From the IMG/VR virus record IMGVR_UViG_3300028805_002025, positions 32,001 to 96,000 of that record: DNA of 64,000 nt; one strand, given 5' to 3'. Within the stretch, counting starts at the first letter, position 1. Each line of letters starts with the position of its first letter. Positions 1-64,000 of the stretch are shown in pieces. The stretch is from a virus. Taxonomy: Duplodnaviria; Caudoviricetes. A model generated the notes under the pieces. The model was not told where the DNA came from. It ran no database searches and worked only from the letters and a program-made list of their open reading frames with translations. The position numbers and the translations under genes are program-made.

Positions 1-59
1 CAAATACTACTAAAATCTCATTCATTGTAACCATGACCTTATCTTTTTATTTTTCTGCT

Positions 60-93
60 TGCAAAATTAGACAAAAAATCTGAGATTACCAAA
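60..93 (-). promoter_or_regulatory. Bacteroidota primary-sigma promoter overlapping the nadE terminator
   Basis: TTTGG...TAATTTTGCA; hairpin AAAATCTGGGATTA/TAATCTCAGATTTT. Confidence 0.7.
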
Positions 94-132
94 TATAATC
101 CCAGATTTTTAATTTCTTTAACGTTATAGGTG

Positions 133-1074
133 TTACATCACCTTGCCGTTCTTCTCAGTAATCAGACCTCGGAAGATGTCGATGATGAACGGACGCTGCT
201 TGCGCTTGAACTCCGACTTGATGGAACGCTCGATGACCATTTCAACAGTAGCCTTTCCGTGCTTATTGCACAGGTCTTTAAACACTCCGTAGTCATAGTC
301 CTTGGCAACCACCATAGTCTTAATTCGTGGGTCAAGACCAACCCATGCACATAGAATCTCGTCCACGTCATCGTAGGTCTTTCCTGGGGCAATCTGAGCA
401 AGGTCTCCACCTTCTTTCACACCGTTACCATCGGTAGGCATAAGTGCAATGGATGCCTCAAGTGCCTTGGAATCCTTAAACACGTTCTTCTTCATCCACT
501 TAGCTAGACCGTACACCTCGTGCTTCCACAAACCACCGATTGGGTTGAAATCACCATCATCACCATGAATTGTCCAAAAGCCCAGGAAGTGCTCTGTGAG
601 GTTGTCAGTGTCCACCACCAGACCACGTGTCCTTGATGCAATGTCATACAGGGTGAGCATACGCAGACGTGCCTTAATGTTACCCTTTGAGATAGGAGTG
701 TCTGGAATTGTAGAAATGGTATTCTTGCAGAATTCACTCATAACTTCAAATGGCTTCTGGAGGTTAATCTCGTCAAAGGTGGTACAGAACTCATTACCAG
801 CCAGTGATGCAGCACTAATCTCGTCTTCCTTATTAGTTGAGCAAGGTAGACTGAATCCAGCAAGAACAGGTGCTTCACCACCCATGAACTTTGCCTGGTA
901 TCTTACCAGTGCTCTGTTGCACAATGCTGCGGTTACTGTGGAATCAATACCACCACTGATGCCCAATACAAGGCACTTAATGTTATTATCTGATACGTAC
1001 TGAACGATACCGTCTACGATGTTGTCAAACACCTTCTTGTAATTCAACGGTTCTGTTCTAAATGTCTCTACCAT
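133..1074 (-). CDS. nadE: NH3-dependent NAD+ synthetase (single domain)
   Basis: LGISGGIDS PP-loop, NIKARLRM, G-F-W-T-x-x-GD and LWKHEVY motifs; no glutaminase domain. Confidence 0.9.
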   Translation of the reverse strand: MVETFRTEPLNYKKVFDNIVDGIVQYVSDNNIKCLVLGISGGIDSTVTAALCNRALVRYQAKFMGGEAPVLAGFSLPCSTNKEDEISAASLAGNEFCTTFDEINLQKPFEVMSEFCKNTISTIPDTPISKGNIKARLRMLTLYDIASRTRGLVVDTDNLTEHFLGFWTIHGDDGDFNPIGGLWKHEVYGLAKWMKKNVFKDSKALEASIALMPTDGNGVKEGGDLAQIAPGKTYDDVDEILCAWVGLDPRIKTMVVAKDYDYGVFKDLCNKHGKATVEMVIERSIKSEFKRKQRPFIIDIFRGLITEKNGKVM

Positions 1075-1075
1075 A

Positions 1076-1888
1076 TTATTTCAATATTTTTAATTTTTGT
1101 TTATCTCTATATTCTTTATTATACTTTCTTATCTCCTCTTTATGGGTTTCACGATACTTTTTTTTCTTAGCCTTAAGTTCTTCTTTATGAGTCTCACGAT
1201 AAGATTTTATTTCTTGCTTATGGGCTTCACGCCATTCCCTAAGTTTTTTACTTATCTCTTCCCTATTAGCTTCACGATACTTTTTTTTATATTCTTTTTT
1301 TTCTTCCTTATGGGTTTCATAATACTCTTTATATTTTTCTTTATGATTATCATTATATGTTTTAAAATAGTCTTTTCTTTTTTCTTTTATTTCTTCTTTA
1401 TGAGAATGATAATAAACTCTTTGCAAAGCTAATAACCATTCTTTATTCTCTTCATAATATTTTTTAGTTATATTGTTAAGATGCTCTTTGTGCTCCCTAT
1501 AGTAACGTCTAGATTTTTCGTTGAAATATTCTTTATTAGCTTCATAATATTCTTTCTTGCGTTTCTTTTTTTCTCCATCAGTCAGTAGTGGCTTTTTACC
1601 TAGTTCACCACCTTTAGTCTTATTAAGAACAAAATAAGGACTATTATTACGATATTCACTTATCCAGTATTTTTCACGTTCAGCACCTTCTTCAACAGTC
1701 AAATCATTCTCAATGATTATCATTTTAGGATGCTCAACATGATGTTCGCTGCTGAATTTATATGTTGTTTCAGTTGAAATATGTTTATGCCTATAATGCC
1801 TTGACTTTGGATTAATGGTTCTACCAACATAAATGGTATTTAGTTCCTCCCATAGATAAACGTAAATATTATCTTTTTTCTCACTCAT
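1076..1888 (-). CDS. GIY-YIG-like putative homing endonuclease with long K/E/Y-rich helical tail
   Basis: YVY...IYVGRT...RH..H...E..WI..Y...LN motif; AT-rich insert between tyrS and nadE. Confidence 0.7.
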   Translation of the reverse strand: MSEKKDNIYVYLWEELNTIYVGRTINPKSRHYRHKHISTETTYKFSSEHHVEHPKMIIIENDLTVEEGAEREKYWISEYRNNSPYFVLNKTKGGELGKKPLLTDGEKKKRKKEYYEANKEYFNEKSRRYYREHKEHLNNITKKYYEENKEWLLALQRVYYHSHKEEIKEKRKDYFKTYNDNHKEKYKEYYETHKEEKKEYKKKYREANREEISKKLREWREAHKQEIKSYRETHKEELKAKKKKYRETHKEEIRKYNKEYRDKQKLKILK

Positions 1889-1941
1889 AGTAATATCTGT
1901 TTACTATAAATATTACTACAAGTGAGAAAAAGTCGATTTTT

Positions 1942-3231
1942 TTAAGAATTTTTCACAACTACAAGTGTATAATCTTTCTTACCCTTCTGGAGAAGCAGGT
2001 ATTTTCCGTTGATAAGGCTGCTCATGTCAATTACTGTCTTCTCGTCATTTACCTTCTCCTTGTTAATGGAGAAACCGTTAGCCTTGATGAGCTTACGAGC
2101 CTCTGACTTAGAAGGCACTTTATCGTGCATAGTAGCCAGGTCGATTACGGTCACACCACTGGAAAGCTGTTCCTTTGGAATCTGGGCAGTAGCAACCTCT
2201 CCCTTTATGAACTTCCATCCGTTCTCGTCTACGTCTTTGATATCAATGCCACCGAACAGGAATGCGGTAGCCTGTTCAACACCATCCAAGGCATCCTTGC
2301 CGTGAATCATGTCAGTCATGTACTCAGCCAGTCTTCTCTGCAATAAACGCTTGCTTGGGTTCTCACGGTGCTTGCTGATAAGCTCGGCAATCTCGTCTAA
2401 TGGGATAAGTGTGAAGAGCTTGATGTAACGCTCTGAGTCCTCGTCAGACTGATTCAGCCAGAACTGGAAGAACTCGTATGGGCTTGTCTTCTCTGGGTCA
2501 AGCCAAATGTTACCCTTCTCTGACTTACCGAACTTCGTACCATCAGCCTTCGTCACCAACGGCCAAGTCAACATACAGGCATCATCCTTACCAAGCATCT
2601 TACGAATCAGCTCAATACCAGTAGTACCGTTTCCGAACTGGTCACTACCACCAATCTGAAGCTTACAATCGTAATTCTTATACAGCTCAACAAAGTCGTA
2701 ACCCTGGAGAAGCTGATAGGTAAACTCAGTGAATGACATACCACTACCCTCACGTTCCAGACGCTTTTTAACAGAGTCCTTTGCCATCATGTAGTTAACG
2801 GTGATACACTTACCAACCTCACGTGCGAAATCGATAAATGAGAAGTTCTTCATCCAGTTGTAGTTATTGACCAGGATAGCAGCCTTGGGGTCATCGTTAT
2901 CAAAGTGAAGCAGCTTGCTCACCTGCTTGCGGATACCCTCGATGTTGTGCTCAACGGTCTCAGCACTCAGAAGCTTACGCTCCTCTGACTTAAATGATGG
3001 GTCTCCGATAAATGCCGTAGCACCACCCAAAAGAACAATAGGCTTGTGACCGTAGGACTGGAGCAACTTAGCGGTTGTAAACGCCAGCAAATGCCCAAGG
3101 TGAAGACTGTCCGCTGTGGGGTCAGTACCTACATAGAATACGGTTGGTTTACTAAGCAACTCTTCGAGGTTGCCAGAGAGACTTGCAATCAGTCCTCTCT
3201 CTTTCAATTCTTTAAGTAATGGATTATTCAT
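1942..3231 (-). CDS. tyrS: Tyrosyl-tRNA synthetase
   Basis: DPTADSLHLGH (HIGH), QIGGSDQ, KFGKS (KMSKS), C-terminal S4-like domain. Confidence 0.97.
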   Translation of the reverse strand: MNNPLLKELKERGLIASLSGNLEELLSKPTVFYVGTDPTADSLHLGHLLAFTTAKLLQSYGHKPIVLLGGATAFIGDPSFKSEERKLLSAETVEHNIEGIRKQVSKLLHFDNDDPKAAILVNNYNWMKNFSFIDFAREVGKCITVNYMMAKDSVKKRLEREGSGMSFTEFTYQLLQGYDFVELYKNYDCKLQIGGSDQFGNGTTGIELIRKMLGKDDACMLTWPLVTKADGTKFGKSEKGNIWLDPEKTSPYEFFQFWLNQSDEDSERYIKLFTLIPLDEIAELISKHRENPSKRLLQRRLAEYMTDMIHGKDALDGVEQATAFLFGGIDIKDVDENGWKFIKGEVATAQIPKEQLSSGVTVIDLATMHDKVPSKSEARKLIKANGFSINKEKVNDEKTVIDMSSLINGKYLLLQKGKKDYTLVVVKNS

Positions 3232-3247
3232 AAAATATTATCTAATG

Positions 3248-3484
3248 TTACAAACTATCTGTGTAAACTAGCAGTCTCCTTTTACTGAGTACAGCATTGA
3301 CGATTGAAAGCCTCTGCGCCTCCGTAATGGTTTCCTTCCTGGCTTTTCTCTTCTGCCTGGAGTTAGGGTTTCCATGCTCCTTTCTTCTAGAGCTGCTATT
3401 ACCCTTGTTTTTATTCTTGCCTCGCTTGAAAAAATACATAATCAATATAACAATCAATCCAATAACTAAATTTCTATTAGTCAT
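3248..3484 (-). CDS. Small basic membrane-anchored hypothetical protein
   Basis: Start moved to ATG just downstream of TAACTTTGCA promoter; N-terminal hydrophobic helix then K/R-rich tail. Confidence 0.5.
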   Translation of the reverse strand: MTNRNLVIGLIVILIMYFFKRGKNKNKGNSSSRRKEHGNPNSRQKRKARKETITEAQRLSIVNAVLSKRRLLVYTDSL

Positions 3485-3538
3485 TACGGGTGCAAAGTTA
3501 TAAAAAAAATCTGAAATAACAAAATTGTTTAACAAGTT

Positions 3539-4165
3539 TTAACCTGGCTGCTTAGGAATTAAGATTCTATACAGGTTACAACCTATTAAATTACCTAAAA
3601 GCTCAGATGCCCATATTGCCATTACACTGCCACTCAATATAATATGACTCTTGGTAAATACGAACTCCTGGCTACACAGGAAATAGAATGCATCTGCAAT
3701 ACTATGGGTGAAACCACACATGATAAAGAGAGGTACACCGAATAGCAATGGGGTGAGGTGTTTCTTTCTGGCAAAGTTAACTGCCGTTGTCATGATGAAT
3801 CCGCAACAGATGGCTGCAAGGAAGCAGTTGAAACAACCTGCACTAAGCCTCTTCTGGACTATCTGAGTAGACGTTTCGATAAGCTCTGGTGATGTACTCC
3901 ATAGAAGCATTGACATAAACCCACAGCCAATGGCATTGCCGAATATGATTATCATCAGCTCCATCCATTCCTTCGGACTCTTTGGATTGAAGAATCCTGC
4001 TGTACCAGTATAGAGTTTCAATGCATAGTGAACAACTGTGAGTAGTCCGAATGAGAAGAGTACAGCACCCCACAGACCGCCTACCTTCATAAACGCAGTA
4101 CCACCCATAGCGATACAAATACCAGCCAGGGCTGATGAATTAAACAATCTTACAAATTCCTTCAT
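3539..4165 (-). CDS. Formate/nitrite transporter (FNT) family channel
   Basis: About 6 TM segments, LAGICIAMG, LYTG, GNAIG, HSIAD, GNLIG motifs. Confidence 0.85.
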   Translation of the reverse strand: MKEFVRLFNSSALAGICIAMGGTAFMKVGGLWGAVLFSFGLLTVVHYALKLYTGTAGFFNPKSPKEWMELMIIIFGNAIGCGFMSMLLWSTSPELIETSTQIVQKRLSAGCFNCFLAAICCGFIMTTAVNFARKKHLTPLLFGVPLFIMCGFTHSIADAFYFLCSQEFVFTKSHIILSGSVMAIWASELLGNLIGCNLYRILIPKQPG

Positions 4166-4395
4166 AATTAATATCTTTTCTGCAAAGATATAAAAAATAA
4201 ACGAATTATCAAAATTACTTAACTCTATTTAACAAAAATGACCATCAACTCTCATCAATGGTCATTTAATTTATGGTAGAAATTAATCTAACTATAGTCT
4301 CGATTTTTTAATATTTTTTTAATAAAAATACTTGTTTTAATTACCCAAATGTTATTTTTTATGTGAGAGAGATATTTATTATAAAGATTTTAATT

Positions 4396-5523
4396 ATGGA
4401 AAAGATTACAGTTGAATGCATTAAAAAACTAGTTGGTAATAAGTATGATGTCATTTCATATAATGGAAGTAAAAAACCAGTTATATTATCTTGCCCCATT
4501 CACAGAGAATTTAAACTTAGGTTAGACCACATTAAAGAACACTTAAATGGAGACTTGTGCCCATACTGTATAAAAGAAAAAGAAGTCCACGAAAAGTTTC
4601 TTGAATTTGTGCGCAAGGGAAATGATACGCATAATGGGAAATATGTTTATCACGAAGAATGCTTCACCAATATGTCCACCAAAACAATAATAACCTGTCC
4701 GATACATGGAGACTTTGAACAAATTGCGAATAATCACGTCTGGGCTAAACAAGGATGCCCAAAATGCGCTAATGAACGTAAATTAGGGAAATACAAGTAT
4801 ACTAGAGAAAAGATTATTGAAATGTGTAAAAAAACTCATGGCGACAAATATATCTATGACGATATTGTGTTCCAAGGGATGAAGAAAAAAATACTCAACA
4901 TAAAATGTCCTAAACATGGGTATTTTGACCAAATTGCATATGACCATATAAAAGGATTTGGATGTGAACAATGCAAATTTGAAAATCAAACTATGGCAAA
5001 GGACGAATTTATTTCAAGGGCAACTGAGCTACATAATGGATTTTATAAGTATAATTCTGAAAATATGATATATGTTAACAACAATATTAAAGTTCCAATA
5101 ATCTGCCCAATTCACGGTGAATTCTGGCAAAGACCAGCATATCACTTAATGGGCGGTGGGTGTCCACATTGTCAAAGCTCAAAGCTAGAGTCAGAACTAA
5201 TGGACTTCTTTAAAGATAACGGCATCAACTTCATACATAAGTTCCATACAGACTGGCTTGGTAAACAGGAAATAGATTTATATCTGCCCAATTACAATGT
5301 CGGTATAGAATGCCAAGGGTTGCAGCACTTTGAAGAAGTAAAACAGTTTAAGGGTAAAGATGGACTTAAAGAAAGGCTAGAAAGGGACAGACGGAAGTTA
5401 ATATTATGTGGTGAAAATAATCTTAAACTACTATACTATAGTAATTTAGGGATTGAATATCCTTATCAAGTATTTGAGGATAAAGAAGAATTATTAAAAG
5501 AAATAAGAGGGACTAATGGTTAA
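4396..5523 (+). CDS. Zn-ribbon-repeat (DUF723-like) putative homing endonuclease with C-terminal PD-(D/E)xK domain
   Basis: Four CPxHG.F.Q...H..G.GCPxC modules, then DLYLP.YNVGIECQG.QH; AT-rich; opposite strand to neighbours. Confidence 0.8.
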   Translation: MEKITVECIKKLVGNKYDVISYNGSKKPVILSCPIHREFKLRLDHIKEHLNGDLCPYCIKEKEVHEKFLEFVRKGNDTHNGKYVYHEECFTNMSTKTIITCPIHGDFEQIANNHVWAKQGCPKCANERKLGKYKYTREKIIEMCKKTHGDKYIYDDIVFQGMKKKILNIKCPKHGYFDQIAYDHIKGFGCEQCKFENQTMAKDEFISRATELHNGFYKYNSENMIYVNNNIKVPIICPIHGEFWQRPAYHLMGGGCPHCQSSKLESELMDFFKDNGINFIHKFHTDWLGKQEIDLYLPNYNVGIECQGLQHFEEVKQFKGKDGLKERLERDRRKLILCGENNLKLLYYSNLGIEYPYQVFEDKEELLKEIRGTNG

Positions 5524-5534
5524 TCCCTCTTATT
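5502..5534. terminator. Bidirectional terminator hairpin
   Basis: AATAAGAGGGA...TCCCTCTTATT between convergent genes. Confidence 0.7.
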
Positions 5535-5543
5535 TTATTGCTA

Positions 5544-7214
5544 CTACAACTTAATGTAATTGAGTATTTCCTGGCTAAGCGCACTCATTACTAGTTCCTC
5601 AGCTGTTGGTCTACGGACTTGTCCAGTCTTCTCGTCTTTTACCATATCGTCTCCGACAAGCATACTGATAATACTTCCGTCAAATCCACTAAAGAAATGA
5701 CATCCTGGGTCATGGGCATTACCTTCATAATCGGTATTGCCATATCTAGCGGCAACATCCCACCAAATAAAGGTCATATTATCGACAAACTCAGCTGGGA
5801 ATACCTGCTTAAGAGTGTTCTTTGAGTACTCGTAATTGGTTGGCTGGGTACGCTCACGTGACCAGTAGCTTCCAGCAGGATTAAACTGCATATCCGATAC
5901 CGTTATAATGGTGGTAGGCCAGTCCTCCAGAGGAATCTCTGGGTGCTGCTTACGAATCTTCACAATCTCCTCGACGATTGACTGGAAGTTAGTTCCACCA
6001 GCAGGTACGCCTGGAAGCTGTGCAACTCTGTCGCAGAAGCCCTCACCCTTGATATCATATGGGTATGAAGTGTTATCGAACATGATAATCTTGTTGTGGA
6101 ATGCACCAGTGTTCAGCTCACCGAAGAACAGTGCGAGTGAGTTAGCAACATCACTGCAAGTAACACCGTTCAAGCCACGAACCTGTGAACCCATAGAGCC
6201 ACTGGTGTCAAGTGCGCACCACACATTACCAGTAATCTTACCGTTCTTACGTGCGGTATCCACCAGACCCATGAACTGAGCGTCGATGGTGTGCTTAACC
6301 TCTGGAGAGATTCTTGAAACACCGTAACCCCTGTACAGGCCAGCCTCACGAGCCTTCTTAGCAAGCTCGAACACGTAGCCAGTGAACTTAGCCACAGGCT
6401 TACCCATAATCCACTGAGTGTACGCATCCTTCAAGTTGTGATTTGCAAGGAACTTGCTGGTCACAAGAAGGTTCAATGCACGACCTGGGATATGATTCCA
6501 GTTCAGCTCACCATAGTTACGTGAACAGATAAGCTTCTGGAAGTCATGTGCATTACCACTGGTCTTGAGCTTGTTGTACTCCTTATATGAAAGGTTCATA
6601 AAGGAAGCAAACTCCTTAGCCAGCTTGTTGGTGGTTTTAGTCCACTCAGTCTTGCACTTGCTCTCGCTCTTGATACGAGGCATATACTTCTTCACCAGGT
6701 CAACATGGGTATCACAAAGAAGACCCTGGGCGATGATTTCGAACATTGCCTCATGCTTCAATGTGTTAAGACCCTCATGGATGTCGTAGAACAACATTGT
6801 CCAGATGTCCTTCCATGAACCAACAACAGGGAGTGCCCATAGGTTGTTGTAGAAGGTTGCAGGGTGTTCCTTTGCAATCCAAAGGAAACGCTTGAATGAC
6901 TCATCACGAGCACCCTGTCCGTTCTGAACCTTGTCGGTCTCGTTCTCCTTATTGACCTTGACCTTACGTGTAACCATACGAAGGTAGAATGGGAAACGCA
7001 GAGCTGCCTCAGCATTCTCATCCCAGATTCTAGACTGGTCGGTGAAGACATCTGCCAGAGGACGACCTCTGAAGTTACCTGCCTTACCGAACTGGTCAAC
7101 TATCTGGCTACCAGTTGTCACGTTTGTCACTGCACCATTCTCTGTGAGAGTGGTTGCTCTGAAACCTACTGTTTCAACGAACTTGTTCGTCTGTGTTCTT
7201 GTCTTCGTGTTCAT
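5544..7214 (-). CDS. DUF2828-like protein (TROVE-like helical domain plus vWA)
   Basis: TLTENGA N-terminus, GSWKD, K-Y-M-P-R, MIDAS DTSGSM, GTNF, SDMQF. Confidence 0.8.
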   Translation of the reverse strand: MNTKTRTQTNKFVETVGFRATTLTENGAVTNVTTGSQIVDQFGKAGNFRGRPLADVFTDQSRIWDENAEAALRFPFYLRMVTRKVKVNKENETDKVQNGQGARDESFKRFLWIAKEHPATFYNNLWALPVVGSWKDIWTMLFYDIHEGLNTLKHEAMFEIIAQGLLCDTHVDLVKKYMPRIKSESKCKTEWTKTTNKLAKEFASFMNLSYKEYNKLKTSGNAHDFQKLICSRNYGELNWNHIPGRALNLLVTSKFLANHNLKDAYTQWIMGKPVAKFTGYVFELAKKAREAGLYRGYGVSRISPEVKHTIDAQFMGLVDTARKNGKITGNVWCALDTSGSMGSQVRGLNGVTCSDVANSLALFFGELNTGAFHNKIIMFDNTSYPYDIKGEGFCDRVAQLPGVPAGGTNFQSIVEEIVKIRKQHPEIPLEDWPTTIITVSDMQFNPAGSYWSRERTQPTNYEYSKNTLKQVFPAEFVDNMTFIWWDVAARYGNTDYEGNAHDPGCHFFSGFDGSIISMLVGDDMVKDEKTGQVRRPTAEELVMSALSQEILNYIKL

Positions 7215-7253
7215 AATATATTTGACTTGTGTTTATCAATCTTTAATTCGTGG

Positions 7254-7324
7254 TGCAAAGATATATATTTTTTTTGAGATATCCAAATTTTTCGAGAACT
7301 TTTTTCGGAAAAAGTGTATTTATA
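7254..7324. promoter_or_regulatory. Back-to-back promoters: TTTG/TATCTTTGCA (minus) and TATTTATA (plus)
   Basis: Both motifs in the divergent gap; same layout at 4181-4380, 20498-20553, 32704-32777, 52526-52576, 63306-63375. Confidence 0.7.
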
Positions 7325-7356
7325 GGTATATTATAACGTTTATTAACTAAATTGAT

Positions 7357-7857
7357 ATGGACTATATAGCACAAATTATACGTGAAGAGGTGGAGAAGGT
7401 TATGCTTGACGAAAGGGTATATAAAAACCCAGAGGAGGAAAAGCATTTCAAGAACATAAGAAGACTACAACTCAAATACAAGAACAAGGGATACAGTGAT
7501 AAGGAAGCCCATGACCTTGCGGTTAAGAAGTACAAGGAAAAGATGAAGAAGAAAAAGGAAGCTGAGTACAGAATGCGTAAGAAAAAGGGCGGTGGTAGCG
7601 AGAAGTATGACTTCAAGAGGTATAAGGAAATGAACAAAGACGTGTCTTATGGAGACTGGAGACAGCTTGCAGACCGTATTGACCAGGAGAAGACAGATAT
7701 CGCAGCAGTAGCAAGAGAAGTGTTCCCAGACCATACTGATGAAGGCGGTCAGTCACAGCTTAGGAAGATTCTTAACGGTGAAAGACCTATGACCAACAGA
7801 GTTGCACAGAAACTCATGGATATGATTTCAAGTGGACAGATTGCAGTTAAGGCATAA
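7357..7857 (+). CDS. Basic hypothetical protein with possible C-terminal HTH
   Basis: 166-aa ORF; QSQLRKILNGERP resembles an XRE-type recognition helix; preceded by TATTTATA. Confidence 0.6.
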   Translation: MDYIAQIIREEVEKVMLDERVYKNPEEEKHFKNIRRLQLKYKNKGYSDKEAHDLAVKKYKEKMKKKKEAEYRMRKKKGGGSEKYDFKRYKEMNKDVSYGDWRQLADRIDQEKTDIAAVAREVFPDHTDEGGQSQLRKILNGERPMTNRVAQKLMDMISSGQIAVKA

Positions 7858-7863
7858 ATATAA

Positions 7864-7897
7864 AAAATGGACTATTACAGATTGTAGTAGTCCATTT
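7864..7897. terminator. Bidirectional terminator hairpin
   Basis: AAATGGACTATTACA-GAT-TGTAGTAGTCCATTT between convergent genes. Confidence 0.75.
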
Positions 7898-7901
7898 ATT
7901 T

Positions 7902-8864
7902 TTAGAGTGGGGCAGAGAAAAGTCTTTCCTGGTACTCCTTCCTCAGCTTTGCGAGGATTGTTGTCTCCATCTGTCTGATTCTCTCAGACGTAAGACCAAC
8001 TTCCTCAGCAACCTCAGAGAGTTCGAACTCTCTCTTGATTCCATTGACCTCTATGAGACCGAAACGCATCTGGATGACCTTCTGCTCACGTGGTGTCAGC
8101 ACTTCAAGCAGAGAAGAAACAAGTGCCTTCTGGAACTCTTCCTCAGACTTTGCCTCGAACTCGTTCTCACTTGCACTGGCACGGTTATAGTCCATGATTT
8201 CAGAGTGTCCTGCCGCATTCTCGTCAGTAACCTGGTAATCGTCAACCATTGTAACCTGTATGTCAAGAAGGTCGCTCTTGTCCTTGATGCCTTTCTTGAG
8301 TTTCTGGTTGACAATCTCCTTAAGCTCCTCTGAGCTTGGCATTCTCTCATTCTCCTGCATGAAGTCGCTTGTAGCCTTCGCAACGATACTCCAGGTCTTG
8401 GAGTTGTTGGTCCTATGTACAATGGGCTTTGTATTGTGATGGTATTCCTCAATAGCCCTCTTCACATACCACATGGCGTAGCTTGCAAACTTGAAACCCT
8501 TTCTGTAGTCGAACTTGTCAAGTGCCTCAGACAGACCGATGTTAGCCTCATTCACATAATCCAGAAGCGTGTCTGTTGTAGCCCAGTTCTTGGCTGCTGC
8601 TACACACAGTCTCTGGTTTGAATTGATAATGAGGTTACGAACCTCTTCTATCTTACCTTCAAGATAGATGCAGAGTTCCTTGTCGTTGTCATGCTTTGCA
8701 AGGGCAAGGGTATCCTTGTAGCCTTGCAGTTCTTCAAACATTTTGGTTTCCTCCTCCTTGGTAGGAACATCGAACTTTCGTATGTCGTTGTAGAAACGCT
8801 TGGTGTTCTCACTACGACATACAAGACCCGTGTCCGTTTGCTTCAGATTGATAACTAATGGCAT
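7902..8864 (-). CDS. Sigma70-family RNA polymerase sigma factor
   Basis: Region 2 (SNQRL, EANIGL..A..KFD, FASYAMWYV), region 3, region 4 (LTPREQ.VI..RFGL, LTSERIRQ). Confidence 0.92.
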   Translation of the reverse strand: MPLVINLKQTDTGLVCRSENTKRFYNDIRKFDVPTKEEETKMFEELQGYKDTLALAKHDNDKELCIYLEGKIEEVRNLIINSNQRLCVAAAKNWATTDTLLDYVNEANIGLSEALDKFDYRKGFKFASYAMWYVKRAIEEYHHNTKPIVHRTNNSKTWSIVAKATSDFMQENERMPSSEELKEIVNQKLKKGIKDKSDLLDIQVTMVDDYQVTDENAAGHSEIMDYNRASASENEFEAKSEEEFQKALVSSLLEVLTPREQKVIQMRFGLIEVNGIKREFELSEVAEEVGLTSERIRQMETTILAKLRKEYQERLFSAPL

Positions 8865-8897
8865 TGTTAATAAATTTTTATCGTTTGTAACTATTGT

Positions 8898-9425
8898 TTA
8901 ATTTTTCTTCTTTAATATCACAGATGTCCTGTTGCCCTCATCACGTGGAACTGTCTCTGGAACAGCGACATCCTCCAGCATAACGATGAACTCCAGTAAG
9001 GATTTCTTATTTTCCTCTCGCCTGGATAATTCCCTACCCTTCATGGTAAGTACCACTCTAACTCTGCTACCTTCCTCAATAAATCTCCTTGCGTTATTTG
9101 CCTTTGTTTCGAGGTCATGTTTAGCAATACTAACGCTAAGTTGTATCTCTTTAAGAGGTTTCGCATTCTGTTTAGTCTTCTTTGCGATTTTCTTAAGCTC
9201 ATATAACATCTTTTCGTAGTTGCATATCTTGAGTATAGGTATCTCCAGTTTACCCTGTATCTCCACCAGGTCTAACTCCATACCCTCTGCAATTCTACGT
9301 GCCTCCATTATTGGCACAACTTTGGACTCAATACCATCACCGACAATTCTTACATTGCCAGAGAAGTGAATATCATCATTAACCCTAAACCTTTGGGCTA
9401 AGTCATTTTTCTTTGGTTTCACCAT
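8898..9425 (-). CDS. infC: Translation initiation factor IF-3
   Basis: RVNDDI, VRIV, LDLVEI, KEIQL, I..HDL.TK, KGRE motifs; two-domain length. Confidence 0.93.
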   Translation of the reverse strand: MVKPKKNDLAQRFRVNDDIHFSGNVRIVGDGIESKVVPIMEARRIAEGMELDLVEIQGKLEIPILKICNYEKMLYELKKIAKKTKQNAKPLKEIQLSVSIAKHDLETKANNARRFIEEGSRVRVVLTMKGRELSRREENKKSLLEFIVMLEDVAVPETVPRDEGNRTSVILKKKN

Positions 9426-9705
9426 CTATTTGTTCTAGTCTCTTTATTTGCTCTTCTAATTCTTTTATTTCTTTTTCTTTCTCTTCCAACTGCCTTTTAT
9501 CGAAATCATAGACAATTTTCATACAGCTGAGTCTGCGCTCCAGTTCCTCCTTGGTGGGGGGTATCTTGGCTCGTTCCTCGGCTTTTCTTTCATTTTCTTC
9601 CATGATGCGGAGGAAACGTTCAGCATCCTCCCCTTCGAGAACTATTGGTCCTTTTCCAGAATCAGTAGCTAACGCACCTACTGGGTCATCTGGGTCGTAT
9701 TCCAT
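9403..9705 (-). CDS. Hypothetical coiled-coil protein
   Basis: Start placed at ATG downstream of TACTTTTGCA promoter; P-x-x-L-E-G-E-D-A-E-R-F motif. Confidence 0.6.
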   Translation of the reverse strand: MEYDPDDPVGALATDSGKGPIVLEGEDAERFLRIMEENERKAEERAKIPPTKEELERRLSCMKIVYDFDKRQLEEKEKEIKELEEQIKRLEQIDGETKEK

Positions 9706-9770
9706 AGCAGTTTCTGGTGCAAAAGTAGACAAATTTTTTGACTTAGCCAAAAATTTCCTCTTAAAAAATC

Positions 9771-10139
9771 TTAATCTTCCACTTTTTGCCATAGCAAATC
9801 CCTGTCTAGTGCCTTATAGTGACCAGGAACAACGCCCTCAGTACACTTCTGATGAATAAGAGTCTCTATATAATACAGATTGTCTGACACATAGTGATAG
9901 GTGTCCAGCAGGTATTTCTCCACATCGTCTGGGTATGCAGCACCGTCTGGGTCTTCCTCAGTACCCTTTATCGCCTTATCCCTGTATCCAAGGACTGTAG
10001 CCACATCATCCAAGATGTGCGTCTGCAACGTCAGCATGACGTTTTTGTTGATGGCGATTATGTCGTCATCCTTGTCCTCGATGTTGAGGAACTTGACCAA
10101 TTTCAAGTGGTCTTCTGTTAAATGCAAATGTATTACCAT
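9771..10139 (-). CDS. Hypothetical protein
   Basis: ORF fits operon packing. Confidence 0.65.
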   Translation of the reverse strand: MVIHLHLTEDHLKLVKFLNIEDKDDDIIAINKNVMLTLQTHILDDVATVLGYRDKAIKGTEEDPDGAAYPDDVEKYLLDTYHYVSDNLYYIETLIHQKCTEGVVPGHYKALDRDLLWQKVED

Positions 10140-10142
10140 ATT

Positions 10143-10748
10143 CTAATATCTCCTATGTCCGTTTTTCTTAAATCTTTCGTCAGCTTCTTTCTTTCTCTTA
10201 GCCACCATTTCGTAGTAAGCTTTCCTATCCTTTTCCTTCACCTTGAGTTCCTTCACCCTAATTTCCTTCATTTCCTCTGCTCTACTCTTCTGATAGTAGT
10301 CATAAATAGTGAGGTCTACGTCTGTAATGGTATCCTCGAATATCTTAAGTATCCTGTTCCTATCCCCATTACCATCAAATCGGCTTTCACCAAGAAGGGT
10401 GCATGCTACATGCTTCCCCTTATATAAAACATTAATGAGTTTAAGGCATTTTTCAAGTGATTCGTATGACAAATAATCCTTTTGCAGGTCTGGTCTGAAA
10501 TTGTAGCCATTCGTTATGAAGCATAGACAGAAGGTAGGCTCTCCATCAGATGCACATTCAAGAACAGTACCAAGTTTCTCTGGGTCTCCATACTTGGACT
10601 CCAGATTCTTCTCGTATACATAAGGATAATTAAGCATTACTTTCAACTGTATGCCCTGCGACATGGTGCAGTAGGTATTAGTACCTATCAACACCACATC
10701 ATATTCCTTAACATGTCCAAAAATGTCTTCATCCTTGATTATCTTCAT
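10143..10748 (-). CDS. Macro-domain-like (ADP-ribose binding/hydrolase) protein
   Basis: EDIF start, NTYCTMSQGI, KLGT, YESLEKCL resemble Poa1p/TARG-like macro domains. Confidence 0.6.
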   Translation of the reverse strand: MKIIKDEDIFGHVKEYDVVLIGTNTYCTMSQGIQLKVMLNYPYVYEKNLESKYGDPEKLGTVLECASDGEPTFCLCFITNGYNFRPDLQKDYLSYESLEKCLKLINVLYKGKHVACTLLGESRFDGNGDRNRILKIFEDTITDVDLTIYDYYQKSRAEEMKEIRVKELKVKEKDRKAYYEMVAKRKKEADERFKKNGHRRY

Positions 10749-11814
10749 CTGCTAATCTAAATCCCTTTACTATTGTATTATCACATTTAGCACCACATTC
10801 ACTCTTTTTAGGATAATCGGTATAACTTTCATCCCCGTCGTATTCCATTGGGTCAATTGGTACTGAGCAATCTTCTTCCGTCAATTGTTCCTCTGGCACT
10901 TTCTCTTTAACTTTAAAGCCAATTTGTTTAACCTCTTCCTCAGTAACTGTCACCTTACCATTTTTCTTGATGATATCATTAAGTCTATCAAAAAGCGCAA
11001 CTTCTGGAATCTGGTCTACATAGATACCCTGTATTACTTCCTTCAAGAAGTCAAAGGTGAAACCCTCTGTCTTTATGGTGTACCTCTCGATATCCTTCTT
11101 TACCTTCTCATCCTCAATGTCTATACCAGCATCCTTTAATTTCATTGTGATATAAGCCCTTCTTACATTCTCGTCTGGTTTCTTATACTCAATGACAAGG
11201 TTGAATCTGCTTGGTCTACAAGTAAACCTCTTCTCAAGTATCTGAGGGTAGTTTGTGGTTGCTATAGTGACAACGTTGTCAAACTGGGTATTGCCATCCA
11301 ATAACTGCAATAACATAGCAGTGTAGTGGTCATCCCTTGAAAGACGCTCGAAATCCTCTATAATGGTGACAATCTTCCTATTAGGCTCAATGTCCCTAAG
11401 CCTTTCCATACAGATATGGTAGGAACTGAGTGCCGATGTGTTGTCGATAAATATTACAACACCGTCATATTCATCTATCAGCTTGTGAGCCAATATGTTA
11501 ATCAACGATGTCTTACCATTACCTGGTAATGAATATAGAAGTATATTCCTTTTATATACATTACCAAACTGCCTATACCTTTCTTCTGAATCCCAGAACC
11601 TCTTAATGTCATTGAGTATATTCATCTGGATTTCATTAGGCAGTACATACAACTTAGGCATAATTATCTCCTTTTGTCTAAAGAACGCCTTTCCATGATA
11701 GGAATCAAATACAGGTTCATAGAACCCAGAAGGAAGAATGTCCCTTGTCTCGCCTATTGGCTGGAAGGTGTTGTCACTCTTCACGTAACGTGTGAAACTC
11801 TTTTCTCTTTCCAT
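10729..11814 (-). CDS. AAA+ ATPase (BCS1-like)
   Basis: YKRNILLYSLPGNGKT Walker A, IIEDFE Walker B, LDG, TTN, RPSRF arginine finger. Confidence 0.85.
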   Translation of the reverse strand: MEREKSFTRYVKSDNTFQPIGETRDILPSGFYEPVFDSYHGKAFFRQKEIIMPKLYVLPNEIQMNILNDIKRFWDSEERYRQFGNVYKRNILLYSLPGNGKTSLINILAHKLIDEYDGVVIFIDNTSALSSYHICMERLRDIEPNRKIVTIIEDFERLSRDDHYTAMLLQLLDGNTQFDNVVTIATTNYPQILEKRFTCRPSRFNLVIEYKKPDENVRRAYITMKLKDAGIDIEDEKVKKDIERYTIKTEGFTFDFLKEVIQGIYVDQIPEVALFDRLNDIIKKNGKVTVTEEEVKQIGFKVKEKVPEEQLTEEDCSVPIDPMEYDGDESYTDYPKKSECGAKCDNTIVKGFRLADEDNQG

Positions 11815-11825
11815 AAATTATATTG

Positions 11826-12902
11826 TTACTTAAAATTGTCCTTTTCACAAAGTTCTCCTAAAAGCTTTTTGTCGTTGTCGTCTAATTTCTTAGGCATTAC
11901 GAGTTTCACAACTCCAATCATATTACCCCTGGTATCTGAATTGAAAAGTGGCATACCATAGCCCTTGAATCTGAGCTGAGTACCATCTTCAGTACCCTGT
12001 GGTATCTTTGCCGTTATCGTCTTACCGTCTATGGTTTCAATTGTTGTCTCACCTCCAAGAATACCCTTCAGCACAGGTATATCAATAGTAAAATACAGGT
12101 CATCACCATTTCTTTCAAACTTCTCGTCTGGCTTCTGTACAACCCTAACAAGAAGGCTTCCTGGTGTACCATTTCCGTGAGGTGGGAAATTACCCAATCC
12201 TACAAACTGGAATATCTGTCCGTCAGCAGCACCTTTATTGATTTTAATTTCAACCTCTGTAGATGCCTGTACAACGCCATGACCGTTACACTTCTTACAT
12301 GGGTTCTCAATGACATAGCCCTTTCCACCACACTGAGGACAGGTGCTTGTCATTCTCATGTTGAATCCACCAAATCCACCAGACTGGAACACCGTACCAG
12401 TACCACCGCATGACTTACAGGTTCTCTTGCGACTATTGGATGTTAAGCCACTTCCACCACATTCGTCACACAGCTCAAAACGGTTGTATTTAATCTTCTT
12501 GGTAACACCATTGAACAACTCTTCGAGAGTAAGTGGGAAAGTAATCTGTATGTTAGTACCCACTACCTGCCTTGGTTTTCTTTCCTCACCAAAGTCGAAA
12601 TCACCAAAGCCACCGAAACCGCCAAAGTGTTTCATTATTTCATCGATGTTCATGCCACCGAAATCTGGACCACCGCTAGCATAGAAATCAAAGTTGGATG
12701 CTGGGTTGTCGTATTGCTTACGTTTCTCGTCATCACCAAGTACCTCATAGGCTTCTGCAACCTCCTTAAACTTTTCCTCGGCTTTCTTATCGCCCTGGTT
12801 ACGGTCTGGATGATACTTGATACTGAGCTTTCTGAAAGCTTTCTTGATATCGTCCTTTGATGCGTCCTTGGATACCCCAAGAATCTTATAGTAATCTTTC
12901 AT
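11826..12902 (-). CDS. dnaJ: Class A J-domain co-chaperone DnaJ
   Basis: [13 protein letters not shown]-rich linker, four CxxCxGxG motifs. Confidence 0.97.
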
Positions 12903-12942
12903 TATTAAAAAAAGTTATAATTCTTATGCAAAGATATATATT

Positions 12943-13377
12943 TTATTTGAGATAACCAAATTTTTCATCAATTATTTCAAATTTATTTTGTAGAACCAGA
13001 TTAAATTTATTCCTGCTCTCCCTAGAAATAATCTCGTAGAAATCAACTTCTGGTATTTGTTTTCCATTGAGTTCAAAGAATGAACTGCATTTCAAATCCG
13101 CTGGATTTGGCAGTTCTTCCATCTTGCAAAGGAACAAGTGAATATCCTTTTTCTTGTTATGATGGTAAACGCCAATGTCAACCAGATTTTCCTCATGGAG
13201 AATATATCCAGTTTCCTCACGCAATTCACGAATGGCTGCGTCGATATCAGTCTCTCCCTCGTCAACCTCACCCTTTGGAAAATCAAATCCATAGTCCTTT
13301 GGCTTACCAGTTCCGTGACAACCAAGGATATTTCCATCGTTGTCAATCATCACTACTGCTGCTGTTACTTTCTTCAT
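12943..13377 (-). CDS. NUDIX hydrolase
   Basis: Nudix box PKGEVDEGETDIDAAIRELREETG. Confidence 0.92.
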   Translation of the reverse strand: MKKVTAAVVMIDNDGNILGCHGTGKPKDYGFDFPKGEVDEGETDIDAAIRELREETGYILHEENLVDIGVYHHNKKKDIHLFLCKMEELPNPADLKCSSFFELNGKQIPEVDFYEIISRESRNKFNLVLQNKFEIIDEKFGYLK

Positions 13378-13396
13378 ACTCTATTAACGTCAAAAA

Positions 13397-13427
13397 TCTG
13401 AGGAAGTTGTTGGGTAACTCCCTCAGA
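13397..13427 (-). terminator. Intrinsic terminator after dnaK and the small Zn-ribbon ORF
   Basis: TCTGAGGGAGTT-loop-AACTTCCTCAGA followed by TTTT on the minus strand. Confidence 0.7.
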
Positions 13428-13467
13428 CAAATACGAAATTATGTTTACAAACCTTGCCAAGTCATAA

Positions 13468-13638
13468 CTATGCTGTCTGTGCTGTGAACACTGAGTGACA
13501 ATGAGGACACGTTGCCTCTACATGCCCGTGACCTCCAGAACGATGCGGAGGAGTAGTTACGTCCTCGTAAAAACTACCCCCGCAATGTGGACAATGGACA
13601 TAGAAATGCCCAATGTAGAGATTGCTCTTGTACTTCAT
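13468..13638 (-). CDS. 56-aa Zn-ribbon protein (not in ORF track)
   Basis: [56 protein letters not shown]; TAATG overlap with dnaK stop. Confidence 0.7.
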   Translation of the reverse strand: MKYKSNLYIGHFYVHCPHCGGSFYEDVTTPPHRSGGHGHVEATCPHCHSVFTAQTA

Positions 13639-15542
13639 TAGCTGACCTCCTCGAACTCAGCATCCTGTACCTCTGGTTGCTCAGAAGCTGGCTCTGATGC
13701 AGCTGCCTCCTCAGTTGCCTGTGAAGTCTGTTGGGTCTGCTGCGAAGCATAGATTCTCTGGGAGATTCCATTCCACGTGTCGTTGATGGTCTTCTCCAGT
13801 TCTCCAATCTTGTTGGCATCCTTAGCTGCCACAGCGTCTTTAAGGCTGCTTACAAGCCCATCAAGCTTCGATTTCTCGTCAGTGGTAAGATTACCCTTCT
13901 GCTCCTCGATAAGCTTCTCCTGGGCAAAAATAAGCTGGTCGCCCTTGTTGATGGCATCAGCCACCTCACGCTCCTTCTTGTCAGCCTCAGCATTAGCCTC
14001 AGCCTCAGCCTTCATGCGCTCGATTTCCTCCTTGCTAAGACCAGAGGAAGCCTCGATACGGATAGCCTGCTCCTTGCCTGTAGCCTTGTCCTTTGCAGTA
14101 ACCTTAAGGATACCGTTGGCATCAATATCGAATGATACCTCAATCTGAGGAATACCACGCTTTGCTGGCATGATACCAGTAAGATTGAACTTACCGATGC
14201 TCTTGTTCTGAGCTGCCATAGGACGCTCACCCTGGAGCACGTGGATTGTCACCTCAGTCTGGTTGTCTGCTGCGGTAGAGAACACCTCGCTCTTCTTGCA
14301 TGGAATTGTGGTATTAGCATCAATCAGCTTGGTCATCACACCACCAAGGGTCTCAATACCCAGTGTCAATGGGGTAACGTCAAGCAGCACAATGTCGCCT
14401 ACTCCACCTTCCTTGTTGAGCACAGCACCCTGTACGCAAGCACCAAGTGATACTGCCTCGTCTGGGTTCACTGCCTTAGATGGCTCACGTCCGAAGACAT
14501 CCTTCACAATCTGCTGCAATGCAGGGATACGTGTAGAACCACCCACAAGGATAACCTCGTCAATGTCAGCTGCTGTCAACTTAGCATCCTCCAGTGCCTT
14601 CTTACAAGGCTCGATGTGACGCTTAAGCAGAGAATCACACAACTGCTCGAACTTAGCACGGCTAAGGGTCTTATCCATGTGCTTAGGCTGTCCGTTCACA
14701 GGCATGATATAAGGAAGGTTGATGTCTGTGCTGTTAGATGAAGACAGCTCAATCTTAGCCTTCTCAGCAGCCTCCTTAAGACGCTGCATTGCCATTGGGT
14801 CAGTAGTAAGGTCTGCACCCTCGTCGTTCTTGAACTCCTGTACCAGCCAGTCGATAATAGCCTGGTCGAAGTCATCACCACCAAGGTGGGTATCACCATT
14901 GGTAGAAAGCACCTCGAACACACCGCCACCGAACTCCAAGATGGAGATATCGAATGTACCACCACCAGCATCGAATACAGCAATCTTCATGTCCTTGTCA
15001 GCCTTGTCGATACCGTAGGCAAGGGCAGCAGCCGTAGGCTCGTTCACAATACGCTTAACCTCCAGACCAGCAATCTGTCCAGCCTCCTTGGTGGCTTGAC
15101 GCTGTGAGTCAGAGAAGTAGGCAGGTACTGTGATGACAGCCTCTGTAACCTCCTGTCCAAGGTAATCCTCAGCGGTCTTCTTCATCTTCTGGAGAATCAT
15201 TGCTGAAATCTCCTGTGGCGTATACTTACGTCCATCGATGTCAACACGAGGATAACCACCCTCGTTCACAACATTGAAAGGAACACGGTCAATCTCCTTC
15301 TTACACTGCTCATAGGTCTCACCCATGAAACGCTTGATTGAGTAGACAGTGTTCTTAGGATTGGTAACAGCCTGTCTCTTAGCTGGCTCACCAATCTTAC
15401 GTTCACCATTCTCAGCGAAACCCACAACTGATGGGGTTGTACGCTTACCTTCACTGTTTACAATAACAGTTGGTTCATTTCCTTCATACACCGAAACACA
15501 TGAGTTTGATGTTCCAAGGTCAATTCCAATAATTTTTCCCAT
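13638..15542 (-). CDS. dnaK: Chaperone DnaK (Hsp70)
   Basis: [37 protein letters not shown]; acidic C-terminus DAEFEEV. Confidence 0.99.
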
Positions 15543-15566
15543 TTCTTTAAAACTTTTATATCAATG

Positions 15567-15812
15567 TTATTTTATTTTCGTCCACCTTTCGTCGAGAGTA
15601 CCATCTGAATATTTGCTGAATGGAATTGATGACTTAACCTTGGCATTTGGGTTGCCATACTCAATCCTCAAACCCTTTCCTGCGGTTGTAAACCTAGGGG
15701 ATTCCTCATCAACCACTCTGTCACCGCAATACCAGGTAAGCTTCAGCGTACCATCGTCGTATATGATTAAGAGGTATTTTGCGCCCTGCATGACACACTC
15801 ACCCTCGTACAT
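15567..15812 (-). CDS. Hypothetical protein upstream of dnaK
   Basis: ORF between sigma54-like promoter and dnaK; start uncertain. Confidence 0.5.
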   Translation of the reverse strand: MYEGECVMQGAKYLLIIYDDGTLKLTWYCGDRVVDEESPRFTTAGKGLRIEYGNPNAKVKSSIPFSKYSDGTLDERWTKIK

Positions 15813-15832
15813 TTCTCTTACACTCTTATCCA

Positions 15833-15848
15833 TGCAAAAACTATGCCA
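15833..15848 (-). promoter_or_regulatory. Sigma54 (RpoN)-type -24/-12 promoter
   Basis: TGGCAT-AGTTT-TTGCA matches TGGCAC-N5-TTGCW spacing, upstream of the dnaK operon. Confidence 0.65.
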
Positions 15849-15874
15849 AACTCTATATTATAACAATTTTTTTT

Positions 15875-16210
15875 TCAATATCCTACTGGTAACGCTGGGG
15901 CAACTTCCTTACCATCTACAATGAATGATTCAAACATTAGTCCCATGTTGTCTATATAGTCTTGCCTATGGAATGTCTTACCATCATAGTAGATAAAGTA
16001 ACACTTAGTAGTCTCACCCCAAGGATTTTGTCTTATCACCCTGTAGAGGATACCGTCACAAACATTCTTCTCATACAGTTCCTTGGCTTTGTTGCGTATT
16101 TCGCTCATTGACCAAGAACCACCGATGAATGAGAATATGTATGGGCTTTCACCTCTATGGTCTTTCGCTACCTTGCCTTCTACTTTCCAATAGTTGATAT
16201 AAGCACTCAT
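15875..16210 (-). CDS. Hypothetical protein
   Basis: ORF fits operon packing. Confidence 0.6.
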   Translation of the reverse strand: MSAYINYWKVEGKVAKDHRGESPYIFSFIGGSWSMSEIRNKAKELYEKNVCDGILYRVIRQNPWGETTKCYFIYYDGKTFHRQDYIDNMGLMFESFIVDGKEVAPALPVGY

Positions 16211-16211
16211 A

Positions 16212-16313
16212 TTAATCTCGTGAGATTATCTTTCTAATGCGGTAACGTGACACACCTTCCATTAATGCTGCCAACGCAATCACCGCTGTTCCAATTAATA
16301 TAATCTTATTCAT
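16212..16313 (-). CDS. 33-aa membrane peptide (not in ORF track)
   Basis: MNKIILIGTAVIALAALMEGVSRYRIRKIISRD fills the gap between neighbours exactly. Confidence 0.45.
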   Translation of the reverse strand: MNKIILIGTAVIALAALMEGVSRYRIRKIISRD

Positions 16314-16325
16314 ATTTCTTTTATA

Positions 16326-16517
16326 TTACCACCAGAATATTCCTCCCCAAATGAGGATAAGTAAAACAGTCACTACAGTCAACGCCAGGTATTTGATAGC
16401 ATCATATAGTCCAGCAAAAAAGTCTTTTTCCTCTTCCACAAACAGTTTGAACAGGAAATAAGCCAGAGCTATAATCAGCACTATACCTACAATGTTATAC
16501 CACGCAATCGTAATCAT
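16326..16517 (-). CDS. Small two-TM membrane protein
   Basis: Two hydrophobic helices; directly after a TATCTTTGCA promoter. Confidence 0.65.
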   Translation of the reverse strand: MITIAWYNIVGIVLIIALAYFLFKLFVEEEKDFFAGLYDAIKYLALTVVTVLLILIWGGIFWW

Positions 16518-16610
16518 GTTGTTTTAATTTTGGTGCAAAGATATAAAAAAAGACTGAGATAACCAAATATCTCAGCCCTTTTTAATTTTTTTTAACTATT
16601 CTCCAGCTTA

Positions 16611-17027
16611 TTATTCTGGAAGGTAGTCGTCAATGTTCTCTGTCATGTAGTTCAACTTAACAAATAACTCGGCCATAATTGCATCGTCAGTAAGCATGGT
16701 GACACTGTTTGTCTCAAGGACACCAAGGTTATCGCCAGCAGCGATTCTAGCCTTTGCCACTTCAATACCCTTCTCCTCGTCAAATTCATCCAATGGGTGA
16801 CAAATTGACGCACCGATTGTCAGCTTTCTCTTGAAGAACTTTCGAGCATATTTCAGCTCGCCATTAACGAATGAACCAGGCTTAACTTCAACTGGAATTG
16901 GGTCGTTGAACTCCTTCTTCTCAGTTCCCTGCTCCAACTTTCCTACCACCGTAACTACGTGGTTCTTTCCATCCAGACCCTGTGCATTTCCGTAAAGATG
17001 GAAAAATCTAGTTTTTAATCTACTCAT
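16611..17027 (-). CDS. Hypothetical phage protein
   Basis: ICHPLDEFDEEKG...AKAR motif typical of small phage proteins. Confidence 0.65.
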   Translation of the reverse strand: MSRLKTRFFHLYGNAQGLDGKNHVVTVVGKLEQGTEKKEFNDPIPVEVKPGSFVNGELKYARKFFKRKLTIGASICHPLDEFDEEKGIEVAKARIAAGDNLGVLETNSVTMLTDDAIMAELFVKLNYMTENIDDYLPE

Positions 17028-17044
17028 AACTATATAGTTTTAAA

Positions 17045-17374
17045 TCAATTATTTTTCATTTCTGCTTCATACACTTTATCCCTTCTCTCAATCTCATCAA
17101 ATGGAGATACACCAGGATTAAGTGTAGTTATTTTATCAAATCCGTTTGCCTCTGTAATTAAAGATTCCTTCTCTGGAACACACCCATCGTATCTCTCACC
17201 ATACGACCCTGTAATTTTACCTGTTGCTGGGTCTATATCACCCCAATCAGCAGCACGTGGTGTTCCTATTACCTCAACAAAATACTTCTTTCCTGTGACC
17301 TTGGACGTTACTATAAACCTTCCTGTATGGTCACTATCCTTTAAAAATCTACTACTATCCATATTAGAATTCAT
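17045..17374 (-). CDS. Hypothetical protein
   Basis: ORF; start may be 17362. Confidence 0.65.
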   Translation of the reverse strand: MNSNMDSSRFLKDSDHTGRFIVTSKVTGKKYFVEVIGTPRAADWGDIDPATGKITGSYGERYDGCVPEKESLITEANGFDKITTLNPGVSPFDEIERRDKVYEAEMKNN

Positions 17375-17564
17375 TCTTTTGTATTGTTACCTTTCTTGTG
17401 TATTCCTTATCATCACAAATTTTTTTAAATAGGGAGTTCCACACTGGTGGAATAGGTCCTCCATTCAAATAGTACTGTCCTCTAAAGAATCTTATGTCAC
17501 TACCCTCTGGCAGTGTTCCATAGTTACATACGTAAGGTTTGATTAACACATATTTCTCATTCAT
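17364..17564 (-). CDS. Hypothetical protein
   Basis: ORF with ATGA overlap to upstream gene. Confidence 0.6.
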   Translation of the reverse strand: MNEKYVLIKPYVCNYGTLPEGSDIRFFRGQYYLNGGPIPPVWNSLFKKICDDKEYTRKVTIQKNEF

Positions 17565-18046
17565 AGTCTAACTTTATTTAATGTGGCACTTATCTCTTCG
17601 AGAATCGGTGTCATTATTTCATCTACCTTATCCCAATCAACTGATGGTCTATTACAACCTTCTGCCATAATGACAGGTGTTCCTATGTTACGGTCATCAA
17701 TCGAGAAGACAGCCCAAGCCTTCGTAACCTCATTACCGTCCTTATCCTGCTGTGGGTTCTTCCTAATACCATACAGCTCTATGCCGTTTTCCATCAATAT
17801 CTTCAATGGTTCTTCTAGTATTCCGTCATGCCTCATGGTGTCAAGGATAAATCCTACGTTATAATCCTTAATCCAACGCTTCATAACCTTGAAAGCCTTG
17901 TAATTGATTTCCATAGTTCCATCCTTCCATGATGAACAACTTGTGATGGTGAAATCCCAGTCAACTGTAATAGGGATTATCCACCTTCCGTCCTTACTTC
18001 TCTCCCCGTAATAGAGGATTTCATCTATAATTCCCTCGTATTTCAT
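17561..18046 (-). CDS. HAD-superfamily hydrolase-like protein
   Basis: TVDWDFTI (DxDxT motif I), T-M-R, K, IDDRN motif IV. Confidence 0.7.
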   Translation of the reverse strand: MKYEGIIDEILYYGERSKDGRWIIPITVDWDFTITSCSSWKDGTMEINYKAFKVMKRWIKDYNVGFILDTMRHDGILEEPLKILMENGIELYGIRKNPQQDKDGNEVTKAWAVFSIDDRNIGTPVIMAEGCNRPSVDWDKVDEIMTPILEEISATLNKVRL

Positions 18047-18090
18047 AACTATTTAAAATATAATAAGAATAACAATAAAAACCAATATAA

Positions 18091-18705
18091 TTACAATCTC
18101 TTTTGATTATTTAATTTCCAAGCCTCACTAGTTCTCTGCCTGTTTATCTCCCTAACTGGTGTGTTAACAAGCTCTTCTGGATACTCCGTATCCTTCTTTT
18201 CATACATACCAAGTCCGTGTTTCTTCCAGTAGGCGTGGTTAAGCCTTGATAGAACACCATAATTATACATCGTTGTATAGTCGTTTCTGTCCTCATAGTC
18301 AAGAGGTATGTCATGTTCCCTACAGAACCTATATATGAACTCCGCGAACGCTCTAGACCTGCTCATTCCAGCCCTACAGTGTATAAATACCTTCTCTGGA
18401 TGCTTTTCTATCATTGATTCAATGAAATCCACTGCCTTCTCAGCCTGCTCCATAGTTATCGTCTTGAACAGATGACCATTGTATAACACATCGTCCCCTA
18501 TGTCGTCGAAATCGAGATTTAAGACGTTCTGGTGGTCTTTGAAGTAGTGCTTGGTGTCTCCTTCATCCAAGTAGTAATTAAGACATTCTGGAGTACCTAT
18601 GATGGATATGTAAAAGTTTCCTGTGTCCTCTACATTATTATCATTGATTCCAAGCTTCTTCATATTCTCATCAAACCAGTAATGAGACAATACTATTATT
18701 TTCAT
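18091..18705 (-). CDS. Cys-based protein tyrosine/dual-specificity phosphatase
   Basis: HCRAGMSRS (CX5R) and upstream FDD general-acid loop. Confidence 0.88.
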   Translation of the reverse strand: MKIIVLSHYWFDENMKKLGINDNNVEDTGNFYISIIGTPECLNYYLDEGDTKHYFKDHQNVLNLDFDDIGDDVLYNGHLFKTITMEQAEKAVDFIESMIEKHPEKVFIHCRAGMSRSRAFAEFIYRFCREHDIPLDYEDRNDYTTMYNYGVLSRLNHAYWKKHGLGMYEKKDTEYPEELVNTPVREINRQRTSEAWKLNNQKRL

Positions 18706-18708
18706 TTC

Positions 18709-19149
18709 TTATCTATTTAATATTGTAGTTGTTATCCACCCATCATAGAAATTATAAGCATTGGTAGTCGTAGTGGTAGAATAATTGGAATTTATTGCAC
18801 TATTAGAAGCCGATGAACCAATGGAATACGTTCCATATAATCCATTTATTGTCCACGACCAATCATCCCAATCATCAACATCCCAATAAGGAGAATAATA
18901 CCCAATTTTCTTTTTCTTCGGTACATATCCTACTTTCTTTGGCTTCCCGAATGAACTCCTCTTTATTTTGCAATATTTATCCTTCAACTCGTAATATGCA
19001 ATATACAATGCATCAACTTCATTTTCTGTCTTCGTGTTAGCGTCATCTATTGCCAAATCCACAAGCCCTGGGCTTATAACCTTCTTAAGGTTTTCTAGGC
19101 GTTTCTCCATGACCTCCTTGCTCCATCGCTTCTCTATATAATCACTCAT
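18709..19149 (-). CDS. Hypothetical protein
   Basis: ORF fits operon packing. Confidence 0.55.
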   Translation of the reverse strand: MSDYIEKRWSKEVMEKRLENLKKVISPGLVDLAIDDANTKTENEVDALYIAYYELKDKYCKIKRSSFGKPKKVGYVPKKKKIGYYSPYWDVDDWDDWSWTINGLYGTYSIGSSASNSAINSNYSTTTTTNAYNFYDGWITTTILNR

Positions 19150-19297
19150 ACAAATTAGTACTTAAAATCCCACACTTGAAGCCCATTATCAAGCTTTCTT
19201 ATAACCTTTTTCACAAACCTGTAGAAATAGGTAGATGATATGAAGCTGGTAAGCAACACACCTATTACACTACCTAATACAATTTTCTTTGTTGTTG

Positions 19298-19597
19298 TCA
19301 TAAAACACTCCTTAATCTATTAACTAATTCATCATCAATATCTTTAAAAAAAATATAATTTTTATCAATATAAAATTCTTTAAATACGTTTGTATTTCTA
19401 TATCTGTAAGGAATAATGTAAATTACATTGATTCCATTATCCTTGCATTGCATATATTTCAGATTATCCCTATCCAGTCTTATTTTTAAATCATCTTCTC
19501 CTCCATATTTTTTTACTGGTACAAAATGCTGTCCTCCTTGACACTCTATTGCTGTTTTACCACATAAAAAATCCAATAAATATATACAAATAACCAA
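19298..19597 (-). pseudogene. Truncated relic of the Zn-ribbon/PD-(D/E)xK endonuclease family
   Basis: Retains only LDF...AIECQGGQHF...RDNLK..C..NGI; Zn-ribbon repeats absent; no ATG start. Confidence 0.65.
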
Positions 19598-19626
19598 AAA
19601 ATTACTATTGGTAACAGTTTTTTTGC

Positions 19627-20481
19627 TTAAAAAGCGTTTTTAAACCACTCTTCTTTATAAAGTAAATTAATCGGTATTAGTTCATAAGTACCGTCATCCT
19701 TTAGCCATATAACTCTAGCCGCTATCGGTGGAAGTCCTATTCCAGCCAAGCATAAACTATATAAATTTAACTGGAGTGTGTAGTAAGACAGAGGTTCTTC
19801 AAAATAATTGGAAAATGGAGGCAAAAGCATTTTTTCGTGTTCCCTACTAAAATCTTTTTTCAGTTCTTTATTAGTCTTCCAATCAAGCACAACTAACCCA
19901 CTTTTTGATTTGTCATCTGGATTATCATAATACATCAACAAATCAAAAGTACCACAAAAAGGTTTTTTTACTTCTGAAACCTCACTTTTATTCGAATATA
20001 CCTTAGTCTCAGCCAATACGAAGTGAAGGTTAGGGTTCAGTTCATTGTAGAACTTTAACACAGCCTCTTCCTTTGGTCTGGTAGGTATCAACCAGTTCTT
20101 CCCCTTCACATACTTTGGCTTACATGAATCTGGTAGAAACTCTGGGTGTCCGTTCTTTAACCATCCAAGACCTTCCCCATACTCGTGCGTTAGTGTACCA
20201 GACGTTGTTGCCACCAGGTTGGTGAATTTCCACTTGTCAAGCCAGTACTGGGCAGTCTCTCCGTGAGTCTCTGCGTATCTCTCTGCCTGTTCCTTCTCAT
20301 TGAATGGGTAGGCACAGAAATGGTGCGTTACCTCTGATACTGATGGTAGCTGGACTCCATCAAGGAAATACTTGTGTCCTTCCTCTATGAAGACCAGCCC
20401 ATCAAACTCCCTCAATATCTTATTCCTTATCTCTGTAACTTCCTTGGGTTCTCCCTTAACTTTTATTGTCTTTGAAGCCAT
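19627..20481 (-). CDS. PD-(D/E)xK exonuclease (RecB/Cas4-like fold)
   Basis: HKY, LPSVS, GTLTHE, E, GTFD, LDWKT, QLNLY motifs. Confidence 0.85.
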   Translation of the reverse strand: MASKTIKVKGEPKEVTEIRNKILREFDGLVFIEEGHKYFLDGVQLPSVSEVTHHFCAYPFNEKEQAERYAETHGETAQYWLDKWKFTNLVATTSGTLTHEYGEGLGWLKNGHPEFLPDSCKPKYVKGKNWLIPTRPKEEAVLKFYNELNPNLHFVLAETKVYSNKSEVSEVKKPFCGTFDLLMYYDNPDDKSKSGLVVLDWKTNKELKKDFSREHEKMLLPPFSNYFEEPLSYYTLQLNLYSLCLAGIGLPPIAARVIWLKDDGTYELIPINLLYKEEWFKNAF

Positions 20482-20556
20482 TATATCACAAATTTTATGC
20501 AAAGATATATAAAAAATATTAAAAAAACAAATTTTTATTAAAAAATATTTATTAAT

Positions 20557-20748
20557 ATGAAGATATTATATAAATCGATTATCGTATTAATATTAGCTAT
20601 ATTATTAGTATCTTGTAAAACAGCTAATACTGTTGTAGTAATGGATAATAATGTATACTACGACTATGATGCTGTGATTGCTAATGACCTGTATAACGAG
20701 TTATATAATAATGGAGTAATCAAGAATAAACCAATAGTGATAAAATAA
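20557..20748 (+). CDS. Small lipoprotein
   Basis: Signal peptide ending in LLVSC lipobox; preceded by ATATTTAT. Confidence 0.65.
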   Translation: MKILYKSIIVLILAILLVSCKTANTVVVMDNNVYYDYDAVIANDLYNELYNNGVIKNKPIVIK

Positions 20749-20780
20749 AAATAGTAACCAAGGTGTGGTTACTATTTTTA
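20746..20780. terminator. Bidirectional terminator hairpin
   Basis: AAAAATAGTAACCA...TGGTTACTATTTTT. Confidence 0.7.
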
Positions 20781-21166
20781 TTTTATTGATATACTTCCAA
20801 TATCTGTATTATTTCACTTCCCTATTTATAAGTAGGGTTATAATACATTGTTACTCTATAAGTACCTATAGCTACTATTTCCTCTGAATAGTGAGGATGA
20901 AGTTCTCCTCCAGAGCTTCTATCTACATTATACATTCTCACTTTAGCACGTGTTGCACAATTACCTCCATCTCTTATTTGCACGCTAGTATACATCAGTA
21001 TCAATGTCGGCAATACTATCAACCTTACGACCTTTCTTCTTGGTGCTTACTGGTTGTGTTGGTTTTTCGCCCTGTTTTACAATATAGATAAAAGAATCAT
21101 GCTCCATAATATAAATATTTTTTTATAAATACTTGTGTTTTCATATTTTTTCATTATATTTTATAC

Positions 21167-21637
21167 ATGGGACATGTTTATTTAATAGGCGCACGTGACC
21201 TACCAGGTAGATACAAGATAGGGTCTACCAGGGGTAAGAACGTTAACAAGAGACTGAAGCAGCTCCAGACTGGAAGCTCCTCAGAACTATACATAAAAGA
21301 ATCATATGAAACAGAGCATCCTTTCAAACTTGAAAAAATGCTCCACAATCACTTTGAATCATCAAACCTTATAGGGGAATGGTTCGAGCTGCCCGAAGCC
21401 GATACAAGGGACTTTAGGAGGCTCTGCGAGGACAAATCGAAGGTGATTGAGTCACTAAAAGACAATCCGTTCTATTTTAATGCAAGAATTGTACCCATGA
21501 AGATTGATTTTGAGAAGAAAAACAGCAACGGCAGGGTGTATAGCCAGGAAATGATGAAATCACTGATTGAAGACTTTAATACAAGATTAAGGGAATTTGG
21601 TGATGTGTTAGGAGAGCTTAATCATCCTGTGGAATAA
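21167..21637 (+). CDS. T5orf172-type GIY-YIG nuclease fused to an N-terminal fragment of a T4 gp21-like prohead protease
   Basis: VYLI...YKIG...RLKQLQTG...LEKMLH...GEWF followed by KNSNGRVYS...LGELNHP. Confidence 0.75.
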   Translation: MGHVYLIGARDLPGRYKIGSTRGKNVNKRLKQLQTGSSSELYIKESYETEHPFKLEKMLHNHFESSNLIGEWFELPEADTRDFRRLCEDKSKVIESLKDNPFYFNARIVPMKIDFEKKNSNGRVYSQEMMKSLIEDFNTRLREFGDVLGELNHPVE

Positions 21638-21669
21638 AAAAAGGAGAAACTTAGTCGGTTTCTCCTTTA
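21638..21669. terminator. Bidirectional terminator hairpin
   Basis: AAAGGAGAAAC...GTTTCTCCTTT after the GIY-YIG fusion. Confidence 0.7.
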
Positions 21670-21774
21670 TTTATAAGCTTCTCATAGAACTTGTCTATGG
21701 CATACTTTAATTCTCTTTCCGTATCACGGGACGATATGAATGGTAGCGTTCTCATCATGTCGGCTACCACCTCG

Positions 21775-22182
21775 TCACGTATCCTGTTCTTTTCTTGCTC
21801 GTCTTGCATTCCTCATTTCCTCCATCTTCTCCTTCAAGAGCTTCTTCTGTAGCTCCTCAGCTATCACATCACCATGACAAGGCTCTGGTTTACAGAAGCA
21901 TGCAAGCCAGATGTCCTCACCGTTCTTGTAATGCTCGTATATCTCGTCGAATACCTTGGTAAGCTCTGTATCCTTACCATAAGCTTTCTCAAAATATATC
22001 CTGTAGGCATTAATGGCTTCCTCACGTGTCTTGAATGATAGCTTCGCCAGATTACTTCTCTTGCCGTTGTGGGTGAATGGATTTCCAAGAGGATTACCAT
22101 GCTTAGACCTACCTATGTACCAGTTATTATCTTCTGAGGTGTGGTCTTCTTGGTGAAGATTGTAAACGTGTATTTGTCCCAT
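21775..22182 (-). CDS. DUF4326-like protein
   Basis: YIGR, LGNPF, LACFCKPEPCHGDVI. Confidence 0.85.
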   Translation of the reverse strand: MGQIHVYNLHQEDHTSEDNNWYIGRSKHGNPLGNPFTHNGKRSNLAKLSFKTREEAINAYRIYFEKAYGKDTELTKVFDEIYEHYKNGEDIWLACFCKPEPCHGDVIAEELQKKLLKEKMEEMRNARRARKEQDT

Positions 22183-22660
22183 TCTTCTTATCCTTTAGTA
22201 CAAACTGATTATCTTCTCCTTTTTTAAAACAACTGCAAGCTTTCTTATTGCTTTTATCCCAATCGACCCTATATTCAAGAAAGTGATGCCAACGGTCAAC
22301 GTAGTATTTGACATACACACCAGTACCCTTTTTATTCATTACTCCCATCCACCAGTGCCTCCAGTATCTTTCATCAAAATCCTCTTCGTCCTTGTATCTG
22401 TCATAGAGCATTTGCCACCTTGGGTTTGAGTTTCTTCTCTTCACAAGGTTTGGTGCTAATATGAATAACCTAGTTACAAAGCATCTAAGCTGTCTGTTAT
22501 TCCTGGACAGATACCCTTCAACAAAGTCCTTCTTGAAGAGGGGTCTTGTTTTGAAGTATCTGTTTCCTGGATTATGTGATATGATTTCCCTAAAGAACAG
22601 ATACTCACCCAAGGTACAATTCTCCCGTAGGAACTGCAAGAATAGTTGGGTGGCTGTCAT
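22127..22660 (-). CDS. Hypothetical protein
   Basis: ORF fits operon packing. Confidence 0.6.
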   Translation of the reverse strand: MTATQLFLQFLRENCTLGEYLFFREIISHNPGNRYFKTRPLFKKDFVEGYLSRNNRQLRCFVTRLFILAPNLVKRRNSNPRWQMLYDRYKDEEDFDERYWRHWWMGVMNKKGTGVYVKYYVDRWHHFLEYRVDWDKSNKKACSCFKKGEDNQFVLKDKKNGTNTRLQSSPRRPHLRR

Positions 22661-22662
22661 GG

Positions 22663-22863
22663 TTAAATCATTTCATTGATAGCCTTCAGAACCTTGTTTA
22701 TCTCCTTTGGATTCTTCTTTGCCATCTTGTTGAACACCTCAATAGCCGTAGCCCTATCAATCTCATTGCTCTTGAAAGCCTCAGCAGCATTCAAGATAGC
22801 GTCAACCTGCTCCATAGGCATGTTTAACGCTGATGCCATTGTCTTCTTTACAAAAATATTCAT
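22663..22863 (-). CDS. Hypothetical protein
   Basis: First ORF after TATCTTTGCA promoter at 22894. Confidence 0.6.
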   Translation of the reverse strand: MNIFVKKTMASALNMPMEQVDAILNAAEAFKSNEIDRATAIEVFNKMAKKNPKEINKVLKAINEMI

Positions 22864-23158
22864 AACAGTCTTATTTAAAATTTGTCTCTATAGTGCAAAG
22901 ATATATATTTTTCTTGAGAAATACAAGAAATTACCTAATAAATTTGTCTTTCACACTGTCAAGACCCTCATAAATCTCCCTAACGTCGTCTCTGGAAAGG
23001 GTGATTTCATCGATGTAATGACCATATACATCATACATGGCTAAAATAAACTCCATAGTATCGTCATTGTATTTCAGCTCAACCTTTTCGTTACTTATTA
23101 TATTACTCATATCCTTTAGTTTCTGAATAAATATAATGCCATTTCAAAAAGTTATTTT

Positions 23159-23395
23159 TCAATCCCAGAACCACAACTCGTAGTTATTCATCTTCTGATG
23201 GCTAAGTCTTTCTCCATCAAACTCTTTGAACCATTTCTTATTCCTGTAGTACCACTTGAATTTTTTATGCCTTCTCCCGAAAACATGAGGACTGGTTTTC
23301 CTCCATGACTGAACCGAATATGAAGGACGCTTGGTCTTATTGCGCATATTCTTCCAGAACCTCTTAGGTGTGTTAAATTTCTTACCTTTGCTCAT
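23159..23395 (-). CDS. Small basic hypothetical protein
   Basis: ATGA overlap with upstream gene. Confidence 0.55.
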   Translation of the reverse strand: MSKGKKFNTPKRFWKNMRNKTKRPSYSVQSWRKTSPHVFGRRHKKFKWYYRNKKWFKEFDGERLSHQKMNNYELWFWD

Positions 23396-24264
23396 CTTTT
23401 TTTCATTAAACTATTCCTTCTTTGGTTATACGTCATACCATATCTGTCATTAACCTCATATGCTTCCATTTCACCTTTATTAGAATAGTAGTCTTTTTCC
23501 AACTCTTCAAATCCAGGATATTTTTTCAATCTATCTTGTGCGTCTTTAATATATTCATCAATAGTATCTCCGTTTTGAACCCACAACGCAATGTCTACTA
23601 GAGAATTCCTTTCTGGAGAGTCCTTATCATATGATTTAGACATATTGTAGATTTCTTTCCAATCAAGCCCCCTAACTTTTTCTGCTAACTCCATACTTGT
23701 CTCTATTTCTTTTTTAATTTTTTCATATGTCAAAAGATTAGGGGCTGGTGCTCCACCTTCCCAATTCTCATACCATTGAATTACATGTTGTATTTCGTGC
23801 TGAATTGTTGAATTACACTGGCGTTTTAAAAAATCTAACGGTAAAGCTGTCTTATTTTCCCACCATATCAAAGAAGGAGGTATTTGAATAAAATCAGGTC
23901 CTGTTTGTGCAAAATTACCACCATCCCCATATGCTAATAATATTCGTGTATTTCTAAGGTTGGGATACCACTTGTACAAATCGTCATCATCCCACAAATC
24001 AGATAACACTCGTATACTAGAGCTAGGAACTTGTTTGACAGTACCATCAACACCTTCATATTTCCAGTTTCCATCATACCCTATCTCCCAGCCTGTGGTT
24101 TGTTTTATTTTAAGAGGGTCTTCATTTTTTTCCATCATGGTCTTAGCGTTCTGTAATGCCAGCATTTCTGGTGACTCCTCACCTAGGTTAGCAAGACCAC
24201 GCTCCCCTCTAAACGATTCTGAAAACAATCTTTTGAATTTAGATTCTGTAAGTTTAATAATCAT
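23392..24264 (-). CDS. LPD23-like (polyvalent-protein) domain with zincin HExxH motif and LTES leader
   Basis: A..M......I...TGW..G.DG.WKYE, HEIQHVIQ, Y....GE.EA; N-terminus MIIKLTESKFKRLFSE. Confidence 0.7.
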   Translation of the reverse strand: MIIKLTESKFKRLFSESFRGERGLANLGEESPEMLALQNAKTMMEKNEDPLKIKQTTGWEIGYDGNWKYEGVDGTVKQVPSSSIRVLSDLWDDDDLYKWYPNLRNTRILLAYGDGGNFAQTGPDFIQIPPSLIWWENKTALPLDFLKRQCNSTIQHEIQHVIQWYENWEGGAPAPNLLTYEKIKKEIETSMELAEKVRGLDWKEIYNMSKSYDKDSPERNSLVDIALWVQNGDTIDEYIKDAQDRLKKYPGFEELEKDYYSNKGEMEAYEVNDRYGMTYNQRRNSLMKKR

Positions 24265-24289
24265 ATAGAAACGTTTTCTATATAAATAG

Positions 24290-24327
24290 TTGGGACAGTG
24301 GGATTCGAACCCACAATGACAGCTCCA
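24290..24327 (-). pseudogene. 3' half of a split tRNA-Gln
   Basis: TGGA-GCTGT-CATT-GTGGG TTCGAAT CCCAC-TGTCCCA-A: anticodon remnant, T arm and acceptor 3' strand. Confidence 0.8.
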
Positions 24328-25194
24328 TTAGTGCCTTTTTAAATATTCTGGATTTCCGTTATTAAATTTCCATTTTATTTTTTCATTAAAAATCTCTCTT
24401 ACATAATTTCTCATTTCAACGGAATAAGTTGGTAAACTATATTTTTCACACCATTTCACAACGGCTTTATCACTAACACCATATTTTCTCCCAACGCCAG
24501 TAAAAGAACCAATTTTTCTAAAATCATTCAATAGCTGTTCTTTTGAAATTATTTTATTAGATTTTGGCTGCTTATTAACTATTTTCATTTTTTTCAATTT
24601 ACGTCCACAATAGTTATCTGTTAAAGTGTGACAATTAGGGCATAATAATTGTAAATTTTCAAGCCTATTATCAGTTCTATCACCATTAATATGATGTAGC
24701 TGTAATGGGATAGGTTTGCCATACCATTCTGATAAGCCACATTCTGGATTTTCGCACTTATGTTCTTTTATTCCTTCATTTAACAACCTTTCTCTTAATC
24801 TTGGTATAGAAATTGTTGAACCTTTAACTAGATACTCTTCTATTGAAATCTTTTTTTTAATACAACCTGGTTTATATGGTTCATATTCATTAAAATGTGA
24901 TATATCAATTTTATTTTCTTCTAAAATTTTCCTTATTTGTTTATAATATTCATTTGTTCCTTTTTTACCTAATATATGTAGTATTTGGTTAATATTGGTA
25001 CATTTTTTAGCAAGTTCGCATACCATATCTACATATTTTTGGTGCGATGATTTTTTTTCATCGTATTCATCAAGATTAATCTTATTGCAGTAGCAAGCGT
25101 TTGATTTGGTAATCAAAAGTTCTTTAGCTATTTCTCCAAAGCTTTTACCAGCTTTTCTTAATTTCTGTACTTGTACTATTATTTCTCTATCCAT
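24328..25194 (-). CDS. HNH homing endonuclease with flanking HTH-like domains
   Basis: CENPEC...LQLHHINGDRTDNRLENLQLLCPNCH; AT-rich; start set at ATG after ATATTTAT. Confidence 0.9.
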   Translation of the reverse strand: MDREIIVQVQKLRKAGKSFGEIAKELLITKSNACYCNKINLDEYDEKKSSHQKYVDMVCELAKKCTNINQILHILGKKGTNEYYKQIRKILEENKIDISHFNEYEPYKPGCIKKKISIEEYLVKGSTISIPRLRERLLNEGIKEHKCENPECGLSEWYGKPIPLQLHHINGDRTDNRLENLQLLCPNCHTLTDNYCGRKLKKMKIVNKQPKSNKIISKEQLLNDFRKIGSFTGVGRKYGVSDKAVVKWCEKYSLPTYSVEMRNYVREIFNEKIKWKFNNGNPEYLKRH

Positions 25195-25262
25195 AGTATA
25201 ATCGTTTTTATATAAATATCTAAATCCTCCAAAAAAAATACGATTATACCACATTTATTTTG

Positions 25263-25334
25263 TAGGGAACAATTGAGTTGAACAATTACCTGTCGAGTCA
25301 AAGTCGCTTGTGCAGACCGCTACACCAGTTCCCC
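25263..25334 (-). tRNA. Atypical tRNA-Gln(TTG), copy A
   Basis: Acceptor GGGGAAC/GTTCCCT, D stem GTGT/GCAC, loop CT-TTG-AC, T arm AATTG TTCAACT CAATT; only 3 Watson-Crick pairs in anticodon stem. Confidence 0.7.
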
Positions 25335-25337
25335 ATA

Positions 25338-25363
25338 TTGTGTTACCATTACACCATGTCCCA
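25338..25363 (-). pseudogene. 5' half of the split tRNA-Gln
   Basis: TGGGACA-TG-GTGTAATGGTAACAC-A; TGGGACA is exactly complementary to TGTCCCA of the 3' half. Confidence 0.75.
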
Positions 25364-25368
25364 GTATG

Positions 25369-25440
25369 TAGGGGTGGAATGAGTCGAACATTCACCTGTT
25401 GAGTCAAAGTCACTTGTGCAGACCGCTACACCACACCCCC
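25369..25440 (-). tRNA. Atypical tRNA-Gln(TTG), copy B
   Basis: Acceptor GGGGGTG/CACCCCT, same D arm, loop CT-TTG-AC, T arm GAATG TTCGACT CATTC. Confidence 0.72.
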
Positions 25441-25560
25441 AGATACGAAAATAGGGTATTCGGATTCCTGTTACAGACCGTAATACCCTGGTGTGCCTTA
25501 CGTTCAAGGCACTAAGCAATAAGTCATTTGACAATGAAGTCAAATACCAATCGACAAAAG

Positions 25561-25655
25561 TACCCCTGGAGGCTCTCGAAACCTCACTCCTACCGTTTAT
25601 CACTTCGGAACACAGATTCTCAACCGTGCGCGTCTTCCCTTTCCACCACAGGGGT
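25561..25655 (-). tRNA. Atypical tRNA-Leu(GAG)-like with 8-nt anticodon loop and long variable arm
   Basis: Acceptor ACCCCTG/CAGGGGT-A, Leu-type D arm, stem CACGG/CTGTG around TTGAGAAT, T arm GAGGT TTCGAGA GCCTC. Confidence 0.6.
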
Positions 25656-25697
25656 ATATATTGTGGGTATTACGTTCAAGTAACACCCTGTTGTTGC

Positions 25698-25958
25698 TTA
25701 AATACCATCATACATTCCTAATATTTTCTTTATTTTATCTCTTCTTTCTTTGCTCTTAGCTTCTTTATCATCAAACGTCTTAACCCATTCATTACCTTGA
25801 CTGGTAAGCTCCCAGGTCTCGCCATCAATGCTGATACATGATAGCCCACTCAACCTTCCGACACCACTCTCCCCAATTATGGCAGTAAGTTCATCAATGT
25901 CTCCACTACCATTGGTTATAATGGGATGTTGTATCATCTGTTTAAAAGTCAGCTCCAT
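25698..25958 (-). CDS. Hypothetical protein embedded in tRNA array
   Basis: Start moved to ATG just downstream of a tRNA-Leu; the longer ORF-track version overlaps tRNAs. Confidence 0.6.
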   Translation of the reverse strand: MELTFKQMIQHPIITNGSGDIDELTAIIGESGVGRLSGLSCISIDGETWELTSQGNEWVKTFDDKEAKSKERRDKIKKILGMYDGI

Positions 25959-25962
25959 AATG

Positions 25963-26045
25963 TACCTCCAGTGAGACTCGAACTCACACGTTTCATAACA
26001 GGGGCCTCTCGAACCCCCCTGTCTACCCGATTCCAGCATAGAGGT
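25963..26045 (-). tRNA. tRNA-Leu(GAG) with C33
   Basis: Acceptor ACCTCTA/TGGAGGT-A, stem GGGGT/GCCCC, loop TC-GAG-AG, T arm GTGAG TTCGAGT CTCAC. Confidence 0.75.
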
Positions 26046-26056
26046 ATGTAAATATG

Positions 26057-26144
26057 TACCCTCGGTGGGACTCGAACCCACACACTACTGTTATTTCGCA
26101 CCAGATTCTTAGTCTGGCATGTCTACCAATTCCATCACAAGGGC
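26057..26144 (-). tRNA. tRNA-Leu(AAG)
   Basis: Acceptor GCCCTTG/CGAGGGT-A, stem CCAGA/TCTGG, loop CT-AAG-AA, long variable arm, canonical T arm. Confidence 0.85.
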
Positions 26145-26150
26145 ATGATG

Positions 26151-26273
26151 TATCACCTGCTGTGTGAGCCAACGCCCGTACCCGTTGACACTCCGACCCT
26201 GCTCACATCACACATACAGACTGTACTCAAAAGAAGTGCAACATTGGACTTACCTTCTCGGTCTTACAGGTGA
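26151..26273 (-). ncRNA. Unassigned structured RNA within the tRNA array
   Basis: Closing stem TCACCTGT/GCAGGTGA, internal stems GAC/GTC, GCACT/AGTAC, GTGAGC/GCTCAC, CAACG/CGTTG; ends in TAC like flanking tRNAs. Confidence 0.45.
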
Positions 26274-26276
26274 ATG

Positions 26277-26358
26277 TATCCCTGGTGGGGGTCGAACCCA
26301 CATGTCCTCTCGAACATACGGTCTGAACGTACTGCGTCTACCATTGCGCCACAGAGAT
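26277..26358 (-). tRNA. tRNA-Leu(CAG)
   Basis: Acceptor ATCTCTG/CAGGGAT-A, stem GTACG/CGTAT, loop TT-CAG-AC, T arm GTGGG TTCGACC CCCAC. Confidence 0.85.
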
Positions 26359-26364
26359 ATGTTG

Positions 26365-26448
26365 TAGCTCTAGAGGGACTCGAACCCTCACGCCATCGCT
26401 GACACTTGATTTTGAGTCAAGCCTGTCTACCAATTCCAGCATAAAGCC
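26365..26448 (-). tRNA. tRNA-Leu(CAA)
   Basis: Acceptor GGCTTTA/TAGAGCT-A, stem CTTGA/TCAAG, loop CT-CAA-AA, canonical T arm. Confidence 0.9.
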
Positions 26449-26570
26449 ATATTAGATTTCGTGACCTACACGAGACCGCTAGTCTCCGTCCTACCACACA
26501 CCATCGCCTCGGCTACTTACATTATGATAACAAAAAAACACCGTGAAACAGTCACTTAACTGAATCACGG

Positions 26571-26605
26571 TGCAAAGATATGGATTTTTTTTTAAAAAAC
26601 CAAAT
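26571..26605 (-). promoter_or_regulatory. Bacteroidota primary-sigma promoter driving the tRNA array
   Basis: TTTGG...TATCTTTGCA followed by hairpin CACCGTGA...TCACGGTG. Confidence 0.75.
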
Positions 26606-26618
26606 TTTTTGTAATTTT

Positions 26619-26750
26619 TTAACGGATAATTCTTTTTTCCGTTCTTAGCCCTCTCACTCCATTTGATGTTGGCCTTGGCTTGTTGATAGCCTCATTTGTT
26701 GGCTTTGGAGCTGCTTGAGCTGCTTGATTCTTTTTACATCCGCATGCCAT
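26619..26750 (-). CDS. 43-aa MACGCKK peptide (not in ORF track)
   Basis: MACGCKKNQAAQAAPKPTNEAINKPRPTSNGVRGLRTEKRIIR with A-rich upstream region. Confidence 0.6.
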   Translation of the reverse strand: MACGCKKNQAAQAAPKPTNEAINKPRPTSNGVRGLRTEKRIIR

Positions 26751-27041
26751 AGTTAGTTTAATATTTTAATAACGTTATTATTTTCCTACAGACATGATTG
26801 CATCGTGATATCATGGGTGGAAACTCTGTTCCATCCTTACCTAGCGAGTCGTTGCAATCGTAGCTGACCTGCTGATATCATTATGCTATCACTAATATTC
26901 CTCATATCTGTATTATAAATATAACAATTTATTAAAAATATCAAATAGAAACCCTAAAAAATTATCTTTTTTTCCATTCGATATACAAATTGTAGAACAG
27001 GAAGTATGCCACAAGACTTAAAAAGTCCACAAACAGCATTA

Positions 27042-27470
27042 CTAAGAATTTAACCCTAAATATGCTAAAATAGGTAGAACATTTTTTCTAACTTCTTCTA
27101 TTTCATCTTTAGTGTATTTACTATCTTTACCACTTATAATGTAGTTTGCTTCTTCAAAAGCTGTCCTTGGGGCAGAGTATTTAGTATAACGAGAAGCCTC
27201 CCAATCTATCACAGCAGCAAGCCAATCAACCTTATTCAATCCATAGTGTCTTCCAGAGAAGATATGGTGCTTGTTGTGATACTTATGCCACTTCTGGACT
27301 TTCTTGTAATCACCCCAGATAAGCTTCAGCCAAGGCTTCTCTATATCATGAAGTAAGTACTTTGGCTTCCATACACCAAGCTTCCATGCAACCCAGTTAT
27401 AAGCGAGCCAGTGCCAAAACCAATAATCGAAATTACTTCTCTCTTCCTTTGAAAATTTCTTAAATGTCAT
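27042..27470 (-). CDS. HD-like metal-binding protein (DUF5662-like)
   Basis: H...HDIEK...H..HNKHH...DW motif pattern. Confidence 0.6.
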   Translation of the reverse strand: MTFKKFSKEERSNFDYWFWHWLAYNWVAWKLGVWKPKYLLHDIEKPWLKLIWGDYKKVQKWHKYHNKHHIFSGRHYGLNKVDWLAAVIDWEASRYTKYSAPRTAFEEANYIISGKDSKYTKDEIEEVRKNVLPILAYLGLNS

Positions 27471-27792
27471 TTGTTTCGTAATCTAAGTCAATCAATTCGT
27501 TATCAACCTTTTCAACACCGTTTCCGTCAAATTCAAGTGCCCTGTCAATCCTGTCTATCATGCCATTATATGCTTGCAATTTGGTAGGAGCACAAGCAAC
27601 AAGGTAATAAGTGGAATGTCCATCTGATACATTTGGTATATATCCATCTGTCTCATTACCAACATCATAGTTATCAGACTTTTCATTCCCATAATATGTG
27701 TAATTCCACCATCCCTGTAAGGTGTCGCCTGTCATGGGTTTGACTACGAGTTCAAACTCCTTGTCATTTATCTTGATTCTCTTGGGTATCAT
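27460..27792 (-). CDS. Hypothetical protein
   Basis: ORF in overlapping operon. Confidence 0.6.
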   Translation of the reverse strand: MIPKRIKINDKEFELVVKPMTGDTLQGWWNYTYYGNEKSDNYDVGNETDGYIPNVSDGHSTYYLVACAPTKLQAYNGMIDRIDRALEFDGNGVEKVDNELIDLDYETNDI

Positions 27793-28090
27793 ATCCTGGT
27801 ATTTTATTATCCCTGTTCTTACCTACGTGGTATCCGTCACAGAAGAGACACTTGTAGAATGAGAAGTGTACACCACGCTTCTTGGTCATATTCTCAGCAG
27901 CTTTCTGTGCTGACTTCACACTATTGTACATTACTTTAGGTTGACCAGTATGCTGATTAATGTGTGAGTTGATAGAAAACGCACCCCACGCATTACCAGT
28001 GATGAAGAAATTGGTAAACCACCTCTTCCTCTTAATTTGGTCAACTAACCAAATTCTCAAGTTCCTGTATTTAATTCTTGTTCCGAACAT
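27764..28090 (-). CDS. Hypothetical protein with YxCxxCxxYH Zn motif
   Basis: K..Y.S...A..AA...FYKCLFCDGYHVG. Confidence 0.65.
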   Translation of the reverse strand: MFGTRIKYRNLRIWLVDQIKRKRWFTNFFITGNAWGAFSINSHINQHTGQPKVMYNSVKSAQKAAENMTKKRGVHFSFYKCLFCDGYHVGKNRDNKIPGYDTQENQDK

Positions 28091-28746
28091 AACGGTTCTC
28101 CAAATTCTTTTTCAAAGCGTTCTTTGCTTTTTTCATATAATTCAGTATACCACTTGACAGTAGTACCATCTGGTAACTTGCAGTTTTCCTTCATTTTCAA
28201 GAGACTTTCTCTTTCACTAGCTTTACGCTTTTCTTTCTCAGCCTCTTCGTCAACACCGACATATTCACATACTTTCCTTGCAATGTATTCGATGTTGTTG
28301 GTTGTAAATAGCGGTATACCATATCTCTTGCAGACAACCCTAACATTGCCGTATCTGTAGAACGTCTTTGGACAGAACACAATAAGCTTATTGGCTCTTG
28401 CGAAGAGTCCAATCTCCATGAGTGATATTGGTGACTTGGAGTCAGCCAAGATGTTCATTACAATCAAGTCGGCTTTCTCCAAGTGGTCTAACTCCCAGTT
28501 AATTTGAATGTCAATCTCACGATAGTTGTCACTGGAAGGCCAATCCTCACGACGTGGATTATATATATGAACTGGTTTGACCAGCTCAATGTTGGACACA
28601 GCGGAAATCAGCTCCTGTTGCCAGTCAGCTGACCCCCCGTTGTCAATTGTACCACCAAGGAATATGTTGAATGGAACTTTACCATCCTCGTTATATTCCA
28701 TGTCATCAATCTTTAATGGTGGTGTGTAGATATCAACTTTGCTCAT
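28057..28746 (-). CDS. Nucleoside 2-deoxyribosyltransferase-like protein
   Basis: IFLGGTI, DWQ, YNPRR, QINWE, SPISLMEIG, R.GNV. Confidence 0.8.
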   Translation of the reverse strand: MSKVDIYTPPLKIDDMEYNEDGKVPFNIFLGGTIDNGGSADWQQELISAVSNIELVKPVHIYNPRREDWPSSDNYREIDIQINWELDHLEKADLIVMNILADSKSPISLMEIGLFARANKLIVFCPKTFYRYGNVRVVCKRYGIPLFTTNNIEYIARKVCEYVGVDEEAEKEKRKASERESLLKMKENCKLPDGTTVKWYTELYEKSKERFEKEFGEPLCSEQELNTGT

Positions 28747-28903
28747 CCTTTACCTCCTCTATCTTTTCTCGGTAGAATACAAACGTCTTGAGTCTCCCAG
28801 ACCCAGTAACGTGACACAGAATCCATCCCAAATCCCCCAGGTTGTTGAGGTCATTCAATGTCATGTGTTCTGCATTCTTTATCTTATATTCGTACTTCTT
28901 CAT
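28733..28903 (-). CDS. DUF4177-like small protein (not in ORF track)
   Basis: MKKYEYK...LNNLGDLGWIL...FVFYRE; immediately after TATCTTTGCA. Confidence 0.65.
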   Translation of the reverse strand: MKKYEYKIKNAEHMTLNDLNNLGDLGWILCHVTGSGRLKTFVFYREKIEEVKDEQS

Positions 28904-28945
28904 ACCGTGCAAAGATATAATTTTTTTATTTAATTTACAAGTAAT

Positions 28946-29626
28946 TTACTCTTTTTTTTCTTTTATTAACACTTTATCAGCAATACCAAGGTCAACAGCC
29001 TCCTGTCCTATGAACCAGTTGTTCCTGTCACAGAGTGCTTCCATTTCCTCTAACGATTTTCCAGTGTTATCTGCAAGTATCTTATACACGTCATTCTTGC
29101 ACCTTCTCGTCTGTTCAAGCTCAATCTCAAGGTCTTTCAACACACCCTGTGCTCCGCTACTAACCTGGTGTATCATAACCCTACTGTGAGGTAATACGAA
29201 TCTCTTTCCTTTTACACCATTACTGAGTAGTACTGCACCCATTGATGCCGCCATACCAATACACAGTGTTGATACGTCACAACTAATATAGTTCATTGTG
29301 TCTATGAGTCCAAGCCCATCTATTACACTCCCACCCGCTGAGTTCACATAAAGACTAATATCTCTTTCATCAACGGATGCAAGATATAGCAATTGTGCGA
29401 CTGCTGTATTACAAGTATCATCGTTAACCGTACCCATGAAATACACAATCCTGTCATACATAAGTCTTGAGAACACGTCAAATGTAGCGACGTTCAGCTG
29501 TCTCTCCTCAAGGATATAAGGTGTCAGCAAGTTATTCTGTTTCTTAATCACATCATCCACAACAGATGCGGATGCCTTTGTCTTATCAATGGCGAAATGC
29601 CTAAAGTCCTTTGTTAAATTCTCCAT
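28946..29626 (-). CDS. clpP: ATP-dependent Clp protease proteolytic subunit
   Basis: DVFSRL..DRI, YVNSAGGSV, GMAASMG (Ser), RVMIHQ (His), DRN (Asp). Confidence 0.96.
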   Translation of the reverse strand: MENLTKDFRHFAIDKTKASASVVDDVIKKQNNLLTPYILEERQLNVATFDVFSRLMYDRIVYFMGTVNDDTCNTAVAQLLYLASVDERDISLYVNSAGGSVIDGLGLIDTMNYISCDVSTLCIGMAASMGAVLLSNGVKGKRFVLPHSRVMIHQVSSGAQGVLKDLEIELEQTRRCKNDVYKILADNTGKSLEEMEALCDRNNWFIGQEAVDLGIADKVLIKEKKE

Positions 29627-29631
29627 ATCTT

Positions 29632-30162
29632 TTAAATTTTACCCATTTCTACTAATGCATTCAATATCAATCCACTTATGTGCTTCGCAGCACCCTCTAT
29701 TGGGAGAGTGGTATAGTCAATCCTATTGTCATCTAAGACCTTCTTGACAACCTTGTCAACCTCCCTGGATTCTTCCTCAGTCTGAACCCTTCCAGCCTCC
29801 TGGTACTCACTTCCCCTCTCAAGAAGGAAATTGTAGTTATCGAACTTGTCGAACTGCTCCATTATAAGCTGGTGGAATGACTGTGAGTTCTCCTTGTCAT
29901 ATACAATGGATATTGGCAGTGGTGAGTCACAGATGATGACATCTACCTTATCCTTCAACCTCCATATCCTGTGGAACTGCTTGCCGAAAATGTAAATCTG
30001 GTCATCCATAGTCCTAAAGGATTCCTCCCAAACCTTGTCCTTAGCAAACTCAAGTGCCATTTCGCAATTTACACCGTGAAGCTTAAGCTCTGCGAACACA
30101 CGAGCAGCTGTGGTGCTCTTTCCTACACCAGGTCCTGCAAACAAATTAATTACTATTGCCAT
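29632..30162 (-). CDS. NadR/AAA_28-type P-loop kinase
   Basis: INLFAGPGVGKST, EFAKD, ICDSP, GRVQ. Confidence 0.75.
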   Translation of the reverse strand: MAIVINLFAGPGVGKSTTAARVFAELKLHGVNCEMALEFAKDKVWEESFRTMDDQIYIFGKQFHRIWRLKDKVDVIICDSPLPISIVYDKENSQSFHQLIMEQFDKFDNYNFLLERGSEYQEAGRVQTEEESREVDKVVKKVLDDNRIDYTTLPIEGAAKHISGLILNALVEMGKI

Positions 30163-31055
30163 TACTTACCCCTTTCCTTTGGATATTCGTATACTTTATT
30201 TAATTCCAAGAATTTCTTCCTAAGCTGTTTTGTCTCTTTCTTATCTCTACCAAGAACAAATGCATACTTATGCTTCGATGGAAACTCTATCTTCTTGGCA
30301 TTCTTGAACATTTCCTTAGAGTAGTCCCTTAGTTTCTTCTCCACATCATCTGGTACATTTTCCCATAGCATACATTGGTCAGTGTTCCAGTTCTTCTGCC
30401 ACTCTATACCTAGGTCTTTGGCGTACCTCTTATAGAAGCTCCTAGCCCTAAACGCCCTGTCAGTAACAATCTTCTCTGGATTGTAAGGATTCACACATCT
30501 TACGTTAGTACCACTGCCCTGTCCTAGGTAGAAGAAATTGAGTCCTTGATAAATACTACCAACCTCCTTAGCTTGTGGGTCTGAATAGCAGGTAAACAGT
30601 CTGTATTGTGTATTATCAACCATCCACTTGATGCACCACATAAGGAACTTGCTACCAAGATTCATCGGACACCAGGATGCTGAAGCACCTCTAGCTATCA
30701 ATCTCTCTATCTCTCTTGTATCCTCACCAAGAAGTTTTGAGAAAGCATTTGGCATGCCCATAATGATTACACCTCCAAGTATCCCCTTATATCTTGCTGA
30801 AAACCAATGAGTAGGGAATGACCCAACAGTGCCAAGCCACTCGTATCTCTTTATGAACTCTGTGGCTTCCTCCTTTTCTTCTTTAGACTCTATGAATGTG
30901 AACTCGAAATCGTCAAGGCTTATACCAGCCACATATTCCTCAGTCCATCCATACTTGTCCATATCCTCCTGTAGGGTGTCAAGCCTTTTCTGGTACTGGT
31001 AACACCAGGGTTTATCATACTCTGCTATCTTATTGAGTAGTTTTATATCACTCAT
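30162..31055 (-). CDS. Mom-like DNA-modifying GNAT acetyltransferase
   Basis: FI...EWLG, GVIIMG, E.ERL, YSDP....GSIYQGLNF.YLG, KHKY as in the phage Mu Mom family. Confidence 0.7.
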   Translation of the reverse strand: MSDIKLLNKIAEYDKPWCYQYQKRLDTLQEDMDKYGWTEEYVAGISLDDFEFTFIESKEEKEEATEFIKRYEWLGTVGSFPTHWFSARYKGILGGVIIMGMPNAFSKLLGEDTREIERLIARGASASWCPMNLGSKFLMWCIKWMVDNTQYRLFTCYSDPQAKEVGSIYQGLNFFYLGQGSGTNVRCVNPYNPEKIVTDRAFRARSFYKRYAKDLGIEWQKNWNTDQCMLWENVPDDVEKKLRDYSKEMFKNAKKIEFPSKHKYAFVLGRDKKETKQLRKKFLELNKVYEYPKERGK

Positions 31056-31103
31056 GATTTAAGATGTTAAAAGGGAGCTTTACCCAAGCCCCCTTGTTAT
31101 TAA

Positions 31104-31808
31104 TTAGGTGCTGCTAAGCTTGATACCAAGGTCTTTCTCATACTCAGCTGTGTTCTTTGTTGCCTCTTCATCAAGAGTTGCTGCGAATGCAAGCGTTGTG
31201 TCTGCCAACGATGCTCCTGTTGCTGCCATACTCCTATATGCGTTGGTTGCACAGTTGATAATGTTGTAATTGTTAGCGAACTTAGACCTTGAGCTGAATG
31301 TCTTGAACTTGAATCCAAGGGCATCAGCAGCCTTTGTAGTTGTGATATCAGTACCCATATAGATGAACTCCCATGAATACTTTTCAGTCTGCTCCTTAAT
31401 CTTAGCCTGTACCTGTGCCAAGGTGTACTCCTTTGAGGCATTCTCCATGCCATCAGTCATTACGACTACAAGGGTTTTACCAGGCATTTCAGCATTCACC
31501 CTGTCTTTCTCGTAAAGCCACTTTCCAACCTCATCGATTGCAGTACCGATACCGTCATTCATTGCAGTCATACCATCTGGAGAATAGTGGAACTCCTCAA
31601 TCTCATTGATGTCCTTTCCAAGATATACCTGCTTTACGTTCTCATTGAAGGTGTAGAGTGATACAGTCACCTTACCATCCTTATTTGCTTTCTGCTCCTC
31701 GATTGTCTTCTTGAAGCCTCCGATAACATCCTCCCTTGATGAGAACATGCTACCACTCTTGTCGATTACAAAGACAAGATTAATCCAATTAACATTGATG
31801 TTACCCAT
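31104..31808 (-). CDS. vWA-domain protein
   Basis: FVIDKSGSM MIDAS, GMTAMNDGIG, MTDGMENAS, WEFIYMG. Confidence 0.88.
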   Translation of the reverse strand: MGNINVNWINLVFVIDKSGSMFSSREDVIGGFKKTIEEQKANKDGKVTVSLYTFNENVKQVYLGKDINEIEEFHYSPDGMTAMNDGIGTAIDEVGKWLYEKDRVNAEMPGKTLVVVMTDGMENASKEYTLAQVQAKIKEQTEKYSWEFIYMGTDITTTKAADALGFKFKTFSSRSKFANNYNIINCATNAYRSMAATGASLADTTLAFAATLDEEATKNTAEYEKDLGIKLSST

Positions 31809-32030
31809 TTAGTTTAAACTATTTAAATCCTTATTTTTGTCATACATTATTTTGACATTGCCGTTGCTGTCCACAGCAACATTTGCGTTGTCTATGAGGG
31901 CGAACGCTTTCTTCCTCTCCTCTGGACTTTCCATGAGCTTAGGATACTCCTTTAACAGCTCTCTCTTAGCCTTGAGTCTAAGTTTCTCGCTCTTCTTTCT
32001 GAAGATTCTGCCTGCTGAACTCTTTGTCAT
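31809..32030 (-). CDS. Hypothetical protein
   Basis: ORF with TAATG overlap. Confidence 0.55.
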   Translation of the reverse strand: MTKSSAGRIFRKKSEKLRLKAKRELLKEYPKLMESPEERKKAFALIDNANVAVDSNGNVKIMYDKNKDLNSLN

Positions 32031-32506
32031 TATCCTTGATTCCTTTTCTTAGCTGCCCTTTCCTCAGCCTTCCTTAGTTTCTCTTCCTCTTTCCTACGTC
32101 TCTCCTCGTCCTCAATGGTCTCGATAACGATGTAGGCGGTCTCTACCATGTCCACGTAGTTCTCGTACTTCCTGCGCATTCTGAACATTTCCTTGGCAAT
32201 GTCACCCTCTACGTTGAGTTTATCCTTCTCCGTGTCGTAGCTTACATTGCTGAGTACTCCTTCCATAAGCTTGTTCTTGAACTCGTCTGACAGCCTGTCG
32301 AACGCCTCCTCATACACTGTGAGAATTATGTCCTTGTTGGTAAGCGCATGTGTGATTGCGCTGGCTCTAGATACCTTCAAGATACTCTTCGCCTTTGTAA
32401 CTGAAAGTACCTTCAAATCAACTCCCATCTGTGCAAGACCAGTATCTTCGAACTTATCCTGCGCCATTTCAGCAATATCTGCTGCTGTTTCAAAAATTTT
32501 TGCCAT
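32030..32506 (-). CDS. Hypothetical protein
   Basis: ORF in operon. Confidence 0.65.
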   Translation of the reverse strand: MAKIFETAADIAEMAQDKFEDTGLAQMGVDLKVLSVTKAKSILKVSRASAITHALTNKDIILTVYEEAFDRLSDEFKNKLMEGVLSNVSYDTEKDKLNVEGDIAKEMFRMRRKYENYVDMVETAYIVIETIEDEERRRKEEEKLRKAEERAAKKRNQG

Positions 32507-32514
32507 ATACTCTA

Positions 32515-32697
32515 TTATTTAGATGTTAATTCATTAATATCCAGGTTCACTATGTTGGCATTCAAGTGTTCCTCACCATTCTTGGTGTGGGTATACTTGC
32601 CATGCCTAATCCTTACGATTATGCATAAATTACCTTTATACATGCTGTAGAGGTAGTATTCCTTGCCTTTATACCATACAATATCACCTACTTTCAT
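32515..32697 (-). CDS. Small SH3-like (MKVGD) hypothetical protein
   Basis: First ORF after promoter at 32704. Confidence 0.55.
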   Translation of the reverse strand: MKVGDIVWYKGKEYYLYSMYKGNLCIIVRIRHGKYTHTKNGEEHLNANIVNLDINELTSK

Positions 32698-32831
32698 TTC
32701 TAGTGCAAAGATATATAAAAAATTTTAAAAAAACAAATTTATTCTTTAAAAAAACAAAAAAAATGTTATTATTTATAGAGAAAGTATAATAGAAAATGTA
32801 TTGAAATTAGTAACGATATAATAAAATAGTT

Positions 32832-33173
32832 ATGGAATTTGAAAAACTGATAAAGACGTTAAATACACTGGAGGACAGGATAAGTGATTTAACAGAAGAC
32901 GAGAAAACAGCACTCGGTGAAGCCAAGAGAACACTTGAACTTTACGAAAGAAAACAGGAAGAACAGATTGACTTCCAGGGATGGCCTCTTCGCCACCATA
33001 CAATGAAAGACCTTCGTGAGTTCATGAAGAGAAATAAGAACCTTGACGGTGAGACAAAGATACTTGTCCTTGAGGACGATGGAATGGCATACGGGGCACG
33101 TAATGGCTACTGTACTGAGATTTCAGTATCTGACAACGGAAAAGGAGGTAAAGAAGTCCACATCTGGTACTAA
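32832..33173 (+). CDS. Hypothetical protein
   Basis: Preceded by TATTTATA; TAATG overlap to next gene. Confidence 0.65.
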   Translation: MEFEKLIKTLNTLEDRISDLTEDEKTALGEAKRTLELYERKQEEQIDFQGWPLRHHTMKDLREFMKRNKNLDGETKILVLEDDGMAYGARNGYCTEISVSDNGKGGKEVHIWY

Positions 33174-33868
33174 TGGCTTGCAAACCTAAAAAGAACCTAT
33201 ATCACATAATACTGGTCAATCATGGCAAACAACTGCGTGACCTCTTCTTCACACCATCAGAGTCGAAGGTAAACAAGGAGTTTACCAAGATGCTCAATGA
33301 GAACAAGAAGGTTGTGTTCCCTATGATGTGGAACAACGAGAAGCACGTCATGGTTGAAGCTGAGTATGAGCTGGTGATAATAAAGGGAAAGGAACACTTT
33401 GACAGTCCTGTGTCGAAGCTTAGGGATGGATACGGTAAATTCATCAACTACGAGTCATCAGACGATGACTGGATTATATATGACAAAGCACCGTACTACC
33501 TGGAAGAGACATTCTGGGTATATGGTTATCACCCTAAGCTACAGAGGAAGGACTTCAACTGGATATTCGACTCTTTCATAACAAAGGATGCCAAGAACAA
33601 GTATATGTTCAAATCGGTACAGGTCTACAACAACAAAGTCTTAATTGACTGTAACGGAAAACTGGAAATGGTCATCTGTAAGAATAAGAAGGATGCTATC
33701 AGAATGTATAATATGATAGAGGAGAAGTCAAAAGCCAAGAAATACAAGTATATTGCATTTATGGGAGACGTTGGAAATGGGAAATATGTTGCACAATGGA
33801 TTGACAGAATACAGGAACTTACACACTGGAGCAGGCATAAAATTAAAAGAGGGTCTACAAGACCATAA
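33173..33868 (+). CDS. Hypothetical protein
   Basis: 231-aa ORF followed by bidirectional hairpin. Confidence 0.7.
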   Translation: MACKPKKNLYHIILVNHGKQLRDLFFTPSESKVNKEFTKMLNENKKVVFPMMWNNEKHVMVEAEYELVIIKGKEHFDSPVSKLRDGYGKFINYESSDDDWIIYDKAPYYLEETFWVYGYHPKLQRKDFNWIFDSFITKDAKNKYMFKSVQVYNNKVLIDCNGKLEMVICKNKKDAIRMYNMIEEKSKAKKYKYIAFMGDVGNGKYVAQWIDRIQELTHWSRHKIKRGSTRP

Positions 33869-33900
33869 AAAGAGAGTGAGGATTTCTCCCCACTCTTTTT
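33867..33900. terminator. Bidirectional terminator hairpin
   Basis: AAAAGAGAGTGAGGA...TCCCCACTCTTTTT between convergent genes. Confidence 0.65.
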
Positions 33901-33902
33901 CT

Positions 33903-34307
33903 TTATGCATGCGTCAGTACGCCAAACGTCAGTACTATAGCGAAGACTACCATGACCAGGAAGCCTGTAACAACCTCCGACCCATTGAACGAGATAGATT
34001 CTCCACTGAAGTTTCCAGCGATTGCACAGATGTTGTTGTTCTCCTTTCGCATCTTGAGATATGAACCAACAGGATGTGCATCATATTCACTCTCACCATC
34101 CAGGAACTTCTCCATTGCCTTCTGCTCTTCGTCAGTGCTGATATAACCCTTGTAAGTGGGTGATGTCATTACTGCCAGCATGTGGTAGAAGTTAAACATG
34201 TTCTTGCTCTTCTGAGCCTTCTCTACAATCTTCTCCTCATTCTTGATGGAGTACGCTGCGACTGCCACCAGCAGTGCAATAACAGCAATAACAATATACG
34301 TAATCAT
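33903..34307 (-). CDS. Two-TM membrane protein
   Basis: Start moved downstream of promoter at 34331; N- and C-terminal hydrophobic helices. Confidence 0.6.
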   Translation of the reverse strand: MITYIVIAVIALLVAVAAYSIKNEEKIVEKAQKSKNMFNFYHMLAVMTSPTYKGYISTDEEQKAMEKFLDGESEYDAHPVGSYLKMRKENNNICAIAGNFSGESISFNGSEVVTGFLVMVVFAIVLTFGVLTHA

Positions 34308-34372
34308 GTCTCTTGTTTTTAAAATTCTGCTGCAAAGATAAACAAAAAAAATGAGATAGCCAAACAACTACC

Positions 34373-34621
34373 TCATTTTTTAACTTTTATTATAATTTTC
34401 ACTTCACCATACTTAACATTTATCTCACCTTCAGAAGGAATGAACTCATCCTCTTCACTTTTCCTGTTTCTGTAGAACAAATCCTCATCTACCTTCTTGA
34501 AGTTCTCCTCATCAAGGTATACCGTTATTTCACCTCCAGGAACACCATACTCAGACAGCTTCTCTGATATGGTTCTTCCAAGGTCTATGATACCTACATA
34601 TCCAAAATTAAACTCTTCCAT
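34373..34621 (-). CDS. Hypothetical protein
   Basis: ORF in operon. Confidence 0.6.
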   Translation of the reverse strand: MEEFNFGYVGIIDLGRTISEKLSEYGVPGGEITVYLDEENFKKVDEDLFYRNRKSEEDEFIPSEGEINVKYGEVKIIIKVKK

Positions 34622-34623
34622 AG

Positions 34624-34812
34624 TTATAGCATTCTTAAAAACTTATCAACCTTATCCCAGAAGGTCATCTTCTTCTTTACAATTTTATTGATGTCATTGC
34701 CCATTTCACCCCTAAGTTGTTCTGCAAGCCTCTGCTGGTGTCCCTTCAAGGCTAGTTCTGCCATCTTCCTCTCACTCTCAAGGGTCGTTAGCTCTCTATC
34801 TATCTCACTCAT
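34624..34812 (-). CDS. Small coiled-coil protein
   Basis: ORF in operon; ATG start chosen. Confidence 0.55.
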   Translation of the reverse strand: MSEIDRELTTLESERKMAELALKGHQQRLAEQLRGEMGNDINKIVKKKMTFWDKVDKFLRML

Positions 34813-35170
34813 TAGAATTACTATTTGCCTCAAAATAATTTTGTACTGTATTTATTAGCCAATTACTACTACTAACAAACGCTCCATCTAAAAACATTGT
34901 TACATACCAATATTCTAATGGCAAACCAATCATAATCATTGGTGTTAATATCACACTTGGTAATATCCATAAATTAAGTGCTGACATTCCAAATCCTAAC
35001 CACCACCCAGAACATATAAAACAAGAGAGCATTTCATCCAACTGTGGATGAATCTTTTTAGCTATTTCGTGCATTTTAACAAAACAATGAAATGGACCGT
35101 TTGCATAAATTATAGTATTTGCAATACCATAACAAACAATCATATAAATAACTAATATTAACCAGTACAT
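34805..35170 (-). CDS. DUF1360-like membrane protein
   Basis: Three TM segments with LSCFICSGWW (CxxC) motif. Confidence 0.6.
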   Translation of the reverse strand: MYWLILVIYMIVCYGIANTIIYANGPFHCFVKMHEIAKKIHPQLDEMLSCFICSGWWLGFGMSALNLWILPSVILTPMIMIGLPLEYWYVTMFLDGAFVSSSNWLINTVQNYFEANSNSNE

Positions 35171-36060
35171 ATTTTAATTAATTCATTTATTTTATTTTCT
35201 AACTTGTCATTATAATTTATATAAAACAAATTCACATTATTCTCAGTACATAATTTCAATTTATTTCTATCTAAATTTTTTCTATACTCAAACATTTTTT
35301 CTCCACCAAAAAATTCTATTGGCTCAAAATGCTGTATACCTTGACATTCTATTGCTATATCATATTTTGGTAAATAAAAATCTAAGCTTTGTTTACCTAA
35401 CCACGATAAAATTTCCTTCTTACAATGCCATATGTATTCTAAATTATTCTTTTCCAATTCTCTAGCAACTTTTTCTTCCAAAATACTGTTTTGACAATGT
35501 GGACATCCAACACCTCTCATATGATGCATAGGATAAGTATAAAATTCTCCATGTTTAGAACAGATAACACATACCTTTGTTTTCTGATTTATATATACTG
35601 TTTTACTATAATCATATTTCTCACCATACAATTCTTTACAAATTGAAATAAATTCATCTGTCGTATAATTATGTCTCAAAGAACATTTTTTACATCCATA
35701 ACCCTTTAAATGATGTTGTGGAGTTTGCCAGAACTCTCCATGAATAGGACAAATTATGCATACTTTAGTTTGATTATCCACATAATTTACATTAGAATAA
35801 TCATATCTATTACCGTGAATTTCCTTTGCTTTATTTATAAATTCTTCTAATGTATACTTAGTGCTCCTATGTGAACAATGAGGACAATTCTGACCATGTA
35901 AATGGTCTAAAGGACGTTGAAAAAAGCTTCCATGAATTTTACAAACGATTTCAACTGGTTTTTGAGTTGATTCATATATGACTTTCGAATAATCATATTT
36001 ATCTCCATGTACATTTTTAGCTTGTTCAACAAACTCCTCAGTTGTCTTTCTTTTCGCCAT
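35158..36060 (-). CDS. Zn-ribbon-repeat (DUF723-like) putative homing endonuclease
   Basis: Three HG.KYDYS.V.Y...C..HG.F.Q.P..H..G..C..C modules plus DFYLP.YDIAIECQG.QH; overlaps both neighbours. Confidence 0.82.
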   Translation of the reverse strand: MAKRKTTEEFVEQAKNVHGDKYDYSKVIYESTQKPVEIVCKIHGSFFQRPLDHLHGQNCPHCSHRSTKYTLEEFINKAKEIHGNRYDYSNVNYVDNQTKVCIICPIHGEFWQTPQHHLKGYGCKKCSLRHNYTTDEFISICKELYGEKYDYSKTVYINQKTKVCVICSKHGEFYTYPMHHMRGVGCPHCQNSILEEKVARELEKNNLEYIWHCKKEILSWLGKQSLDFYLPKYDIAIECQGIQHFEPIEFFGGEKMFEYRKNLDRNKLKLCTENNVNLFYINYNDKLENKINELIKICTG

Positions 36061-36532
36061 CTTTCAATAGTTCTTCCATATCATCGTTAGTTTCAGTTTG
36101 AGGCTCTTCTGCTGCCTTCTCAGCCTCTTTCTTCTTCTTGGTATACTTCCTCTTAGGCTTAACCTCTTTCTTCGCCTGTGTGACAAATTCTAGGGTTACA
36201 AGTTCCTCATATGGAAGTCTTGAGAACATTTCCTTAAGCTCCTCCACCTTATCCTTAAGCAGCTTCAGCTTAAGCACAATATCCTGGTTAGCCTTGATTG
36301 TCTCCTCAACCAGGTCGAATATGTCCTCATACGTAGCCTCAGCAGAGTCAGCATAGTAAATAACCTCATTTGCATTGGTCTCTGATGGTGTAACCTTTAT
36401 AACACTGTCCTGCCTGTCATATACCTTCCAATTTGAAGGGAATATGACTCTAACCATCAAGGCATTGTTATATACCTCTATAGCCCTAAAGTAGGGCTTC
36501 ATATCATTCATTCTCTCTTGTAACGATTTCAT
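36038..36532 (-). CDS. Hypothetical protein
   Basis: ORF in operon. Confidence 0.65.
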   Translation of the reverse strand: MKSLQERMNDMKPYFRAIEVYNNALMVRVIFPSNWKVYDRQDSVIKVTPSETNANEVIYYADSAEATYEDIFDLVEETIKANQDIVLKLKLLKDKVEELKEMFSRLPYEELVTLEFVTQAKKEVKPKRKYTKKKKEAEKAAEEPQTETNDDMEELLKDGEKKDN

Positions 36533-36533
36533 A

Positions 36534-36728
36534 TTAAAATCCCGTAAACATTATTGTTAGTATGTAAGCTAAAGCTATTCCGAAAACAATCAGTCCCTTA
36601 TCAGATGATATAATCTTGCCAGACTTGAGTCTGAATACGCTTACAACATGGAATATATCACCCAGTATTACGAATAGAGACATTATGAACAGGAAAACCT
36701 TAATCTGTAGTAATAGTGTTGCTATCAT
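36534..36728 (-). CDS. Small two-TM membrane protein
   Basis: Two hydrophobic helices; ATGA overlap. Confidence 0.6.
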   Translation of the reverse strand: MIATLLLQIKVFLFIMSLFVILGDIFHVVSVFRLKSGKIISSDKGLIVFGIALAYILTIMFTGF

Positions 36729-36922
36729 GGCTCTTCATTTTCTAATTGGTTATTCTTAACACTTATGACATCTTTTTCTGACACGAATTTTTCCTCACCA
36801 TTATCATCAACCACAAAAGATGTTCTTGGTTGTAAGTTAAATGGGTTATAAAGTGCCATCATTCTTTTTAATGTATATTCACCACCCTTGGTGACTACTA
36901 CACTTCCTTCTTTAAATTCCAT
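36725..36922 (-). CDS. Hypothetical protein
   Basis: ORF in operon. Confidence 0.55.
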   Translation of the reverse strand: MEFKEGSVVVTKGGEYTLKRMMALYNPFNLQPRTSFVVDDNGEEKFVSEKDVISVKNNQLENEEP

Positions 36923-37017
36923 AGTTTCAACATTTTATTAAGTTAAATATGTAAATCTTTATAAAATATAAAAAAAATGCCTAGAAAATAAAGATTTCCA
37001 AGCACTTTGTTTAAAAA

Positions 37018-37707
37018 TTATTCTAAATTAAATGTTATTCCAACACCAGCCATAACTCCCCACTCCTTGTGGCACACATCATAACCAGCTGTAACGGAAG
37101 GTCCTATAGAAAACTTTGAAAGTATACTTTTCTTTTTTTCCTTCTTGAATGCTGTTACATCTGTAATAGTGCCACCATTTTCAGAACCAATGGTTGTATG
37201 ATTCATACCGTTGTCCTCCTTGTTGACTATGGTAAACTTGTTCTTCACCTTAGCCTGGATGGAATACCAGTTAGGCTCTGTGAATGAGTTGACATTAAGC
37301 TTATACTGGAACGTGTCATTAGGCTCACTTATATACTCGAATGTCTTGGCAACTTGAGGGATTGTAACTGGTATGGTGTCATATACGATACTGTCCTTTA
37401 CCTTAGGTTTAGTAGTAACCTGTCCAGTGTTATACTCCTTCTCATGTGTAAACTGTATTACGATATCCAACTTATCCTTATATTTCTTAAGGGAGTCATA
37501 CAGTTGTTCATTCTCTTTCTTTAGGTCGCTGAACGCCTTACTATAATATATCTTATTGTATCTATTAAGGCTATCATAGTATTCAACTTCCTCCACAAGT
37601 CGCCTGGTGTTATTGTATGATTTGTCAGCATACCACACCAGACCACACGTTATTAGGAATAGTATTAAAACAATCCAAAAACATTTTTGTTTAAACGGAT
37701 TCTCCAT
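37018..37707 (-). CDS. Membrane-anchored protein, possible spanin-like lysis accessory
   Basis: N-terminal TM, coiled coil, C-terminal amphipathic beta-hairpin FSIGPSVTAGYD...GVGITFNL; next to holin-like gene. Confidence 0.4.
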   Translation of the reverse strand: MENPFKQKCFWIVLILFLITCGLVWYADKSYNNTRRLVEEVEYYDSLNRYNKIYYSKAFSDLKKENEQLYDSLKKYKDKLDIVIQFTHEKEYNTGQVTTKPKVKDSIVYDTIPVTIPQVAKTFEYISEPNDTFQYKLNVNSFTEPNWYSIQAKVKNKFTIVNKEDNGMNHTTIGSENGGTITDVTAFKKEKKKSILSKFSIGPSVTAGYDVCHKEWGVMAGVGITFNLE

Positions 37708-38524
37708 TTCTCTTAGCCTCCTCTAATTTTTTTTCTTCTTCTAATAGTCTCTCTTGTTGCTTCTTAAGGTCTAGAAGGGTCGCAATGTTAAGACCATATG
37801 CCTCAACCTTCTTTTCTATTGCGTCTTTACTTGGTACTCTATCCATACTATGGAAAGAAACTCCCAAGAATCCAAGAGGACCTTCACCGTGACTCAAGTA
37901 GATAAAAGATGTATATTTACCACCATCTTCCTTCATATGTTTTGCAAACTCATAATCAATTTTAGATAGTTCATCTATTGTACCAATAAAAAACTTATTA
38001 TTACGCATATAAGTCGGAAAAGTGTACATTGTCAGTGGAACATCCTTATACTTGTAATATACTCTGTCCACACCTCTCTCTCTATTTGCGACCTCATAGT
38101 TCATATTAGCAAACTCGAATGGTAACCCACTAGGATTTGTTACACCATTGTGACATTCGAAAATGAAAACCCTATCAGCATTAAGGCCATACAGTATCCT
38201 ATCAATATTTTCCTGGATAATTGGAGTTACATCTGTTCTGATTTTCTCCTTCTCTTTCTCTATGGCTTGTCTTTTCTTATGGTCATCTTCCAGTATCTTC
38301 TCTGTTGACTTATCAACAAATTTCTCGCTCTTAACTACGTTATAAAGATAAAATCCCGTTAAAGCTGTGGCTAGGAAGAAAAACGTAACAAAGTAAACCT
38401 TAAGTATTTTAGTCCATTTAGCATTTGCTATTGTATTTACAACCCATTTTGTTGCTTGTATGTAAACAGGTTCTTTCTTGCCTTCATTTGGGCTGATATT
38501 AATGTTTATGTCCTTGTTTTTCAT
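37691..38524 (-). CDS. Single-TM protein with GAF-like domain, possible T4 T-type holin
   Basis: One TM followed by ADRVFIFECHNG...GLPF...GFLGVSF. Confidence 0.5.
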   Translation of the reverse strand: MKNKDININISPNEGKKEPVYIQATKWVVNTIANAKWTKILKVYFVTFFFLATALTGFYLYNVVKSEKFVDKSTEKILEDDHKKRQAIEKEKEKIRTDVTPIIQENIDRILYGLNADRVFIFECHNGVTNPSGLPFEFANMNYEVANRERGVDRVYYKYKDVPLTMYTFPTYMRNNKFFIGTIDELSKIDYEFAKHMKEDGGKYTSFIYLSHGEGPLGFLGVSFHSMDRVPSKDAIEKKVEAYGLNIATLLDLKKQQERLLEEEKKLEEAKRNGESV

Positions 38525-38551
38525 CTTTCTTCACATAAAATTAAATCGTTA

Positions 38552-39367
38552 TTAGTTCATTAACTTCCTAGCCTTATTGACCATATCGTTGAACTCTTTG
38601 CCCTCCTGGACTCTGAATGAAGGTGTCGTCCTGTTTGCCTCTGCGCTCTTGTAGCCCCAAAGCTGCTTGATTCTATCCTTCTGTTCGTTTACGAGGGTCA
38701 TGTTGACCTTCTTGGTTACTTTAGGTTCTCTTTCGTTCCACTCAACAAGATATTCATTGTCTGCCGTGTCTCTCATAATGAACTTCTTGCCCTCAACTTT
38801 CAGCTCATCTGGAATCTTTGACATCATATGTCCTTCAGATATGAACTGGGTCTTGAATGTAAGTCTCTTAATTTTCTTGTTCTCGTACATAGTGCTGTCG
38901 TTGTCTTCTATGTCCTTTTTCTTTAGTTCTCTACCAGTAAGTCCAATCTCAGCTGCCGTATCCTTGCCCTGCTTTGCTGCCTCGGCATGGTCTTTAGCTG
39001 CATCATAAATCTTACCGTTGTCGTCGAATGTAGCGTTACCAAACTCATCGTTCTTGTGCTTGTCCTCTGCATCCTTTGATACGTAGCCCTTCATCTGGGA
39101 CTTCGTTCTCTCCATAAATGGCTTGTTGATACTGTCATAAGTAAGGTCATGCATCCCCTTGTTATCAGTTGCTGAGATACCCCCACCTGGCTTCTGGTTC
39201 TTCTTTCCGACACCACCATCATACTTTTCGGTTTCCTTCTTGATGTCAGAATAGGCTTCATCATTGATTTTTTTCGTCTCCTTATCACCAAAAACAACTG
39301 GTTTAAACTCGTTGGTGCTTTCCTTGATGACTTTTCTCAATTCACCCACATTAATTCTAGTTACCAT
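38552..39367 (-). CDS. Hypothetical, possible head-internal/scaffold protein
   Basis: N-terminus RINVGELRKVIKES resembles the LTES leader; charged composition. Confidence 0.6.
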   Translation of the reverse strand: MVTRINVGELRKVIKESTNEFKPVVFGDKETKKINDEAYSDIKKETEKYDGGVGKKNQKPGGGISATDNKGMHDLTYDSINKPFMERTKSQMKGYVSKDAEDKHKNDEFGNATFDDNGKIYDAAKDHAEAAKQGKDTAAEIGLTGRELKKKDIEDNDSTMYENKKIKRLTFKTQFISEGHMMSKIPDELKVEGKKFIMRDTADNEYLVEWNEREPKVTKKVNMTLVNEQKDRIKQLWGYKSAEANRTTPSFRVQEGKEFNDMVNKARKLMN

Positions 39368-39378
39368 AATTTTATAAT

Positions 39379-39546
39379 TTATTGATTATTAAATTGATTT
39401 ATATACAATCCCCTTAACATCTGCTCAAACATGAGCCGTGTCATTTTACCACCGTCTGGTTTTTGCTTCTTGCGCTCCGTCTGAAGCTGCTCATCAATCT
39501 CCTGTATCTTCTCGATGGTCTCCTTATTTGCCTCGTAGTCTATCAT
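39379..39546 (-). CDS. 55-aa hypothetical protein (not in ORF track)
   Basis: MIDYEANKETIEKIQEIDEQLQ...; ATATTTAT overlaps its ATG. Confidence 0.55.
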   Translation of the reverse strand: MIDYEANKETIEKIQEIDEQLQTERKKQKPDGGKMTRLMFEQMLRGLYINQFNNQ

Positions 39547-39563
39547 AAATATCTGTTACTTTC

Positions 39564-40262
39564 TCATTTTGATGGTAAAAGGTCAACTTTTTGTAAGGCA
39601 TATTTGACAACATCATGTCTAAATTCCTTGGTCATCCTATTACCACTGGCTTTTAGCTGCGCTATACGCATCTTAATAATATTCATAAACTGTGCCGCAT
39701 TCTCACCATCATTCATAACCAAGATGTGATTAACTGTATCATTCACAGTACTGATTCTACTTATATTCACCAAATTGCGATACAGCTCCTGTTTTAAATT
39801 TGTAGGAAGTACGGATGATATCTCCCTAAGCTCTTCACTACTGAATAGGCGTTCCTCTCCATTCATTACCCTGCTTGTAAGCTCCCTGTCGGATAACCTG
39901 TTTAGATATCCTGGATTAAGACCTTTCTTTTCAATCCCATATTTCAAGATGTGATGAATGTTATCCCAAGGATTATCCCACACACCCTGTATGTCAAACC
40001 TGTCAAAACCAAGCAACTGGAAAGCTGCTTCTTCAAGGTACGATGACAATGAACCAAACAGTCTTCCAGTCGAAAATATCTGCCTATTAGGGTGATTATC
40101 ATATTCCTTATTGTGAGCAAGTTGCTCTATCCTATCCCTATCTCTAGCAGCTATTTCTTTTCTCTTTGCAGTGCCGTATACAGGATAATTAAGAACATTT
40201 TCAACAGATTCCCTTATAATCCTGTGTAACGCACTTTCAGTAAGTATTATTTTTTTACTCAT
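39564..40262 (-). CDS. LTES-leader protein
   Basis: MSKKIILTESALHRIIRESVENVL then unrelated body. Confidence 0.75.
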   Translation of the reverse strand: MSKKIILTESALHRIIRESVENVLNYPVYGTAKRKEIAARDRDRIEQLAHNKEYDNHPNRQIFSTGRLFGSLSSYLEEAAFQLLGFDRFDIQGVWDNPWDNIHHILKYGIEKKGLNPGYLNRLSDRELTSRVMNGEERLFSSEELREISSVLPTNLKQELYRNLVNISRISTVNDTVNHILVMNDGENAAQFMNIIKMRIAQLKASGNRMTKEFRHDVVKYALQKVDLLPSK

Positions 40263-40525
40263 TTCTTTATTACAGACTCACCAATAGGATTAACGGAGAT
40301 TGAATGATTATTTCCACCATCTCTACTAATACCTGGTCTTGGGTCAAGGCTTTTAACAACCTCATCTGTTGGGTCGCCAACTGGAGAAGGTCTTCTCATC
40401 ATAGGAAATACAGGGCGATTCACATCACCAGAAGAACTAGCATCTGTCTCTGCAAGTATCTTCTGTACGGATTCCTTCACAAGTCTATGAAGTTCGCTTT
40501 CTGTAAGTCTAATTATTTGCTTCAT
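40259..40525 (-). CDS. LTES-leader small protein
   Basis: MKQIIRLTESELHRLVKESVQKILAE; ATGA overlaps on both sides. Confidence 0.75.
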   Translation of the reverse strand: MKQIIRLTESELHRLVKESVQKILAETDASSSGDVNRPVFPMMRRPSPVGDPTDEVVKSLDPRPGISRDGGNNHSISVNPIGESVIKK

Positions 40526-40770
40526 CCTTTATGCCCTACTGGTTTTTCAGATTTATTCATTGCAATATCTTCTCTACCATAAGTTGGGTCATCGTCATCT
40601 ACCAACCCCTTAGCTGGATATGCAATACCAAAAGAAGAGTCAGCTGAACCATCAGCATTTACTCCAAAAGTGGTATTAGCACCGCCATCAAATTCTTTAA
40701 GAATATTTTTAACAGATTCCTTAACGATTCTATGAAGGTCACTCTCTGTAAGTCTAATTATCTGTTTCAT
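40522..40770 (-). CDS. LTES-leader small protein
   Basis: MKQIIRLTESDLHRIVKESVKNILKE. Confidence 0.75.
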   Translation of the reverse strand: MKQIIRLTESDLHRIVKESVKNILKEFDGGANTTFGVNADGSADSSFGIAYPAKGLVDDDDPTYGREDIAMNKSEKPVGHKG

Positions 40771-40790
40771 ATTATGTTATACTTTTTGTG

Positions 40791-41360
40791 TTATGCACCT
40801 GCTGCTTTTCTCCTGCTTCCTGCTGCTGGTGTACCTGCTGCTGTAGGAGTTGTAGCGGTTGTAGTTGCTGCACCTGGAACTGCTGTTCCTGCTGCTGGTG
40901 TACCTGCTGCTGTAGGAGTTGCTGTAGCTGCTGGCTGTGTTCCAGCCTGCTTCTTAGCTGCCTTAGCTGCCCAAGGGTCTTGAACTGATGTATTCATTGG
41001 AGTACCCTTAGCAACCTGGTTAGCCATCTTTGTATAACCAGCTGCGGCTCTACCAAGCATTGTACTTATACTACCAAGCTGTTTAGCAATGGTTTGGTTC
41101 TTTGTCTGCTGAGCAATTGTTTTCATCTGTACAAGAGCATTTTGTGCCTCCTGTGCATAACTGTTAAACGAAGATGCCCAGTTACCAGCCTTATATGTCT
41201 GTCCAACATTAAAGTTCCAGTTCTTAGCACCCTGCCAAACATTCTTAAGACCGCCCCAAACACCTTCTCCAAGTTCATTCTCGGTAAGATACGTCTTAAC
41301 AGCATCCTCAACAAGCATATGAAGGTCTTGTTCTGTCAATTGAATAGACTTGTTATTCAT
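40791..41360 (-). CDS. LTES-leader protein with Ala/Thr/Pro-rich tail
   Basis: MNNKSIQLTEQDLHMLVEDAVKTYLTE; repeated TPTAAGTPAAG. Confidence 0.75.
   Translation of the reverse strand: MNNKSIQLTEQDLHMLVEDAVKTYLTENELGEGVWGGLKNVWQGAKNWNFNVGQTYKAGNWASSFNSYAQEAQNALVQMKTIAQQTKNQTIAKQLGSISTMLGRAAAGYTKMANQVAKGTPMNTSVQDPWAAKAAKKQAGTQPAATATPTAAGTPAAGTAVPGAATTTATTPTAAGTPAAGSRRKAAGA
40818..40921. repeat. Direct repeat encoding TPTAAGTPAAG
   Basis: TCCTGCTGCTGGTGTACCTGCTGCTGTAGGAGTTG occurs twice, 69 bp apart. Confidence 0.8.
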
Positions 41361-41375
41361 AGTTTTATTTCGTGT

Positions 41376-41576
41376 TTAAGCATTATCTTCAGTTCCACCA
41401 GTTACATCCTCATCGTCGTCAGACTCCTCTTCAGATTCTTCTTCCTCCACAGGAACGATGTATTTCATGTTCTTGACTTCCTTAACCTTTGATACTGGGA
41501 AATGGTCAACGTCACCCAACATTGTGCTGTTATAATCAAATCCGTAAAACTCAAGTGTTCTAACTTTCTTTTTCAT
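41376..41576 (-). CDS. Small acidic-tail protein
   Basis: ORF in operon. Confidence 0.6.
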   Translation of the reverse strand: MKKKVRTLEFYGFDYNSTMLGDVDHFPVSKVKEVKNMKYIVPVEEEESEEESDDDEDVTGGTEDNA

Positions 41577-41593
41577 TGTTATGTAATTTTTTA

Positions 41594-41959
41594 TTAATTA
41601 TTTTCGAATAATTTCTGATATAGTCTCTTTATCTTCTTTTTAAAGTCTTTCTTCGGAACTCTATAGGAGAGATAATATCTTGACTCCATTTCTCCAGTTT
41701 CTTCACTGTGAGGCTCATCAATTCTCTCCTTCATGGTGATGACACTTTCATCACGAAGCAATTTCCTCAGCTTACCACTGGTGAATCCCCTTATGGCTAG
41801 TTTCTGGCTAGGTTTTGCATTTATAGGGTCTTCCAGGAGGTCAACTATGAATTTCTTTATTTCCCTAAAGAAGTCGAAGAATGGTAGTTTCTCCTCTGAT
41901 TCATCAAGGAGTGACTTAATCTCTGGTATCCTGTCTTCCTTTATGTATATTACCTTCAC
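41594..41959 (-). CDS. Hypothetical protein with degenerate leader
   Basis: MKVIYIKEDRIPEIKSLLDE. Confidence 0.65.
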   Translation of the reverse strand: MKVIYIKEDRIPEIKSLLDESEEKLPFFDFFREIKKFIVDLLEDPINAKPSQKLAIRGFTSGKLRKLLRDESVITMKERIDEPHSEETGEMESRYYLSYRVPKKDFKKKIKRLYQKLFENN

Positions 41960-42171
41960 CTAACAACCCCTCCCTTCCAAGAACTGCTTCTGTTGAACAG
42001 GGTCTTGTAAAGGTCTTCTATGGCATCAGCCACAATTTCCTTTACCTTCCTCTCAAACTCCTTAGTGTCATATGAAGACGATATTTTATTAGCAACGATT
42101 GAATTAACTTCATTCTTGCTTAACTCCTCTGTAATTATCTGGTCTATCCTATTTTCTGAAATTGTCCTCAT
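41956..42171 (-). CDS. Hypothetical protein with degenerate leader
   Basis: MRTISENRIDQIITE; first gene after ATATTTAT at 42189. Confidence 0.65.
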   Translation of the reverse strand: MRTISENRIDQIITEELSKNEVNSIVANKISSSYDTKEFERKVKEIVADAIEDLYKTLFNRSSSWKGGVVR

Positions 42172-42188
42172 ATGTACATTATTTTCTA

Positions 42189-42197
42189 TATAAATAT
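42189..42197 (-). promoter_or_regulatory. ATATTTAT phage-specific (late-type) promoter candidate heading the LTES cluster
   Basis: Motif recurs a short distance upstream of about 14 starts in the window. Confidence 0.6.
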
Positions 42198-42234
42198 CAC
42201 TAAATACAAAAAAAGGACGCTATCTCTAGCATCC

Positions 42235-43221
42235 TTAATTATCTCTGTTTGCAGCCCTATTCAATTTTTCCATTATACGATTACAATCGGTATACACTTC
42301 ATATGGAAAATCATATTCTTTGTCTGAATAATATATGATATCTATACCATGCTCTTTACAAAGTTCTTTTTTAACACTATCGTTATTTTGCTGACGTTTT
42401 AGGTAATCTTCTCCACCAAAATATTTTATTGGTTTAAAATGTTGTAAACCTTGACATTCTATAGCAATATTGTATTCTGGTAAATAAAAATCTAAACTTT
42501 TAACACTTTTACCATTCACAAGCCAATCGAAAACTTTCTGTTGTTCAAAAACTATCTTATTTTCCTCAAGTAGTTTACTAATATGTATCTCCATCTTGGA
42601 TAGTTTGCAATATGGGCATCCTTCTTTATGTATTAAATGATTATGAGGTGTCACATAAAAGCTCTTTCCACACTTTTTGCAAGTAACTTTAATTGGAATT
42701 TTATTACCTAAATATTTACACTCAGTATAATCATACATATTTCCAAAAAGCTTTATACTATCAGAAATAAACTGTTCTTTACTCTTCCTTTGTATAATAT
42801 GATTACTTTCACTAAAACATTTTGGACAACCATTTGATTTTAAATGATTATATGGCGTTTGATGAAAAATTCCGTGAATTGGGCATATGATATCAACTTT
42901 TGTATCACAGTTAACATATATTACTTTGGAGTAATCATACCTGTCCCCAAACTTTTCTACTGCTCTTTTTACGAATTCTTCTTTACCAAGAGAATTATAT
43001 CCTACTCCTCGTTTTTTTCTAGGTTTAGAACTACTACATTTCTTACACCCATGACCATCTAAATGATGTGACGGTCTCTGCCAAAACTCACCATGTTCTG
43101 GACATATGATACATACATTGGTTTTACTATTGACATAATTAACCTTTGAATAATCATACTTATTTCCATGAATTTGTTTAGATAATCTAATAAATTCTTC
43201 CTGTTTTATGGGTTTAGACAT
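42235..43221 (-). CDS. Zn-ribbon-repeat (DUF723-like) putative homing endonuclease
   Basis: Three YDYS...C..HG.F.Q.P..H...GC..C modules plus DFYLPEYNIAIECQGLQH. Confidence 0.82.
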   Translation of the reverse strand: MSKPIKQEEFIRLSKQIHGNKYDYSKVNYVNSKTNVCIICPEHGEFWQRPSHHLDGHGCKKCSSSKPRKKRGVGYNSLGKEEFVKRAVEKFGDRYDYSKVIYVNCDTKVDIICPIHGIFHQTPYNHLKSNGCPKCFSESNHIIQRKSKEQFISDSIKLFGNMYDYTECKYLGNKIPIKVTCKKCGKSFYVTPHNHLIHKEGCPYCKLSKMEIHISKLLEENKIVFEQQKVFDWLVNGKSVKSLDFYLPEYNIAIECQGLQHFKPIKYFGGEDYLKRQQNNDSVKKELCKEHGIDIIYYSDKEYDFPYEVYTDCNRIMEKLNRAANRDN

Positions 43222-43222
43222 A

Positions 43223-43807
43223 TTATTCTCTTTTAGCTGCTTTATGAAGCTTTTCTAATAAATCACCGTCTTGTGTAATACTATCCCTCCAATTTAAATA
43301 TGCATTCCTTAATTTTCCTATAGTTCTTGTATTTTCTTCAGTAAGTTGCATTGCTTCTGTCCACACATAAAGACCGTTTGCTCCAGAAGGGTCGTTATAT
43401 CTAAACTGGAACGACATGTTTAAAGTGTTAATCTTACCCTCTAGGGTCATGTCGTCAGAGTCTGGGTAATACTTGAGAGCATCGTTCTCAAGCTTTATGT
43501 TTTCACCGATGGTCTTCTTAAGGGTTTCCTCCTGGGCAACCCTAACATCACCGAACTGTGGAGTATCCTTCCTTATCTCGAAGTAGTTCTTGTGACCGTC
43601 GTCAGACTCATTTTCAGCCTCCTCCTCAGTTAAGATTTTTTTTTTACTTTCTTTTACAGCTTCCTCCATGAGAGTTTTTGACCTGTTAAGAAAATTATCC
43701 TTCTCAGTATCCTCCATTACGAATTGCTCTGCTGCTTCTCTAGCCTGCCTGTCCTTATTTTCTCTAAGCTTGGCAAGCATCTTCTTTGTTACGCTCATTT
43801 CGCTCAT
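43223..43807 (-). CDS. Hypothetical protein
   Basis: ATG start adjacent to upstream stop; contains KKKILTE. Confidence 0.65.
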   Translation of the reverse strand: MSEMSVTKKMLAKLRENKDRQAREAAEQFVMEDTEKDNFLNRSKTLMEEAVKESKKKILTEEEAENESDDGHKNYFEIRKDTPQFGDVRVAQEETLKKTIGENIKLENDALKYYPDSDDMTLEGKINTLNMSFQFRYNDPSGANGLYVWTEAMQLTEENTRTIGKLRNAYLNWRDSITQDGDLLEKLHKAAKRE

Positions 43808-43808
43808 A

Positions 43809-44222
43809 TTAAATGTCCATTTCTTGTCCGTTCCAAAGATAGCCAAACACACGGCTAATTATGTTTTTCTTTGGTTTATTTTCAGTGTGATGAATTATTT
43901 TCCTTGCATTTGGTACTGGCTCTTCCTCAGCTGGCTCTTCTGTCTTTATCTCCTCAACTGGAGCAGCTTCTTCAATAGGTACTACCTCTTCCTCCTCTGG
44001 TGCTTGTTCATCCTGTGGTATTTCTTCCTCAATAGGTGCTTCCTCTTCAATTGGAGCTACTACTGCTGGGTCTCCGTTCATTATATCAAGTGCCTTCTCA
44101 GCGTCTTCCACTGTAGGTACTTGTTCTGGTTTGCTTTGTGTAATTACAACTGGTTCTTCCTCTTTTGCAGTAACCTTCTTTTTCTTAGGTGCTGCCTTCT
44201 TTGCGGTTTCTTTCTTTGCCAT
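43809..44222 (-). CDS. Low-complexity protein (basic N-terminus, E/P-rich body)
   Basis: MAKKETAKKAAPKKKK, repeated PIEEE; preceded by ATATTTAT. Confidence 0.65.
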   Translation of the reverse strand: MAKKETAKKAAPKKKKVTAKEEEPVVITQSKPEQVPTVEDAEKALDIMNGDPAVVAPIEEEAPIEEEIPQDEQAPEEEEVVPIEEAAPVEEIKTEEPAEEEPVPNARKIIHHTENKPKKNIISRVFGYLWNGQEMDI

Positions 44223-44248
44223 AACTGTTTTATTTAATATAAATATTA

Positions 44249-44971
44249 TTAAGTAAATAATTCTTCGGTATTATTGAGCAACATTGCATTTGAGCGTAAC
44301 TTTCTTATTGCATTTATTTTTATTTGTCTAGCACGTTCACTGCTAATACCCATCTTATTTCCTATCTCTACGAAGTTAAGCTTCTCGTTTCCGTTAAGTC
44401 CAAAGTAGTAGTTTATTACTGACTCCTCCCTGGTGGTGAGTGTCGGCATTATGCTGTTAAGTGCGTCGTTCTGATTTCTACAAACCTCACGCCTCCTCTC
44501 ATCCGATGAGTTGGAGAACGAAGTCTCCATCAGTGAGACCGATTCATCCTCAGAATCGGATGCTGTGTTTTCATATGAATTACCATATATATCTTCCTGT
44601 TCTACCTCCACTGAGAACATCAGTTTCTTCTTCTTGATAGCATCCAGCATGGCATGCCTTATCCACCATACAGCATATGAAATAAACTTTACATCCTTTT
44701 CTTCATCAAACTTGGTGATGGCGTATATCAGAGCCATATTCCCTTCGGATATAAGGTCTGATATTGGTACGCCTTTTCCAGTATATTTCTTAGCCATGTC
44801 GAAAACAAACCTAAGATTGCTTTCTAATATTTCATTTCTGGCTTTTATATTTCCATGTTTGGATAATCTTAGGAGACGCTTCTCCTTAGCCCTTGACATA
44901 GGCTTGGTACTCTTCAAATCATCAAAATATATTTTGACAGTATCCGTAAAATCATTTGCATATTGATTCAT
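44249..44971 (-). CDS. Second sigma70-family sigma factor (short, no clear region 3)
   Basis: SNLRFV, DLISEGN, KFD, FISYAVWWIR, LTTRE..VI..YFGL, ISSERARQI. Confidence 0.9.
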   Translation of the reverse strand: MNQYANDFTDTVKIYFDDLKSTKPMSRAKEKRLLRLSKHGNIKARNEILESNLRFVFDMAKKYTGKGVPISDLISEGNMALIYAITKFDEEKDVKFISYAVWWIRHAMLDAIKKKKLMFSVEVEQEDIYGNSYENTASDSEDESVSLMETSFSNSSDERRREVCRNQNDALNSIMPTLTTREESVINYYFGLNGNEKLNFVEIGNKMGISSERARQIKINAIRKLRSNAMLLNNTEELFT

Positions 44972-44980
44972 ATTTAAAAG

Positions 44981-47359
44981 TTAAACACCCTGTTTCAAAC
45001 TAAGGCTTGAAACATTATTTTCCTTTCTCACTACTATGTGGTCTTGACACCAGTCTTTAATTTCATCAAGATGACTTATAAGGAATATATGATTATAGTT
45101 ATTAGCTATTTTTTCAGTAAGTGTCCTTATATTGTCATAATTTTCCTTAGAAACTCTGCCAAATATTTCATCCCATACAATACTCTCACACTGAGGTATC
45201 GTAGACATTTCAGCAAGTACTGACCTAAGTGCCAGTGCCGATGCTGTAAGCTCGAATCCGCTTGCTCCACATAAATCTGAATATACACCATCCTTTATGA
45301 GATAGAACATAACATCGTTCTTCGCATCTATTCCAACCTCAACATCAAAATCACATACATCATTCAATAATTGTGACAGTCTTGCGTTGATGATTGGTAA
45401 CGTCTTCCTAAGAACCATCTTAGATATACCATTCTTTCCAACAAGTTCAAGATAAATCTTCCAGTTCTTTATAAGTTTGTCCTCTTCTTTCATCTTCTCA
45501 AGGACATCCTTTCTATCTTGAATCTGTTTCTTCTCTGTCTTAACCTCGTTGTCATTCCTTGATATACACGCAAGGTTGGTATCCCTTGTAGCTCTCTTTC
45601 CAGCAATGAGGACATCTGAGTTTCTTATCTCTATGTCTATCTTATTGTTGGTATCGATAGCTTCCTTGTTCCTCTCGTATTCTTTCTTGATGGATATATT
45701 CTCCTTATATTCACCTCTAAGTTTCTCGACGTTAAGTTCAAGTGCTGCTTTCTTCATGACAAGCTGGGACTTGGTATTATACTTCTCCCTATTATCTTTC
45801 ATCTTATCAATTTCTTTCTTGATAGATTCAACAGCTTTCCTCTTCTCCTTACCCTGCTTCGCAATATCCTCAACCTCATGTGCAAGCAATGCAAGCTTGG
45901 CTTTATCAAAGTTCTGCATTTCCCTTCCACACACAGGACATAGCCTGCTGGATTCAAGATGCTTAAGGTTCTGACTTGCAGTCCTGTACCTCTCCTCGAT
46001 GACAACCATTTCGTTGTTTGCCTTACCAAGACTCTCCTGGAGTTCATCGTACTGTTCCACTGAGAAATCAACGTCACCAAGTTCCTTCAATTTCTTCTCA
46101 ACCTCTTCAAGTTCAGATGCCTTGGTCTTACCTTCCAATATAAGTCTGTCTATTTTACCCTGTAGCGTTGTGATATCAATCTGCATCAAGGTGCTATCAA
46201 CACCCCTCTTAGAAGATAACAGAGTGTTCTTAGTGCCCTCAAGCTTCGTGACCTCTGCTTCAATCTTCTTATTCTCAGCCTTGTATCGTTTATTCTCGTC
46301 TGTAAGCGTCTTGATATTAATCTCATATGCCTGTATCTCCTGTAATAATGTTTCAGAATTATACTGATTTGACAAAAGGTATGGTTTAATCTCTGAATTG
46401 AATTTATCCCTTGCTATAATATCCTTCTGCTCAATTGGCAACAGCCCAATCCACCTGGCAAGCAATCTACCTCTCTCAGTCTCTTTCTTTTCAACAAGGT
46501 CATCAAGAGTCTTGTCAGTGACCGACATAATGAGGTCAAAGTCACTCTCACGTCCTATAGCCTCCTTGATGGCTTTATTTGTCTGTACACTGTTTTCCTC
46601 CTGCTGGTTGTCTATGAACTCTTCAAGCTCTTCCTTATTCTCACCAACAATCTTGTAATATTCCACCTTCTGAGTTGTCTTACTCTTGGCGGTTCTTCTC
46701 TCAAGTGATGGTCTGGTAAGTGTTCTCTTGATTATATAGTCAACTCCATCAATGGTAATGCAACCCTCAACCACTACGTTTGTAGCTGCTGGGAGGTGCT
46801 TGTTGAAGAATTTATCCTGTGTCTTGTATTTGGTAGTAGTACCGAACAACAGGAATCTGATAAGGTCTATACAGAAGGTAGTCTTACCTCCCTGGTTGGC
46901 TGGTTCACTGCTTAGAAGGACAAGTTGTCCAATATTGGTAAAATCAAAAAAGTTACCTGCTCCATAGCTAAGGAAATTGTCCCAGCGTATCCATTTAATA
47001 CTATACCTCTTATACTTGTCGTAAATCTGGTAATCAATTCTCGCATTTATCTCAGAATCTATTTTCTTTATGAGTTCGAAATCACAGTCAGTTATATTGT
47101 TCAATTGAAGGTAATCCTGGAATAACTTCACCTGGAACGAAGGGTCCTGTATGTTCTGTATAATGTCAGAATTTATTGGTATATCCTCTCCCTTCTCGTT
47201 CAACATGATGAACTCTGGGATAACCTTTACCTTATCCTTCGGTATGCCGTATTTCTTGCTTACCTTGAGTGCTACAGCATTTTCCTTCTCCTTGGTGTAG
47301 TCATAAGGTGATACCTTCCAGTGTAAGTGAATCTTTGATTTTTCTTTAACGTCAATCAT
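44981..47359 (-). CDS. SbcC/Rad50 (T4 gp46-like) ATPase
   Basis: NFLSYG, NQGGKTT Walker A, coiled coil with CPVCG hook, SGFE signature, WDE Walker B, ISH. Confidence 0.9.
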   Translation of the reverse strand: MIDVKEKSKIHLHWKVSPYDYTKEKENAVALKVSKKYGIPKDKVKVIPEFIMLNEKGEDIPINSDIIQNIQDPSFQVKLFQDYLQLNNITDCDFELIKKIDSEINARIDYQIYDKYKRYSIKWIRWDNFLSYGAGNFFDFTNIGQLVLLSSEPANQGGKTTFCIDLIRFLLFGTTTKYKTQDKFFNKHLPAATNVVVEGCITIDGVDYIIKRTLTRPSLERRTAKSKTTQKVEYYKIVGENKEELEEFIDNQQEENSVQTNKAIKEAIGRESDFDLIMSVTDKTLDDLVEKKETERGRLLARWIGLLPIEQKDIIARDKFNSEIKPYLLSNQYNSETLLQEIQAYEINIKTLTDENKRYKAENKKIEAEVTKLEGTKNTLLSSKRGVDSTLMQIDITTLQGKIDRLILEGKTKASELEEVEKKLKELGDVDFSVEQYDELQESLGKANNEMVVIEERYRTASQNLKHLESSRLCPVCGREMQNFDKAKLALLAHEVEDIAKQGKEKRKAVESIKKEIDKMKDNREKYNTKSQLVMKKAALELNVEKLRGEYKENISIKKEYERNKEAIDTNNKIDIEIRNSDVLIAGKRATRDTNLACISRNDNEVKTEKKQIQDRKDVLEKMKEEDKLIKNWKIYLELVGKNGISKMVLRKTLPIINARLSQLLNDVCDFDVEVGIDAKNDVMFYLIKDGVYSDLCGASGFELTASALALRSVLAEMSTIPQCESIVWDEIFGRVSKENYDNIRTLTEKIANNYNHIFLISHLDEIKDWCQDHIVVRKENNVSSLSLKQGV

Positions 47360-47362
47360 TTC

Positions 47363-47740
47363 TTAGTTCTTTTTAATCACACGAATCTTCCTAACTGTTA
47401 CTGGTTTTATTACCCCAGTGTCAAGTTTGGGTTTGTTTTCCTCGCTGCTCTCTTCTTTTCCTTGAAGAACTGTGCTAACGTCTTCTTTCTTTTCACGCTG
47501 TTTCTCCTCTTCAGATACTCCTGGTTGTTCTTTTCTTTTCTTTCTACTTTCATTTTTTAAATCTTTAATACCATTATTTTCTCTTTTTATATTATCGGCT
47601 GGAGACAACCCATACTTCACGATGTTGAAACCCTGTGTCGCACACCTGTTTGCAAAGTTGTTGATGTCCTCAATACCATTTAATTCACAATATTCTTGTA
47701 TTGCCTTGCAGAGCATAGGCTTTAGATATAGTCTGTCCAT
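47363..47740 (-). CDS. Hypothetical protein
   Basis: YCELN.I.D...F...GF...KYG motif; ORF in operon. Confidence 0.65.
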   Translation of the reverse strand: MDRLYLKPMLCKAIQEYCELNGIEDINNFANRCATQGFNIVKYGLSPADNIKRENNGIKDLKNESRKKRKEQPGVSEEEKQREKKEDVSTVLQGKEESSEENKPKLDTGVIKPVTVRKIRVIKKN

Positions 47741-48003
47741 TATACTTTCAGTTCTTTCTTAACGTACTCAACAGTCATTTCATCAATGATTTTCTTAATC
47801 CTCTCGTTAGAATCTGATGTAAGCTGGTAAATATCGTATTTAAGTTTATTAAGCTCGTACTTAAGGTCGCATATCTCATTCTCAAGACTTTCTATTTTCT
47901 TCTGTGAGTCAACAACATAACTACCTACATCAACCCTGTTGGTTGTACATGTAAGCGTCATGGGGTCATAATTCGCAACTGTAATATAGCCATAATCATC
48001 CAT
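47740..48003 (-). CDS. Hypothetical coiled-coil protein
   Basis: First ORF after promoter at 48023. Confidence 0.6.
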   Translation of the reverse strand: MDDYGYITVANYDPMTLTCTTNRVDVGSYVVDSQKKIESLENEICDLKYELNKLKYDIYQLTSDSNERIKKIIDEMTVEYVKKELKV

Positions 48004-48125
48004 AATATATTCTTTTTATATATGCAAAGATATATATTTTTTTTGAGAAAACAAAATTTTTGTTAAAAAATGTTTAAATTATCTATAATATTATTAGATT
48101 TTATATAAAATATTTAATAGATATT

Positions 48126-48905
48126 ATGGATAAGAATGGTAATAAGATAGCTATGGGTCTTGATGTCAGTACCCAGACCATCGGTGTTTGTATACTAATA
48201 GATGATGGCTCTGACTATGGTAAGATTGCAGAGCTTACTCACATCAACCCCAAGGTTTCAACTAAGATAAAGGGAATAGAGCAACTGTTCCTAAAGAAAA
48301 AGATATTCGAGGAGTTCCTTATCAAGTATAGGGACTTCGGTATTGACGAGGTTATAATAGAAGAACCTCTACTTAGGTCTAACAACGTTAATACTGTATC
48401 CACGCTGTTGAGATTCAACGGCATGGTATCAGACTGCGTGTATAATATACTTGGCATTGTTCCAGTCTATATATCATCGTACAACGCCAGGGAGTATTCC
48501 TTCCCAGAACTTATGTCGATAAGGAAATACGGTAAAGATGAGAAGCAGTATCCGTATACCAAGATTATGAAAGAGATTAAGGAGTGTAAGTTGGTGTTGT
48601 TCGGTGGGTATCCTTGGACGATTGATAAGAAGACCGTTATCCAGGGTAAGGTATCTGAATTATTCCCAGACATTGAATGGTTGTATGACAAGAAGGGAGA
48701 GCTGAAGAAAGAGAACTTCGATGCCTGCGATGCATATGTGGCTGTGCTCGGTCACTTGAACATGCAAAAGCATGGTGAGCTTAACTTCACAGTCGAGGAA
48801 CTTGGTGCTAAGAATGAGCCTGGAAATGCCATTATAGTTGACTACAACGTGCATTACTGGGATAGGGTGGAGAAGAGAACCACCTATATAGAACACAAAA
48901 GCTAG
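48126..48905 (+). CDS. RuvC-like Holliday junction resolvase
   Basis: MGLDVST..IG, IIEEP, K..V, DACDAY acidic catalytic set. Confidence 0.8.
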   Translation: MDKNGNKIAMGLDVSTQTIGVCILIDDGSDYGKIAELTHINPKVSTKIKGIEQLFLKKKIFEEFLIKYRDFGIDEVIIEEPLLRSNNVNTVSTLLRFNGMVSDCVYNILGIVPVYISSYNAREYSFPELMSIRKYGKDEKQYPYTKIMKEIKECKLVLFGGYPWTIDKKTVIQGKVSELFPDIEWLYDKKGELKKENFDACDAYVAVLGHLNMQKHGELNFTVEELGAKNEPGNAIIVDYNVHYWDRVEKRTTYIEHKS

Positions 48906-48926
48906 GAGCGAATCCTAGCTTTTTTA
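48897..48926. terminator. Bidirectional terminator hairpin
   Basis: AAAAGCTAGGA-GCGAA-TCCTAGCTTTT between convergent genes. Confidence 0.75.
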
Positions 48927-48927
48927 T

Positions 48928-50463
48928 TTAATACTGATTAAATGAATCATACATTGCACTGTTCATAGCCTTCCTGGAGGCAATTAACTGATTAAACATT
49001 TCCTTGTTCTTCAACCTTCTTTCTTGAGCATCTGTACCTAGAATGTTTGGCTTGTGTCTTGCAGGAATAAGGCGGTTTCTAACGTGTCCGCTTTTCCACT
49101 TGAACCATTCTGACTTGTATATGTATTTGTCAAGATAAACGATAGATACATCTTCGTTTTTCCATGCTGCATAATTGAATGATAATTGGTCTCTATGGGA
49201 GTTATTCATAAGTTCATCAGACCATGTTTCCATTAACCTTATACAATCTTCCTCATTGTGCATTCTAAGCATTATGTTGCTCTGCAAGAGTCCGTAGTTA
49301 GAGGGAAACCCCTCATCCTTATATCTATCCATTTGAGGCTTTACATTCTCAGCCTTATCCTTTCTCATCTTTATCACTGCATCTGCCTCTTCATATGTAC
49401 AATTTCTTTGTGGGTGCTGAGGTACATAGACCGATGTGCCGCTTACTTCAACGCTGTTGACGAACTTATTTAAATCTCCAGTAATGTCAACGTTACCATC
49501 AACCCATATGGATAGTTTGTATTCTGGAAGAACCTTATGCGCATTTATCTTTACATATCTTTGTTTCTTTACCTGTGATAAACCATTTGTTTCTTCTGGA
49601 AGAGGTCTTATATCCCAGGTAGTACTTGTTAAATCCATGTTGTCTGTAAAACATACATAATCAAATCCTAGTGTAACCTTCTTAGGCTCTATCAACCTGT
49701 CATAAGAACCTGTTATGCAGGTATACACTACTTTATCACCATTAACCATGCCCTTTTTATACCAATATTTCTTATTTCTTTCAAGCCATTCATCACAGGA
49801 TATTGTCTTATACCCATGATATTTCTTTGCGTCCTCGACCCATGAAGCTGCCTTGTAATGCACAACATATTCTGAGAGGTTTATCCTCTTGAATTTGAGT
49901 TTCTTGCTTGCTATCTCCTCATGGAAGAAAGCACCAGTGTCATACCTATCACCCTTCTTCGTAAGACCATGTATGTGCTGGTCGTCAAAATACCTAATCC
50001 CATACTTCTTGCACTTATCAACGTTAATGAAGCAGATGTATGGTATAATCCTTGGTCTTGACTTCCAGGTTTCGGTTGCTGCGATTGCAATCTCCTTTTC
50101 GTCAAATAGGTTGGATACGTCCCTCTTCAGCAATACATCTGAATCAAGCAGCAGGAAATTCTCATCCAGCAACTCTATACATTTTTGGATGGTGTAACAG
50201 TGTTTTGCACTTGCATAATGATTCATCTTGGCAGAAGAAATAGCAGTCTCTGGGTATTTCTCCAGCCACTTATCGAAATCAATTATCTGTCCCTTCGTAT
50301 TATCGATAACTATCACATTTTTGAACTCTGCCGTGAATGGTAACTTGTCGCTATTGTCGAAGATGTAGATAATAGCATTCTTCACAAACATATTAATACT
50401 CCTTACCAAGCACTCTGTCATGTAAGGAGTATTATAGTGTACAATTAGGATATTCTTGGTCAT
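48928..50463 (-). CDS. Two-domain glycosyltransferase (GT-A/GT2-like plus DUF616-like)
   Basis: VHYNTP...FDNS...LDSD; then VVYTCITGSYD, FTD, RYVK, WVDGN, HPQRNC, RDQLSF. Confidence 0.8.
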   Translation of the reverse strand: MTKNILIVHYNTPYMTECLVRSINMFVKNAIIYIFDNSDKLPFTAEFKNVIVIDNTKGQIIDFDKWLEKYPETAISSAKMNHYASAKHCYTIQKCIELLDENFLLLDSDVLLKRDVSNLFDEKEIAIAATETWKSRPRIIPYICFINVDKCKKYGIRYFDDQHIHGLTKKGDRYDTGAFFHEEIASKKLKFKRINLSEYVVHYKAASWVEDAKKYHGYKTISCDEWLERNKKYWYKKGMVNGDKVVYTCITGSYDRLIEPKKVTLGFDYVCFTDNMDLTSTTWDIRPLPEETNGLSQVKKQRYVKINAHKVLPEYKLSIWVDGNVDITGDLNKFVNSVEVSGTSVYVPQHPQRNCTYEEADAVIKMRKDKAENVKPQMDRYKDEGFPSNYGLLQSNIMLRMHNEEDCIRLMETWSDELMNNSHRDQLSFNYAAWKNEDVSIVYLDKYIYKSEWFKWKSGHVRNRLIPARHKPNILGTDAQERRLKNKEMFNQLIASRKAMNSAMYDSFNQY

Positions 50464-50465
50464 TT

Positions 50466-50855
50466 TTATACTTTCTTTATTGTAACGTCAACGTACCAGT
50501 CCTCTGGTCTAATAGCTGTCATAGGGTGCAGAATCTGGATATATTGCTTCGGTATCCTGTCTGTAAGGGCTTTAATAAACTCATGCCTGTATATTGGCTT
50601 ATGTGTATAGAAATAGCCCATAGGATAGCATCTATGGGTAATACTGTCTTCTTTTTCTATATCATTAGAAGAGTCATGCGCCCAACCACTTTCCTTCTCT
50701 ACCTCCCTAAGTATCTCCTCCAGCTTCTTGTTGCCTTCCTCGCGGAACTTGTCAACTTCATCCTGGTTCATGAACAGGTCATACTGTCCATCTGGAAATA
50801 CACCATTAGCTTCAAATAACCTTCGTAACTGTGATTCGTTTAATCTGATTTTCAT
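50466..50855 (-). CDS. LTES-like leader protein
   Basis: MKIRLNESQLRRLFE. Confidence 0.7.
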   Translation of the reverse strand: MKIRLNESQLRRLFEANGVFPDGQYDLFMNQDEVDKFREEGNKKLEEILREVEKESGWAHDSSNDIEKEDSITHRCYPMGYFYTHKPIYRHEFIKALTDRIPKQYIQILHPMTAIRPEDWYVDVTIKKV

Positions 50856-50856
50856 A

Positions 50857-52227
50857 TTAATATCTCTTTGATATATAATCCATTCCAGAATTAGACTTTC
50901 TGCCTATCTGTTTGTTCATAGCTCTAAGAGCCTCCCTGTTAGCCTTGTACTGTTCTGGAGTATCTGCATCTTCCCAGTTAGGGTCGTAGTTTTCAAAGTG
51001 ACCATTTCCAATCTGTGCGTCCCTTATAATCTGTTTAAGCATCTTTGCAGCATCCTTCCAGCCATTATTCATATAATCGCCTGGATAAATTCTAATTCTG
51101 CCACCAGCTCTTGTAAGAACCTTAATTTTTTCTGGCGTGTACATACCATAAGCACCGTTGAATGGGATAATTATATAACCCCTACCATTAAGCTTTATAT
51201 CACCAGTAAGTCCATATGGAGTACCTTCTTTGTCCATAAGTGGCCACCTTTCTGACTCACCCTGTACCTCTAGTGCATGATGATAAGCGTCATTAGCCTG
51301 CTGTATGAGCTGCTGTATCTTGATTGTAGGGCCTGCTGCCATTTCAGTTATAATCTTCATTGCAGCTTCCTTCACGACCTGCTTAAGCTCAGATTCTGTA
51401 AGAGTGAGTTTATTGGAATATCTGCTTGCCATTTCCTGTAGTGTAGCAAGGTCTTCTTGGTATCTCTGCTTGGCAATACTGATGAAGTCCTCTGGTGCTA
51501 TGTTTATGTCATTTACAGCTCTTGTCAATCTGTCATTGATGTAAATAATCTTTTCACCATTGATAGTAGCAGCAATCCAGAGAATAGAGTTTGACTCAAA
51601 GTTCTTGTACCTCATGTGAAGCTCAGCTTCCCTTTTGATAAACTCTTGTATTCTCTCTTCCTCTACACCCATGTCTCTAAGTGCCTTAACGCCACTGACA
51701 GGAGCTTTTGCTTTAAGATATGGCTTAACCTGTTCTGGAGTAAGCTCTTGAATAATATGACCATCTGTACCAACAGCATATGTAACACTCTTTATTTTAG
51801 CACCATATGTATTCTGTGCATTGTATGAGTGAGACTTCAAAGCATCGTTTCCACCATTGTAAAGGTCTGGACCGTTACTTCCCCAGTTAGAACCAGTTTT
51901 ATAACTCTCTTTGTCCTGCATTGGGGCAATTCCGTATTCTGCTCTAAGGTCGTTGAATGCTTTTTTATATTCACCATACTTCTTATTTACGGTGTCCCTA
52001 TGATTATACTGCATGTTGTAACTGGTAATCTTCACAAGAGCACCAATATCCTCGCCAAATACACTATAGTCATCATATTTTTTCATCCTGTTTGTTGCAG
52101 GATTCTTCCTAGATACGGTAGGAACTGCAAGATTAGCTCCAGATACATATCCTATAGTTATGAACTTACCTCTACCAATCTGGTCTAGCAAGTCAAAAAA
52201 CTTATCAGAACTTTCAATTCTTCTCAT
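50857..52227 (-). CDS. Two-part hypothetical protein with internal LTES motif
   Basis: Internal NKLTLTESELKQVVKEAAMKIITE at about 51345-51415. Confidence 0.75.
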   Translation of the reverse strand: MRRIESSDKFFDLLDQIGRGKFITIGYVSGANLAVPTVSRKNPATNRMKKYDDYSVFGEDIGALVKITSYNMQYNHRDTVNKKYGEYKKAFNDLRAEYGIAPMQDKESYKTGSNWGSNGPDLYNGGNDALKSHSYNAQNTYGAKIKSVTYAVGTDGHIIQELTPEQVKPYLKAKAPVSGVKALRDMGVEEERIQEFIKREAELHMRYKNFESNSILWIAATINGEKIIYINDRLTRAVNDINIAPEDFISIAKQRYQEDLATLQEMASRYSNKLTLTESELKQVVKEAAMKIITEMAAGPTIKIQQLIQQANDAYHHALEVQGESERWPLMDKEGTPYGLTGDIKLNGRGYIIIPFNGAYGMYTPEKIKVLTRAGGRIRIYPGDYMNNGWKDAAKMLKQIIRDAQIGNGHFENYDPNWEDADTPEQYKANREALRAMNKQIGRKSNSGMDYISKRY

Positions 52228-52233
52228 AGTAAA

Positions 52234-52503
52234 TTACCAATTTTTAAGCCAGATAGCCTTCTGGAAGGTCTCTAGCATTTCATTATTATCTGTGTAGTAT
52301 TTTTCTGCTGCTGTAGTAGCACTTGCGGACTCCAGGTTGCTCTCGCTGTTGTAGTCCTTGTCACCGAACACACTGCTTACCTTGGTGATATCGTAATATG
52401 CACCAACAGCGTAGTGACCGTTAGCACCAAATACGACTGAATCCTCGTCAAGGTGCATAGCCATAGCCTTCAGTATATCACTGTCCTTAATCTTCTTTGC
52501 CAT
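52234..52503 (-). CDS. Hypothetical protein
   Basis: Start moved to ATG downstream of ATATTTAT at 52526. Confidence 0.6.
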   Translation of the reverse strand: MAKKIKDSDILKAMAMHLDEDSVVFGANGHYAVGAYYDITKVSSVFGDKDYNSESNLESASATTAAEKYYTDNNEMLETFQKAIWLKNW

Positions 52504-52593
52504 AGTTAAAAAATGTTTAATTACAAATAAATATCTCCCAAAACTTGTTTTTCTCGCAAAAAACATATATCTTTGCAAATAAAAAGACAAATC

Positions 52594-53133
52594 ATGAGTG
52601 TAATAGCATTTAAAGTTAACGGAGACAAAATACAGGTTGCTGCTGATGGCAGAGCTGTTATTGATGACAGAATTGCAAATGAGCATTTCAAGAAGATAAT
52701 TCAGATATCCGATAACCTCATAATTGGGGCTACTGGACTTGCTGGTTCAATAGGTATCTATGAGAAGTTCGTAAAGGCTAATGAGCCTACATTCGGTATG
52801 TTAAGCAACTCCACAGATGCCATACCACTTTTCAAGAGATTCAAGGACTACATGGTTGATAACTACGGATATAGCGAGGATACATTGAAGGAACTCGGTG
52901 GCTTCCTAGTGGTTAACAGGAGGTTTCATGCTGTTTTCTACTATGACGATGCATTGACCCCATACGCTGTATATGACACTGAGTGCGACCAGTTTGCATT
53001 CGGGTCAACAGGCATCTATACATCAGCATTGATTGATTGTGGTATCCCAATCGATGAGGCCATAAAGAAATCAGCTGAGAAATATACATCCATTAACGCT
53101 AACGTGACATTGCTTGAGATAGCTAGAAGATGA
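52594..53133 (+). CDS. HslV/proteasome beta-like Ntn hydrolase
   Basis: M-S-V-I-A...AADGR...KKI...GATG...AFGSTG; start at ATG after TATCTTTGCA. Confidence 0.65.
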   Translation: MSVIAFKVNGDKIQVAADGRAVIDDRIANEHFKKIIQISDNLIIGATGLAGSIGIYEKFVKANEPTFGMLSNSTDAIPLFKRFKDYMVDNYGYSEDTLKELGGFLVVNRRFHAVFYYDDALTPYAVYDTECDQFAFGSTGIYTSALIDCGIPIDEAIKKSAEKYTSINANVTLLEIARR

Positions 53134-54164
53134 TACATGAGTTAGAGAAGCTGTACGCAATACTGGTTTCGTTCCTTGGTGAAGCTAAGAATGGCTTCAG
53201 TGAGCATAACCTTGAACTGGAGTTTCCATGCCCATGCTGTATTGACAGAGAGGGTAATGGAGAAGCCAGGAAGTATAACCTTGCCGTAAATCTTCAGAAG
53301 CAGGTATTCCAGTGCTGGAAGTGCTCTTCTATGGGTGAACCGATGAAAGGTTCTATCGTGAAGCTTATAAGGCTGTATGGCAATGAGGAACTACTGGAAC
53401 AGTACAAGGAAATTATTCGTTCCATACATGAAAGTGAACTATACAAGCTGCATTTCTCTGAAAAGGACTTTAATATTGACACATCACTTGTTACAAGAGA
53501 GGACTTAAAATTCCCAGACAGTTTCCAATATTTTGATAGAAAAAAGACGAATCATTGGTCAGCCCTTAAATACCTACTGGATAGAGGATTGACCTGGGAT
53601 ATTATTGAAAAATATAAAATGGGGTATACCCTTCGTGAAGAAACACCAGAGAATAGGAAATATTCTTACAGGGTCATTATACCATCATTTAACGCCGTAG
53701 GTGAGCTTAACTACTGGGTAGGTAGAGATTTCCTGCCAAAGGACGATAGGTTCACCAGGACGAAATACGCCAATCCAAAAACAGAGAAAAAGGAGATTAT
53801 ATTCAACGAGGAAAAGGTGCAGTGGGACGCTGATATAACGCTCGTAGAGGGTGCATTTGACCACATCGTAGTACCTAACTCCATCCCACTGCTTGGAAAG
53901 GCTCTGGACAAAGATTATAAGCTCTACTGGGACTTAATAACCCGTTGCAACGCAAAAGTGAATTTGATGCTTGATGCGGATGCCTATCAAACGGTTAAAG
54001 AAATATATAAGTTCCTTAATCACGGTAGACTGTACGACAAGATTAGATACATACCAATTGAAGAAGGTGAAGACCCGTCTTCATTATTTAAGAAGGGTGG
54101 ATATAAAGAAATTGCCAGGCACTTAGCCAATGCCCAGCAAATCGATGAAGTCTACTTACAATGA
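53130..54164 (+). CDS. DnaG-type DNA primase
   Basis: CPCC...FQCWKC Zn finger, YL..RG, RVIIP, GR, KYANP, TOPRIM VEGAFD and LDAD. Confidence 0.9.
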   Translation: MIHELEKLYAILVSFLGEAKNGFSEHNLELEFPCPCCIDREGNGEARKYNLAVNLQKQVFQCWKCSSMGEPMKGSIVKLIRLYGNEELLEQYKEIIRSIHESELYKLHFSEKDFNIDTSLVTREDLKFPDSFQYFDRKKTNHWSALKYLLDRGLTWDIIEKYKMGYTLREETPENRKYSYRVIIPSFNAVGELNYWVGRDFLPKDDRFTRTKYANPKTEKKEIIFNEEKVQWDADITLVEGAFDHIVVPNSIPLLGKALDKDYKLYWDLITRCNAKVNLMLDADAYQTVKEIYKFLNHGRLYDKIRYIPIEEGEDPSSLFKKGGYKEIARHLANAQQIDEVYLQ

Positions 54165-54467
54165 TAACCAACCAATTTCAATGCCTATGTCATAACTGTA
54201 GGTAACAGTTGTTACGTCAAAGCCATTTGACTTGTATTTTGTCTTAATTCTGTCTGCAAGCATATTCAATTGCCCCATTGAGAGAGTGAGTCCCATATAC
54301 TTCTTAACCATACCATCAAGATAGAACCCTATTGACATTTTGCCGCGTTTCGATACATCCTCTATCTTGTTGTCAATCCCGTCATACAGTCTCTTCATTG
54401 CGTCTGCATTACAATCCACACCTACATTTTTATAGGCATAACTACGTGCCGTTGCTGCATTAATCAT
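54156..54467 (-). CDS. Hypothetical protein
   Basis: ORF in operon. Confidence 0.6.
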   Translation of the reverse strand: MINAATARSYAYKNVGVDCNADAMKRLYDGIDNKIEDVSKRGKMSIGFYLDGMVKKYMGLTLSMGQLNMLADRIKTKYKSNGFDVTTVTYSYDIGIEIGWLSL

Positions 54468-54469
54468 AT

Positions 54470-54832
54470 CTAATCTAATTTTTCAAGTTTAACTTCAATT
54501 ACGCCACCCTGCCACTCAGACAGGAACATCACACCACCTGTCTTCTGTGACATCCATATTGGCGACTGGTCTGTAAAGAACTCGTCTCCGAACATGTCGT
54601 AGAGCTTTGCCTTTATAGACCCAATCTCTCTTTTCAGCTCCTCAGCCTGGTCTGGATGCTTTTTCTTGTTCAAATCAGCTAAGGCAAGCTCCAACTCCTG
54701 CTTACGTGCATTCCACATCTTGTACGAGTTAACATAGTCCTCGTGCGAGATAAGATTCTTCACCTGGGACGTATTGTTATACCCAGGGTACGTAATCTTG
54801 TATATTCCTAAAATCTTACTTGGTCTTTTCAT
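54470..54832 (-). CDS. Hypothetical protein
   Basis: ORF in operon. Confidence 0.6.
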   Translation of the reverse strand: MKRPSKILGIYKITYPGYNNTSQVKNLISHEDYVNSYKMWNARKQELELALADLNKKKHPDQAEELKREIGSIKAKLYDMFGDEFFTDQSPIWMSQKTGGVMFLSEWQGGVIEVKLEKLD

Positions 54833-55088
54833 ATTCTTCTAACTCCTTTTTACCATTCATTGTTAGATAATATCCAGTGAAGTTCTTGTCATAGGTGACA
54901 AGACCCAGTTTTCTCAGTTTACCAATCTGAGACCCGACTTGCAGCCAGCCCTTCCTGGTGTAGGACATATGCTCGGTCTCTGGGTTTCCTCCCCAGAGTT
55001 TCCATGAAATCCACTTGGCACAGATACCCTCAAAGTAAGTACCCTTCTCAAGCAGTTTCAATAATTTGTACTGATACTTTGTAATCAT
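54816..55088 (-). CDS. Winged-helix-like small protein
   Basis: L.KLGLV...YYLT..GK winged-HTH pattern. Confidence 0.55.
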   Translation of the reverse strand: MITKYQYKLLKLLEKGTYFEGICAKWISWKLWGGNPETEHMSYTRKGWLQVGSQIGKLRKLGLVTYDKNFTGYYLTMNGKKELEEYEKTK

Positions 55089-55091
55089 ACT

Positions 55092-55343
55092 TTACGGAAC
55101 TATTACGTCTATTCTTAAGCCAATTGATTTTGAGGGATAATACTCATTATCCATGAACTCCTCAGTGTGGATAATTTCTTCTGCATCATCATCCTCAGTA
55201 CCCTCTGGAATCCAGAAATGTAATCCACTGTTGCCACCACCACCATCAATGACAAGTGACACAACACCTTCCTCCTGTAGTTTCTTGAGGTTATTTACCG
55301 CTTGTCTGGCTAGTTTCTCCTGCCTCTCGTTTAACTGTTTCAT
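55092..55343 (-). CDS. Hypothetical protein
   Basis: ATG start chosen. Confidence 0.55.
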   Translation of the reverse strand: MKQLNERQEKLARQAVNNLKKLQEEGVVSLVIDGGGGNSGLHFWIPEGTEDDDAEEIIHTEEFMDNEYYPSKSIGLRIDVIVP

Positions 55344-55497
55344 ATGCAAAACAAAAATTGTTACAATGTTTACCTTCACTAGCTAGTTTTACCTTACCAG
55401 TTATGCTACATTTTCGACCATTCTTTAATAGTCCGTTTCTTACCGTTGTGGACGGTACTGTTACATCCCACCAATCACAATATTGACACTGTTTCAT
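55291..55497 (-). CDS. Small Cys-rich protein
   Basis: CQYC...C...C pattern. Confidence 0.5.
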   Translation of the reverse strand: MKQCQYCDWWDVTVPSTTVRNGLLKNGRKCSITGKVKLASEGKHCNNFCFAYETVKREAGETSQTSGK

Positions 55498-55532
55498 ACT
55501 CCTGGAAATCTTGGTCTGTAAAATATGTGGTC

Positions 55533-55973
55533 TTACCCATTGTTCCAGCTTCTAAACAGTTCCTCGATAATGTGATGCTGAAGGCAATTGAGACCCTTTA
55601 CCTCCATAACGTGGTTATCGGTATCATCCCAAGTGATTTTGGGCTTTCCAACCTCTGGAACGTCATCGTCCTTGAGTTCGTTATCGTCCTCGTCGAAGTA
55701 ATACCCGAACTTCTCCATCATTGACAGAAGAAGACACTGCTGGGCATTTGTCGCCTCCTTAAACATGAACTCCTTTCTGGACTCAGTTGCGTGTCCAAGA
55801 TGGGTTGTCCCATCAGATACATTGAACTGGTTTCTGTCTATGTCGAATGAGCAGAGCCAGTAGATGAGGTTATCCTCCACACGGTCAAACATATAAATCT
55901 CGCCAATGGAATCTCCATAGGTTATGAACATAATGTCACCCTTCTTTGCTGTAGTAAAATCAACGTATTTCAT
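55533..55973 (-). CDS. Hypothetical protein
   Basis: First ORF after promoter at 55998. Confidence 0.65.
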   Translation of the reverse strand: MKYVDFTTAKKGDIMFITYGDSIGEIYMFDRVEDNLIYWLCSFDIDRNQFNVSDGTTHLGHATESRKEFMFKEATNAQQCLLLSMMEKFGYYFDEDDNELKDDDVPEVGKPKITWDDTDNHVMEVKGLNCLQHHIIEELFRSWNNG

Positions 55974-56067
55974 AACTTATAATTTTTTTAATTCTGCTGC
56001 AAATTTAGACAAAAAAACTGGAACTACCAAATGTAATCCCAGTTTTTTAAGATTTTTTAACATTTTT

Positions 56068-58380
56068 TTAATGACCATTATAATGCTCATATACATTACT
56101 TTGCATTATCCTAGATGCTCTACAGTATGCTTCATTCAGTGATGAAACATAATCGCTCCATTTTTGTCCTACACTTGGTGTTGGTAGAGTATATTTATCT
56201 CTGTTATATACAACTATTCCCCTATACCTATACCTCTGATTTTCTTGAGTCGTTGATGGCGTTACATTCCATTTATCCGTTCTGACCCTTATCCAACCAG
56301 TATTATCAGAACTGCTAGTAGGGGCAATATTAATACCAATCACAAAATCATCATTAACGGTTACATAATGTTCTACATCACTATCGCTATATCCACTATA
56401 ATCATTAACGCCAAGAGATACTGTTGCAAGTACACCAAGTATTTTTGATTCATTACCATACGTCTCTTGTGTACTTGGGTCAATATCACCACTACTCTTA
56501 TATGTTGTTTCCTCAGTAAGTTTTACTATCATAATTGAGTCCATATATTGTCCATTTACTACACCGCTTTCATAGTTATCGCAAACTCCGAACATATATC
56601 CGTACATTGCAGCACCTTGTGAATAATTAGAAACACCACCACCATCATCATAGTGTATTCCTTCGGTGTCGTCATAACCAAGAAGCAAATTGGTTTGGAA
56701 GTAAGCATTCTTTGATACATACTCCTCATCAGCATCACAATTTTCAAACTTTTGTTGTATTATATCCGTGATACATGAGTTTCTAGTGCATAATCCAGTT
56801 CTCTCGCAATCAGTGCATGTATCCATACAGTATGCATCACCAATCTTAGGATATATCTTAACCATTACGTATCTTTCAATCTTGTCAGAACCAATATTTT
56901 GTTGTACATTGAACTTGATACCTCTATATTGTTGGTCATGATGATATGTCCATACTAGTTCATTAACGCCACTTTCTGCCTTGAACCAAAAACCATCATA
57001 AATATCGTGTTTTGTTTCAGCTTCAACAAGATTTCCATCTTGATATACTGCAATTAGGGCATCACTAAGGTTGCTATTAGAGTATCCTACCACTTTATAC
57101 TCTCCAGAACCAGCATATGCACAAGTTGCTTCATGTGCTGCTTTAATTTGGTCGAATGTTGGATTCTGAACTCCAGGAACTGTTGTATTAACATTATGAG
57201 TTCCATGTGATGAACGGTGTTCAATTAATGGAGTTATATCGTAAATTTCAACTCTAACATCTTTCCACATTTCATCAAGTATGTCATATGAACTTGCTGT
57301 ACCAAGTATGTATTCTGTTTGGCTAGCGGCTAATGCCAAACCATCAGTATGCTCAAGATAATAGTAATCAAAGCTATTTGCATAAGGATGATGCCAATGA
57401 TGGAAATCTACTTCGCTACATGTAGTAGGCTTATCAGAAGATGGCTCATCACACCCAGTTCCTTTAGGCTGTGTCAAAGACGTAGAAGAGCCATCTTCTG
57501 CTGTTAGATTAATATATCCATCATATGTAAAACCAATATTTGACCAAGTACGACTACCCTCAGTATTATTCCTAGTATACGTAATCATAATATCACCTTT
57601 ACCACTATTAGCATTACTTGGCACTGGTGTTCCAAACTTTACAGTTTCAATCCACGTTGGAAACTCTTGAGTATTTCTTCCAACTACTGAAAGGGCTGAA
57701 TTGTTTACGCTATTACATCCATTATAATAATATTCGCCTATTTTTTCTTGAAAATTGCTTCCACACCCATTAAGTGATGTTGCTGTTATGCTATATGATA
57801 ACTGTGCATTTTCACATGGTACTTGTGAAACGTTAGAAGTTCCAGCTCGTCTTCCTGCGTATGTAACCTCAATAGTTCCATAGACTGGCTGCGCTGTGTA
57901 TCCCCAAGATGCTACAACATCTCCTTGACCATTAGTAGGTTCAGTAAAACTGATTGACAAACCAGGTATACTTGATGTTGCACTCATTCTAGAAACGCTA
58001 AATGATGGAGAAGATGTGGTATACTGACCAATTATTTGATTTTCTCCAGAACAATCTAATTGCGTTTTAGTAATATTTAATGCATCAATACCAGTATCAG
58101 TAGGATTATTAGCAGCCTGTACCACTTTAAGCCTTTTATCGCCAGTACAATGAGAACCATTAATGACTGCTGTTATATAACCAATCCTTTCTTTATCGCT
58201 TTCGTTCGTTAAAACAGACACTCCAACTGCGTTTTCTGTTGAGGTGATTGCTGTTGATAGCCATCCTTCAGGACTTTCTGAGTCATATGATACGTCAAAA
58301 CTAGGTTTAGCACAAGTAGACGGTAAATTATATTTAGCGTTTTGTGTACTACCCTCGCTTGTAAAATACTTAGTAACCAT
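56068..58380 (-). CDS. Large Cys/Ser/Thr-rich virion-surface-like protein with BACON/Ig-like modules
   Basis: W-L/I...N....R.G.I...V.Q modules, beta-rich composition. Confidence 0.6.
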   Translation of the reverse strand: MVTKYFTSEGSTQNAKYNLPSTCAKPSFDVSYDSESPEGWLSTAITSTENAVGVSVLTNESDKERIGYITAVINGSHCTGDKRLKVVQAANNPTDTGIDALNITKTQLDCSGENQIIGQYTTSSPSFSVSRMSATSSIPGLSISFTEPTNGQGDVVASWGYTAQPVYGTIEVTYAGRRAGTSNVSQVPCENAQLSYSITATSLNGCGSNFQEKIGEYYYNGCNSVNNSALSVVGRNTQEFPTWIETVKFGTPVPSNANSGKGDIMITYTRNNTEGSRTWSNIGFTYDGYINLTAEDGSSTSLTQPKGTGCDEPSSDKPTTCSEVDFHHWHHPYANSFDYYYLEHTDGLALAASQTEYILGTASSYDILDEMWKDVRVEIYDITPLIEHRSSHGTHNVNTTVPGVQNPTFDQIKAAHEATCAYAGSGEYKVVGYSNSNLSDALIAVYQDGNLVEAETKHDIYDGFWFKAESGVNELVWTYHHDQQYRGIKFNVQQNIGSDKIERYVMVKIYPKIGDAYCMDTCTDCERTGLCTRNSCITDIIQQKFENCDADEEYVSKNAYFQTNLLLGYDDTEGIHYDDGGGVSNYSQGAAMYGYMFGVCDNYESGVVNGQYMDSIMIVKLTEETTYKSSGDIDPSTQETYGNESKILGVLATVSLGVNDYSGYSDSDVEHYVTVNDDFVIGINIAPTSSSDNTGWIRVRTDKWNVTPSTTQENQRYRYRGIVVYNRDKYTLPTPSVGQKWSDYVSSLNEAYCRASRIMQSNVYEHYNGH

Positions 58381-58528
58381 TTTTAATACCTATTTTATTT
58401 CCTTTCTTATCTAAAAGGGCGTATACTGGTATACCATTTTGTCTGATAAACCAAACGACCTTATCATACTTAATATTTTTCTCAACCGATGACCATGTTA
58501 AATCGGTCTCATCATACATCTTACCCAT
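58370..58528 (-). CDS. 52-aa hypothetical protein (not in ORF track)
   Basis: MGKMYDETDLTWSSVEK... fills the gap and overlaps next start. Confidence 0.5.
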   Translation of the reverse strand: MGKMYDETDLTWSSVEKNIKYDKVVWFIRQNGIPVYALLDKKGNKIGIKNGY

Positions 58529-58546
58529 ACTTCACCACTTTATTGC

Positions 58547-59194
58547 TTATTTTCTAAGGTAATCTATAAAATCAATTATCCCTTCTACGTGTAACCTTAC
58601 GACACCGTGAACACCCTCCTCTGAGGTAAGGTACTCAAGGTCATCCTTGTTATCATAGAAGAAATTCTCCGTAAGAACCGCTGGGCAATAAGACTTTTTA
58701 ATCATATAGAAGTCAGCTTCCTTGTCCCTATCACCATCTGTCCAGTCCTCTCTTATCTTTCTTCCCTTGAGGTTACTATCTGCCCTCTTATATAGGAAGT
58801 CAGCTAGTATGTCTGATTTGGTCTTACCCCTTGTAGTATAAGCCTCCCAGCCCTTTGCATTTTCCCAGGCAGTACCGTTGCCCTTTGCATTTGAATGAAC
58901 TGAAATCATAAGGACGTTACTACTACCTTCCTTATTGCAGATTGTGTTAATACGCCTTATTCTCTCTGACAGAGAAATGTCTTTATCCTCTGGAACAACC
59001 AGCCTAGCATCATAGCCCATTGACTTCAGTTTGTCAACAATCTGCTTTGCTATGACCCTGTTGTATTTCCACTCACGGAATCTTCCACCATTGGTGAACT
59101 CACCTCCGATGTTCATTGAATTGTCAAGTAATGGGCTAAATTTTCCACGTGCCTCAGATGTAACACCATGCCCGTTATCTATTAATATAATCAT
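58547..59194 (-). CDS. N-acetylmuramoyl-L-alanine amidase (Amidase_3), probable endolysin
   Basis: IDNGHG, E, SVHSNA, GWEAY, PAVLTENFF. Confidence 0.92.
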   Translation of the reverse strand: MIILIDNGHGVTSEARGKFSPLLDNSMNIGGEFTNGGRFREWKYNRVIAKQIVDKLKSMGYDARLVVPEDKDISLSERIRRINTICNKEGSSNVLMISVHSNAKGNGTAWENAKGWEAYTTRGKTKSDILADFLYKRADSNLKGRKIREDWTDGDRDKEADFYMIKKSYCPAVLTENFFYDNKDDLEYLTSEEGVHGVVRLHVEGIIDFIDYLRK

Positions 59195-59204
59195 AATTAT
59201 TTTT

Positions 59205-62200
59205 TTATTGTTTCTTTAATATTACGAAATCAGTTACATATGATGTACTTTCACATTGAGTAGAATCTCCTCCAGCAAGATTACGTCTCTGTAGATATAC
59301 CTCTACTGCGACAGTATTAACTGGCTCGCTAGTAGGTTTTATCATACCATGAATAATCCACTTTTTATTAGATTCGTCTAGTTCAACATGGAGATATTCT
59401 CCATCTGGATAAGGAGTAAAACTTCCATGATGCGTTGTCTTAGCTATTAAGTCGAAACATCTATTTGCTTCTATACTATCATAGTAATAGTCATATGGTA
59501 TTGGAATTTCGAATAATGACCTGTCAGTTTCCCCATTTCCCTCATAGAATGCTGAAAATGTTTTTCCTCCACTTTCATATGTGGTGTCACGATAAGAAGT
59601 GAAGGCTGGTATTGGCAATTTTGGTATTGCATCGTCGCAAGCCATACAATCTCCAGAGTATCCTTCTTGAGTAACAGTTATTTCTTTCTCTCCACACTGT
59701 ACTCCATTGATTTTAAGTCTGTTTCCTTCTGAATCTATGAAGAATACACTAATCTTAGCGCACCTAGAAGTTGTTGAGTGGTCACGCTCTGTTGATTTGT
59801 TTACAGTGTTTTCAATATACAAAGTATCAGTATTATTACCGCTTCCAGGTTCAATCTTGGTTATCCATGATGTATCACCACAGCCCTGGCTTTGAACAGT
59901 CACACCACTAAGTCTAACGTCATCCCTTAGTACTGGGCGCATATAAGCAACGCCATCCCTGGTCTTAGTTGCTTGTACATCTATACTATATGTTTTGATA
60001 GAGTCTAACAACTGCTGACAAGTTACATCAATTACAGCTTCTTGTGTAAACTTAATCTCCCATATACACTCTTCTGACTGTTTAGCAGAGTCGTAGTTAA
60101 GCTTTATCTTAAAGGCATAATCTCTTTCACTTCCAGTATTTGCTAATGCTTTATATGCTACATGTAGATAGCATTTCTCTGGTGAAGTAGTATATGACCT
60201 AACATCTAAGTTAATTGACAACCAGTTATTTACTGCAACATAGTTATCCTCAGTAAAGAAAGCACTTGGGTCACTAAATGCACTCTCATAGCCTGGTACA
60301 ATAGTTCCTATTGGGGTAAACTTGAGACCAGTACTAACGAAGCAATCGTTTCTAAGATTATCACTGTTGAATGATGATTCAGCACCAAAATATCTAATTT
60401 CAATCTCTTTAGGCCCTAGACAGTTGCAATTAAGCGATTCGTCTCCCTGCTGTGTTACAGTAACAGTGAAAGGCTGGTTTATACAGTCTTCACAAATTCC
60501 GTATATTTGCCTTAACTTATCTTTATTATAATTTATCGTAATTGTATTTGTCCTAGGCTTAGCAGATGGGTTAGCCTCGATTTTACCTCTGAGATATATA
60601 GTAGTTCTAGTGACGAAAAAATTAATTGTTGATGCATCTATCCAATCATGCTCTGTACTAAATGATGATGATGTGATTATATTACTTCCACTTAGCGCAC
60701 TGAAAGCAATAAATCCATCGTCATCGTCTAGTTTTGCCAAGAATGCATTAACATTTGATGTATATGCTGGGTTGTCATCTACAAAATTTATTTTACGTAC
60801 CCTAGCACAATTAACATAGTCTTCCTTCTGCCATATTCTATATATATGGTGGCAATCTGCTAATGCTTGACCGCTTTCAAGTGAGAATATGTCAATATCA
60901 ATTGGCGCATCTGGCTGACTTGTTGTTGGTGTGAATTCGTAAAGTTTAACACTAACGTCATAACCATCATCACTTTCAGTTATTATTACCTTGTCAACTT
61001 GACTTGATGTTGATATTCCACTAAATTCACCACATCCAACAACTCCGAATGTTCCCAATGGATAAGTATCTGCTGCTGTTGAAACTTGCCTTTGTATACA
61101 AGCATCGTCAGGCAGCAATTCTTTACATTTACAAGCTGGATTATATATAACGGTTATAAAGTTAGTCCACAACCCATCACCGCAATTTTTTCCAGTTGCT
61201 AGTGCGTAATCGAAGTATATGTCTATCTGATTAGGGTCTTTATTTGGATTTGGCTTTATTTTGATAAAACTTTTACCGTCAGTAGTCTTACCTGTATTAA
61301 TTATAAAATATTCTGCATCTGTAGAGTCATAAGAGAAGGTTACGTCAGTTCCTTCAAAACAAGCCTCTTTTCCTTGGTTGAAAATGTAGGTGAATGTATA
61401 TTCTTCATCAACTGATTCGAGAAATACGTTTTTTCCCCAATCAACTTCCTCCCAATCAACTTCCTCACTTTCTCTTGCTATCACTATCAAATCTCTACAA
61501 TCACATTCAATTGCTGGTTCTACTGTAATAGTATCTGACATTCCTGTAGCATTCGTACAAATTTCACCATTAACATTTAACTGATAGCCAACCTTAAAAT
61601 CGCAGCTAGACGAAACATCTGATGTCTTTGCTGATACATAATAATAACCACCACTTTCATAAACTCCGCTACTAGCAACGCAGTTACCTTCTGTTATAGC
61701 ATATAACTGCCCACAAGTTTTATCAACTTTCCATACAGTTATTACATCACCACCAACTATCTTTGTAGGTAATTCTTCCATTACAGCACTTACAAAAGCA
61801 TTTTCGCAAGTACATCCAGCACCGTCATGTTTAAGAGTTATTTCCTTGTCTTCGCATTCAACCCCATATCTAAGGAATTTGACATGAAGCGTCGAATTAT
61901 AAGGTTCAATTCTAGTGTTGACTATAGCAGGCCAAATGGCTACATAAGAACCAGAACCATCAATAACGGTTTGAGCAGAGAAGTGCCCCATATCTTCAAT
62001 ATGTTCTGGAGATTCATAAATATTGCCAACTGTTACGCAATCACTAGTTGTATAATATCTGCGTTTAGGGTCTGTTTGATTAGATTCCCAGTTACAATAT
62101 GTTGTGTCAAATGTAACATCACATTCACATGCATTATGAGTAAGAGTTATTTCTTTATCTACACATTCAGCCCCATCTTTAAGGAATTTGACATGAAGCG

Positions 62201-63281
62201 TCGAATTATAAGGTTCAATTCTAGTATTGGCTATAGTAGGCCAAATGGCTATGTAAGTACTAGAACCTTCGACAAAGGTTTGAGCAGAGAAGTGTCCCAT
62301 ATCTTCAATATGTTCTGGAGATTCATAAATATCACCAACTGTAATACAATCTCCTATTGTATAATATCTGCGTTTAGGGTCTGTTTGTCCAGCATTCCAG
62401 TCACACTCTTCTGTGTCAAATGTTATATCATCACAAGTGCATCCAATTGGCTTTTGTGTAAGTGTTATTGCACTACTACAAGTATTCGTACCAGCTTTAT
62501 ATGAAATGATAAGTGTCTCGATGTGAGGCTGTTCTCCAGGATTAGTATTCTTTGGAGCAACAGTTACAACACCATTTCCAAATGTTGCATTAAAATAACT
62601 AAGTGAGTTTTTAGATATATTAGTGATACAAGTGGCAGATGTGATAGTAAATTCGTATGTCTTACTACTATCATCATTAGCTTCCCACGTATGAGAAGCA
62701 GGTGAAACCTTCAAATTCTCACATTTACAACCAGACGCTTGCTGAGTGGCTTTTATTGTTGCCCAACCAGTACACTCTTTTCCATCACTTGTAGTTCCAG
62801 TAATGGCTATTATAACATCTCTAGCTTCACCAGTATTTGCCTCAGCAGTACCTGTTATTACTCCATTACTAGCACTAACGTTTTTGAGCCACCCATTATT
62901 TGGTGAAACATTAACAACTGTTACATTAAATAAACAACCAGCAACAGTTGAATTATATGTAGCTGCTGTAACATTACCTCCAGCATTGGAGATATTCGTA
63001 TTAGGGGTTACAGACAAATAACTACATTCACAAGTCTGTACTGGTGCTGTATTTACCTTTATTTTATAGTCATTACAAGGATTTCCATTAACCGTTGGCG
63101 TTATTGTACCATTTACGCCATCATTTACCGTTAATTCAAACGTGTATTTTCCACCTTGTGCGCTCGTTTGTTTTATGTCAACGCCAGATGGTTTATCAAA
63201 GTCTATAGTACATCCTTGCTTGATAGTCACATTGATAGTGTAAGTTCCTGCGACTGTTATTGGTTGTATTGAATTTGCCAT
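59205..63281 (-). CDS. 1358-aa Cys-rich modular virion-surface/adhesin-like protein
   Basis: About 12 modules of ~100 aa delimited by CxC and ending I-T-x-T-Q (BACON-like); preceded by ATATTTAT. Confidence 0.65.
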   Translation of the reverse strand: MANSIQPITVAGTYTINVTIKQGCTIDFDKPSGVDIKQTSAQGGKYTFELTVNDGVNGTITPTVNGNPCNDYKIKVNTAPVQTCECSYLSVTPNTNISNAGGNVTAATYNSTVAGCLFNVTVVNVSPNNGWLKNVSASNGVITGTAEANTGEARDVIIAITGTTSDGKECTGWATIKATQQASGCKCENLKVSPASHTWEANDDSSKTYEFTITSATCITNISKNSLSYFNATFGNGVVTVAPKNTNPGEQPHIETLIISYKAGTNTCSSAITLTQKPIGCTCDDITFDTEECDWNAGQTDPKRRYYTIGDCITVGDIYESPEHIEDMGHFSAQTFVEGSSTYIAIWPTIANTRIEPYNSTLHVKFLKDGAECVDKEITLTHNACECDVTFDTTYCNWESNQTDPKRRYYTTSDCVTVGNIYESPEHIEDMGHFSAQTVIDGSGSYVAIWPAIVNTRIEPYNSTLHVKFLRYGVECEDKEITLKHDGAGCTCENAFVSAVMEELPTKIVGGDVITVWKVDKTCGQLYAITEGNCVASSGVYESGGYYYVSAKTSDVSSSCDFKVGYQLNVNGEICTNATGMSDTITVEPAIECDCRDLIVIARESEEVDWEEVDWGKNVFLESVDEEYTFTYIFNQGKEACFEGTDVTFSYDSTDAEYFIINTGKTTDGKSFIKIKPNPNKDPNQIDIYFDYALATGKNCGDGLWTNFITVIYNPACKCKELLPDDACIQRQVSTAADTYPLGTFGVVGCGEFSGISTSSQVDKVIITESDDGYDVSVKLYEFTPTTSQPDAPIDIDIFSLESGQALADCHHIYRIWQKEDYVNCARVRKINFVDDNPAYTSNVNAFLAKLDDDDGFIAFSALSGSNIITSSSFSTEHDWIDASTINFFVTRTTIYLRGKIEANPSAKPRTNTITINYNKDKLRQIYGICEDCINQPFTVTVTQQGDESLNCNCLGPKEIEIRYFGAESSFNSDNLRNDCFVSTGLKFTPIGTIVPGYESAFSDPSAFFTEDNYVAVNNWLSINLDVRSYTTSPEKCYLHVAYKALANTGSERDYAFKIKLNYDSAKQSEECIWEIKFTQEAVIDVTCQQLLDSIKTYSIDVQATKTRDGVAYMRPVLRDDVRLSGVTVQSQGCGDTSWITKIEPGSGNNTDTLYIENTVNKSTERDHSTTSRCAKISVFFIDSEGNRLKINGVQCGEKEITVTQEGYSGDCMACDDAIPKLPIPAFTSYRDTTYESGGKTFSAFYEGNGETDRSLFEIPIPYDYYYDSIEANRCFDLIAKTTHHGSFTPYPDGEYLHVELDESNKKWIIHGMIKPTSEPVNTVAVEVYLQRRNLAGGDSTQCESTSYVTDFVILKKQ
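61826..62432. repeat. Tandem in-frame duplication, period 309 bp
   Basis: AAGGAATTTGACATGAAGCGTCGAATTATAAGG at 61872 and 62181; QTDPKRRYY...YESPEHIEDMGHFSAQT repeated. Confidence 0.9.
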
Positions 63282-63382
63282 ATTATTATAAACATTTAAC
63301 TTTTAGATAAATATCCACTATGTGAGTATTTTTACCCAAAATTTGTTTTTTAGGAAAAAAATATATATCTTTGCACTATATT

Positions 63383-63766
63383 ATGGCTAGACTAGGTAAA
63401 AGGAAAAGAAATATGCACGAGAAAGATTTTAAGGATGGAGTTTACTATCTAAAGAAACTGCTATGTGAACAAGGACTTTACAACAAGACAATGAATTGCA
63501 AGTGGATTATACCACTCAGTAAATTATTGTCTGAATATGGAGTGTGTAAAGATTTCTGGTATAACACATATTCACAAGGTCGTCTTGAAAGAATACGAGG
63601 GTGCGATACCCTAAGCGACCTGTTCTATCGTCATGAGACATATCTCTTTGATTGGTATTCCACTGAACAAGGACATTCGTATTGGGAGCGTATAGCAACG
63701 GAGCTAATGAGAAAGTATGGAACTAATGAAAAATTAAATAAACTATGCAAATTAATTGAACAATGA
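63383..63766 (+). CDS. Hypothetical protein
   Basis: ATG directly after TATCTTTGCA; FDW..T.QG..YW motif. Confidence 0.6.
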   Translation: MARLGKRKRNMHEKDFKDGVYYLKKLLCEQGLYNKTMNCKWIIPLSKLLSEYGVCKDFWYNTYSQGRLERIRGCDTLSDLFYRHETYLFDWYSTEQGHSYWERIATELMRKYGTNEKLNKLCKLIEQ

Positions 63767-64000
63767 TAAAATGTATAATCCATTGTGCGGACATTCATAT
63801 AAGGAATTATTCAAGGCATGAAGAATACGCTGAACAACTGGAGAAATTCGTGGAAAAGTGTAGGGAGATAGCACAGAAATACGAGGAAGGGGAGGTAAGA
63901 ATTCTCATAGCTGGAGACCTCGTAAATCAGAAAAACAACATAAGCAACGAGCTTATTGTATTCTCCAGTCTGTTCCTAAGAAAACTAGAAGAGATAGCCC
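63763..64000 (+). CDS. SbcD/Mre11-like metallophosphoesterase (partial, runs off window)
   Basis: MIKCIIHCADIHIR...IAGDLV; ATGA overlap. Confidence 0.85.
   Translation, partial: MIKCIIHCADIHIRNYSRHEEYAEQLEKFVEKCREIAQKYEEGEVRILIAGDLVNQKNNISNELIVFSSLFLRKLEEIA

Follow-up and report, generated by a model that had tools for sequence, protein, structure and literature searches.

A module of 25 residues, with the consensus M-K-(K/Q)-(I/L)-I-R-L-T-E-S-D-L-H-R-I-V-K-E-S-V-x-(R/K)-(I/V)-(L/I)-x-E, is found on about 6,000 protein clusters and, to judge from its codons, is conserved as protein, under protein-level selection with a sharp end. Its carriers are uncultured T4-like jumbo myoviruses of rumen Prevotella. 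There, we tentatively propose, the module would act as a portable head-assembly or capsid-targeting tag that is cut off by the maturation protease, a reading to which we give a little less than an even chance. One carrier genome provided the window analysed here, a stretch of 64,000 nucleotides (positions 32,001 to 96,000 of IMG/VR record IMGVR_UViG_3300028805_002025), to which the coordinates in Table 1 refer.

The module closes with [IV][LI]xE, much as a first-pass annotation of the window had described for its leaders: Glu (P1) is present in 228 of 241 copies (95%), and two residues ahead of it, at P3, L or I stands in 233 of 241 (97%). Directly past the Glu the column information drops from 3.9 to 0.6 bits and conservation ends. 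Third codon positions are free and Ser is encoded by both TCN and AGY; because synonymous sites of the leader vary, a conserved DNA or RNA element was ruled out. The predicted structure is a short strand followed by an amphipathic helix. Depending on the protein, the module lies N-terminally, internally or near the C-terminus; it begins within 10 residues of the N-terminus in 105 of 126 library representatives, and in 49 of 236 proteins a second copy lies internally. A ribbon-helix-helix DNA-binding domain (a strand plus helices A and B, about 45 residues) was considered and set aside: no Pfam family of that kind matched the module proteins at E 0.01 or better, conservation stops after one helix, and many bodies are Gly/Asp-rich right behind it. 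The module itself matches no Pfam or PHROG family. Against PDB sequences, a profile search matched nothing but designed, idealised helical repeat proteins, the ESM Atlas look-up gave no usable match, a literature search for the peptide string found no paper, and tblastn against 50,697 GenBank phage records gave zero matches, even at E 10.

What follows the module is as diverse as the annotation had supposed. Among 341 bodies there are 120 BLAST clusters, 90 of them singletons, so that the count of unrelated bodies is at least 120, a lower bound. Most bodies are small, acidic or disordered and a few are enzyme-like. When the module proteins of the window and 30 relatives were scanned against Pfam and PHROGs, only LPD23, S-adenosylmethionine (SAM) lyase, WG repeats and DUF3008 were recognised; two of these, LPD23 and SAM lyase, are of the sort one would expect of delivered counter-defence proteins.

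Table 1. Module genes, flanking genes and the transcription-unit start in the window
Position	Strand	Feature	Score or basis
23392..24264	-	290 aa; shortened module (nt 24217-24264); LPD23 polyvalent-protein domain	5.7 bits
38552..39367	-	Conserved flank gene, 271 aa	Homologues in 8 loci; 5.3 bits
39379..39546	-	Conserved 55-aa gene closing the variable stretch	Homologues in 8 loci
39564..40262	-	232 aa; module (nt 40188-40262); body predicted helical	35.5 bits
40259..40525	-	88 aa; canonical module (nt 40448-40525)	57.2 bits
40522..40770	-	82 aa; canonical module (nt 40693-40770); Gly/Asp/Ser-rich body	65.8 bits
40791..41360	-	189 aa; divergent module at residues 4-29 (nt 41274-41351)	15.1 bits
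41376..41576	-	Small acidic gene, 66 aa	Conserved in 3 of 8 syntenic loci
41594..41959	-	Conserved flank gene, 121 aa	Profile comparison with module, P 0.27
41956..42171	-	First operon gene, 71 aa; conserved flank of the cassette locus	Homologues in 8 loci
42186..42236	-	Transcription-unit start: terminator-like hairpin (42236-42213), then promoter-like motif	GTGATATTTATATAG
50466..50855	-	129 aa; shortened module (nt 50811-50855)	8.4 bits; BLASTP orthologue
50857..52227	-	456 aa; conserved N-domain (about 275 aa), internal module, variable tail	HMM; homologues

Copies in the window genome were scored with an HMM trained only on metagenomic proteins, for which the best of ten shuffles of all genome ORFs reached 13.8 bits. 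In the genome-wide scan that the annotation had suggested, both the tandem and the internal copies exceed this value. Four tandem minus-strand genes (39564-41360) are each headed by the module, at the starts where leaders had been noticed in the annotation. In 40791-41360 the body is Q/N/A/K-rich and helical, followed by an Ala/Thr/Pro-rich tail, and has homologues in loci L017, L050 and L044; 40522-40770 has 282 small relatives. The start of 40259-40525 overlaps the stop of the preceding gene, in ATGA. The module of 39564-40262 lacks the final Glu and ends N-V-L-N-Y, and the single-sequence fold of this protein is of low confidence (pLDDT 47).

An internal copy suspected at about 51345-51415 in the 456-aa protein was located at residues 276-296 (nt 51340-51402, 17.3 bits) and 118 of 120 homologues have it at the corresponding position. 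The predicted fold gives the N-domain a pLDDT of about 80 and shows the module as a helix of low confidence; searches with Foldseek (PDB and BFVD) and VIA-align wide gave uncharacterised phage proteins only, plus small beta-barrel likenesses (Z <=6.3). The leader proposed at 50855 scores poorly, yet its orthologue in phage G002 (BLASTP 7e-18), located right next to the prohead protease gene, has a canonical module, and 50466-50855 is therefore regarded as a shortened true copy. The leader proposed at 24264 has the same shortened shape and a promoter-like motif 24 nt upstream of its gene, which makes it plausible, although its score is not significant alone. Between copies of this genome the longest identical DNA run is 19 nt and about half of the synonymous codons are in common, and recent gene conversion was rejected for this genome; leader shuffling, as suggested earlier, is not seen here in the form of recent recombination.

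The tandem genes occupy a hypervariable cassette locus that is syntenic across 9 phages, with 1-4 differing module genes between conserved flanks. As had been noted, a ATATTTAT motif heads the operon: the promoter-like GTGATATTTATATAG stands 26 nt ahead of the ATG at 42171, and in other phages 8 syntenic loci have the same hairpin plus motif ahead of their first gene. The promoter-like GATATTTATA, which heads the window operon, its 8 syntenic counterparts and 5 free-standing module genes, also precedes the protease and scaffold genes of G002 and, in this genome, the genes for sheath, tape measure and fibre, at a distance of 22-33 nt from the ATG.

Head genes are found in the relatives. All three complete carrier genomes, with 11-19 module copies each, encode a Peptidase_S77 (T4-type prohead) protease (46-85 bits) and a Gp23-type capsid protein (194-217 bits); 6 of 8 large records contain the protease, and 4 of 5 short fragments that were picked solely for module genes also contain a capsid gene. 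In G001 and G002 the protease gene is followed directly by a module gene; in G008 the two are about 1 kb apart. On the contig of the window, about 75% complete by CheckV, neither of the two best Peptidase_S77 scores (15 and 12.5 bits) reaches the cut-off of 27, and no capsid gene was found; a 99%-identical protein was found on a 428-kb contig. The lower score belongs to 21506-21637, formerly called a gp21-like fragment, which is instead the tail of a T5orf172/MUG113 protein. Where the T4 gp23 cleavage site aligns, the capsid protein of the relatives has G-S-F-E-T, with I/L-x-E-A 11 residues upstream, so that a P3 preference can be assigned to the protease only tentatively. By eye the N-terminal helices of the relatives' scaffold proteins look module-like, ending I/L-L-x-E before an acidic tract, at HMM scores that are not significant (<=2 bits).

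The sequence pattern of the module, its distribution, its genomic company and the common promoter-like motif are thus direct observations. Head genes in carriers, adjacency to the protease in two lineages, the common motif and the cassette locus together make the capsid-targeting or propeptide idea of the first-pass annotation plausible; the (L/I)-x-E ending and the LPD23 and SAM lyase bodies add to its support. The protease and capsid genes are those of relatives; on this contig neither was found. The docking, cleavage, packaging and ejection that we infer for tagged proteins would proceed as follows. The proteins would be made late, alongside head proteins; strand and amphipathic helix would dock them into the prohead scaffolding core; the T4-type prohead protease would cut after the conserved Glu of [IV]-[LI]-x-E, and possibly also at a Glu-Ser site preceding internal copies; and the freed bodies would remain in the head and then enter the host together with the DNA.

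In T4 the capsid-targeting sequence (CTS) of the internal proteins IPI, IPII and IPIII is removed by gp21, which cuts at (L/I)-x-E. For IPIII, targeting to the head needs no more than the first 10 residues, and T-even internal proteins are poorly conserved across related phages while CTS-like leaders are kept (PMC9026906). The present module likewise is an N-terminal leader with an (L/I)-x-E end on otherwise unrelated small proteins, its cargo is poorly conserved among related phages, and both the protease and the capsid protein of the relatives are of T4 type. Unlike the CTS, it spans 25 residues rather than 10, matches no Pfam or PHROG family, also occurs internally and several times per protein, serves far more cargo families and is transposon-borne in bacteria; the GenBank-phage search turned up no T4-like phage. 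Proteases of the gp21 family cut after Glu, also in the giant phages phiKZ, 201phi2-1 and SPN3US, themselves jumbo myoviruses; in SPN3US, ejection-protein paralogues have diverged but retain identical cleavable N-termini, and one propeptide of such phages may hold several cleavage sites (PMC5694885). Their propeptides, however, are often >100 residues, belong to paralogous families and are cut at A/S/G-x-E, whereas here a short tag precedes unrelated bodies.

Several observations count against a head tag. Internal and multiple copies, especially the residue-275 copy behind a folded domain, are unlike the T4 tag, and module genes ride as transposon passengers in Prevotella chromosomes, where a capsid is absent; the several copies per protein and the transposon-borne copies had not been foreseen by the earlier annotation. 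The 39564-40262 copy has no terminal Glu, and in G003 all 18 copies are more than 10 kb away from the head genes. The carrier contig without protease or capsid gene, the GenBank phages without any match and G-S-F-E-T at the gp23-site position in the relatives' capsid protein weigh in the same direction, as does the fact that (L/I)-x-E is a common tripeptide in helices.

Of the other explanations, an uncut docking or oligomerisation helix unrelated to the capsid has an appreciable, if minor, chance. Such a helix would bind a conserved hub, with the phage Hsp70/DnaJ pair, a sigma factor, RNA polymerase or the module itself as candidate partners only. The predicted amphipathic helix, the idealised designed helices as its sole PDB likeness and the internal and repeated copies all fit a binding module; by eye, DnaK and DnaJ homologues seem to be encoded in the window, and the basic-hydrophobic start K-K-I-I-R-L, which we take to resemble Hsp70 client motifs, favours the same view. 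It does not account for conservation that halts exactly at the Glu of (L/I)-x-E, nor for the adjacency to protease genes and the promoter-like motif in common with head genes. If the module nevertheless docks to some other hub, it would still define a large uncharacterised family of about 6,000 clusters with one testable handle. An ordinary fast-evolving paralogue family, whose N-terminal helix is just its most constrained part and has no tag role, is very unlikely. Some bodies do form recurring groups, for instance those with an I-G-D-T-P-x-G-Q continuation, but the 120 unrelated clusters and their 90 singletons, the attachment of unrelated known domains (LPD23, SAM lyase, WG repeats) and the N-terminal, internal and near-C-terminal placement speak against it.

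There is a small chance that the module is a junction motif of polymorphic effectors, marking where a constant part meets exchangeable C-terminal cassettes, the short genes being displaced or stand-alone cassettes. As with VENN of CdiA and the border of the Rhs core, a motif parts constant from variable C-terminal sequence and free-standing cassettes start with it: the 456-aa family consists of constant N-domain, module and variable tail, the gene for the N-domain is separate from the module gene in phage L076 and fused to it in bacterial loci, the locus is hypervariable, and between two Prevotella isolates whose bodies differ, the DNA of the module shows 90% identity over 92 nt. Copies in this genome, by contrast, show no DNA-level homology to one another and so no sign of recent cassette exchange; the short genes carry start codons and promoter-like motifs of their own, the context is that of a phage late operon, and no toxin/immunity pairs were recognised. 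The junction reading is also compatible with a head tag. Quite unlikely is the view that the module is an accessory protein of an IS1595-family transposon and that phage copies are decayed insertions of selfish DNA. It draws on 18 of 31 bacterial loci, in Prevotella genomes, where the module gene is a passenger of such an element, tail to tail with the transposase. The elements measure 2.4-2.5 kb and have perfect inverted repeats and a DDE-type transposase (as in L098, L101, L112 and L116), one with an 8-bp target duplication, and the partnership is kept despite transposase divergence to 54% identity; 7 or 8 of 78 viral loci (L055 and L056 are near-identical) retain a transposase or a 30-residue remnant right behind the module gene. 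Against this, no transposase trace was found in the window genome and its copies do not lie between terminal inverted repeats; in 9 phages the cluster of the window forms a stable operon, syntenic and with a promoter-like motif of its own, the Prevotella isolates have one copy per genome versus 11-19 per phage, and >100 unrelated bodies are left unexplained. No passenger of this kind in IS1595-family elements was described in the literature searched. In L116, sequence outside the IS seemed to form an inverted repeat with a module start, but this repeat does not continue into a module reading frame and was therefore dropped.

The transposon link offers a possible route for the spread of cargo genes. 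In a broader version of the head-tag reading, to which we assign a rather small chance, one 25-residue label would load >100 unrelated effector families into heads for injection, an IS1595-family transposon would move label-plus-cargo cassettes between phage and Prevotella, and host-borne copies might exploit the label as decoys or smuggled cargo; this would be modular effector delivery on a scale undescribed for any phage. The tag by itself, if real, would mark an arsenal of thousands of small uncharacterised proteins injected by a large group of uncultured jumbo phages from gut and rumen, would scale up and diversify the T4 head-targeting principle far past T-even phages, and would provide a ready-made packaging tag for engineered phages of Bacteroidota.

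Weaker versions of the leader had also been listed at 39367, 41959, 42171 and 7357. The last three are not significant (<=2 bits), the N-terminus of 41956-42171 resembling the module only loosely, and neither is that at 39367 by score or by profile-profile comparison (hhalign, P 0.034); its N-terminus, I-N-V-G-E-L-R-K-V-I-K-E-S, would at best be a degenerate module. Relatives of the 41594-41959 protein start with a short M-K-h-I-H-I-N-E-S form.

The N-terminal tag, a module of 25 residues that heads otherwise unrelated small proteins, is genuine, occurs on a large scale and is new to the literature. A strict pattern picks out six N-terminal copies within the window and eight genome-wide. A module HMM was built from metagenomic proteins only, leaving this genome out, and its noise level was taken as 13.8 bits, the top score from ten shuffles of all ORFs. 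All four tandem genes at 39564-41360 exceed this maximum (35.5, 57.2, 65.8 and 15.1 bits), in agreement with the first-pass annotation, as does the internal copy, also noted there, which lies within 50857-52227 (17.3 bits). The latter gene encodes a member of a widespread family, and in 118 of the family's 120 members the module is found near residue 275, with a conserved folded N-domain ahead of it and a variable tail behind. Such an internal position complicates the reading of the module as a leader. Two short forms are not significant on HMM score alone. That at 24264 scores 5.7 bits and is plausible; that at 50855 scores 8.4 bits, yet is regarded as a shortened true copy because 50466-50855 is orthologous to a gene with a canonical module in the complete phage genome G002 (BLASTP 7e-18). 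Weaker versions proposed at 39367, 41959, 42171 and 7357 reach no significance by HMM or by profile-profile comparison.

Across 241 distinct aligned copies the module is near-invariant between the Lys that follows the start Met and the last Glu, K-(K/Q)-(L/I)-I-R-L-T-E-S-D-L-H-R-I-V-K-E-S-V-x-(R/K)-(I/V)-(L/I)-x-E, so that the leaders do close on [IL]xE as first described, and the information per column drops from 3.9 to 0.6 bits directly past the terminal Glu. Gathering sequences by likeness to the query inflates this conservation but leaves its sharp edge unaffected. Third codon positions are free to vary, Glu is encoded by GAA (54) and GAG (51), and Ser by codons of the TCN as well as the AGY set; what is under selection is therefore the peptide rather than the DNA or RNA. 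Between copies in this genome only about half of the synonymous codons agree, and the longest identical run is 19 bases; the copies are old, their likeness not being maintained by recent gene conversion.

A word-index search returned 282 small and 668 longer proteins with the module, and a profile search run exhaustively over 1.84 billion cluster representatives returned 6,043 matches at E 0.001 or better, 1,537 of them at 1e-10 or better. The module is absent from cultured phages in GenBank, and a literature search gave no paper with the peptide string. The protein parts that follow the module (bodies) are as dissimilar as had been noted: those of 341 proteins form at least 120 unrelated BLAST clusters, with a median length of 98 residues and a majority acidic. 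Known domains are rare among them and include LPD23 (23392-24264), WG repeats and an S-adenosylmethionine lyase domain. The tagged lyase protein (L120:7499-8344) comes from a 252-kb contig that binning assigned to a Bacteroidales MAG. Judged by eye, its neighbours seem to be a large helicase and proteins of MazG-like and release-factor-like type, and the contig could be jumbo-phage DNA that was mis-binned. A second module copy is present in 49 of 236 proteins, and three or four in a few. Glu-Ser plus two basic residues often directly precede internal copies. In P0376, P0383, P0404 and P0369 the regular form is hydrophobic-any-Glu-Ser-two basic residues. Such a stretch may serve as a further cleavage site, freeing each module-plus-body unit.

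IMG/VR carriers are metagenome records with lengths between 4 kb and 413 kb, from samples that we take to be rumen, judging from IMG sample numbers. Carrier records near 95 kb in length are fragments with a completeness of 30-48%, and the three complete genomes (349-413 kb) hold 19, 11 and 18 copies. Matches in bacterial genomes are almost exclusively to rumen Prevotellaceae, which are therefore the likely host. The source record, of whose 241,681 bp the window covers bases 32001-96000, is that of a jumbo myovirus with tail sheath, tape-measure and baseplate genes. Its completeness is about 75% (CheckV), and since a 427,959-bp contig encodes a 99%-identical protein, the full genome may be larger.

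Most of the evidence fits a head-targeting tag or propeptide, a reading held tentatively and at somewhat under even chances: tagged proteins would dock into the head, be cleaved after the Glu and be packaged. S77-family proteases cleave after Glu, the T4 gp21 site being (L/I)-x-E (PMC5694885, PMC9026906), and in T4 an Asp in place of the cleavage-site Glu blocks processing (PMC9026906). As a sequence pattern, the gp21 site is the exact end of the module. Each of the three complete carriers has genes for a T4-type prohead protease (Peptidase_S77, 46-85 bits) and for a gp23-type capsid protein (194-217 bits). The protease is found in six of eight large records, and the capsid gene on four of five short fragments picked solely for their module genes. 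The gene immediately downstream of the protease gene carries a module in G001 and G002, and in another carrier, G008, a module gene is about 1 kb from it. The association with head genes is partial, with 4/19, 3/11 and 0/18 copies within 10 kb of them in G001, G002 and G003 by hand count. The 'gp21-like fragment' reported in the window does not stand: it scores 12.5 bits against a Peptidase_S77 cut-off of 27 and is part of another protein (see table). Where the T4 gp23 site aligns, the relatives' capsid protein reads G-S-F-E-T, and 11 residues upstream it has I/L-x-E-A, so that a preference of the relatives' protease for (L/I)-x-E is tentative.

The protease gene of G001 (L124:247-2073) encodes 608 aa versus 232-237 aa in relatives, its Peptidase_S77 match being split by an intein- or homing endonuclease-like insert. 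The relatives' scaffold proteins (L135:129-1622, counterparts in L136-L139; 475-526 aa) begin with two helices ending (I/L)-L-x-E, with an extended acidic stretch immediately behind them; the N-terminus looks similar to the module by eye, a likeness that is not significant.

Nine phages share one gene order at the tandem locus, by window start coordinates 41956, 41594, (41376), one to four module genes, 39379, 38552 and 37691. In this hypervariable cassette locus the module genes vary in number and body. The internal proteins of T-even phages behave similarly: their conservation between related phages is poor, yet they retain leaders like the capsid targeting sequence (PMC9026906). In the window a terminator hairpin and then the promoter-like motif GATATTTATA precede 41956-42171; no further strong terminator occurs on that strand before 37008-36974, which places the four module genes and their conserved neighbours in one unit. 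Hairpin and motif also stand ahead of the first gene in eight syntenic loci of other phages, and the motif is also found ahead of five module genes standing free in this genome, bearing out the motif-led operon first suggested. The motif lies 22-33 nt upstream of the start codon in 18 of the 29 genes bearing it, which include sheath, tape-measure, fibre and 1358-aa structural genes, and it precedes the G002 protease and scaffold genes too. From the genes it accompanies we infer a late promoter. The window also contains an amidase gene and two sigma-70-family genes (7902-8864 and 44249-44971; regions 2 and 4), the products of these two being candidates for reading this motif.

Other readings are less probable. 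A capsid-independent docking helix is possible, though rather unlikely. A cassette junction motif is less likely still, and can be compatible with head targeting. A transposon accessory would suit the bacterial loci: in 18 of 31, the genes for the module protein and for an IS1595-family transposase are arranged tail to tail. These elements, with the module as passenger, span 2.4-2.5 kb and have perfect inverted repeats, 29/29 bases in L098 and 25/25 in L112, the latter with an 8-bp target duplication ATTAATTA; three Prevotella/Segatella isolates hold one module copy each. A transposase or its 30-residue remnant directly follows the module gene in seven or eight of 78 viral loci (L055 and L056 being near-identical), and this genome has no transposase trace. 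The accessory role is improbable. Such a transposon can explain passage of a phage gene into host chromosomes, and it also supports the rival readings. Plain paralogy is scarcely credible given the unrelated bodies.

Coordinates of features in the window, the source genome and compared loci
Feature	Location	Remark
IS1595-family elements, Prevotella genomes	L112:3894-6333, L098:771-3264, L101:3939-6451, L116:4087-6508	module passenger
T5orf172/MUG113 (GIY-YIG-like) protein	window 21167-21637	true identity of supposed gp21-like stretch
G002 prohead protease	L122:1399-2097	
G002 module gene adjoining protease (candidate cleavage after I-I-N-E)	L122:996-1394	
GATATTTATA-led unit with window module genes	window 42171 to about 37018	
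H-G-D-K-Y-D-Y-S-K-V family	window 42235-43221, 35158-36060; genome 102904-103824, 134606-135562, 176739-177731	

By eye the window appears to contain a DnaJ-like gene (11826-12902) and an Hsp70/DnaK-like gene (13638-15542), and their products are possible chaperones for tagged proteins. Scattered across the genome is a multi-copy family of about 300-330 aa with repeated H-G-D-K-Y-D-Y-S-K-V motifs; the single member that was scanned has matches to DUF723 and to a family of treble-clef zinc fingers, and in other phages similar DNA carries a homing endonuclease annotation.
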